This document shows, piece after piece, positions 1-64,000 of a stretch of DNA of 64,000 nucleotides. Position 1 is the first letter of the stretch; the number at the start of each line of letters is the position of its first letter. The notes under the pieces were generated by a model. That model worked only from the letters and a program-made list of their open reading frames with translations. It had not been told where the DNA came from and did not search any database. Source of the stretch: Octopus vulgaris. Its lineage: Eukaryota. The stretch lies in contig OX597817.1 in assembly GCA_951406725.2 (NCBI GenBank), forward strand, positions 53,134,001-53,198,000, read 5' to 3'. A program made the position numbers and the translations under genes.

Positions 1-2505
<2,505 letters not shown>

Positions 2506-2742
2506 CTAAATGTATATATGTGTATGTATGTATGTAGGTACGTATGTATGCATGCATGTATGTATGCATGCAAGTATGTATGCATGCATGTTCGTAAGTA
2601 TGCATGCACGTACCGACGTATGTATGTATGTATATATGCATGTATGTATGCATGCATGTATGTATATATGTATGCATGTATGTACGTATGCATACATGTA
2701 TGTATGCATGCATGCATGTACGTATGTATGTATGTTTGTATG

Positions 2743-2773
<31 letters not shown>

Positions 2774-2789
2774 GTATGTCTCTTCTATT

Positions 2790-4950
2790 TTTTAATTATT
2801 ATAAATCTTCCACTGAGGAGAGAGCCGGTTTCGAACAAAGATACAAGGCTCCACCTTTAGGATATAGCTAACACAGGTAATTCACATTTGGAACTTAAGA
2901 AAATTCTTGCCTATTTTTACTGTTCCACTCACAGATTGGACTTGTAATGTACAAATTAACCGGTCGATTTCTCTTTCTCAAAATTTCAGATTATCCAGAT
3001 TCTCCTTTAAGCATTTACTAACGGAACCTAGTGCTCCAATTATTATTGCTATGAATATGAATTCATGGTTTGAATATAGAAGCTGGAGGTTTCGAAGCAG
3101 TTGTCCATAGATATCCTCTTTTTCTTCGATTTTCAAAGAGATAATTATACCTGCGGGGCAGCTGACCTCTATGATGACACATACCTTTGTCCCTCTGTCC
3201 GAAACAACAATATCCGGTCTGTTATGCTTATATTTGACAGAAGTTTTGATGGGAATATTCCACCAGTATTCCTTGAGTTGGTGTTTATAAATGTATTCCA
3301 TAACTGGGATTTTCTAAGTTTATTTCAGGACAGTCTTTTTTGCGGATGGCATTGTAAATTGTTTTAGCAACAACATCGTGCCGTATAGTTAGGTAATATA
3401 GTGAGACATTTTCGGACAGCTGCTAATCACGTGCGTGATGTCTTCCACTGAAACATGACATAGACTACACATACGGTTGCACCTTGGGATTATAAGAACG
3501 TCACTGTCTCTCTTCCTCACCAAGTACTTTGTGGCAATCTTCCGTTCCTGGATTGCAAACGCATAGCCATCAAAGTGTGATGTAATGTAGTGGTATTGTG
3601 TCCAAGAGAGGCTGCGCTTCGTGTCAATTCTATGTCTTCTTCAAGCTTCTGGACAACATACCCATACATGGGTTTCTTTTTAGGAGTTCGTTGCCAACTC
3701 GTACAATGCTGCTCACTTCACTTTACAGCACTGCATTTATATCTATTTTTGCTGCTGTTGTTTAGCAGGTGCTGTCTGAGTGATACCATACGGTATTCGA
3801 AGGCCGTCTGCTCTGATATCAGGCCTCTACCATCTTCGTTTCTTAAGTAGAGCTTGTCAACATCACTCTTTCTATGGAAGTTCCCACTTGTTGTCAGAAT
3901 TTTTGTGGATTTTGATATTTATGGGGTGGATTTCCTCTTCAGACCAATCAAGTGTCCCAAATGTTGGGGTCAGCACTGTTACTGAAAATGCATTGTTGGA
4001 TGTTGTTTTGTTGCAAGAGGATAATTCCGACTGCCATATTTTCCTAAATCTGGTGTAATATTCTAGGGTCACTCTACCTTTATTCACAGTGCCTTCATAT
4101 GATACATTTTCATCTATGCCTAGGTACTTGCAACATTTTCTGTGTGGAATGGAGGAGATAGAGAGACCGTTGATGCACAGGTTTTGGGTTTGGGGGATTG
4201 ATTTTCCTTGTTCTATAACCAAATATGAATATTTCTTTTGGCCAAATTCGGCATTCTTGCCAGTAAATTTGCGCAGAGACAGGCCAATTCAACTTCGCAC
4301 GTTTCACGACTTGCTTTCGTATGCGGCAAATTGCGGTTCGGCTCCACACACTCTCCTACTGTTTATAATAATCGTTTTTACAGCTCCTATTCAATCTTGA
4401 TATGTTATAGTAGGCAGATATGAATCTAACGCGTGTATTTGCTCCTGTCTTGGCAAGCTTAAGTACAGAGCTTTGGTAATCACCTTTTTGTAAATGCTAC
4501 AGAATTAGTCTTTACATTGTGTTGACTTGTTGTGGCAACTTTCTAATTTATGACCAACATGAACATTTTCTGGCACTCGAAATAAAAGTTATCATTAATT
4601 AATCGCGAGGTAATGTTACATCATTTATGCACAGCCACACGCAAACTCCTTAGCGATGCTTTTAAAAATTGATAATGATGTGATTAAAGTCTTCGGTTTG
4701 GATTTTGCTGATCTTACAATTGCTGTCAGCTGTTGTTTTCTGTATTTGATTGGGAGTTTTCCTAGTTTGTACGGGACTGATTGCCAACTGAGATTTATAA
4801 ATTTGTCACCACTTTACACCAGGCTTTTAGATTGGTTTATTCCCTCTGTGGCTCGTGTCTTTAGCTCTGTGTTCCTTCTCAGGGGAACATGAGTATAGAA
4901 AGAAGTAGATCTTCTGAAGTCTATTTCGGTTTTGCTATAGTGTTAACTAA
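2790..4950 (-). mobile_element. Degenerate RLE-type (R4/NeSL-like) non-LTR retrotransposon remnant
   Basis: Fragments KHNRPDIVV..VCVIIEVSCP (PD-D/ExK endonuclease), IIIGALG, KYLGIDEN, IWQSELSSCNK, TFGTLDWS; several stops and frameshifts. Confidence 0.8.
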
Positions 4951-5498
4951 AATTTTCTAATATTTTTTAAACATAGGCCTTTGTCAGTTTTTATTTCATT
5001 CACCTTCCCAAGTTTATTCGCAGATTGAGCGAAATATTTGCTTCTCCTTTCATCTCTAAGTCTGTATACAAAAGTTCCAGTAGGAGAATGGGCTCGTGGG
5101 GTCGGAGCGTATCCCATCTCTCTGCTTCATTTCATGTTTGTATTTTGTCCTTGTTGTATCTCATTCGATTTCATTCGATTTCATTATATTTTGTAAAATT
5201 TTAAAAGTCATATAATCATTGTGTCTGACCCCAATCAGGCTGTATTGTCCTCCTCTATGTTTGGACCCTTGTGGCTAATAAAGAAATTGGATGTCACTTC
5301 ATTGTTGCGTCATAATGTTAATATAGACGTAAGGTCACGTGTGTCTGTATATGCCTGGATATTCTGTGTGCATGTGTGTGTGTGTCCGTGTGTTAATGTG
5401 TGTGTATATGGGATTGAGATTAGAATTTTTCTCTAAAACAGCTGAGTTGAAGGGCAAAAGTTTACAAATGCACTTGTTCATAATAATAATCTATGACG

Positions 5499-5577
<79 letters not shown>

Positions 5578-5615
5578 TATGTATGTATATATACATAGAT
5601 ACATACATATAGATA

Positions 5616-5663
<48 letters not shown>

Positions 5664-5677
5664 GCACACATACACGC

Positions 5678-5735
<58 letters not shown>

Positions 5736-5883
5736 TTCTAATTTCTCAGAAATGGCAAAAGAGCCGGTTTCTAGCCTAGAAACAAACGTCTTTCATTTGA
5801 ATCTGCACATGAAACAACCTTGTCTAGTATTTACGTAAGCATGTATGTGTGACTCGTTTGCTTCGATTTCTCCCTCTTCCTTC

Positions 5884-5914
<31 letters not shown>

Positions 5915-6168
5915 TCCCCCTTCTCTCTCCCCTGCCTGCTCCTCTTCACCGAGCACCACAATGCATTTTACTTTCCTCATCATCTCTAAAGTTAACTTTT
6001 CATTTTTTCTGTTTTCCTTTCTCCCACTTGAACACTTTAGTGGGACAGAAAAATATTTATATAAACATATAATGAAGTTTATTATAACGAATATATATAC
6101 ATGCACACGCACACACATATTGTGTGTGTGTGCGCGCGCTCGTGCGTGCGTGCATGCGTAATTTGCAG

Positions 6169-6266
6169 CGGACAGGGCGGATTCTGAGAACACTGAAAAC
6201 CAGGGAAGAATTTTTGTTGCTTCAGTGGAAGACATTTATTCTCAGCCGCCTGTAAATCCATTCTAA
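6169..6266 (+). CDS. Possible terminal coding exon of an upstream gene (DRADSENTENQGRIFVASVEDIYSQPPVNPF*); duplicated at 17244-17341
   Basis: Acceptor-like atttgcag followed by an open frame to TAA in non-repetitive sequence. No homolog recognised. Confidence 0.25.
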
Positions 6267-6469
6267 ACCAGGAAGATTGTCTTTGCAGCGCATTTTATCC
6301 ATTGAGGCAATGTTGGACTGCTTCAAGTCTCGCCACTAGTTTAACGCTATGAGATGACTATATTTGAGAGCAATTGTCCACACGATTGAGAATCTCTATC
6401 TCCAAAGAACAAGGTCTCTTGCTCTCTGGTTCTGGATGATCTCACAATCCGCCCTGACAAACACTTACA

Positions 6470-7053
6470 TATTCTTTTCTACTCAAGGCACAAGACCCGA
6501 AATTTTGGGGAAGGGAACCAGTCGACTTCATCGACCCCAATACACAACTGGTACTTAATTTATCGACCCCGAAAGGGTGAAAGGCAAAGTCGACCTCGGC
6601 GAAATTTGAACTCAGAACGTAAAGACAGACGAAATATCTATTTCTTTACTACCCACAAGGGGCTAAACACAGAGGGCACACACAAGGACAAACAAACGGA
6701 TTAAGTCAATTACATCGACCCCAGTGCGTAACTGGTACTTAATTTATCGACCCCGAAAGGATGAAAGGCAAAGTCGATCTCGGCGGAATTCGAACTCAGA
6801 ACGTAACGGCAGACGAAATACCTATTTCTTTACTACCCACAAGGGGCTAAACACAGAGGGCACAAACAAGGACAAACAAACGGATTAAGTCGATTATATC
6901 GACCCCAGTGCGTAACTGGTACTTAATTTATCGACCCCGAAAGGATGAAAGGCAAAGTCGACCTCGGCGGAATTTGAACTCAGAACGTAACGGCAGACGA
7001 AATACCGCTAAGCATTTCGCCCGGTGTGCTAACGTTTCGGCCAGCTCGCCGCC
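6470..7053 (-). mobile_element. tRNA-derived SINE array: head + two 184-bp units + body with a different tail
   Basis: Junctions at 6638/6639, 6822/6823 and 7006/7007 (184-bp spacing). B-box GAGTTCAAATTCC; central GCCTTTCATCCTTTCGGGGTCGATAAA..AGTACC domain (Meta-SINE-like). Confidence 0.85.
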
Positions 7054-7821
7054 TCCATTACGTCCAGCCTTCTGGTGCAGGGCCTGTCCCGGGACCTCTC
7101 TCAGCGCGCAACTCCTGCGTCGAATGAGACTAAAGCCCTGGTAAGATAATCTGGCGGAAGGCGGAGGACATGTCCGTAGCAACACATGCAGCGGATTACT
7201 ATGAGGAAGGAGCAAAGTTGAACTCGGCGGGATTCAAACACAGAATGTAATGACCAACGAAATGCCACTAAGCACTTTGTCCGATGCACTAACGGTTCTA
7301 CCAGTTCGCTGCCTTAACTCAGTCATAATAATACTAAAGGAAATGTCTTTCTAAATGGAAACCATATTACATGTCAGTTAGAAATTTCAGCCTCTTTCTA
7401 ATGATAAACAGATTTAGGCCTGTTCTTTCCAGGGTCTGCTCTGTTTCTTCCTTCTTTTAATTCTTTGGAGAAAATATTCTACTTGCAACGTTTGGAAAAG
7501 ATATCTTGATTGGTTTTGCTAAATCCTGCATATATGTTTTAAGCGAATTGCCCGGAGTCCACTGGGACCTGTTGCTAAATTTAAACTGATTTTATTAATA
7601 AATGATATTACATCTTCCGCTTTTATATATTATGCAATCAATGATTGCCAATTCTCTCTATAGAACCGTAGTGTTAGCGAACTCATTTGGTTTCGTTATT
7701 TGCATGTCTCCCACCGAGGAGATGGAAAATACGTTTGAATTATTCATTTCGTATTTCATTTACCCTTTTGAGGTGAGCAGTCACTAAGCCATTTCCTTAC
7801 AACAAAGACGCTTACTTTGGA

Positions 7822-8145
7822 ATGTACCAAAGCTGATACATTTGCAAATGTATAGATGTTTTTATATACTCTATGATCCCCGTTCTCTTTCCGATCTTCC
7901 CTTTTCGTGGGAATGTTTGATTTCGTTTTCAATTTCCGGGGGTGCACTTTTGAAGTGAGACTTTTCTCTGTTGTCTTTGGCTTGTTTATTTAAGCCGTTG
8001 TTATGTACCAAAGCTGATTTATTTGAAAATTTATAGATGTTTTTATATACCCTGTGATCCCTGGTCTCTTTCTGCTCTTCTCTTTTTGTGGGAATGTTTA
8101 ATTTCGTTTTCAATCTCCGGGAGTGTCCTTCAGAAGTGAGACTTT
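7822..8145. repeat. Two imperfect ~180-bp direct repeats inside a decayed AT-rich (probably Penelope-like) element
   Basis: atgtaccaaagctgat...gaagtgagacttttc occurs twice. Minus-strand peptides are similar (NIPTKRE..DHRVYKNIY). Confidence 0.55.
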
Positions 8146-8822
8146 TCGCTTTGAAGTGGGACTTGTTTATTTAACCCGTATCAGATTGTTATGCTTCGTG
8201 TCATTAGAATTTTTGTCTCTGGGAATTATATATTTATCATTTCTTTCTAGGACAAATTTAATGCATATGGTTTGCATTATCGGCATAAATTGCTAAAGTT
8301 TTATGTCATCGTCTTGCACGTAGCCAATTCTTTGGGACGATCTTTTTGTAAATAGATTTCTGGTTGATTTTGGGATAACTTCACGTTAGATAGAATTCTA
8401 GTACATATTATAGAGTGTGTATCTACCGATTCTTTTACATCGCATGTAGCTTTACTACATTATGGTCTGAGAAGCTCGTCGGCATTACCTTCACATTATG
8501 AATGAGAGCCATATTATTTGTGAAACACAGCTCTAAAATGTGTTTTGCTCCCATTCGGGTCGGGAATTATTTGCCCCAAGAACATCAAATGAGAAAATGG
8601 GAATTCTGCATTTTATTCATATAGAGACATTCTCAAGAGAATATGGTTTCTGAGACAACCACTACGTTCACATGCGGCTCAAGTTCGGTCAAGATCTTGT
8701 TTTACTCTTCTAAAAGTTATCTTCAAATTTACCTCCAGGATGTGAGGCATCCGGTTGTAGATTTGTCGTACATATAACTGCATCAATGCTTGCATGGCTG
8801 AATGCAAGCACGTGTTTGTGTG

Positions 8823-8899
<77 letters not shown>

Positions 8900-8903
<4 letters not shown>

Positions 8904-9295
8904 TTTTATTCTTTAACTTGCTTCAGTCATTTGACTGCGGCTATGCCGGAGCACCGTCTTTTGTCGAACAAATCGACCCCAGTACTTATTCTTTGTAAAT
9001 CTAATACTTACTATATCGGTCACTTTTGCCGAACTGCCAGATTACGGGGGCGTAAACACATCGACATCGGTTGTCAAGTGATGGGACACACACACACACA
9101 CACACACACACATATGCACATATAAATATAAATACATATACGGGCTTCTTTCAGTTTCCATCTGCCAAATCCACTCACAAGGCTTTTGTCGGCCCGATGC
9201 TATAGTAGAAGACACTTTCCCAAGGTGCCACGCAGTGGGACTGAACCCGGAACCACGTGGTTGGTGGTTGGGAAGCAAACTTCTTACCATACAGT
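8900..9295 (-). mobile_element. CORE-type tRNA SINE (octopus OR2-like)
   Basis: Minus strand: GGTTCCGGGTTCAGTCCC B-box, GGCACCTTGGGAAAGTGTCTT core-like segment, internal (CA)n, tail CAGTCAAATGACTGAA. Confidence 0.75.
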
Positions 9296-9348
9296 CATAT
9301 ATATATCTATACAAGAAAGCACACAAAAACACAACGCGAGGACGTATA

Positions 9349-9390
<42 letters not shown>

Positions 9391-9523
9391 GACCACGTGC
9401 GAACACTGGCGCTTCAGTAGTGGGGGATAAATACACACACACACACAAACACACATATACATGCATACATACATACATACATACATACATACATACATAC
9501 ATACATACATACACACATACATA

Positions 9524-9601
<78 letters not shown>

Positions 9602-10269
9602 TGTATGTATATATATATATTTTTTTACGACCAGGCTATCAGATGTTGCTACACATCGCTGGTCACAATGCACTTTGCATTATTTTAGCCTTCAAATGAC
9701 GCCATCCCGCTGGCTAAGCGAGCAGGCCAATTTATATATATATGTATGTATATGTATATGTATATGTATAAATGTATGTCTGTCTGTCTGTCTGTATGTA
9801 TGTATGTATGTATGTATGTATGTATGTATGTATGTATGTATGTATGAATGTATGTATGTATGTATGTATGTATGTACGTACGTACGTACATACGTATGTA
9901 TGTATGTATGTATGTATGTATGTATGTATGTATGTATGTATATAGTTAACGGAAGAGATCCAGTGATTCTCCGTATAAGAAGACACTAATGCTCCAAAGA
10001 TTCAAACTTAGACTCCGATATCTCTACAGGGGAATGATTCCTCAAGTAAAGAAAGCTTGTGAGAGGGCTCCAGTTTGGCGGGTATAGAGATGATTATACG
10101 GATAAACAAATTAGACACATCAAATACTGTAAATATATTAAATACATGAAATGCAAAATATATAAATATGCATATTTTGTATTTAATATATTTAATGTGT
10201 CTAATTTATTTATCCGCATAATTGCTTCTCCTTTCTCTCTCTCTCTTTCTGTATGTGTGTGTAATTGTA

Positions 10270-13583
<3,314 letters not shown>

Positions 13584-13820
13584 CTAAATGTATATATGTG
13601 TATGTATGTATGTAGGTACGTATGTATGCATGCATGTATGTATGCATGCAAGTATGTATGCATGCATGTTCGTAAGTATGCATGCACGTACCGACGTATG
13701 TATGTATGTATATATGCATGTATGTATGCATGCATGTATGTATATATGTATGCATGTATGTACGTATGCATACATGTATGTATGCATGCATGCATGTACG
13801 TATGTATGTATGTTTGTATG

Positions 13821-13851
<31 letters not shown>

Positions 13852-13867
13852 GTATGTCTCTTCTATT

Positions 13868-16026
13868 TTTTAATTATTATAAATCTTCCACTGAGGAGAG
13901 AGCCGGTTTCGAACAAAGATACAAGGCTCCACCTTTAGGATATAGCTAACACAGGTAATTCACATTTGGAACTTAAGAAAATTCTTGCCTATTTTTACTG
14001 TTCCACTCACAGATTGGACTTGTAATGTACAAATTAACCGGTCGATTTCTCTTTCTCAAAATTTCAGATTATCCAGATTCTCCTTTAAGCATTTACTAAC
14101 GGAACCTAGTGCTCCAATTATTATTGCTATGAATATGAATTCATGGTTTGAATATAGAAGCTGGAGGTTTCGAAGCAGTTGTCCATAGATATCCTCTTTT
14201 TCTTCGATTTTCAAAGAGATAATTATACCTGCGGGGCAGCTGACCTCTATGATGACACATACCTTTGTCCCTCTGTCCGAAACAACAATATCCGGTCTGT
14301 TATGCTTATATTTGACAGAAGTTTTGATGGGAATATTCCACCAGTATTCCTTGAGTTGGTGTTTATAAATGTATTCCATAACTGGGATTTTCTAAGTTTA
14401 TTTCAGGACAGTCTTTTTTGCGGATGGCATTGTAAATTGTTTTAGCAACAACATCGTGCCGTATAGTTAGGTAATATAGTGAGACATTTTCGGACAGCTG
14501 CTAATCACGTGCGTGATGTCTTCCACTGAAACATGACATAGACTACACATACGGTTGCACCTTGGGATTATAAGAACGTCACTGTCTCTCTTCCTCACCA
14601 AGTACTTTGTGGCAATCTTCCGTTCCTGGATTGCAAACGCATAGCCATCAAAGTGTGATGTAATGTAGTGGTATTGTGTCCAAGAGAGGCTGCGCTTCGT
14701 GTCAATTCTATGTCTTCTTCAAGCTTCTGGACAACATACCCATACATGGGTTTCTTTTTTAGGAGTTCGTTGCCAACTCGTACAATGCTGCTCACTTCAC
14801 TTTACAGCACTGCATTTATATCTATTTTTGCTGCTGTTGTTTAGCAGGTGCTGTCTGAGTGATACCATACGGTATTCGAAGGCCGTCTGCTCTGATATCA
14901 GGCCTCTACCATCGTTTCTTAAGTAGAGCTTGTCAACATCACTCTTTCTATGGAAGTTCCCACTTGTTGTCAGAATTTTTGTGGATTTTGATATTTATGG
15001 GGTGGATTTCCTCTTCAGACCAATCAAGTGTCCCAAATGTTGGGGTCAGCACTGTTACTGAAAATGCATTGTTGGATATTGTTTTGTTGCAAGAGGATAA
15101 TTCCGACTGCCATATTTTCCTAAATCTGGTGTAATATTCTAGGGTCACTCTACCTTTATTCACAGTGCCTTCATATGATACATTTTCATCTATGCCTAGG
15201 TACTTGCAACATTTTCTGTGTGGAATGGAGGAGATAGAGAGACCGTTGATGCACAGGTTTTGGGTTTGGGGGATTGATTTTCCTTGTTCTATAACCAAAT
15301 ATGAATATTTCTTTTGGCCAAATTCGGCATTCTTGCCAGTAAATTTGCGCAGAGACAGGCCAATTCAACTTCGCACGTTTCACGACTTGCTTTCGTATGC
15401 GGCAAATTGCGGTTCGGCTCCACACACTCTCCTACTGTTTATAATAATCGTTTTTACAGCTCCTATTCAATCTTGATATGTTATAGTAGGCAGATATGAA
15501 TCTAACGCGTGTATTTGCTCCTGTCTTGGCAAGCTTAAGTACAGAGCTTTGGTAATCACCTTTTTGTAAATGCTACAGAATTAGTCTTTACATTGTGTTG
15601 ACTTGTTGTGGCAACTTTCTAATTTATGACCAACATGAACATTTTCTGGCACTCGAAATAAAAGTTATCATTAATTAATCGCGAGGTAATGTTACATCAT
15701 TTATGCACAGCCACACGCAAACTCCTTAGCGATGCTTTTAAAAATTGATAATGATGTGATTAAAGTCTTCGGTTTGGATTTTGCTGATCTTACAATTGCT
15801 GTCAGCTGTTGTTTTCTGTATTTGATTGGGAGTTTTCCTAGTTTGTACGGGACTGATTGCCAACTGAGATTTATAAATTTGTCACCACTTTACACCAGGC
15901 TTTTAGATTGGTTTATTCCCTCTGTGGCTCGTGTCTTTAGCTCTGTGTTCCTTCTCAGGGGAACATGAGTATAGAAAGAAGTAGATCTTCTGAAGTCTAT
16001 TTCGGTTTTGCTATAGTGTTAACTAA
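13868..16026 (-). mobile_element. Duplicate copy of the RLE-type non-LTR remnant
   Basis: Same peptides as 2790-4950. Confidence 0.8.
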
Positions 16027-16574
16027 AATTTTCTAATATTTTTTAAACATAGGCCTTTGTCAGTTTTTATTTCATTCACCTTCCCAAGTTTATTCGCAGA
16101 TTGAGCGAAATATTTGCTTCTCCTTTCATCTCTAAGTCTGTATACAAAAGTTCCAGTAGGAGAATGGGCTCGTGGGGTCGGAGCGTATCCCATCTCTCTG
16201 CTTCATTTCATGTTTGTATTTTGTCCTTGTTGTATCTCATTCGATTTCATTCGATTTCATTATATTTTGTAAAATTTTAAAAGTCATATAATCATTGTGT
16301 CTGACCCCAATCAGGCTGTATTGTCCTCCTCTATGTTTGGACCCTTGTGGCTAATAAAGAAATTGGATGTCACTTCATTGTTGCGTCATAATGTTAATAT
16401 AGACGTAAGGTCACGTGTGTCTGTATATGCCTGGATATTCTGTGTGCATGTGTGTGTGTGTCCGTGTGTTAATGTGTGTGTATATGGGATTGAGATTAGA
16501 ATTTTTCTCTAAAACAGCTGAGTTGAAGGGCAAAAGTTTACAAATGCACTTGTTCATAATAATAATCTATGACG

Positions 16575-16657
<83 letters not shown>

Positions 16658-16695
16658 TATGTATGTATATATACATAGATACATACATATAGATA

Positions 16696-16743
<48 letters not shown>

Positions 16744-16761
16744 GCACACATACACGCACAA

Positions 16762-16813
<52 letters not shown>

Positions 16814-17544
16814 TTCTAATTTCTCAGAAATGGCAAAAGAGCCGGTTTCTAGCCTAGAAACAAACGTCTTTCATTTGAATCTGCACATGAAACAACCTTG
16901 TCTAGTATTTACGTAAGCATGTATGTGTGACTCGTTTGCTTCGATTTCTCCCTCTTCCTTCTCTCTCTCTCTCTCTCTCTCTCTCCATCTCCCCCTTCTC
17001 TCTCCCCTGCCTGCTCCTCTTCACCGAGCACCACAATGCATTTTACTTTCCTCATCATCTCTAAAGTTAACTTTTCATTTTTTCTGTTTTCCTTTCTCCC
17101 ACTTGAACACTTTAGTGGGACAGAAAAATATTTATATAAACATATAATGAAGTTTATTATAACGAATATATATACATGCACACGCACACACATATTGTGT
17201 GTGTGTGCGCGCGCTCGTGCGTGCGTGCATGCGTAATTTGCAGCGGACAGGGCGGATTCTGAGAACACTGAAAACCAGGGAAGAATTTTTGTTGCTTCAG
17301 TGGAAGACATTTATTCTCAGCCGCCTGTAAATCCATTCTAAACCAGGAAGATTGTCTTTGCAGCGCATTTTATCCATTGAGGCAATGTTGGACTGCTTCA
17401 AGTCTCGCCACTAGTTTAACGCTATGAGATGACTATATTTGAGAGCAATTGTCCACACGATTGAGAATCTCTATCTCCAAAGAACAAGGTCTCTTGCTCT
17501 CTGGTTCTGGATGATCTCACAATCCGCCCTGACAAACACTTACA

Positions 17545-18128
17545 TATTCTTTTCTACTCAAGGCACAAGACCCGAAATTTTGGGGAAGGGAACCAGTCGA
17601 CTTCATCGACCCCAATACACAACTGGTACTTAATTTATCGACCCCGAAAGGGTGAAAGGCAAAGTCGACCTCGGCGAAATTTGAACTCAGAACGTAAAGA
17701 CAGACGAAATATCTATTTCTTTACTACCCACAAGGGGCTAAACACAGAGGGCACACACAAGGACAAACAAACGGATTAAGTCAATTACATCGACCCCAGT
17801 GCGTAACTGGTACTTAATTTATCGACCCCGAAAGGATGAAAGGCAAAGTCGATCTCGGCGGAATTCGAACTCAGAACGTAACGGCAGACGAAATACCTAT
17901 TTCTTTACTACCCACAAGGGGCTAAACACAGAGGGCACAAACAAGGACAAACAAACGGATTAAGTCGATTATATCGACCCCAGTGCGTAACTGGTACTTA
18001 ATTTATCGACCCCGAAAGGATGAAAGGCAAAGTCGACCTCGGCGGAATTTGAACTCAGAACGTAACGGCAGACGAAATACCGCTAAGCATTTCGCCCGGT
18101 GTGCTAACGTTTCGGCCAGCTCGCCGCC
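17545..18128 (-). mobile_element. Duplicate copy of the 184-bp SINE array
   Basis: Matches 6470-7053 at offset 11075. Confidence 0.85.
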
Positions 18129-19897
18129 TCCATTACGTCCAGCCTTCTGGTGCAGGGCCTGTCCCGGGACCTCTCTCAGCGCGCAACTCCTGCGTCGAAT
18201 GAGACTAAAGCCCTGGTAAGATAATCTGGCGGAAGGCGGAGGACATGTCCGTAGCAACACATGCAGCGGATTACTATGAGGAAGGAGCAAAGTTGAACTC
18301 GGCGGGATTCAAACACAGAATGTAATGACCAACGAAATGCCACTAAGCACTTTGTCCGATGCACTAACGGTTCTACCAGTTCGCTGCCTTAACTCAGTCA
18401 TAATAATACTAAAGGAAATGTCTTTCTAAATGGAAACCATATTACATGTCAGTTAGAAATTTCAGCCTCTTTCTAATGATAAACAGATTTAGGCCTGTTC
18501 TTTCCAGGGTCTACTCTGTTTCTTCCTTCTTTTAATTCTTTGGAGAAAATATTCTACTTGCAACGTTTGGAAAAGATATCTTGATTGGTTTTGCTAAATC
18601 CTGCATATATGTTTTAAGCGAATTGCCCGGAGTCCACTGGGACCTGTTGCTAAATTTAAACTGATTTTATTAATAAATGATATTACATCTTCCGCTTTTA
18701 TATATTATGCAATCAATGATTGCCAATTCTCTCTATAGAACCGTAGTGTTAGCGAACTCATTTGGTTTCGTTATTTGCATGTCTCCCACCGAGGAGATGG
18801 AAAATACGTTTGAATTATTCATTTCGTATTTCATTTACCCTTTTGAGGTGAGCAGTCACTAAGCCATTTCCTTACAACAAAGACGCTTACTTTGGAATGT
18901 ACCAAAGCTGATACATTTGCAAATGTATAGATGTTTTTATATACTCTATGATCCCCGTTCTCTTTCCGATCTTCCCTTTTCGTGGGAATGTTTGATTTCG
19001 TTTTCAATTTCCGGGGGTGCACTTTTGAAGTGAGACTTTTCTCTGTTGTCTTTGGCTTGTTTATTTAAGCCGTTGTTATGTACCAAAGCTGATTTATTTG
19101 AAAATTTATAGATGTTTTTATATACCCTGTGATCCCTGGTCTCTTTCTGCTCTTCTCTTTTTGTGGGAATGTTTAATTTCGTTTTCAATCTCCGGGAGTG
19201 TCCTTCAGAAGTGAGACTTTTCGCTTTGAAGTGGGACTTGTTTATTTAACCCGTATCAGATTGTTATGCTTCGTGTCATTAGAATTTTTGTCTCTGGGAA
19301 TTATATATTTATCATTTCTTTCTAGGACAAATTTAATGCATATGGTTTGCATTATCGGCATAAATTGCTAAAGTTTTATGTCATCGTCTTGCACGTAGCC
19401 AATTCTTTGGGACGATCTTTTTGTAAATAGATTTCTGGTTGATTTTGGGATAACTTCACGTTAGATAGAATTCTAGTACATATTATAGAGTGTGTATCTA
19501 CCGATTCTTTTACATCACATGTAGCTTTACTACATTATGGTCTGAGAAGCTCGTCGGCATTACCTTCATATTATGAATGAGAGCCATATTATTTGTGAAA
19601 CACAGCTCTAAAATGTGTTTTGCTCCCATTCGGGTCGGGAATTATTTGCCCCAAGAACATCAAATGAGAAAATGGGAATTCTGCATTTTATTCATATAGA
19701 GACATTCTCAAGAGAATATGGTTTCTGAGACAACCACTACGTTCACATGCGGCTCAAGTTCGGTCAAGATCTTGTTTTACTCTTCTAAAAGTTATCTTCA
19801 AATTTACCTCCAGGATGTGAGGCATCCGGTTGTAGATTTGTCGTACATATAACTGCATCAATGCTTGCATGGCTGAATGCAAGCACGTGTTTGTGTG

Positions 19898-19929
<32 letters not shown>

Positions 19930-19972
19930 TGTATGTATGTATGTATGTATGTACATATATATATATATATAT

Positions 19973-20022
<50 letters not shown>

Positions 20023-20039
20023 GTCCAGTCATATGAAAG

Positions 20040-21330
20040 GTATTTACATCTATTACTGGGCACCACCTCCTTCATCAGGAAAAAATAAAATCCTAAACAG
20101 ACTCACATATACTGCGTTTTTCAAATGAGAATTACTTACTGGGTGTTTTTATAGAGCTATATGCAAAAGAACGGAGAGTGGAAGTGTTTTTGAGTGGTTG
20201 GAGTAAGCGATACAACGCACGATAAAATAAGGCAATTGATGGCTCTATAGGCAGAAGGTAAGAGGAGGGGAGCATTGTTTTATTTTTTAGAAAAAGTTTC
20301 AATGGGTGTAGAAGCTGGTTCTCAACTCTATCTAGAACTGTAATGCATAAATATTGAGTAAAATCTATGTTTACAAGAGTAGATGGCGTCGGAAAATTTA
20401 TTTAATATTGATGAGTTGTGTAGACGGAGAATAATTAATGATTCTTTTAAGCATAACTTGCATTTGCCTATCTTTGTATTATAAGGGGGAGCTTCTTTTA
20501 TTATGGACCAAGCCAGTGTATATTGTATATTATGTGGTTTAAGATTATGTATGTGTGTAGCTAATAATGTCGAGGATTTGGATTTTGTCTTAGTGAAAGA
20601 ATTTAAGTGAGCTCGATGCCGAGGCTAAAATCTATGGTACTCCCTATATAGGTCATTGCTTGGGGTTTCCCTGGTGTTTCTACACATTCATAAACCACAT
20701 TTTTACGCACACAAAAGCCTCCCAGTGAGCATGTATTAGGTATACGACAATTACAGGTTTTCCTTTTTGTTCTACTATATATATATTGGTTGTGTTGTTG
20801 GTATTTTTGACTAATATGGGGTGCTGTACAAGGGTCTGGATGTATATTAATCCGAAGTTGGATTTTACATCTATTAATAGAGGCTATTATAGATCTTAAG
20901 TTTGGTGTGGTGGAGTAAGACAATTTGATTGATGATTTGTTAAAGATAGAGTGGTATCTATGATGCTACAGAAAGTGTGATTTTAGGATTTCAAAAAATA
21001 ATTTAGGTAAAGATTTAACCTGGAGAGAAAAGGGCGGTGCATACCATAGAAATTCTCGTTTCTGCCAGCTCGCCGCCTTTATAAGCACCATAAGAGCAGT
21101 TAGTGATATCCTCACTGTTAAACTCACAGAACCTATTCTGACTGTGGTATCTAGGTTGTTTACTTGTAGCCCTATCACTTTTATGCATCCGATATTTTAT
21201 GACTATTTCCTCATTAGCGGATAAATTAGCGATTCTTATTGAAATACCTATAATTACGCTGTCAAAGGTTATCCTCGGATTGTTTGAAAGGACGTTTATG
21301 TACACTGCGAGGTTTGTGAAATTTGCTGAT
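20040..21330 (-). mobile_element. Penelope-like element, 3' remnant (GIY-YIG endonuclease)
   Basis: WYAPPFS, IKLSYSTTPNL, CNCRIPNTCSLGGFCVRKNVVY..YIGST, CKLCLKE. Downstream CCTGATGAAGG half-hammerhead near 20070-20080. Confidence 0.85.
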
Positions 21331-21714
21331 CTAGCAAGCGGGGCCTCATATCAGTGAGGGGGCCGGTGCGCATTGATGCCGTCGAGAGGTAAGCCCCGAA
21401 ACGGCGCGCATTCTCTCCTGATGACCCCATGTACTTGCTGGCTTCCGGTATACGGAGCTTTTGACTGGTAGCACTTGCATGTGCAAGTTGTTTGCAAGAC
21501 ATCAAAAGCCGAAGCGAGAGATAATATATCAGTTATTAGTTAGGGATAGACTACACTAGTAATCAATGTTAAAATGACTTTACATTTTTCTGGGTATGTA
21601 ACCATACATGAACTGTTACTGATAATCTCTCTTCTGAAGACCTGCTGTGGAAAATTTGTGCACAGTTTTTGGGTGTATATCCTTGGTCATTAGTTAGGAA
21701 ACGCTGAGAAACAT

Positions 21715-21910
21715 CTATTGTGTCTGGGAAGAGTCATTTTCTTTTTGTGCCTTATAATATAACACATTCACCGGTAAACTTTCCACTTTCTTCTTATTTT
21801 TATTTTTCTAAAATTTTCGTTGAGTCTTGAAACCTTTTCAATAGTTTTGACTCTGTCCGTTATTTATATATAAGGCACAAAAAGAAAATGACTCTCCCCA
21901 GACACAACAG
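21715..21910. repeat. ~42-bp inverted repeat, probably Penelope pseudo-LTR fragments
   Basis: ctattgtgtctgggaagagtcattttctttttgtgccttata pairs with tataaggcacaaaaagaaaatgactctccccagacacaacag. Confidence 0.7.
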
Positions 21911-22591
21911 AATATGCTTCAACACACGAACTCATATAAAGAATCTTGACAACCAAATCCAAAAACGAAATATAATAAGCTGAGAAACGTTATTGGCCTC
22001 ATGTATGTAGGCTTTATCCATGGTAGGACTTCAATATTTCGTGATTAATAGATATTGTCAAAGAACAACCAGGCCATTGATAGTAACGTTACTAGAAGGG
22101 CTAGTGGTTCTTCATTTTACGGTCATGCATGAACATTTACCTTGGTAAAATTATGTTAAAGGCACGCGTGTCTATGAAATTTTTAACTACTCCACTCGTT
22201 AAATCAATGATTAAGCTGTCCTATTGACTGAATAAGGCGAACATCCGTCAAATCGACGACTGAAGAATTCCTTATGGCTTTCAGAATCGTTAAAGCATTG
22301 AACAAAATGCTCTCTAGTATTTCATTTTACGCTTTTTACGCTCTTGCGTTACATCCAGGTCGACTTTGCCTTTCAATAAACCGAGGTACATTTCAAGAAC
22401 TGGAACCGATCTAACTGATCTAACCCCTACCACAAATTTCTGACCTTGTGCCTGCGAAAAGATCGTAAATGTGTGTGCGTGCTACTGTGTACGTATGTGA
22501 TATATATATGTATGTATATGTATTTGTGTGTGTATGTGTGTGCGTGTGTTATATACATATACTTATGTATACATATGGCTGCTTACATATC

Positions 22592-22741
<150 letters not shown>

Positions 22742-22846
22742 TTTAAATATATGTATATATACATATATACATATATATGTGTGAGTGTATTTGTATGTGT
22801 ATATATACATGCATACATACATACATAGTTACACACACACACATAC

Positions 22847-22904
<58 letters not shown>

Positions 22905-23526
22905 CACACATAGTAACCGGCTTTTTTCCATAATAAGATGCTGTTAACCCCTAGCTCAACCCAGCATCTCTTCCTGGGGAAATGGATGCTGTAAGTGGTC
23001 TCTCGCCCCACAACATAACTGATTCTGAAAGAGAGAGAGGGGAGGGAAGGGGAAGACAGGGGAAAAGAACAAGAAGAAAGGGAAGGAAGAGATTGGTATA
23101 CAGATAAAAGGCTTCGTTGATCCCCTCGGTGAACGGCAATGAAATGAGAGGCGCAGCAATTACCGCAGATGAAGTCAGAATTAATTATGAAGACGTAACG
23201 ATACACTTTGTCGAATGCGCTCTGATAACAACGCTCGGCGTTATGTAATAATATTCCAAGAAGCAGCACAAGGTCACATATTTTTAGGGAGAAGCACTGG
23301 CAGATTCCATTATACCTCACGGTTCTGTCTTCTACTGACTTCACCATTTCCCAAAATAACGCTGAACAAATTTATAGGGGTTTTTTCTTTGTCTATTTTC
23401 TTTCCTTTATACTGTGATATGTTATTCCATTTCGTCCGCTATTCAGATAATTTCTACTACTTGAAGCATACAATCTTCACAGTAAATACATGTGTGATTA
23501 TATGTGTGCGTGTATGTAGGTGTGTC

Positions 23527-23628
<102 letters not shown>

Positions 23629-23683
23629 TAGATATAGATAGATATACATATATATACATACATATATATATATATATACATAC

Positions 23684-23725
<42 letters not shown>

Positions 23726-23841
23726 ATATATATATATATACATATATATTCATATATATGTATAAGTATGTATATCTATATACATATATTTGTATAGATA
23801 GATAGATAGATAGACAGATATTCATATATATACAGAGATAT

Positions 23842-23890
<49 letters not shown>

Positions 23891-23896
23891 CATATA

Positions 23897-23932
<36 letters not shown>

Positions 23933-24192
23933 CATACACACACACATACATTACTACATAAAGCATACAATCTGTACAGCACATACATGCGCTTGTATAT
24001 GTATGTGTGATTATATGTGTGTGTCTGTGTGTGTACGCGCCCGTGTGTATATGTGTGTGTGTGTGCGTGTGAAGCAAATTGCATACCGTTCATATATATA
24101 TATTAAGCACATAGTGAGAACAAATATATAGACATAGAGAGATAAAGAGAGGGAGAAAGAGAACTAGAGAGTATTAGAGCGAGAGAAACAGG

Positions 24193-24278
<86 letters not shown>

Positions 24279-24306
24279 TAATGCATGTTTGTGCGATTGT
24301 GTAGAT

Positions 24307-24625
24307 ACAGACAATGTGTTCCTAGAGAGGAAAATTTTTCTTCTAATTTCGCGAAGATAGGAAAAGTACCGGCACCATGCGCAACGTCAGCCATCCGAAA
24401 TGACTATTTCGGTAAATATGATCGGTGAAAACCTATCTGCTACCATGGAAGAAGGAGTTGTAATGTTTTGACAAGAGACCGTATTTAAACACCAGCCCCC
24501 TGTCTGCCTCTCTGTCTGTCTGTCTCTGTCTCTGCCTGTCTGTCTCTCTTCCTCTCTCTTTACATCTCTTTCCTTTCATACTTGCTGCCGGTTTGTTAAT
24601 GAATGATACTTGCAGCATCCGCAAT
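24307..24625 (+). repeat. ~310-bp segment duplicated at 35913-36220
   Basis: Shared core gataggaaaagtaccgg...gactatttcggtaaatatgatcggtgaaaacctatctgc, nearly identical in both copies. Confidence 0.85.
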
Positions 24626-24664
24626 GTGCATACATACAGACATACATACATAAACACACACACA

Positions 24665-25260
24665 CTCATCCATCCACCCATCCATCCATCCTTCCATCCA
24701 TCCATCCATCCATCTATCCATCCATCCATCTATCCATCCTTCCATCCATCCATCCATCCATCCATACATACATACATACATACATACATACATACATACA
24801 TACATACATACATACATACATACCTACATACCTACATACACACACACACACTCATCCATCCACCCATCCAGCCATCCTTCCATCCATCCATCCATCCATC
24901 ATCCATCCATCCATCCATCCATCCATCCATCCATCCATACATACATACATACATACATACACACTCATCCATCCACCCACCCATCCACCCACCCATCCAT
25001 CCATCCATCCATCCATCTATCCAACCATCCATCCATCCATCCATCCATCCATCCATACATACATACATACATACATACATACATACATACATACATACAT
25101 ACATACATACTCATCCATCCACCCATCCACATACATACTCATCCATCCACCCATCCACCAATCTATCCATCCATCCATCCATCCATCCATCCATACATAC
25201 ATACATACATACATACATACATACATACATACATACATACATACATACATACATACATAC
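24665..25260. repeat. Compound (CATC)n/(CATA)n microsatellite
   Basis: Directly visible. Confidence 0.95.
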
Positions 25261-26470
25261 ATGGCGGTTGTCTACTCCTTATACTGAGTCTGAGCACTGC
25301 TTGTACCAACACCATAGATCCATCATGGCGCCTGATGTCGCTTTTTAAACCAGACATTGTTTTGAAAAGACCCCTACATAAATTGCAATATCTGCTTTGT
25401 ACCACCAAGAGCTGCAGCTAAGTTCTGATCTTCGTAGATCTTAAAATGTATTTTGAGGCCTCCGTTAGATTTGCAGACCTTATCGCATACACGGCATTGA
25501 AATATGTGCACAGACATAGAGGCAGAATAGTTGGTGGAGGTTCGTTTTTCATGGGTTTGCAAATGAGATTTGAGCCCAGCAAAAGAAATACATTGTCTGT
25601 CACAAACTGTGCACACAAAAAGGTCATTGTTATTCACCTTCTCGATCGTAACATTCTTCTTTAAATCTCTCTTGAGTCTTGTATGTGTTATCCTGGCCTC
25701 TTCAAATACTTTCACTTTACTTCCCACTTTTGTTCGCCATCCAGCTCGATCCGAAACAAAGGTTTCTATGTTCTCTGGATCCATTTCAAGTGATTCCATG
25801 GTAGTCCTTATGCCGTCCTTAAACCTCTTTTTAGGTTTACACCGATAGCGATTCCCCTCTGCAAGCTCGCCATAAAACATCCTTTTGGGTGTGCGTTCAT
25901 TCACCATTCGAACAATATGGCCTGACTATTTCATTTGGTTTTTCAGTCATTGGTTTAATTGAAGTGATGCCTGCAGGCGCAAGTACATCTGTGTTTGGAG
26001 TAAAAAAAAATTCCATTTAATGATTAAAATGTAATGTAGGTATTTTTTATGGAATTGTTCTAACAATTTGAAATGTCTTTCATAACATGTCCATGTTTCA
26101 GAGGAATACAACAGGGATGGTAAGACAAACGATTTGTAAAAAGTCAATTTTGTGTTATTTATATGTCGCTGGCACCAAATGCGTGACTCCAAAACACCAA
26201 AAGCTAGTGCTGCCTTTCGAATTCGAAGATTTCCATTATTTTGTACAGAGCTTCCAAGGTAGATGAAAGGATCAGCAACCTCAAAGTAACTTACCCTTAA
26301 CATACATTTTAGCGGAGTTGTAAACAGCCCCACGTGTAGGTTGATACATTACAACTGTCTTTTTTTTCCAAGTAGATGGTCAAGCCAGAATCACAAGCGG
26401 AGTCAAATGCAGATACAAGAAATTGCAGGCCTGTTTCAGAGTGGCTGACTAGATCGCTAGTCAGCGTATT
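25260..26470 (-). mobile_element. RTE-clade LINE, 3' remnant with C-terminal C2H2 zinc fingers
   Basis: FIYLGS, LPSLLYSSETWT, RTPKRMFYGEL, DRAGWR, CTVCDRQCISFAGLKSHLQTH, CRVCDKVCKSNGGLKIH. Ends in (TATG)n. Confidence 0.85.
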
Positions 26471-26659
26471 CAGGAAAAATAGAGGTTTATTGACGTAGAA
26501 GGTTGAACATTTTTCCCATATCGAACGAAGTTCGATAAGCTGAAAAAAGTTATTTTATAGTTCACGTTTAGCAGCTAGGGCTGTTATGTATGTGAATAAA
26601 AATCCAAATTTAGGGAATGGAATAGCCTGGATTTTATCAGCTCCATTCCCTCACTTCGG

Positions 26660-26773
26660 GTCTCAAGATTAATCAGCCGAAATTGCGAGGATGATCCGGT
26701 TCTTGACTGAAGATTGTTTTTTGTATCGTCTTCTAATTGTTTTGCGTTCTGGTCCCAGTTTGTATTTTTTTAA

Positions 26774-26871
<98 letters not shown>

Positions 26872-27690
26872 TTATATATAGCGACGCCCGTACCCTTTTG
26901 GTCTGATATGTAAGTAAATATTTCTTTAAATTTGGTACGACTCTATAACACTGTCTCTCTCTCCCCCCTCGCCTACATTTCTCTGCCTTCCACACTTTGC
27001 ACTCCACTTTGATCTGTCTCTTTCTCTCTCTCTCTCTCTTCTCCTCCTTTTCTCTTTTTTTGCCTCTGATTCTTTGGTCTCCTCTTCCCCCACTACCTCA
27101 CATTTCTCTGTCTTTCTCACTTTGCACCTCACTGATTCTGTCGCCAAGCCAATCCTTGGCACGCTCTCTTTCTTCTCCCCTCTTTAATTCCTTCTTTCTC
27201 TCTCTTCTCCCCTCTTTTGTGCCTTTGTCCCCTTCTTTTTCTCTCTCTTCTCCTCTCACGTGACCGCTGGTCAACCAGCCTTTCGGCCTCCGACCACTGC
27301 CCTGAGAACATCGTTTTCTTTGTCTGCCGAAAAAGGCATTTTTTTCCAAATATGCCAGCTAAACTAAGTTGTACTGTCTATAGTCGTAAGACACCCGCTG
27401 TTTTTGTCCTGTTATTTCTATTATTGCTTTTTGTATATATATTCGTGTGGCATCGTCCGTTTTTCTGTCCCTGTTTCGTATACATTCGATCCTTTTTCCA
27501 AGAAATCTAATGCTCGTAGCTTAGTTTTTCCTTGGCGCTGGCCGGATCGGAGCGATCTCAAGATTAATCAGCCGAAATTGCGAGGATGATCCGGTTCTTG
27601 ACTGAAGATTCAAGGCTTCGAATGTCCCGTCCGTGTTTTTTGTATCGTCTTCTAAATGTTTTGCGTTCTTGTCCCAGTTTGTATTTTTTT
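26660..27690 (+). mobile_element. Unclassified element with direct terminal repeats (26660-26770, 27557-27690)
   Basis: tctcaagattaatcagccgaaattgcgaggatgatccgg...gtcccagtttgtattttt occurs twice; the first copy has an internal deletion. Confidence 0.55.
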
Positions 27691-27730
27691 ACATATACAT
27701 ATACATACACACACACACACACACACACAG

Positions 27731-27787
<57 letters not shown>

Positions 27788-27788
27788 A

Positions 27789-28149
27789 CAGTGTACATTT
27801 AAACACATTAAGAGGTATCCATCATAGGACTCCTTTACGCTAGAAGGAACAGCTGAAGTCCAAACCACTAATTAGAGATAGATTTGAAAAATTAAAATGT
27901 ATAAGCAAGAGGTACATGCTGGATTGGCCTCGTGCTTATATGTACCTGTTAACGAAGACGTCGCCTGGTCAATTATTTATTTGCGAAAAAAAAGTCAGAA
28001 ACCATGGTCCAGGAAATAGATGATAAATGTTTTTATTTTTCATTCCCTTCGAGATTTTGTCCCTAATTAGTGGTTTGGACTTTAGCTGTTCCTTCTAGCG
28101 TAAGGATGTCCTATGGTGGATATCTCTTAATGTGTTTAAATGTACACTG
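27789..28149. mobile_element. Foldback/MITE with ~85-bp TIRs, CAGTG termini and TA flanks (Tc1/mariner-like)
   Basis: TA-cagtgtacatttaaacacattaagag...ctaattag pairs with ctaattag...ctcttaatgtgtttaaatgtacactg-TA. Confidence 0.75.
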
Positions 28150-28284
28150 TATTGTATATGAATAATATATAGTCTATTGACTAATTTTTATATACGCTAG
28201 GCCACTGGTAGAAAAAATTTCTAAAATCTTTATTACCCCGATATTATTAATTATATATACAGATAGATGGTTAGATAGACAGAC

Positions 28285-29025
<741 letters not shown>

Positions 29026-29356
29026 TAATTGAAGAAAAGAAGAGTAAAGACGTGGTGAATATTTTGGAAATAGATGTCAAATACTATTCGCTGATTGCAG
29101 AGCATGTCTGTCATGCAAAGCATGAAATCAATTGACATTGGGACATGTATTATTTATCTTCGTATTCCATTCAGAAGGTAAGCCTATTTCGAAGATGTTT
29201 ATTGCATCGCACGTGTGTATATTTATCGTAAGATTGGAGGTTTTTTGAAGCTGTGGTTTAATTTTTAGCAAGCGGTATTTTTACCCTTCTTTTCTTCAAT
29301 TATTTTATATTGTACCTGTATAGGTAGAAGTCTTGCTAGCCACCTCATTATTATTA

Positions 29357-29404
<48 letters not shown>

Positions 29405-29405
<1 letters not shown>

Positions 29406-29615
29406 CTCTTACTCTGTCTTTTACTCTTTCAGTCATTTGACTGCGGCCGTGCTGGAGCACCGCCTTTAGTCGAGGAAATCGATCCCGGGACTTATTCTTT
29501 GTAAGCCCAGTACTTATTCTATCGGTCTCTTTTGCCGAACCGCTAAGTGACGGGGACGTAAACACACCAGCATCGGTTGTCAAGCAATGCTAGGGAGACA
29601 AACACAGACACACAA

Positions 29616-29648
<33 letters not shown>

Positions 29649-29811
29649 CATATATACGACAGGCTTCTTTCAGTTTCCGTCCACCAAATCCACTCACAAG
29701 GCATTGGTCGGCCCGGGGCTATAGCAGAAGACACTTGCCCAAGGTGCCACGCAGTGGGACTGAACCCGGAACCATGTGGTTGGTTAGCAAGCTACTTACC
29801 ATTCCTGCGCC
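29405..29811 (-). mobile_element. CORE-type tRNA SINE (OR2-like)
   Basis: Head GGCGCAGGAATGG..GGTTCCGGGTTCAGTCCC, GGCACCTTGGGCAAGTGTCTT, tail GGCGGTGCTCCAGCACGGCCGCAGTCAAATGACTGAAA. Confidence 0.8.
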
Positions 29812-30029
29812 TATATATAAACAATAGAATAGAAATATGTTACAAAAAGAAAATAGAAACTATACGTGGTAATGTAAGGGGTAAGTAAGAAAAATAAACG
29901 AAAATGCACATTGGAAATCAAAGAAAGTAAAGGCTTCTTATGAAAAGTAACGAAAGATATATACAATTAGATGAACTGAGGTAGGAATAAAAGTAAAAAA
30001 AAAAGTCATTATTGTGAATTGTTAAAGAG

Positions 30030-30840
30030 ATTCAAGCATGCCGGTTTCGTAAGTTACTAATCATTGCTTTGAATACAGTTATTCATTGCTTTGAATGCAC
30101 ACCGATTAATGAACAGTGTCAGGTCTTTTAGTCCATGAGAAAAAATATTATGTGTAAGGGAGGTAAGTAGGTCTGCATTTGGTACAATTAGGTTAGATAT
30201 AGAATTGTAATGTGAATGGTGTAAGGGATGTATGGGGGTTAGTGGTATTAATTGAAAGGTTACTAGTGTTCTGTATTATGTTATGTGTTCATATTGAGTT
30301 GTGTAAGATATTTATTGATGAACGTTGCATCTTTATCGTTCTTTGTTGTACTGAGGTGTTCTGTGAACATTGATAGAAGGGGAAAATTAGGAAATTAAGA
30401 TTAAGATTCCTAGCACACCTTTCTATGTATTCACTGACCTGTATCTGTCTGTATTGTGGGTGGCGGATTTGTTCTTAGTGGAGAGTGGTTCTTCGACGGA
30501 GTGAAATTCCTGTTTGGCCAATATAGTTGTTACCACATCCTAATCATGTCATGGCATAGATTATATTTTCCGAGGCATAGGTGAAATTTGATTTGATCTT
30601 AAATATTTTACCTTGTTTAAAGTGGAATTCTGAACCCTCCAAAAGATGGGGCATGATCCACAGTTATAAGACAATATAGCCCACAGAAAACACTTAAAAA
30701 CTTATCCTTCTTACTTCAAATACAAGGAAAGGGTCTCACTAAAAATGAAATAGACTACTTATCCAACTTTAAATACAGTCCTAATCTGTTCTATGGATTA
30801 CCTAAAATACACAAAAATCGACATATTTGTGAAGCCTGTA
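30030..30840 (-). mobile_element. Penelope-like remnant: GIY-YIG part (-) joined to an inverted RT fragment (+)
   Basis: Minus strand: SENIIYAM..GCGNNYIGQTG.SLRRR. Plus strand 30640-30840: NLFYGLPKIHK. Confidence 0.75.
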
Positions 30841-31196
30841 TATGAATATGTAAGTGCATTAACACACGCGCACACATGATATGTAAGATGACATAATAAG
30901 CACTAATTAAGGTTAATTAGTGCTTAGGTCGTATTAAATTCTGAAAAGACGATTTATAAACATAAGCACAAAAACACACAAACACAAACACAAATTATCG
31001 TTACACATTATCGTCATTATTGTCAATTATCGTCATTCAATCACACACGCATTTCCGTTCACCAAGCATGCTCAGTCTGGGAACTTTGTCGGTTTGTCAC
31101 TTTACAGACGCCGAAAACAATTAGAGAAAAGTTTATATAGGCGTGTCTGTGTATATACATACATATGATTATAAATGTGTGTGTGCGTGGGGTTGG

Positions 31197-31666
<470 letters not shown>

Positions 31667-31674
31667 TGTGTGTT

Positions 31675-32578
31675 AATAACACCTTTATGAATGAAGCCTT
31701 GGTCAGGAGGAACTGATGTCATCAGACGGTATCTAACGTTCGTCAGGTGTTTCGACTCTGAACCGTAGCACCCTCCCGTTGGTGCTCAGCAGAGGTGACC
31801 AAGTCACTGCTCCTCATCTCTTCCTGGCTCCCAGCTTAACTCCTCTCTCGTGCCTCCAAAGCCAACAAGAAGCTCTTTCAGCCGCCTCTCTCATCCTGTG
31901 CACAGCCACCCTTTGCTCCCTACCTCTCATTCCAATGGCTGTAAGAATCCTACATGCCAGTTGAGCAAGGAATCCCATGCAGCCAACCTCTGAGAAAAGC
32001 CATACCTGCCATCCATTCTCCTTGCCAATATTATCTCGAGGTCTTGGTCCAGTTGACGCCATTTCATTTTTTCATCCATCTTGAGCTATTTGCTTCGTTC
32101 GTTCGTGGGATTGGCCTTCTGGATGGCTCGCCCCTCCTGGGGACTTCTCCTGCGTTTCACCAGATGTTACCACTGTGCGCTGCACCTGTGTCTCCTCTTT
32201 TCCACAGATGGATCTAGCTCGGTGTATCATGAGCCCTTTCTCATTCTTGCAGATCTTTCCGAAGTGACATTTTTTTCCCAATACCTCCCCAACTACTGAT
32301 GTCTCAACAGGTGCCACCACTGAGCACTACAACTGTGGATCTTCGTTCCCACATTCCAACCTGTTTCGATGCACCTTGAGCCCTTTTGCATTCTTGCAGA
32401 TCTTTCCACAGAGACATTTCACTCACACTATTTTTCCAGTTAATGGTGATTGTGGTTGGCTCTGTGCCGGTAAATCATTCCTCATCGTTACCATTAGATC
32501 CGTCCTGTTGAGTCTCCCATTCTCCCACCCTCTCGGGAGACTCTCGGGTTGTCGCTTTCTCATAGTTTTCGTAGCTTC

Positions 32579-32580
<2 letters not shown>
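31675..32580 (-). mobile_element. Internally deleted Hero-type (RLE) non-LTR element
   Basis: Two N-terminal Zn-finger-like motifs (CLCGKICKNAKGLKVH, CHFGKICKNEKGLMIH) lie directly upstream of the C-terminal EVGCMGF...EAAERASCWLW. No RT in between. Confidence 0.75.
31712..31773 (-). ncRNA. Rearranged hammerhead-ribozyme-like motif in the Hero 3' UTR
   Basis: GGGTG-CT-ACGGT-TCAGAGTC-GAAACACCT-linker-ACCGT-CTGATGA. Stems I and III pair; stem II is unclear. Confidence 0.5.
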
Positions 32581-32618
<38 letters not shown>

Positions 32619-32745
32619 GATGTTGTGGTGGGAAGGAGTTAAAGCATCTACAAACTGCCTCACTGCCTAATGAAATATTAGCTTCTTCGGAGACGGCCTC
32701 AGCACATAAGTGTTTATCTTAAGCATGCGCGTGCGTACTTGTGTG

Positions 32746-32785
<40 letters not shown>

Positions 32786-32855
32786 CAAATGTTTATGGAA
32801 TTCACTTCATAATTCCGAGATCTCGGGTTCGATCATACTGCGTTTTACCATTGGC

Positions 32856-32898
<43 letters not shown>

Positions 32899-33120
32899 GA
32901 GTCAGAGAACAGTGCATGCCATCCAAGTGACACTAGGGTAAAATATATGAAGCCCAGTATACCCATCGCGACTACCCATCTGATAAAGAGTGCACCAGGC
33001 ACATGCACCACAACCATATGTGCGCGACATATCGTTGCCACCAAGGTAGATGCTCAACTGGTCAAGGTGAAACAACTGAGAGGCAAAGCTGTGGTACTGA
33101 GGAGAATATTTGCATTATAA

Positions 33121-33169
<49 letters not shown>

Positions 33170-33183
33170 TGTTGTTGTTGTTA

Positions 33184-33623
33184 TCTGTATATATAAAAGG
33201 CAGGATGTGTGTGTGTGTGTACGTGAATGTAATGTATGCACGTCTGCAAATTAGCATGCATGTCGCTCCAATTTTAGGAGGACATTCATCATGATCTGTA
33301 TTTTCGTCAACTTATTTTCCCCAGTGGCACCAGAGAATAGCAGTAAAAATAAATTTTCAGCCAAAACTTTTAACAATTTTCAAGTCGGAGAAATCACCAT
33401 TGTTTGCAAACAAGAGTTAAGTCCCCTTCTAGCGACGAGTAAGTTTTTGTTAAGAATTTTGGTTTTTTTTTACATTGAGGAAAAAAGTGTTTTGTTGATA
33501 TACGGACAACACACACACACACGAACATGTATGCGCACAAAAAACATATATGCAATAGGTGTACGTGCGTAGCGTACGTGTGTGTATGTGTGTGTGTGTT
33601 GCCCATATCTATCTATCTATCTA

Positions 33624-33671
<48 letters not shown>

Positions 33672-33791
33672 AATTTCGACGGATTTCGCCCAAATTTGAC
33701 ATCGATGTTACTTAATTTAGTTTGAAATATAGAACTTGATTAGCTTAATAATCTTAACTTAATCACGGGCAAAGCTGGGTTATACTGCTAG
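33184..33791 (+). mobile_element. Non-autonomous Helitron
   Basis: A|TCtgtatatataaaa start. End cgggcaaagctgggttatactgCTAG|T is similar to the Helitron end at 56755. Confidence 0.65.
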
Positions 33792-33999
33792 TTATTATTT
33801 CTTAGTTCTAATACCACAGAGGTTGACTTTACCTTCCTTCCGACATCGATAAAATAAAAACCTGTTGAGCACTGGAGTCAGTGAAGTCGATTTACCTCTC
33901 TCCTGAAATTGCTGAGCATGCGTCAAAACCTGCAATAGCTGTTATCAATATTAATGTTCCAAACCTATTATATGCGAATCTAATTAGCAGAATAATTTA

Positions 34000-35460
34000 A
34001 TTAATTTTGAGGTTTAGTAACCAGAAGTCTTCTCAAATCTCAAGAAATTTTCTTAAGAATCTTGCAAAATACAGGAGAGCATGTTTCTGCAGGTTGACAA
34101 TATCCATTTCAATGCCAATATTCTTCAGTCTCTTGGGTAGCAGTTTAGGTAGTGTGCCAAGTGTACTGATTACAACAGGAACAATTGTCACTCTTGGATT
34201 CCTCAGCCTCTTCATCTTTCAGGCTATGCCCTAATTTCTTTCGTTCTGCACTTTCTTTTCGTCTGCACTTAGTTATCATATATTATTTCAAAGTTTATGA
34301 TCTTATACTCCTATTTCTTAAATTTTGTCTCTGCATATCTGGTCTCCATGCCTTTGTAGTATGTGCATTCTTTATAAAGACGTCCCAAAATTCCTGTTAG
34401 TACAATTCACTATTACAAACTCGTTTGCATACCGCAATTTTTATCACTTTAGACTTGGCTAACATACCAATGCACTCTTTCACCGACAACAGTTATTCCT
34501 GCAACTATATTCTTTTCACGCTAGCTTGCTGCATTCATTTAGTAGATAATTAATACTTTCGTCTCTTTTTTTACAAATGCTCATTTCCTTTCGTAGTGGG
34601 TTTTATCAATTTTTGCCTGTATCAAATTCGATATAAAGGCTTGTTTCTGCGCTGTTAAAATCAGCGATTCAGTTCCTTCTTTTAGGTTTTCATCAATCAG
34701 CCACAACTAACGTTCCCTATGGCCAACATCCTTGGTTTATTGCATGAAAAGGTCAAATAATTCCTTTCTGTGTCAACTATTTGTTCTGCGGTTCCTCTTT
34801 CTGGCCTTGAATTGTCTTATTCTTTCAATGACCATTTTGATTATTCCTTGCAACAGACTATTCTTCACTATGCAAACCTAATTTTCAAAACCTAATATCA
34901 TAGCACTGATGGTGACTCCTACGTTTAACCCTTTCGTTACTGTATTTATTTTGAGATGCCCTGTGTTTCTTTTAATTATTTTAAATATAACAAAGAATTT
35001 AGTAAAATGACTTAGTCATCATTTAGCTAGTGTTAGGAACATAAATTATGACTAAGGTTTGGTGGAAGATTTTAATTTAAAACTTATAAAAACAAAACAT
35101 TTGTACTACAGAGCCAGAGGCGGTTTCAGCCAGGTTGGTAACGAAAGGGTTTAACAGGCGTCTTTCTCCTTTCCTTCTTAGTAAATAGTCGCATACGTTG
35201 TGCATGGTAACCAACTTCTTAGCTTTTCGCTCTAGTTTCGGTCTTTGCTCAGAAAAAAGAATAGAATGTCCCAAAAGCAATATGGCCCATGTATTGACTG
35301 CTTTCATAATGTCACCGTCATGTAGCTGTGTTTCAAGTACTCTCAGTATGTTTTTCTCTTAAGTTTTCTATCACTTTATCGCCCTCCTTCATCCCTGAAT
35401 ACTTCTAAGCTTCATTATCTCTCAGCAGACAAATAAGTATCATCGTGTGGCACTTTTATA
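34000..35460 (-). mobile_element. Degenerate R4/Dong-like RLE retrotransposon
   Basis: IVPVVISTLGTLPK..L...IG....LQKHALL..AR.LRK.L, KAVNTWAI, LKKGTESLILTAQ. Confidence 0.7.
34929..35149. mobile_element. piggyBac-like MITE nested in the R4-like remnant
   Basis: TTAA-CCCTTTCGTTAC ... GTAACGAAAGGG-TTTAA. Confidence 0.75.
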
Positions 35461-35727
35461 CCAGGCTGCAACGCAAGATATGTGATGATGATGATGATGA
35501 TGATGATGACGACGATGATGATGATGATGATACATGTGTTAAATATGTAGTGCATAGTTCCATTACTGTACACTACACGCACACACACGCACACACGCAC
35601 GCACACGCATGCACACACACGCACACACATATATATTTAACATGCGTGCATAAATATATGTATGTGTATATGTGTATACATTTATACATATATATACATA
35701 TACACACATACATAGATACATACATAC

Positions 35728-35759
<32 letters not shown>

Positions 35760-35853
35760 GTGTATATGTGTGCACGTGCAGTTATATGTGTATGTATATA
35801 TGTATATACATACATTTATACATATATATATACATACATATATACATACATAC

Positions 35854-35898
<45 letters not shown>

Positions 35899-36384
35899 CA
35901 GCACTACACACAAACAGACAATGCATTCCTAGAGGGAGGAAATTTTTCTTCTAATTTCGAAAAGATAGGAAAAGTACCGGTACCATGCGCAACGTCAGCC
36001 ATCCGAAATGACTATTTCGGTAAATATGATCGGTGAAAACCTATCTGCTATCATGGAAGAAGGAGTTGTAATGTTTTGACTAGAGACTGTATTTAAAAAC
36101 CAGCACCACCTCTCCGTCTTTTTCTCTGGCTGTCTGTCTGTGTCTGTCTGTCTGTCTCTCATCATTTTCTCTCCTTCATACATGCTGCCAGTTCGTTAAT
36201 GAAAGATATTTTGCGATATCCTCATGTGTGTTTGTACATATATTCTTTTATTCTTTTACTTGTTTCAGTCATTTGGCTGCGACCATGCTGCAGCATCGCC
36301 TTTAATCGAACAATTTGACCCTCCAGGAACTTTTTTTTGTGAGCCTAGTACTTATTCTATTGGTCTCTTCTTGCCGAACCACTA

Positions 36385-36640
36385 TATAAAAGACAGTCGT
36401 TATGTTCGGCGTGGCTACTGCCGTTTGTTTCGATTATATTGTTATTTCCCTGGTGCAGTGTATTCGTTTATCCATAAGGATATAACATCTGGTGACGAGG
36501 ATCGTTCGAAACTCACATTGGTTATTTGACAATTTCTGCGTCATGGAAAACCTATTAGACGCAGTGTAACAGCTTTAAGAGAAGCAACAGGAACAACTAC
36601 GGGAGTTGCAAAAACTCCCTACAACAACAACAACAATCAA
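36385..36640 (+). mobile_element. Gypsy LTR remnant: LTR end, PBS and decayed gag start
   Basis: ...tataaca-tcTGGTGACGAGG PBS followed by a Q-rich decayed frame. Parallels 54539-54700. Confidence 0.55.
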
Positions 36641-37117
36641 TTGAGTTATAGTCGGTGAAGTCCGGAAATCCAGTGAGCTCCTTTATCCAGTAATCATTAA
36701 AAAGTCCGAAAATTGCCTTGCTGTATTTGTTTCGGATCTTTATATTCTCAGTTCAAATCAATTTGCTTTCCATTCTTTGGTGGTCAAGTACTGGGACCTG
36801 TCTAACCTGATCTGCATGTAATTAGAAAAATGAATCACTCCATGCTGGAGGCGCAAAAAGCATTTTTCTGAAATCATTGCTACTAACTTGCTCTCGTTTA
36901 GTCAAAAAAAGTACATTCTATTTTTTAATTCCTTTTGTCTCAGTATTAAATATTTGTTTGAATTTTTCCGTAAGCTTGTTTTGTCTTCGTCGTTGTTACT
37001 AGTGCTTCTGTTGTTGCTGTTGTTGTTTCTGTTGTGTAGTTTTGCCTGTGTCGGTACCCACGATACAGCCATACATGCGCAGTCACTAACATTTCTGTTT
37101 TTATCATTCCTTTCCAG

Positions 37118-37314
37118 ATTATTTCGAAGCGAAGATGCCCAAAGTCGATGTGGATCAGGTGATGGTGTTAATGCCTGAGGATTGGGAGAGGATTCAATAT
37201 GAGTTACATATGAGGGAAATAGAAGCGGAGAAAATCAAAATATTGAAGAAAAATAAAAAAGCGATTGCGGAAAAATCAAAAAAATTTGTTGAACATTGGC
37301 CCAACACATTAGCA
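37118..37314 (+). CDS. CFAP210: CFAP210/CCDC173-like ciliary coiled-coil protein, first visible exon
   Basis: tttccag acceptor, gtaagt donor. Peptide KVDVDQVMVLMPEDWERIQ...VEHWPNTLA resembles the recalled vertebrate CCDC173 KVDLQQV..EWKRIQ..KHWTNTYA. Confidence 0.85.
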
Positions 37315-37577
37315 GTAAGTGATACATTCTGAGATACTGATCAAAATCTGGCGAGATACTGAGTAAAATTATATCCTGCGAGGCAATTTATTACTTTTTC
37401 AATGTTTCTTTATGACTTCGTTAGTGGAGGGAAGTAACTCTCGTGATTTTGTTAGGGCTTCCGAAACTGGTGAGATGGAAGGCAGACCCGAAACCTTCCT
37501 CAGACATTTACAGCAGAATGGACTCCATTAAGGTTCCCCAAAATGGTGCAATATCGTGTAAATATGCACGTGAATAA

Positions 37578-37625
<48 letters not shown>

Positions 37626-37712
37626 ACCTTGTTAATACTATTAATAACGGCAATAATTCTTCTTTATATATATATATTTATGTATATACATACATACATA
37701 TTTATATATACA

Positions 37713-37761
<49 letters not shown>

Positions 37762-38399
37762 ATTCCATCTCCATCATCATTACAATTCTTGCACCGGTTG
37801 GCACCACGTGTCACAAATCACCATGTTTCTTTATTATCCTTCTTTTATAATGTTCAGCGTTATGAGATGTGTCTTTACTAGTATTTTATACAACAATTCG
37901 TGGATATATACAATATAGCATTGGAAGGTTATTTTAAGCATTTTCACGTGTGAGGGCTTATGGCTCTATAAGTATTCTACTTCATTGTTCTGTATAATGC
38001 ATTCTTATATAACGCATTCTATGATTATACTTTATTCTGTATAATGTATTCGCACACAGTGTACGCTATTGCATTTTTTGTAAAGTACATTCTCATATAA
38101 TGATTTCTGTTCTGTCTTTGTTAAATGAGATTTATCAGAGAATGATTTACCACAGATATCACAGTGGCATGATATCTCTCCCGTGCGAATTTTGTTTGTG
38201 TTGGAGTAGGTCGCTACTTCTGGTAGAAAGTTTACCAGAAATATATCAGTGGTGTTACTTCTCTCCTGTATGAATATGTTTTCCGGAAAGATTTATAGCG
38301 TGTGTGTGCGCTCGCGAGCGGGCGGTGAGTATCGTTATGGTGATTCTGTTAACTATGATAATGTTGCTGATAAGGAATGTGGTGTTGATGTCGCTTTAG

Positions 38400-38573
38400 A
38401 GTCTCCGTCAGAAGAAAATCGAAGACTTCAAACATAAACAACTGATGGAAGAGGAGGAGAAGAAACAAAAGGACCTTGAATGGGCCGAGTACCAAGCGGA
38501 AGTAAGGAAAAATGCCATTGCAGAAGCCAAGAAGAAAATGTACTTCCAGACGGACCGCATCAAGGGTCTGCAT
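38400..38573 (+). CDS. CFAP210: CFAP210-like exon (SLRQKKIEDF...MYFQTDRIKGLH)
   Basis: ctttag/gtgagt, phase 0-0. FQTDRIKGLH matches the conserved YQTERVKNFH-type motif. Confidence 0.88.
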
Positions 38574-38708
38574 GTGAGTAGCTGTGTCCTTTCACGTTTC
38601 CGTATCTGAGCTGGTATTCATTGTAGGTGTCGGGAAATGGGAGTGGTTCCTGTTTTAAGCTTTACATATTCATGTGAATGCATAAATGATGACAGGTGAT
38701 AGACCGAA

Positions 38709-39650
38709 GGCGGTGAGCTGGCAGAAACGTTAGCACGCCGGGCGAAATGCTTAGCGGTATTTCGTTTGCCGTTACGTTCTGAGTTCAAATTCCGCCGAGG
38801 TCGACTTTGCCTTTCATCCTTTCGGGGTCGATAAATTAAGTACCAGTTACGCACTGGGGTGGACGTAATCCACTTAATACATTTGTCTGTCTTTGTTTGT
38901 CCTCTCTGTATTTAGCCCCTTGTGGGTAGTAAAGAAATAGGTATTTCGTCTGCCGCTACATTCTGAGTTCAAATTCCGCCGAGGTCGACTTTGCCTTTCA
39001 TCCTTTCGGGGTCGATAAATTAAGTACCAGTTACGCACTGGGGTGGACGTAATCGACTTAATACTTTTGTCTGTCCTTGTTTGTCCTCTCTGTGTTTAGC
39101 CCCTTGTGGGTAGTAAAGAAATAGGTATTTCGTCTGCCGCTACATTCTGAGTTCAAATTCCGCCGAGGTCGACTTTGCCTTTCATCCTTTCGGGGTCGAT
39201 TAAATAAGTACCAGTTACGCACTGAGGTCGATATAATCGACTTAATACCTTTGTCTGTCCTTGTTTGTCGTCTCTATGTTTAGCCACTTGTGGGTAGTAA
39301 AGAAATAGGTATTTCGTCTGCTGCTACATTCTGAGTTCAAATTCCGCCGAGGTTGACTTTGCCTTTCAACCTTTCGGGGTCGATTAAATAAGTACCAGTT
39401 ACGCACTGGGGTCGATGTAATCGACTTAATCCGTTTGTCTGTCCTTGTTTGTCCTCTCTGTGTTTAGCCCCTAGTGGGTAGTAAAGAAATAGGTATTTCC
39501 TCTGTCTTTACGTTCTGAGTTCAAATGCCTCTGCAGTCAACTTTGCTTTTCATCCTTTTGGGGTCGATACCAGTTGAACACTGGGATCTATATCATCAAC
39601 TTATTCCCTCCCCAAAATCGCTGGCGTTGTGCCAAAATTTGAAATCAATA
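38709..39650 (+). mobile_element. Intronic SINE array: head + four 184-bp units + body with a different tail
   Basis: GGTATTTC restarts at 38756, 38940, 39124, 39308 and 39492. Confidence 0.9.
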
Positions 39651-39877
39651 TTACTAAAACGTGTGTGAAAGTGGGGGGGGGCATTCAAAGCCCTATGAAT
39701 GTTGGTCTCGAATCCGTAATTCATGAAGATTAATTCAATCAACTATGGATGGCCGTTTCCCACATAAAGTATAGATTTTGTCTTGAATTGGTAAATCTTG
39801 GCGATTTGTTGGTTCCTTTCTTGCTGGACCATTCCACATTCTCCTATTTATTTCCTAGTTTTTGTTTCTGATTCCAG

Positions 39878-40083
39878 CGAGGTTTTCAGTTTTCTGAAAT
39901 TCTGAGAGAGAGAGAAGAACAGATAAAGATGAAGAATTTGCAAAGGGAAACTGCAAGAATGCGGGCGGAGATAGACTACAAGGAATTAATGCAACAAAAT
40001 GAAGAGATGGAAAGGATGGAACAGAAGAAGCAAATTAATAAAAAGAAGGCCTTGATGGAACAAATCGAAGATTTTAAAGCCAA
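39878..40083 (+). CDS. CFAP210: CFAP210-like exon (RGFQFSEILREREEQI...EDFKA)
   Basis: ttccag/gtaaga, phase 0-2. SEILREREEQI is typical of the start of the trichohyalin-plectin-homology domain. Confidence 0.88.
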
Positions 40084-40162
40084 GTAAGACATACGCACAA
40101 TTTCTATGTTGGGTACCTAACAACTACTTTACGGGCATTTATAGTTTTTGAGACAGAGGTAG

Positions 40163-40169
40163 ATGTATG

Positions 40170-40203
<34 letters not shown>

Positions 40204-40239
40204 TGTATGTATGTATGTATGTATGTATTTATATATGTA

Positions 40240-40270
<31 letters not shown>

Positions 40271-40965
40271 ATGTATGTATGTATGCATGCACGCATGTAT
40301 GTATTTATGTATGTATGTATGTATGTATGCATGCATGCATGCATGTATGTATTTATGTATGTTTGTATTTATGTATGTATGTATTTATGTATGTTTGTAT
40401 ATATGTATGTATATATGTATGTATGTATGTACGTATTTATGTATGTTTGTATTTATGTATGTATGTACGTATTTATGTATGTTTGTATTTATGTATGTAT
40501 GTATTTATGTATGTATGTATGTATGTATGTATGTACGTATTTATGTATGTTTGTATTTATGTATGTTTGTATTTATGTATGTATGTATTTATGTATGTAT
40601 GTATGTATGTATGTACGTATTTATGTATGTTTGTATTTATGTATGTATGTATTTATGTATGTTTGTATTTATGTATGTATGTATGTATGTATGTATGTAT
40701 GTATGTACGTATTTATGTATGTATGTATTTATGTATGTATTTATGTATGTATGTATTTATGTATGTTTGTATTTATGTATGTATGTATGTATGTATGTAT
40801 GTACGTATTTATGTATGTTTGTATTTATGTATGTATGTATTTATGTATGTATGTATGTACGTATCTATGTATGTATGTATGTATGTATTTATGTATGTTT
40901 GTATTTATGTATGTATGTATGTATGTATGTATGTATGTATGTATGTATGTATGTATGTATGTATT
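40163..40965. repeat. ~800-bp patterned (TATG)n/TATT/TTTG microsatellite
   Basis: Directly visible; source of the MYVC pseudo-ORFs. Confidence 0.95.
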
Positions 40966-41179
40966 ATAGTTTTGAAAGCACAACTACGCTCTGATTTGAT
41001 CTTATTAACGTTTTGTTACGCCCTCATTTCAGAGGTAGAAACAAAAGACACATGGAGAGATGGGGTGGTTTTAACTGATCATGACTGCTTAGACACATGG
41101 ACACATGGGTACATGCCCGCACGTATGCATGTGTGTGTGTGTGGTTGTGTGTGTATGTTTGTGCGCGTGTGTGTGTATG

Positions 41180-41236
<57 letters not shown>

Positions 41237-41254
41237 ATGTATATGTATATATGG

Positions 41255-41296
<42 letters not shown>

Positions 41297-41317
41297 ATGT
41301 ATATGCATATATGAATA

Positions 41318-43910
41318 TACTTTGATACTTTGATACTTTGATAGGTTTCGGCCATTATTGGCCCAGGCCATGTCTAACTTAATAGCACCACCTGGTGAAG
41401 TCTTTCAAATCAGAATTTGGGCACTATGGCCCACTCAAGTAGAGAGTTATTGTTTACAGAGACATATCCGGGTGTAGGGGGTTTATCCGGGATTTCTTGA
41501 AGGAATCTGTCCAAAGACTTCTTGAACCCTATAGGGTCAGTTTCTGTTTTAATGTGTTTTGGTGTAATGTTAAAGAGAGCGGGGCCAATTGAGGTGAAAT
41601 AATTGTGCCGTATTGTTGTTATGAGATGAGAGTGCGATTTTTTGTTTTGGGCAGATGGCACGGGGCCCAAGCCTTGGATGTACCTTAAAGGTGATGCCAA
41701 CATCATTTGGGCAATGCAGATGGAATATTTTCCACATCATGCAGATGATGTAGCGCTCACGACGACGTTGGAGAGAATAGAGTTTTAGCTTTTCTAGTCG
41801 ACCCCAATAGTCGAGGCCTGTCATGCCATCTATCTTTTTTGTGATTGCCCTTTGAGGTGCTTCAACTTTTATGATACCTTGTATTGTGTGGGGAGACCAC
41901 AGTGGACAACAGTATTCAAGGTGGGGTCGGGCAAAAGTGGAGAAGAGAAGGATAATGGTGTGGATATCTCTCGACTGGAAAGTTCTGAGAATCCAGGAAC
42001 ACATTCTGCGGGCCATGTCAACTTTGGTGTTTATATGAGTGGCCCAGCTTATGTTGTTGTCCACAATTACTCCCAAGTCTCTGATGTTGTTGGACGCCGC
42101 GAGAGTTTCACCTGAAGGAAGGGAGTATGGGAGTTTCAGGGCATCCTCTTTTCCAAAGTTGGATTAACTCAAATTTATCCTCGTTCAGCAGCATATTGTT
42201 TTTTTCTGCCCATTGGATAACAGCCAGTAGATCTGACTGAAGGCATGTCCGGTCACTCGTCTCATTTATGACCTTCTGTAGCTTGGAGTCATCTGCAAAG
42301 ATTTTTATGTTGCTGTGCTTGATGATGTCATTAATGTCATTAATGTAAATGATGAAAAGAAGTGGGCCCAGCACAGTGCCTTGCGGAACGCCTCTACTGA
42401 CTTTGGCTGGGCTTGATTTTACCCCTTCAACTACAACATGTTGAGATCTGTCTGTCAGGAAACACTTGATCCATTTCAGTAACTTTCCAGAGACACCAAT
42501 GTTGGATAGTTTTTTCAATAGGATCTTGTGATCGACCCTGTCGAAGGCCTTACTGAAATCAAGGTAGATGACATCGGTGTTGGAGCCCTCTCCCAAAGCT
42601 CTCAAAATGTCCTCAAGGTGATGCAGGAGCTGCGTTAGGCAGTCCCTTCCATTACGGAACCCATGTTGGTTGGAGATCAGCCGTCTGTTGCTTTCCAGAA
42701 ATTGGGTTATTCGAGATCTCACCACCCTCTCAAATACCTTGATGATATGAGAGGTGAGTGAGATCGGACGGTAGTTCACTGCAAGGGACTTGTTTCCCTT
42801 TTTGAAAACTGGGACAACAGACTGGGACAGAAGGTTTTTTGGAATATAGCCAGCATCCAGTGAGTTTCTCCACAGATTAGCAAGGGGAGATGCAAGTTGG
42901 TGTCGACACACCTTCAGGACACAAGCAGGGAACCTATCGGGGCCTACTGCTGAATTGTGTTTTATTTCGTTTATCGCCGCTAAGACATCAGGGGCACTAA
43001 ACGTTATGTCCGATATAGTGTGTTGGGGGTTGACATCACTGATACAGCCCAGATCGGCCATATCAGGATTGCTGAAAACAGAGCAGTATTGTTTCTGCAG
43101 TATCTCGGCCATGGATTTAGCGTTATCTTGGAGAGTGCCAGTTTCATCAATTAGAGGGCCAACAATGGAGGCAGTGACCCTGCGTTTCCTCGCAAATGAA
43201 AAGAACACTTTGGGGTTGAGTTTGATTTTTTCAATGGCCCACTTCTCCTCAGCTGATCTTTGGTTATTGATGAGGGTCTTCATGCATTGTTGGAGGCTAT
43301 ATTTTTTGGATTCAAGCAGTGCGATAGCCGTCGAATGTGTGTGTTGCTGTTGGCAGTACTTTAGTTTGTTAATTTTTTTGTTTGTTCTTTTTATTTTTCT
43401 GATAATGGTTTTTCTGTTTTGGGGGATTCTGCACTTTTTGTTCACAGGTCTTGGTGGGGAGTGTTTTGCACATATGTCTGTGACGGTGTCTACAAAGATC
43501 TGCCAAGATGTTTTATGGTTGGTGGAGATGTGTGTATGTGTAAAGGACCAGTCAACATGTGATAGCTCGTTCCTGATTGCATCCCAGTTGGCATTATGGG
43601 GATCCATGTTGTCAAATGGGTGGGCTGGAGGGAGGTCACTAGGATTAGCTTTCGGCTGGTGGAATTTCATGTTACAGAGAACCATGTCATGGTCTGAAAG
43701 AAGGTTTTTTTCCACTGTAACGTTATGTATAGTGTTAGTGTGGTTACTAAACACTAGGTCCAAAATGTTCTGATGTCTTGTTGGTGCAAGGACAAGTTGG
43801 GACAAGAAAAACTCATTCGTAAAGTCGAAAAGTGACTCTGCTGCTTCTTTGTCAGCGGTTGAGGCGGGAGTGCTTGGTTTCAAACAGTTTGTAGTCCAGT
43901 CAACACAGGG
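41318..43910 (-). mobile_element. Second CR1/L2-group LINE, 5'-truncated, antisense in the CFAP210 intron; (ATCAAAGT)n tail
   Basis: ORF 42108..43883 (endonuclease end LDLVF/SDH, NYRPISLTS, YLDFSKAFD, GVPQGTVLGP, FADD) plus frameshifted C-terminal pieces. Confidence 0.92.
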
Positions 43911-43913
43911 TAG

Positions 43914-43945
<32 letters not shown>

Positions 43946-43963
43946 ATGTATATGTATATATGG

Positions 43964-43994
<31 letters not shown>

Positions 43995-44007
43995 TACTTA
44001 TACATAC

Positions 44008-44077
<70 letters not shown>

Positions 44078-44149
44078 CCATGTTGATTCGTTAGCTACTG
44101 CACGCATTTTTTTCTCTCCTTCTTTCTGTGTTTTTTTTCTCTCTGTGTA

Positions 44150-44187
44150 TCTTTCTGTTGAAGAGCGTAGGCTCGAAACGTTAAAGA
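44150..44187 (+). ncRNA. Minimal type-I hammerhead-like motif with CUGUUGA core variant
   Basis: TCTTT-CTGTTGA-A-GAGC-GTAG-GCTC-GAAAC-GTT-AAAGA. Confidence 0.5.
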
Positions 44188-44285
44188 CTTGTTTTATTTA
44201 TATTTCCTGAGCGCCATACTAATACAATTGTTCGTTTGTTTTCCACCTGCCTTCGTCTTTTGTCTATTTTCATAAAGCTTCCCGT

Positions 44286-44340
<55 letters not shown>

Positions 44341-44680
44341 CAATATTGAAGGTAAAGAAAATGGAGAAAAATGGATGTATGAATAATTTCTTTGTATGTT
44401 ATAAAATGTTGAAAATTTCTTTTAAAAAACATAACAGTACAAATTAATAAATTGATTGCAAGTTGTAAAGCTCGAAAAGAAAAAGAAAAGAACCTACATA
44501 TATGTTTCAGTACTATCCCATAGCTGATCAGAAATTCTGGTTAAATGCTAAGAAAGATATCATATTCTAACTATATGGGGTAGAACTTCTTCAGGGTTAT
44601 AATGAGCTTATAGAATTTAGGCTTTCATTTATCCTTTGAAGCATGCATACAGAGTATTAGTGAGTTTAAGAAGTTGAATG

Positions 44681-44719
<39 letters not shown>

Positions 44720-45106
44720 TGTATCTAGGTGATGGGTTATATATATTCATGAATTTACCATGTATTAGAAAACAAAGAATTAAAGTATGCATAAAAAATA
44801 AAATAAAGAAAAAAATAATAAAAGCATAAAATAGAATGAAATAAAAAAAATCAACACATAGATTTTTCTTATTGGTTTGGTAATAGATACAGTTGTGGAC
44901 AGGTGTAGAGGAATAGCAAAATGTCACATAATCAGAATGGAGGATAGATGGAATTTTGAAAACTGACCGTTATAATGCGTATCTTGTGAAACTTATAAAC
45001 CGTTATTCATTAGTGTATATAAATACATATTTAAATTAATGTATTTACACGTTGGGACATGCACATCCAATACATAGTTACCAGTACATATTTTATTGAG
45101 TACACG

Positions 45107-45169
<63 letters not shown>

Positions 45170-45857
45170 GTAACAGAAAAGAAGAATTTCGATTATCCCC
45201 ACGTGGTGAGTTGTAATGTATATAAGAAATTAAAAAAGGAAATACGCACACTTACGTAGTTTTAATATAATTTTTAATATATTGACCGGTTTCGCTATCG
45301 CTATTCATGATATTATGTTTTACTTATTTGAATATGTATTTTTTCTTAAGAAGAAATTTTGTCCATGTTGTGTGTGATGAAATATGTATGTATGTATATA
45401 TATGTGTGTGTGTGTGCAGATAAAACTTACTTGGAAAAGGATGCGTGGCGTTCGATCATATAATATAAAATATAATATAAATAATATATAAATATATGCA
45501 TATATACATACATATATGTATATATCTACACACACACACACACACACATATATATATGTGTGTGTGTGTATGTATGTATATATGTATATATGTATATATA
45601 CATGCATATATGGGTACAGGACATAAAAAACGTTGAACTCAATGAGAAACAAAAGCCAAAACAAATACATAAAAACGAAATTTTCTTCCGAACAACGAAA
45701 AAAACAACCAGAAAAACGAGACAAGTAACATAAAGAATATTCTCTTTGTTCAGTTGTCCCTGTTTCAACTACTACGCGTTTCGAAGGTAATATATATATA
45801 TGTAGGTATGTACATATATGTATGTATATATGCATATATTTATGTATTATTTATAGA

Positions 45858-45910
<53 letters not shown>

Positions 45911-46085
45911 CGTATGAACGTATGTATGTAGGTTTATGTATATGTATATATAGGCACATACATATGTATCAATACATATAAATATATGCACACACACGCA
46001 CATACAAGTGCGTACACACATTTCTTAGGTGATCGTTAAAAACATTAATCATGCATGTGTATTCATATGTATGTGTGTATGTATG

Positions 46086-46119
<34 letters not shown>

Positions 46120-46149
46120 TGTATGTATTCTTATGCATATAGTTACATA

Positions 46150-46395
46150 TTTTGACATGCTCATATATTTTTAAATAATAAACTTTTGGAAAGTTTTACA
46201 GATTTTTACAGTTCCAGTGATGGCTTGGATCTGTAGTCCTCGAATTAGCTTTCTCCTTCCTGGTTTTGAGAAACCTAATTTCTCAAGACTGGTATTTAGG
46301 CAGTGTGTTACATATCCCAGGGCCCCAATGATTACTGGTATAAACCTAAACTTGTAATCTGGATAGAGTAACAGCAGATTTTTCAATAGTTCTCA
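46150..46395 (-). mobile_element. RLE retrotransposon C-terminal fragment within (TATG)n
   Basis: [19 protein letters not shown]...GTVKICKTF, homologous to 2880-3100. Confidence 0.75.
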
Positions 46396-47094
46396 ATATG
46401 TATGTGTGCATGTACGCATGTATGTATATATATATATATGTGTATGTGTATGTATGTATGTGTGTGTGTATGTATGTATGTATGTATGTGTATGTATGTA
46501 TGTATGTATGTATGTATGTATATGTATGTATGAATGTATGTATGTATGTATGTATGTATTTATGTATGTATATATGTATGTATGTATGTATTTATGTGCG
46601 TATGTATGTATGTATGTATGTATGTGCGTATGTATGTATGTATGTATGTATATATGCAATATCACGTCTAATTAGATAAAGTAATATGCAATTAATGCAC
46701 AAGGATGCCCTGCTGCCCAAAACTGCAAATTGAACTGCAACAAAATGCAAGGATGTCATAGCTGCATAGTAACGACTGGCTGCAGGTCAATCCTTTGGTT
46801 TGAAGTCACGAGCATGAATTGAGCAGCCATGATTAGAAAAAGGATAAGATTATGAGCAGGCAAAACAATTGAGATCAGTTTAGACTATGGCATTTGCATC
46901 TATGAACATGATTGTACATGAGTGTAAGGACATAAGGAGGAAGAAAGGAAAGAGGTATTTTCCTTCTTTTTTATGATCTGTACGCATGTAACATCAGGGT
47001 GAAACATTGCCTGCTCTTACTTTTAGCATTTTATATGTATATATGTATATATGTATATATATATATATATCATACATATATATTATATACATAT

Positions 47095-47199
<105 letters not shown>

Positions 47200-47229
47200 T
47201 GTATACACGACGAACTTCTTTCAGTTTCC

Positions 47230-47457
47230 TATTTCTTTACTGCCCACAAGGGGCTACATAAAGAGGGGCAAACAAGGACAGACAAACGGATTAAGTCGAT
47301 TATGTCGACCCCAGTGCGTAACTGGTACTTATTTAATCGACCTCGAAAGGATGAAAATCAAAGTCGACCTCGGCGGAATTTGAACTCAGAACGTAGCGGC
47401 AGGCGCAATACTGTTAAGCATTTCGCCCGGCGTGCTAACCTTTCTGCCAGTTCGCCA
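47230..47457 (-). mobile_element. Monomeric copy of the 184-bp-unit SINE
   Basis: Head + body + tail ending GTAAAGAAATA|GG. Confidence 0.85.
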
Positions 47458-47479
47458 TCCAAGACACAGTCAACGCCAT

Positions 47480-49198
47480 CGGAGACTTTTAGTAGAACAA
47501 AAAGTAGAAACTCTTGTAAGAGATGCACTTTGGTGTAGAGTTTCCAGAGAAAACGTCAGCAAATTTAAGCAAGATGCTTCTCAGCACAGTTTATATTGGT
47601 AAAATAATCAGGGATTAGCACTTAATATTAGCCATCATCATGACGTAGATGATCTTCGACAAGATAACGTTGATTTTTTTTCTATTGAAAGTGGAAGTAC
47701 AGTGTCATAATTGCAACAAGTTCGTGTTTTCTGGAATCGTAAAAATTTAAAGGATTCACATTCTGTAGACAATAAATGAGAAGCAAAATATTTAAATCAT
47801 TATATAAGAAAATTCGACGGTGCCATGTCCCATATGTTCTATGGAACTAGATGATGCAACAGAGACTAGAAGACTTGCTGCTTATGGAATACAGGGAGTT
47901 GTATACAGGTTTGTTGGTCATACAAGAAATGTTGGTCATAGCGTACAATCCTGCCTACATACTTACTTCAGTGTCCGATAGAACAGATAAGGAGGCAACG
48001 CATTGAAAGAATGCCTAGGTGTAATGCTGAATAAGTTCTCGATGAAATAATATTTTGGAAATTATATTCGGCTGTGACATCTGCCGGAAATAGTTACTAG
48101 CAGTCTTACTTATCAGTGCAGGAACAAATTGATGTTGGAAATGTTCCCGCAACTTTACAGATAGATTTACACGCCGATAAGAAGTCAGTTGGTGAACATT
48201 ACTTGACATGTTAATTACCATCTTGCTACGAACTTGCCATACTAATGCCAGATGTTCATAAAGAAGGAGCACATAATTCACAAAGAATGATTATAACAGG
48301 TTTTAGAGTAGGAAATAAGATTGAAAATTTAGAAAACTGTTAGTGACTCTCATAAAGTTTATGATCCAATGATGCAGCCATGTTTCTTCCTTCCGGTTCA
48401 AATAGCTGGCATCTTGTGTCATTAGATAAGATGGTCAACTAGCAAATGACCCGTATATAGTTTAATTGCTTCATTCTGTTTGCTATCAGTTAATATATTA
48501 CACCATGGACAACGTTTGTTTTAGCAGTATTGAGATGAATACAAGTTAAAGTCCTGTCGTCTAAAACACATTCGCAGCCATCAAGCGACATCGAGAACAG
48601 AATTACGTAATGTTTTTTACAGATACTGTTTACACTGTTGATGCTGATCTTACAAGTCACAGGTATACACTGCCCCTAACCCCTAAGGTGGCGAGCTGGC
48701 AGAAACGTTAGCACGCCGGGCGAAATGCTTAGCGGTATTTCGTCTGCCGCTACGTTCTGAGTTCAAATTCCGCCGAGGTCGACTTTGCCTTTCATCCTTT
48801 CGGGGTCGATTGAATAAGTACCAGTTACGCACTGGGGACGATTTAATTGACTTAATCCGTTTGTCTGTCTTTGTTTGTCCTCTCTGTATTTAGTCCCTTG
48901 TGGGTAGTAAAGAAATAGGTGTACACTGCCAAATTCACTTGTAGGTAGTGATGGATATATAGTGAAGCACTACCAAGATGTTGTGGCTGTAGTAAGAACA
49001 GTTGGAAAAACCTACTTTACTTGCAATTTTCACATGTAATTTTAAGTGGGTAGAAGTAGAAAACGAGCTTATTAGAGGGCAAAGAGCTGTTGATTGCCCA
49101 AATATTACTGTAAAGATTAAGTTGAAGCGGCAATTATTATTGAAAGACATTAAATCTGATCTCCTTGGAAAAGTAATTGTTTATGTGAACGAGATATG

Positions 49199-49200
<2 letters not shown>
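47480..49200 (+). mobile_element. Degenerate Helitron Rep region
   Basis: KPTLLAIFTCNFKWVEVENEL..GQRAVDCPNI..., YDPM motif. Heavily disrupted. Confidence 0.6.
48687..48917 (+). mobile_element. Monomeric SINE with apparent TSD
   Basis: ggtatacactgcc (48662-48674) and ggtgtacactgcc (48918-48930) flank the copy. Confidence 0.85.
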
Positions 49201-49234
<34 letters not shown>

Positions 49235-49369
49235 TATTTATACACATACATACGCACACACGCACATTTATTGATCAATATAGCTATCTCGGTAACCATC
49301 TACCTCTGTACTTCTCTATTTACCTTACCTTCTCTTTCTGCCTCTGTCTCTCTTTCCGTCTCTGTCTGT

Positions 49370-49445
<76 letters not shown>

Positions 49446-49679
49446 CCTCTCACTCTAAAGTGCATGTATACTTGAATAACATTTGAGAATCAAAACTTGT
49501 AGTGACAGTCAACTGTATCTATGATACATTTGCTTCGACAAGTATTGTATGTTTTCGAGAGCATATTTCGTTATGGCCGGTTAACACGCTTACATACACA
49601 GACACACACACCCATACACCCATACATACATACATACATACATACATACATACATACATACATACATACATACATACAT

Positions 49680-50150
49680 TATTATCATGGCTGCCCCCTC
49701 GTTACCGAGTATGGCCATTGCACGAAGCTTAACTGTTATTGGTGCTGTGATCGAATGAGACTTTTTAGCCCAGCTAAAGATCTACAATGCCTTGTACAGA
49801 ATTGGCAGCTAAAACCTTTACCGGTAATAGCCGGCTGTAGTTGTAACTGGGCTTCATGTACTTTTGCATGTCGTTTAAGTTTTCCTGCCGAATTACACTC
49901 TCTTCGACATGCCCGACAGATATGATTAGTATGGTGTGTTACACCACCACCAGTGGCCAGGTTCCCACTCATCTGTCTCGCTTTATGACTACGATGATGA
50001 CTCTTGAGTCTAGCTTTACTGAGGCAGGGTCTTGCACAGACACTGCATGTCAGCATCATAGGAAAACCCTTCCCATCTGGAAGTGTAACAGCGAAGCCCT
50101 TCCTAACATCCCTCCTTACTTTCTCATGTGCAACTCGAGATTTCTCAAAA
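49680..50150 (-). mobile_element. RTE-clade LINE 3' end with three C2H2 fingers, inside (CATA)n
   Basis: CSVCARPCLSKARLKSHHRSH, CRACRRECNSAGKLKRHAKVH, CQFCTRHCRSLAGLKSLIRSQH. FEKSR..H parallels FEEARITH at ~25700. Confidence 0.75.
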
Positions 50151-50171
50151 GTACATACATACATACATACA

Positions 50172-50202
<31 letters not shown>

Positions 50203-50338
50203 GCATACACACAAATATATCTATACAGAGAGGGAGGGAGTGAGAGTGGGAGAGATGGAGAGGGGGAGGGAAAGAGAGGGGGAGAAAGAGAGCGAGAGAG
50301 AGAGATGTGTACTAAGCTATCTATATTTATCCTCACAG

Positions 50339-50549
50339 AATCCAGAGCAACATTGACGAAAAAAAGCAAGAGAAAGAGGCTCAGAAACAGGAACAGAAGC
50401 ATTTGAACCAGCTAGCCGAGGAATGGGCGAGCGAAATCCGTCAACTGCAGAAAGAAGAAAAAGAGAAGTCCTTGAAATTTGCTGCAGAACGCAGGAAACG
50501 AATAAAAGGGGATGCAGAGATTAGAGAACTTGAAAAGAAGAAAGAAGAG
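50339..50549 (+). CDS. CFAP210: CFAP210-like exon (IQSNIDEKKQEKE...ELEKKKEE)
   Basis: ctcacag/gtgaga, phase 2-0, compatible with its neighbours. E/K/Q-rich coiled coil. Confidence 0.85.
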
Positions 50550-50958
50550 GTGAGATTCTCTGTCAGTCACGGCTGATATTATCATAATATATCTCCCTAC
50601 CCGCGCATAGACCAAGTTCTGGTTATCTAGTCATCTATCATACTGACTAATCCACAAAACATAGAATGTATATTTTCCTACATCTTTCTTCATATGTCAC
50701 GTCCTTCCCGACTTATTCTTTCTCTGAAGCTTAAATATATTCAGTAACAAATGCCCTGTCGGTATATTTTCTTCAAACGGTGGCCATCGTAATCTTGAAA
50801 CTATCAGTTACGATCAATAATGTCGTATTTTGTATTTGTTTGTGCATTCTAACTTTAAATACCACGCGCACACACCTATATATATATATATATGTGCGTG
50901 TGTGTGTGTGAGTGTTTGTGTGCGTATGTGTGTGCACGACATGACTGGCCTCGTGTTC

Positions 50959-50994
50959 CTTTCTGTTGAAGAGCGTATGCTCGAAACGTAAAAG
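50959..50994 (+). ncRNA. Minimal type-I hammerhead-like motif with CUGUUGA core variant, second copy
   Basis: CTTT-CTGTTGA-A-GAGC-GTAT-GCTC-GAAAC-GTA-AAAG. Confidence 0.5.
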
Positions 50995-51999
50995 ACTTTC
51001 TCACCTTCCCGATCGTTAAACTAATACACTTGCTTGTTTTTTATACACTTGTCTTCATCTTTTGTTTTTCTGTAAATTTCAACTATATATATATATAATG
51101 TTTTCCAATACGAAGTAGCATTAATCCTATGTCCCTAGGGAAACTATTTGGTTCATCTTGATTATCTCCCTCCCATTTCTTAATATATAATTAACCTAAG
51201 ATATTTTTACCTAACTAATTAACTTTTATCCGCAGGTAGTAAATTTTATTTCCAATAGATCCTATATTTTAATTCATTAATATCAACTCACTATCCATGA
51301 AATTTGAATAATTTACTCTTCTAAATTACCTCTCTTCATATTATATAATATCGCCTTCTACTAAACCTATGAATATTTTCCTTTTTTGATTTTCCCTCTT
51401 CCATCTTTCTTAGTATATATTTTGACCCCTAATATGTTCACTTGATTAATAAGGCTCCCCCCCCCCAGTTAATAAGTACTATGCCTACTCATAATAAGTG
51501 ACAGTCTCTTTCTCCAAATTTGAATAAATTTTTAGATTTATATTTTTTCCTTTATTCTAACGTGTCAAAGTACTTGGAACTTATAGACCAACTGTTGTGT
51601 TGATATGCATAGGGTTTATAAGGTCTCTGCATTCTCTGTGAATGTTATTGTGACCATTTGACTTTGACCTAGTTCTCTTAACGCTGAATCTGTTCATCAA
51701 ATAGTAGTAATTGGCATTTAGTTGTGACAATGCTGTCTTCTACATAAATTCTTTATATGGAGCTATGACATCCCCTTTACCCCATTTCTATAATTAGAAA
51801 ATCTTTATTGTCTCCTTTCATTTGTTCTTCCCTCTCAGAACCTTACAGTAATCTGGAACAACTGAATCTTAGCCAGTCAGTTGATGGGCTCCACTACCTC
51901 AAATGTTCTTAAATTTTAAATCCACATCTTTGTCTATGTATCTACCTTCTCCATAATGTTGCCACTTGATATGAAATTTTTTGTATTCATGGAAAACCT

Positions 52000-52077
52000 C
52001 TGATGAGTGCTCAGCATTTTAAAACTGTTGTAATACTTACAACATTTAATAAAATGATGTAGTACGAAACGATCGTA
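52000..52077 (+). ncRNA. Hammerhead-like motif with perfect core and long stem II
   Basis: CTGATGA-GTGCT..catttta..tgttgtaa/ttacaaca..taaaatg..AGTAC-GAAACGATCGTA. Stem I is not evident. Confidence 0.55.
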
Positions 52078-52132
52078 CCAAATTACCGGAGTCATTCTTG
52101 TTGCTTATTTTGATTATATATATATATATATA

Positions 52133-52735
52133 CAGGGTGCGTAAGGTATTTGAGGACATACCTTTTTGTGATGCCTCCTTACATGTGATACATCCTTACT
52201 TCTTTCCACAAGGCCTTAGAGTTAACTCTACCGCCTACACTGAGGTCCTGGGAATAATTGTTAAGCCCTGGATAAACAGTGTATGCAATGGAAGGTCATA
52301 TGTGTTTCAGTAAGACTCTGCACTATCACACATGGCTCTAGTAACACAGGAATGGATGGCTGAAACTTTTTATGAACATATAATCCGTAACACTTAGCCT
52401 CCTAATTCCCCAAATCACAATCCATTTGACTATTACATGTGGAACATTGTTGAGAGAGAGAGAGAGATCAATGAAAACGCCCATAACACCAAAGCTACTG
52501 TGAAAGCTACCATATTCAGAGTAATGTCCAAAATGAACCAGGACCACTTGATTCGAGCATGTAGATGATTTAGATCTCATATACAGAAGCAGTTGTTGAA
52601 GCTGAAGGTGGATTTATAGAAAAGAAGGTTTATTTTTATCCTCATAACATTTTTTGATAAATAAAGTTATTTGTTATTACATATCTGTTTTTTTTTATAA
52701 ACATAAATCTATCCTCAAATATCGTACGCATCCTG
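52133..52735 (+). mobile_element. Internally deleted Tc1/mariner (maT/DD37D-like) transposon
   Basis: TIRs CAGGGTGCGTAAGGTATTTGAGGA / TCCTCAAATATCGTACGCATCCTG with TA flanks. Peptide YVFQ*DSA..H...PPNSPNHNPFDY. Confidence 0.85.
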
Positions 52736-53046
52736 TATATATATATATATATATATATAATGGCAGACCTTCAGCGTGCTCAGGAAAGGAAGAGGTATGG
52801 TGTTATTGTGGGGCAAGTTCACTTTAACTGAATAAGTTGGAGTCAGCAAGAAGTAGTATGGTTGGGCATTTATTTTGTTTCTTTGTTGAAAACCAAGTTG
52901 TTCCTCGTCGGTCGAATTCAAATAATTTAAAAGAAGAAAGAGACATAAACACATCTAGTGATGCATATATACACAACATGAAGATATACGCACAATCACA
53001 GGTGTACATAAGGTATACACACACACACATGTAAAGTAATCACACA

Positions 53047-53116
<70 letters not shown>

Positions 53117-53568
53117 CACATACATGCATACACATGCACAGTCCAGTACTAATGAGACGTACACAGCCATTGCATAAAAATAAATATAACCTCATATAAA
53201 CGGATATATTTTCACTCAGTAACTCGCTGTTCTCACACATTCACGAGTTCCTGGAACTGTATTGTCCGCAAACAAGCCAAATCGCTTTGGTCGTGACCTG
53301 TTTCAGATTAGAAATTCTTCGGGCAGATGAATATATTTGGTGAATGGTAAAAACGAAGTGTTAATCAATCACAAACAAATTATTCAAGACTTTCAAATGT
53401 TACAAGAGAATGATTTGAACCAGCTCTTTTGTTAATGGGGGAAATACTGCGTTACCTTGTGATCGGAACTTTGAACACTTTGAAATCTTATACATGTAAC
53501 ACAAATTCAAATTTACTTATTAGCTAATCAGAGCAGTTACATCGATCTCTTTTCTGATTGAACAAACC

Positions 53569-53792
53569 TATTTTTTTACTACCCACAAGGGGCTAAACAC
53601 AGAGGGAACAAACAAGGACAGACAAACGGATGAAGCCGATTACATCGACCCCAGTGCGTAACTGGTACTTAATTTATCGGCCCCGAAATGATGAAAGGCA
53701 AAGTCGACCACGGCGGAATTTGAACTCAGAACGCAGCGGCAGACGAAATACCTATTTCTTTACTACCCACTAGGGGCTAAACACAGAGAGGG
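53569..53792 (-). mobile_element. Head-less SINE concatemer: partial tail + one full 184-bp unit
   Basis: Junction at 53752/53753; no head upstream. Confidence 0.85.
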
Positions 53793-54041
53793 TTTATTTA
53801 CATTTGGGAAGAAAAAAGATACCCTTTCCCCCACCCCTTTCCGTCCAATCTTTAAAGAATGAGAACCAGTAGTTTGATTCGAGTAGAATGAAGGTACTCT
53901 CCATTAAAGGTACCCACTGACCATATTGTGGTGATATGTTATGGACTCAGAGTATGGCTTCATGATTATCTTCACGTAAAAGAAACACTTGACAAACATA
54001 TTTTTGAAGTGTTAACTTTCTATGGTATTCTTTTGTGACAG

Positions 54042-54127
54042 GAGGAAGTTAAAGCATGCGAAGCTTATGCGGAAGCAAAACGGGATATGTTGAAGATGAG
54101 AGAGAAACGAAATAAAGAATTACGAGC
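54042..54127 (+). CDS. CFAP210: CFAP210-like exon (EEVKACEAYAEAKRDMLKMREKRNKELR)
   Basis: tgacag/gtaagt, phase 0-2. Resembles the recalled KFIKAKKRLIQM segment of vertebrate CCDC173. Confidence 0.8.
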
Positions 54128-54280
54128 GTAAGTACACGTTCCAATATGTATATTCGGTTTTGATTGTGTGTGTATGTGTCTTCTGATTTGTTCTATAGAG
54201 TCATCACCAGCAGAGAAAGAGATGGTATCCAACTCAGAAACAAAGCATCAATTATGTAAATAAATACGTGTATGCGTATG

Positions 54281-55150
54281 TGTTGTGATGAGAGTTACAA
54301 CGCCCCCTTGCGAGAGATGGACTGGTCCGAGTAAAGTATAAATAGAAACGATCCAAGTGAGAAGTTCAGAGTTCGAAGTCGTGTAAAGTTCGTGTTAGTT
54401 TGCAGTGAAGTCGGAAGGTGTCGGTTGTTCACAAGGATTATTGAGTGTTGGTTCGTAAAGAGATTTGTTAGTTCGTTACATTGTTCTTACTGTAGTCTGG
54501 TTATCTTATTTATTGTACGTAACGAATTACATTACAACATCTGGCGATGAGGGTTTCGAAGTTCGCGTAGGTTATTTAACAATTTGTTTGTGATACAACT
54601 TCTAAAATAATAAAAGACCTATTAGCTTCCATAATACAGTTGCAACAGCAACAACAAGAGCAGCGACAGGAGTTACAGAAGCAACTATTACAGCAGCAAC
54701 TACAACAACAATTATTGGAGCTATTTTCAGAGAATCCCAAAAATGAGGTAAGTTCGTTTTCGCCAGACGGTGTTTCGAACTCGATTAATGAATTCAGTTA
54801 TAATACAGAGGAAGGTATAACTTTTGCATCGTACTACATAAGGTACGAGGAGATATTTAAGCAAGATTGCAAATCACGGTAGGACGGACAAAAAGTGAGA
54901 TTGTTATTGCGAAAATTTGCTCCGTTAGAGCATGAACGTTACTGTAATTTCATATTACCCCTCCCCCCAAAAAAAACAATGAAATTTGTTTTAAAGAAAC
55001 CATAGAATTACTGTCTAACATATTCGGTGATAAAACTTCTCTATTTAACACCTAGAGTGTTGTATTATAATGAAAAAAGAGAATGGTAATTTTTATCACA
55101 TACGAAGGAACAGTCAACAGGATGTATGAAATAGCAGTCGATAATATACT
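54281..55150 (+). mobile_element. Gypsy LTR retrotransposon 5' remnant: LTR 54281-54539, PBS, gag pseudogene
   Basis: TGTTGTGATG...CATTACAACA termini; TGGCGATGAGG PBS; INEFSYNTEEGITFASYY.RYEE.F..KVRLLLRK..EHERYCNFILP. Confidence 0.8.
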
Positions 55151-56754
55151 GGATATATATACTGGCAAATATGTTTGCGGGTGGCGAACATAAAAAAATT
55201 TCATCTTACTTGTAGGAAGAACATTAAATAAATGTACAACCCAGATGTGGATAATCCAGGACCTAAGTTTCGAACTTTCCAAACTACGTTTGTTAGCGTA
55301 AATTTGATTAGTTCTCTTCGGCTAGATTCAGCTAAACAAAATTTCAAATGTCACTACATCAATGCTGTTATTACTCGTCTGAACGCCTGGTAGTTATCAG
55401 ACCGAGAACAGTGAAAAGGTTTTCAAAGAAAAAATTGTTAAATAGTGCAATACAGTACTATTGCTTTCCAGTAAGACATATATTTATATGGCGATTTTCC
55501 TTCTTTTCCTTTAGATTTTTCCCTTTCTCTTTTCCGACAAAGATCCATGCCCAAAACATTAAAAACTCTCTCCTTTCACCGAGCGTTAAATTAATACAGT
55601 TCTTATGCACGCCCTCACACTCGTTTTTTTCTCTTTCCTATTTTTTATTCGTTTTTTTAATTGTTTGTTCGTTGAATTGACTATGTGTATATATATATAT
55701 CAAATCGATTAAGCAAACGGGATATGGAATTGGTATAACTCTTTATTTTGTAGACGATCGTTTCGATCCATCCTGTATCTGTCCTTTATAGGTGGGAGGA
55801 TCCTGTGCATTATACTATGTAGCATTAATCTTGCAGTCTGTGTCACATCAAGCATATTCATATATAAAGTGGTGTCTTGCTAAAAATCTTGATTTTGGCC
55901 AGAAATGTTATTATTCGCGCACTTCATTTTGAGAATGAGATCTTGCTACGATTGTCTTTATTGTTAGATATCCATAAGAAATAAAATATACAAGAAAGGA
56001 TGAAAAAGAAGAAAAAAGAAAAGTCTTTTCTTTTTTTATTCAATATTACTCCAAGGGGAAGTAATATTGATAGCACGAGGTCGGTGGAGGAAAATTAGAT
56101 TAAGTTTAAAGCGAGGAAAGAATATTAGAAAAAGAAAGGAAGAATAAATACAGGCGAAATAGTCAGAGAGGGGGACAATATAGATGAGACCTGTTGAATA
56201 ATGATATTAAAATTCTGTCGTTGCAGGCATTTTAAGGTTGTAGCTATGTTTAAGCAGGAGTTGTATAAATTTTGGCACGAGCTACATCAATAGTACACCA
56301 GGTTGTCAGGTATCACCTATGATAGATACATTCATACTTATATATAATAAGTATATATATATATATATATACAGGCGCGCTTGCACGCACAACACACAGA
56401 CCTACAAACACACACACACACACACGTGCTCTCATACGTTCGCATATGTACCCACATTTATACAGTATCAGGCATACGTTCATTCCTATACCTGTTCACT
56501 CATACACCTGTAAAATCCAAACGTACATGTACACGTATTTGCGTAACGGCTCGTGCGTTTATACACACGCGCGCACATGTACATACATTCCAGCATACAC
56601 GCGCGCATCCATCAACCTCAGGGTGTACATATCTCAATAAATGTATTCTTTCTACTTCGTTAATTATCCATGAAGTAACGTTTGTTTTTGTTAATGTATT
56701 TTTAGTGACATACAGTAGTATTCAAAATATTATATATAAACATATTATGATATA

Positions 56755-58827
56755 CTAGCAGTATAGCCCGGCGTTGCCCAGGATTAAATTAGGATTGTTA
56801 AGTAATCAAGCGCTTTATTTCAAACCAAAATAAGTGACATCCACATCAAATTTGAGCGAAATCCGTTGAAATTGGTAAACGTTTGACTGAAAATGGGTTG
56901 CAGGCAATTTGATTAGGAAATCCCATAAGGAATCGGTTTATCGATTATTTCCACTCATCGATTTTTTTTTTGTTTTTTTTTAAGAACTTAAAGCATTCAA
57001 AGATCCCATGAGTCCTAAGTAATGCTGGCATCAAGTTTGAACAAAATATGTCAAAATTGGTAAAAGTTATGGTTGAAAATGGGGTGTAGCCAATTTTAGT
57101 GGAAAATCCTTTAAGGAATCGGTTTATTAATTTTTATCCTGGTTGAATCGAAAACCCCCAAAGGGATGCCTGCCACCGATAGTGTTTGGCCTTGGGATTT
57201 GTTGATGGACATAGCGAAGCATGGTCTCACCGGGAACTGCGATCTGCGGAAGTTAAACGGCATGTCTGACCCCAAGGGATAAAGCTGCATCCTTGAAATG
57301 GAAACATTTTCACCCCTCCCGCACCCTGTAACAATGGTGGCCTCAATCAAGTGGGGCGTCAGAGACTTGAATGCTAAGCGGGTCCAGTTGCACTGTTTAG
57401 GCGGAAGCAAGTTTTTGATTAGCATAATTGGGCATCCAACCCTTAGCCTAAGAATGTGAGGTGGGAGCCCTGCTGGCTCCAATGAGTTAAGAAACTCGAT
57501 AGGGTAACTGAAAATGTCTTGGGGGTCAGAGGTCCGGTCAATCGATTTGTAGATGCGCTCCTCACCCGGAATTCGGCTTATGAGCTGGTCGTTGATAGCA
57601 CTGACAGCTACGTTTTTGGGGGGCCAGGATGGTTCTTTCACTGAGCCAATTGATGCCTGCATAATTACTTTCCAGATTGGGGAACACTGTTTCCAAAAGA
57701 TCGGAAGGGTTGTCCACGGTATTGCACAGTTCAGAGATGGATATGTCGCCCCTATCATTCCTAGGGATCTTGCCTTCTCCAAGGGGTAAAACGTCTTCAG
57801 CAAATGCTGCAGACGTGCTATCACCAAGCAAGTGCACACGCATGTTTGTGCTTAGGCTTAAGGTCTTAACCTGGAGCCGCAAGGTGGATGACTTGAGGCA
57901 TGTGTGCACTTCATCAGCCCGGCTCCCTTTAGGAATGACAGGAAGGGTTTGCCGGAAATCTCCTGAAACAATAGAGTTACACCACCCATAGAAGCTGTAG
58001 AATCCCTGATACTTTTCAGTGACCGGTTCAGTGCCTCAAGGGCACCCTTATTAGTCATTGTACATTCGTCCCATACAATGAGACGGTACTATCTAAGAAC
58101 TTAGCTTCCTCTGAATTTTTGCCAATGTTGCAAGTATAAACCTCGGCCCTCACCAAATGTAAAGGCAGCTTGAATGCCGAGTGGGCCGTCCTACCTCCCG
58201 GCAATAACGAGGAAGCAACGGCTAGCGCAATTTGTTTCTCGCGACGAATCTTAGCGAGTATTAATTGTGTTACAAAGGATTTGCCGGTACCTCTAGCAGC
58301 ATCGAGGGAAAAAATGCCACCCGCCTGTTTTTCAACAGTTTCGTACACCAGCCTCTGATCAGGGAGCAATTTCGGTTCATTTACTCTCAGGTACTCCGCA
58401 AGGCCATCAGCGTCATACGACAACTCCAGAAGTAACTTCAGTGGGAGTGTGTTAACGTCCTGTCGCAATGAGGATAGCAAACCGAATGTGCTCAACGCTG
58501 CCCCACCCATTTTGAGCAGGGCGTCCTCGATTTCAATCAGCGCATTATTGTAGATCAGGTCATTGTATCCAATGTCAGCATTAGGGCACTGTTGCTTTGC
58601 CAGTCATCATTTGCCTCGACCGAGAAAGCAATTACAACCATTACAAGCGGCTCCATTTAATTGATTAATGAAAACATTACATTAATTTGAAAGAAACCGT
58701 TCTCGTCGGGTGACCGCATAGACTTCAAACACAAACGTTGAACCATTTTAAAACAAATTTACATCAATAATGGAAACCAAAATATTTACATTGTTTCCTT
58801 TTGTTATATCTGTGGCAGAATATCTGT

Positions 58828-58830
<3 letters not shown>
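56755..58830 (-). mobile_element. Helitron remnant with PIF1-like helicase pseudogene
   Basis: LDAARGTGKS, LPGGRTAHSAFKLP, WDECTM, GLPPHILRL, QFPVRPCFAMSINKSQGQTL. 3' hairpin + CTAG|T at 56755. Confidence 0.9.
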
Positions 58831-58883
<53 letters not shown>

Positions 58884-59432
58884 TTTTCAGGGTACCCATC
58901 CTCGGGTAAAGCGATAGTGAAGTTAATGTCGTATTCAATACAGTGAGAATTTTTAAAATTTAATTAAAAAATAATTATGGGAGGAAGAAAAGATAACAAT
59001 AGTGCAATAACCAATATAAATAATTATAATTTATTTAGATTCTTGATATTCGCTGCATAAAATATATTTATATATTTGTACTAACTTAAATATTAATTTT
59101 CATCACGAATAGCGTACGTGAGTCGTGGCGAATTTTATTTTCCGTACACCACAAACATAGTGGGCGGTAGAAGGCAATGACTTTTCGGTTGTGAGTTGAG
59201 ATGATAACTAATCATCGAGTCAACGTCTTCTTGTCGACATTAAAATGTTTTAGTGAGTGAAATTACATGAAACAATGAATGACGAAGTCTCTATGCGTGT
59301 GTGTGCGTGTGCGTTTGTATTTAGAGGGAGTGGTGGTATTGATTCAAACAATGAGGTCACATTCCACTCACAGATTCACTGACGATACATTCAATACTGC
59401 ACCATGCCTGTGCCTACACTATATATGTATAC

Positions 59433-59499
<67 letters not shown>

Positions 59500-59666
59500 G
59501 TGTGTCTGTGTGTGATGTTCCAAGTGTTTTCATTATCCCCCATCATCAATATATATATATATAATTTTTTTTTAGATTCACATGAATATGGTACTTAAGT
59601 TGAGGCACCAGAATTTAGTACGGTATTATCCATACAATTTCAAATTAAGGTGATTAAAATCAAAAT

Positions 59667-60005
59667 AAGCAACAAGGATATCCAGAGGTAATGCAGTACG
59701 ATCGTTTTATGCAATTCCTTTTAATTGAACAATACAATCATTGCATCAATTTAAAATGCAGAGGATTCTTCAGCTGCACAAAGACGTAGAAATTAATTAA
59801 ATTAGAACAGTAACTTCTATACTAGACAGCATGGTCGGTATAATTATACTAATGTGTCCATCTGTTCTAGTTTAATTAAATTCTATGCATTTGTGCAGCT
59901 GATGATTACTCTGCATTTTAGATTGATGTAATGATTGCATTGTTCAATTAAATGGAGTTGCATGAAACGATCGTGCTGCATTACCTCTGGATCTCCTTGT
60001 TGCTT

Positions 60006-60006
<1 letters not shown>
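59667..60006. repeat. ~140-bp inverted repeat; each arm contains a type-I hammerhead motif
   Basis: Arms 59667-59810 and 59862-60006. Motifs at 59692-59778 (-) and 59894-59980 (+). Confidence 0.8.
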
Positions 60007-60084
<78 letters not shown>

Positions 60085-60113
60085 GAGAGAGAGGAAGAGA
60101 AAGAGAAAGAGAG

Positions 60114-60188
<75 letters not shown>

Positions 60189-60201
60189 CAGACAGATCGG
60201 T

Positions 60202-60590
60202 AGGCATAGCTGTGGATGTTTCGTAAGAAGCTTACTTCCCAACAACATGGTTCTGGGTTCAGTCCCGCTACGTGGCAACATGAGTAGACGCCTCGTACTA
60301 TAGCCTTGGGCCGACAAAAACCTTGTGAGTGGATTTGGTAGACGAAAACTAAAAGAAGCCCGTCGAATATATAATATTTGTGTGTGCGTGTGTGTGTGTT
60401 GTCTTTGTTTCTGTGTTTGTGATGGTGTATTTGGATTCCCATAACTTAGTAGTTTCGCAAAGAAATCGCTAGAATTAGTACTAGGCTTTAAAAAACCCCT
60501 GGGGTCGATTTTTCGACTAAAATCCTTTCAAGGTAGTGCTCCAGCATGGCTGCAGTCAAATGACTGAAACAAGCATAAGAATGAAAGAAT
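60202..60590 (+). mobile_element. CORE-type tRNA SINE (OR2-like), diverged
   Basis: GGTTCTGGGTTCAGTCCC, ccttgtgagtggatttggtagacg, tail GTGCTCCAGCATGGCTGCAGTCAAATGACTGAAAC. Confidence 0.75.
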
Positions 60591-61713
60591 GGTGACTGAA
60601 GGGCAAAGTGAAGTGTTGCTCCTGGTCATGGCTGACACAAAAGAGAGCGAGAAAGGAAATGGCCCCTGTTATATAGACTATGCTAGGTTGCAGGTCAAAT
60701 CCTAAACAGAGGACTGACCTTTAAGTGACCACCTTTATATGGTCTTGACTTTATATGGTCTCTGTAAAGTTTTGTTTTTCCTGGCGTATGAGATATGTTG
60801 AATCATAATTAGGTTGTGTTCTGATAAAAAGGTATTATAGAAGGTTTTATCATTTTAAGTTGGAGTTGTGTTATTCTTCAGAGTTCAGTCATGTGTATAA
60901 AATCTCGTAATCAGATGTGTGTATTTAGGTGTGTCAGCTCCAGGTCGTGGGATTGCTTTTTATGGTTCGCAAAAGAATGTAAGTGATGTTATTTGAGAAC
61001 TGTTTACAAGATTTAAACTGCTTGTTTGGGGAAGACAGAGGTTATTGTTCAGAATTCAGTTAAACATGTAAAAGTTTGTAATTTATTCAGGAGTATTAAC
61101 TTCAGATCATGATGTTGTCGATATAGGAATTTGATTATTTTCTACTTTAAGGTTCACAAAAATGTAACTCAGTGAGAAGGTTTCTTATATATATATTTTG
61201 CTTGCAGTGTAAATGTTCTTATACCCTCAGTCATTTTTAATGGCATTTATTGTTTTCCATTTTGGCTAAACTTCGCTAATTAGCTGCCTCATTTAATTAT
61301 TTGTATACACATTAGCGATTCGCTAAATCATCCATAAATTTTTATGAAGTTGTTCCGGATGTTGGCGATCTGTGCCGATCTTTCTGACGATGCGTTGATA
61401 GCAACAACAAAGTCCTTCAGCTCTTATTTCTAGCAGTATAGGTGTTTTTTACATGGTTTTGTTCGTTAATTTCCGAAATTTTTTTTCTTTTTTTACTCCT
61501 CTTTGGAAGGCGAGCAGGAATTTGAAAGAGAGAAGAAAGAGAGGACGAGAGTGTGTGCTTGTGAGGGAGAAAGAGAGAGAGTGAGTGAGTGAAGGTGTGT
61601 TCAGTTCTATATCTAAGAGATAATGAGTTATGTACATTATTTATATTTGACGGATATTCGTTCTCATCTTGTTGTTAACACAACGTGTCTTGGGGAAATT
61701 TCGAACCTGGGTT

Positions 61714-61744
<31 letters not shown>

Positions 61745-62605
61745 ATATCATTATTATTATTCGTGTCACTGGAATCGAATTCGGAATCTTGGGGTTAGTA
61801 GTCCGTGCTCTTAACCACTACACCATATGTCCGTGGGGAATTATTGAGTTAATTTTAGGGCTTATAAATCCAATATTCTCCTATCCTTCCTTAATACCGG
61901 TTCCCATATGCTATTCATATCAGCACTCGGTCTGCTTAGGAGGTTGTTATGTCCTAGTATATGTACTGCTGCTTTTAGTTTTCGTATTTTCCAGTGGTGA
62001 TCTCTGTCTATTATTTTAACTTCATCCCACGGGGGGAGGTGGTCTCCATTTTTCCATACATGATCAGCTATAAATCCGATTTATCAATATCTCCTCCTGT
62101 CACACCTTTGCGATGTTCCTCTACCCTTACTTTGAGGGGGCGGCACATTTTGCCTTTGTATAACCTGCCACAGCTGCATGGGATGGAGTACACACAGTCT
62201 TTGGTTATATTCTCTTCTATTGGTGGTTTGCTCCTACTAACGAAGGAATGCCAATTTTTTAACTGTTAAAATTTCATTGTAATAAATTGGTTATAAATAG
62301 TTTAATTTATCATACAATTCTTAATAATATTTAATTATTTAAAAAAAATTATAGGGTTTTTGCATGTCGAATGGCTATGAGGGTCCACCCGAATAAAATG
62401 GGAAACAAAGTGGTTGAGAAACGTCGATCTAATGTGTTCTTCCATTTTGAATGGCATCAGGTGTGATGTTGTGCTGGTATTTTTAGAAGATCGAGCAATC
62501 ACACAGTTTCCCTCGACAACTTAACAGAGAGATAAACACTCAGAAAGCTGCCAACTAGACCACCCAGCTAAAGTTTACCCATACGTGCATACATACATAC
62601 ATACA

Positions 62606-62715
<110 letters not shown>

Positions 62716-63198
62716 CGCATACATATAATTATATACATATATACAATTACATACACATGCGTACACAAACATGCGCACATATGCACAACATATACACACA
62801 CATATATTCACACAGATATATAAAAATATATATGCATATATACACATAGACTCACATACATATACACATATGAACACGTATATACACATACACATAGACA
62901 CTGATACACGCTCAGGCTAGACACGTACTCAGACACACACTCACACACACGCACAGACACACTCATACAGACACGCAAACATATATAAATATACTCACAC
63001 ACATACGTACACTGACTCACACGCATAAAGACACACTCACACACGTGTCTACACATACACACACATACACATGCCAGCACATAAAAACAAAACACGCACA
63101 AACACACTCAATGAGACATTCACACTTACACACATAAAAGTCGCACACGCACAAACACTGTCTTTCTTTCTTTCTTTTTCTCTTTCCCTTCCCCCCTA

Positions 63199-63240
<42 letters not shown>

Positions 63241-64000
63241 CATTTCGTGCCAACAAGGAAACCTTGAAAGAGATAAGGTAAGGCGTAAATAACTCGTTTT
63301 TCATCAAACACACTCCGCTTTTTACAACCGTTAACATTTCAGCTTCGCATATATTATTAAAACAAAACGTGATCTGATCAGCAACTGTGTTACTGAATTT
63401 ATATACATTTAGGTGTTTGGTCAAGAAATTAAAAAATTTTTCTTTGGGGACATTAAACTGTTGTTTGTTTGTTTTAACTTTTTAACAAATTGCATGTTTT
63501 TTTTGTTTTGTTTTTTTAGTGGCTTTAACCTTTACCTTCGGTACAGCTATTGTAAAACAAACAACGGTGCAAAGTTAGTGTACTACACACTGTGAAGGAA
63601 AGGGAGCGATAAATACGTTTCGGGCAGTTTGTCCTTTGTCAAGATAGAAAGTAGGAAAAGGGAGAATATGGTGTTAGTGTGTATGTATGAGTGTATGTGT
63701 GTATGTGTGTGCGCTTGTGCATGTGTGTGTGCGTACGTATGTGTGTGCGTGTGTGTGTGCTGAGAATATAAATATGTATGCGTTTAGCAAAGCATGATGA
63801 TGAACAATGGTGAATGGAAATAGATGAAGCTAAGTTGCTTCTGTAGATGAGAACATGTTGAATCGTGGTTTAATGCTGTTGATTCTCTAGTGGAAGTTAT
63901 GTGAACAGCGGTGTGTAAATGTGTATAAGATTGGAGAGAGAGAGTGAGCGAAGTATTAGTTATTCGGAGGATATTGATAAGATAGATGTAATAGCGAGTA

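Follow-up and report, generated by a model that had tools for sequence, protein, structure and literature searches.

Head-less tandem arrays of an Octopus vulgaris SINE, probably seeded by insertion at a fixed position of older SINE copies

Tandem arrays of a SINE in the Octopus vulgaris genome are, at a probability that we put at roughly 0.6, seeded by self-targeted insertion into older SINE bodies at their position 48, and lengthened by DNA duplication and further insertion. Self-targeting, one of the explanations offered in the initial annotation of this DNA, is supported by three lines of evidence: an old head and a target duplication retained in three arrays, the age polarity of the units, and a LINE inserted at the same base. 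That annotation had overlooked out-of-register duplication, a sister junction at position 15 and the partner-like LINE at the site, and its interpretation is borne out only in part.

Results

The SINE and its arrays in the window

The analysis started from a 64,000-nt stretch of contig OX597817.1, here called the window. The SINE is 231 nt long and consists of a head (positions 1–47), a body (48–165) and tail A (166–231). The following copies and related features were located in the window.

38709–38755, plus strand: SINE head, positions 1–47, young A type, with an A-box-like motif
38756–38939, plus strand: unit 1, body and tail A (TAG subtype)
38940–39123, plus strand: unit 2, a chimera with 5′ variants as in units 3 and 4 and 3′ variants as in unit 1
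39124–39307, plus strand: unit 3 of the same array
39308–39491, plus strand: unit 4 of the same array
39492–39652, plus strand: older terminal body bearing a type C tail, the presumed original target
6469–7053, minus strand: head, two A units and a terminal B-type body
17544–18128, minus strand: second copy of the 6469–7053 array, within an 8.9-kb near-identical duplication
53569–53791, minus strand: 39-nt tail piece (53753–53791) and one A unit
48687–48917, plus strand: full-length monomer
47230–47456, minus strand: near full-length monomer
5057–5287, plus strand: 3′ end of an L1/Tx1-like LINE of family T2, whose tail resembles tail A of the SINE

Junctions of the main array were located at 38940, 39124, 39308 and 39492 (spacing 184, 184 and 184 bp), and those of the 6469–7053 array at 6822 and 6638, 184 bp apart, with GATATTTC at 6638. 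The third array has its junction at 53752. The exact 184-bp spacing reported earlier for these places was therefore confirmed, as was the lack of the 47-nt head in the units: each added unit comprises positions 48–231 of the element. It is also correct that two arrays end in a body with a different tail (C in the main array, B at 6469–7053) and that one begins inside a tail (53753–53791); neither a head nor a target duplication was seen for this last array. The three loci had been described as independent. Arrays are present at all three, but the copy at 17544–18128 lies in an 8.9-kb, 99.7% identical duplication, so the 6470 array is not an independent locus.

The main array is intronic and adjoins an exon matching a CFAP210-type protein. 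Exon-like frames flank it at 38400–38573 and 39899–40000, and the former matched trichohyalin-plectin-homology / CFAP210 proteins. The terminal C unit and its downstream flank were present in contigs of runs X2, X3 and X8, in a comparison that covered these two parts.

The duplication (1–8900 and 11079–19975, 99.7% identical, 11,078-bp period) either arose recently in tandem or reflects an artefact of assembly. The T2 LINE end at 5057–5287 was copied with it. It also carries a CR1-like reverse transcriptase frame (3–2276, PF00078), frameshifted in the second copy; the CR1-like LINEs of the window were considered as a partner of the SINE and rejected, as no shared tail was seen. A 181-bp two-copy tandem repeat at 7822–8179 is unrelated to the SINE.

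Family traits of the SINE

Genome-wide, 134,670 exact tail ends were counted, and 181 SINE units were found in 800 kb picked by position. In being short, dispersed and of high copy number the repeat agrees with a tRNA-derived SINE. ARAGORN detected no tRNA genes, and an Rfam search of 38600–39800 gave no tRNA match and no significant family of any kind, ribozymes included. The putative A-box-like and B-box-like motifs were picked by eye against the general consensus, and the SINE may resemble octopus SINEs and its central body the 66-bp Meta domain.

Target duplications at a score of at least 10 were detected for 57 of 191 elements in a seven-class tally and for 0 of 150 controls. They flank monomers as well as whole arrays. 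In A-type elements the duplication starts immediately behind the tail, both in unique DNA and at position 48, and its first bases are usually GGT, GAT or TAT. The full-length monomer at 48687–48917 has such a duplication (48662–48674 and 48918–48930, one mismatch), starting with GGT directly after the tail. Two CCCTAA-like units lie between this duplication and the monomer head (48675–48686); they resemble a telomeric repeat or a non-templated addition. A reading of the arrays as TRIM/LTR elements, of the Helenus/Ajax kind treated in passages of PMC10886601, was rejected on the LINE-type ends, the duplications of 10–30 bp and the differing terminal units.

The tail end GAAATA is indeed the reverse complement of the restart site TATTTC, as had been pointed out, but its role looks incidental: elements landing elsewhere share the tail end, and the junction folded no better than shuffled sequences (z 0.75).

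Junction counts genome-wide and a sister junction

The exact 29-mer junction occurred 20,831 times across the 2.8-Gb genome, whereas the reversed-pattern control gave 0. Among exact ends genome-wide, 29,863 of 77,568 TAG-type tails (38.5%) continued with GGTATTTC, as against 693 of 22,395 CAA-type tails (3.1%). This difference favours a second fixed junction, located at head position 15 and used by CAA-type tails, for which 1,256 exact cases were counted. A looser pattern, capturing the position-15 junction only, gave 1,992 matches; the first 100 of these comprised, by eye, 66 CAA, 24 CAG, 7 TAA and 3 TAG tails, that is, a C-type tail in 90. Targeting to position 48 is a preference (38.5%) and not exclusive. 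TAG and CAA subfamilies were nested in both orders, which indicates that they overlapped in time.

In the 800 kb picked by position, 20 of 55 A-containing clusters were arrays (13 dimers, 6 trimers and 1 tetramer), and 13 of 17 joins of a TAG tail to a SINE were in the position-48 register. The total sample amounted to 1.6 Mb. Its part beyond the 800 kb was selected by junction or tail pattern, and hence enriched; the second duplicate copy in the window was removed before counting. Dimers made up 92 of the 152 sampled arrays, the longest array had 11 units, and at least six units were present in 4 of 152. Where loci were picked on the B tail alone, 11 of 37 were arrays and at least two more had an A tail upstream. 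Among the matches listed, arrays occurred near contig starts and also 10–40 Mb inside contigs.

LINEs sharing the SINE tail

Three related LINE families, T1, T2 and T3, have 3′ ends that aligned with tail A of the SINE. T1 had many near-identical copies with a 1130-aa frame, and its ORF2 contained endonuclease, reverse transcriptase and zinc finger domains (PF03372, PF00078 and PF13966). The best PDB match of this ORF2 was human L1 ORF2p (E 1e-53), and the Atlas returned clusters carrying the same domains. By domains and similarity the LINEs appear L1/Tx1-like and are candidate members of the Tx1 clade. T1 is young, with many intact 1130-aa frames (L251–L266) and, among the 15 loci listed, (TATC)n-like repeats downstream. 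The T1 copy L252 showed no ORF1 upstream.

Most of the T2 copies examined were followed by TTGGAT, the 3′ flank being TTGGATG. In three copies (L274, L276 and L278) the junction with another repeat fell on one and the same base of that repeat, and this site was seen unoccupied in L086 near 3701. Other T2 copies occupied unrelated sites starting with the same few bases, which is the behaviour of the SINE as well. A tandem array with a 144-bp period at G000:C21:42753587-42755262 bears a T2 LINE tail.

Of 98 matches, 30 loci were retrieved, and 17 of these carried T3 tails; in every one of the 17, which had been selected on the junction pattern, the SINE body followed from position 48. Of the 17, 15 matched T1 ORF2 by tblastn. 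Of three T3 5′ ends that were traced, two retained the target upstream together with a short duplication, one of them at an array junction. Speaking against this picture, the 260 nt upstream of 11 apparent T3 truncation points, some of which were internal deletions, contained no recognisable SINE head. The T3 tail is of the CAA type and its 3′ flank is GGTATTTC; the LINE and the SINE target one site. By its tail and its site, a T3-like LINE is a candidate mobiliser of the SINE.

Sequence preferences at the insertion site

Non-SINE flanks of TAG tails matched GGTATTTC over 0–7 bases far above background. The flanks of terminal TAG tails decayed along GGTATTT, with a per-site enrichment of about fourfold per matched base, and the off-site flanks of CAA tails leaned to AGA/TAT; each subfamily's off-site flanks thus lean to its own junction sequence. 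The matched flank bases were also present in the upstream duplicate, which indicates that they derive from the target. Exact copies of GGTATTTC in the 800 kb numbered 35 at non-SINE sites and 39 at SINE sites, 15 of the latter already junctions. The 8-mer is therefore common outside SINEs, yet no TAG tail on a non-SINE flank matched 8–11 bases of it, and recognition must need more than the 8-mer.

The SINE consensus contains no run of four T, and under the rules of Pol III transcription read-through of source copies is expected. Direct signs of RNA-templated bases were weak: 12 versus 4 discordant positions (p 0.04), and A-type bases at positions 61–63 in 9 of 46 terminal B units versus 3 of 32 solitary B copies. 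Terminal C and D bodies showed a young-to-old gradient that target choice and locus picking could give too.

The strongest competing explanation also has insertion in place but lets the endonuclease of the T3 lineage alone set the site, with the sister subfamilies moved by different LINE lineages. T3 LINEs do use the same base, the three LINE families differ in their 3′ flanks ((TATC)n in T1, TTGGATG in T2, GGTATTTC in T3), and the missing 8–11-base matches agree with recognition of more than an 8-mer; endonuclease-set targeting is, moreover, the rule stated for Tx1 elements in the sections of PMC4494074 that deal with them. However, T3 has a CAA-type tail, yet CAA-type SINEs reach the site in 3.1% of cases and TAG-type SINEs, which share it, in 38.5%, a result not predicted by the endonuclease alone. 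The nesting of the subfamilies in both orders, and hence their overlap in time, and the leaning of each subfamily's off-site flanks to its own junction sequence also argue against it. We therefore rank RNA pairing acting jointly with the endonuclease first, as probable, and regard the endonuclease alone as rather unlikely.

Insertion footprints and loss of the old head

An older head upstream together with a duplicate of positions 48 to about 62 was kept in 3 of 129 headed arrays (L161, L155 and L281). The old heads were identical to A at 38/49, 42/53 and 61/62 positions, respectively, and private bases were common to both copies of the duplicated segment. L281 was nested, with an outer duplication around the B copy and an inner one around the newest A. 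A fourth array, in which an old head fragment ends 14 nt upstream, was excluded from the count. These three footprints show that an existing copy was entered at position 48 by target-primed insertion.

The old head was absent from the other 126 of 129 arrays, and the direct insertion footprint is confined to the three. We infer that the old head was lost at insertion or later, through homology with the new head. Two of the three surviving old heads were strongly diverged, as would fit homology-driven loss, but the third was not. The young heads on the remaining arrays are expected also from a template switch at a new site.

Two further arrangements were observed. A four-unit array (L021-L023, G000:C1:1774950-1775760) had a flanking duplication of about 85 bp, and its 5′ end was joined by homology to an older SINE relative. 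At L007, L180 and other loci, full-length SINEs were chained behind one another's tails with 10–20-bp gaps, separate from the position-48 arrays.

Age and polarity of the units

Non-CpG divergence from the subfamily majority was 3.3–3.8% for TAG/TAA-type A units, 4.6–5.5% for most C-type A classes, about 7% for B, 10–12% for D and 12–14% for C. The upstream unit was younger than the last one in 62 of 76 pairs (51/65, 7/7 and 4/4 by group), and a position-48 body was preceded by a B, C or D tail in 1 of 384 cases. Terminal units were about as old as solitary copies. The heads of arrays ending in C or D were young, with divergences of 0.05–0.06 versus 0.155 and 0.111.

Template switching at new sites, from an old B, C or D RNA tail by a homology jump to a read-through A RNA, would land the head, the A unit and the old body as one piece. 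It accounts for the young heads, and the whole-array duplications of 21 of 53 B-ended arrays start with the AATAT/ATTAT motif of the old unit. Target-duplication mismatch is compatible with it as well (0.148, 0.109–0.197, in B-ended arrays; 0.111 and 0.109 in solitary A and B copies), but this clock was dropped for dating whole arrays, as the intervals overlap and it does not separate in-place insertion from template switching. Against template switching, three different old tails would have to be copied while A was active, and from many unrelated sources, given that 65 terminal B units formed no clusters (minimum distance 0.047), and neither an old head with a 48–62 duplication nor LINEs with the target on both sides can be produced in this way. 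We consider it improbable.

Copying of whole arrays from one or a few multimeric master genes, named in the initial annotation as an outcome that would speak against its proposal, is very improbable. Such masters would account for the target duplications around whole arrays, for the recurring order A, A′, B and for the 5′ truncation of a few arrays. The pairwise distance, however, was 0.133 both for 65 terminal B units and for 32 solitary B copies. Terminal B units being as diverse as solitary ones, they do not come from a few multimeric masters. Divergence of upstream and terminal units was uncorrelated (rho 0.13, p 0.30), and arrays ended in four different tail types. No informative pair of paralogous flanks with different unit numbers was present in the sample.

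Growth of the arrays

In dimers of two A units, 21 of 384 rare variants were shared (control 0.016), and 22 of 27 such dimers shared fewer than two. Most are therefore separate insertions. The 30 arrays with at least three A units gave another picture: sharing in the first pair climbed from 0.06 to 0.27 towards the 3′ end, that in the last pair dropped from 0.33 to 0.14, inner pairs shared 0.53–0.66, and the first and last units shared 0.04–0.10. This pattern is that of duplication with breakpoints inside units, of which unit 2 of the main array is an example. Longer arrays probably grow largely by out-of-register local duplication, through unequal exchange or slippage. Directly behind one array (L208-L210, G000:C1:15779648-15780177) lies a 101-bp tandem repeat of the 3′ part of the B copy and its flank, in a different register and formed by local duplication.

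The sharing of inner variants far above the control is what would be expected if the junction itself arose from DNA alone, by microhomology-driven tandem duplication or ectopic gene conversion. The mostly unrelated units of A dimers do not fit this, and dimers of A with B, C or D, target duplications and LINEs at the same base require retrotransposition. A DNA-only origin thus accounts for growth but not for seeding, and there is little to recommend it as a whole. Least credible is rolling-circle reverse transcription of a 184-nt circular RNA, the other origin suggested earlier, which suits the fixed unit length and the complementarity of tail end and restart site but predicts identical units or uniform sharing, contrary to the dimers and the first and last units, draws no support from the Rfam search of 38600–39800, which found no significant family, and leaves the old terminal bodies, the second junction and the LINEs unexplained.

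Discussion

Proposed mechanism

In the self-targeting mechanism that we favour, an L1/Tx1-like LINE would mobilise the SINE, as the tail match and the presence of T3 at the same base suggest, and target-primed insertion would place a young SINE at position 48 of an older SINE body. Source copies that themselves sit at position 48 would be read through, and their RNA, carrying GGTATTTC and further body sequence, may pair with the nicked target. Such pairing would favour SINE bodies, and every insertion would rebuild the landing site. Homology between the two heads may lead to replacement or collapse of the old one, and arrays of at least three units would be extended by unequal exchange or slippage.

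More tentatively, and short of an even chance, site choice could be a heritable, RNA-encoded trait of each SINE or LINE subfamily, in which read-through of the surroundings of the source copy guides new insertions to matching sites. Where the source lies in a copy of its own family, the loop would reinforce itself.

Relation to known systems

A close parallel is with the Tx1-Mar LINEs and SINEU of crocodilians, and Tx1 in Tx1D, in which, as far as the relevant parts of PMC4494074 describe them, a Tx1-type LINE and a SINE likewise share a preferred site inside a repeat. Sequential insertions of Tx1-Mar/SINEU give tandem copies, as here, but the target is a DNA transposon and the tandem copies sandwich a target duplication (PMC4494074, same parts). 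In the octopus the passenger SINE has its own family as target, 126 of 129 arrays are head-less with a seamless junction, and the sister subfamilies differ in the site that they use.

For R1 of Drosophila, 3′ read-through of the target sequence has been proposed to pair with the nicked strand (PMC2718515, in part), and R1Bm and SART1Bm are further cases of read-through pairing as cited in a passage of PMC7265360. According to the same portion of PMC2718515, off-target sites of R1 resemble the normal target, as was found here, and upstream homology leads to precise loss of target sequence while re-insertion makes tandem arrays, to which we liken the present SINE. Elements of the R1/SART1 type are, in contrast, autonomous LINEs in rDNA or telomeres, whereas this is a non-autonomous SINE targeting dispersed copies of itself. 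Their tandem arrays consist of full-length copies with an intervening target duplication, an arrangement that is approached here in 3 of 129 arrays.

The sSat of squamates, in the sections of PMC10702118 that define them, have tandem units shorter than the SINE and often head-less, a longer terminal unit and one dominant register, all shared by the octopus arrays. Unequal recombination and same-locus insertion are the causes offered in those sections, which name no targeted site. Squamate sSat reach hundreds of units (PMC10702118), in contrast to the longest array of 11 and the 92 dimers of 152 here, and the last unit in the octopus is often of another, older family. At least four homogenised middle monomers define an sSat; here at least six units were found in 4 of 152 arrays, and only inner units were alike.

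A large share of the rodent SINEs Dip, B1 and B2 lies in head-to-tail multimers, as here; these are described in the pertinent passages of PMC8466645 as multimers of whole SINEs, possibly made by insertion at the tail, whereas the 184-bp arrays are internal and head-less. Tail-adjacent neighbours like those of the rodent multimers also occur in the window's SINE family. A tRNA-like head, a shared central body and exchangeable tails are features of MetaSINE/MESC and octopus OR-type SINEs (parts of PMC4824008 and PMC4758252) and may be features of the present element, a candidate MetaSINE. PMC4824008 makes no mention of tandem MetaSINEs, and here the copies form tandem arrays. By analogy, the octopus system acts like the targeting of Tx1-Mar/SINEU combined with the read-through priming of R1, and it ends in small sSat-like arrays. 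Our literature search, which extended to freely available papers, turned up no account of this SINE system.

Significance

The tens of thousands of events in this genome constitute a natural experiment on endonuclease versus pairing of the RNA 3′ end in the target choice of LINEs. Subfamilies that are two tail bases apart go to different fixed sites, and the genome holds intact, near-identical copies of a related LINE, so that cell experiments could address the question. The arrays also suggest a specific path by which a dispersed SINE could become tandem arrays of a single fixed register. Many copies are chimeras of units of different age and would lead repeat dating and annotation astray. 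If the self-reinforcing loop is real, it would supply landing sites for the SINE and its LINE and seed satellite-like arrays throughout the octopus genome.
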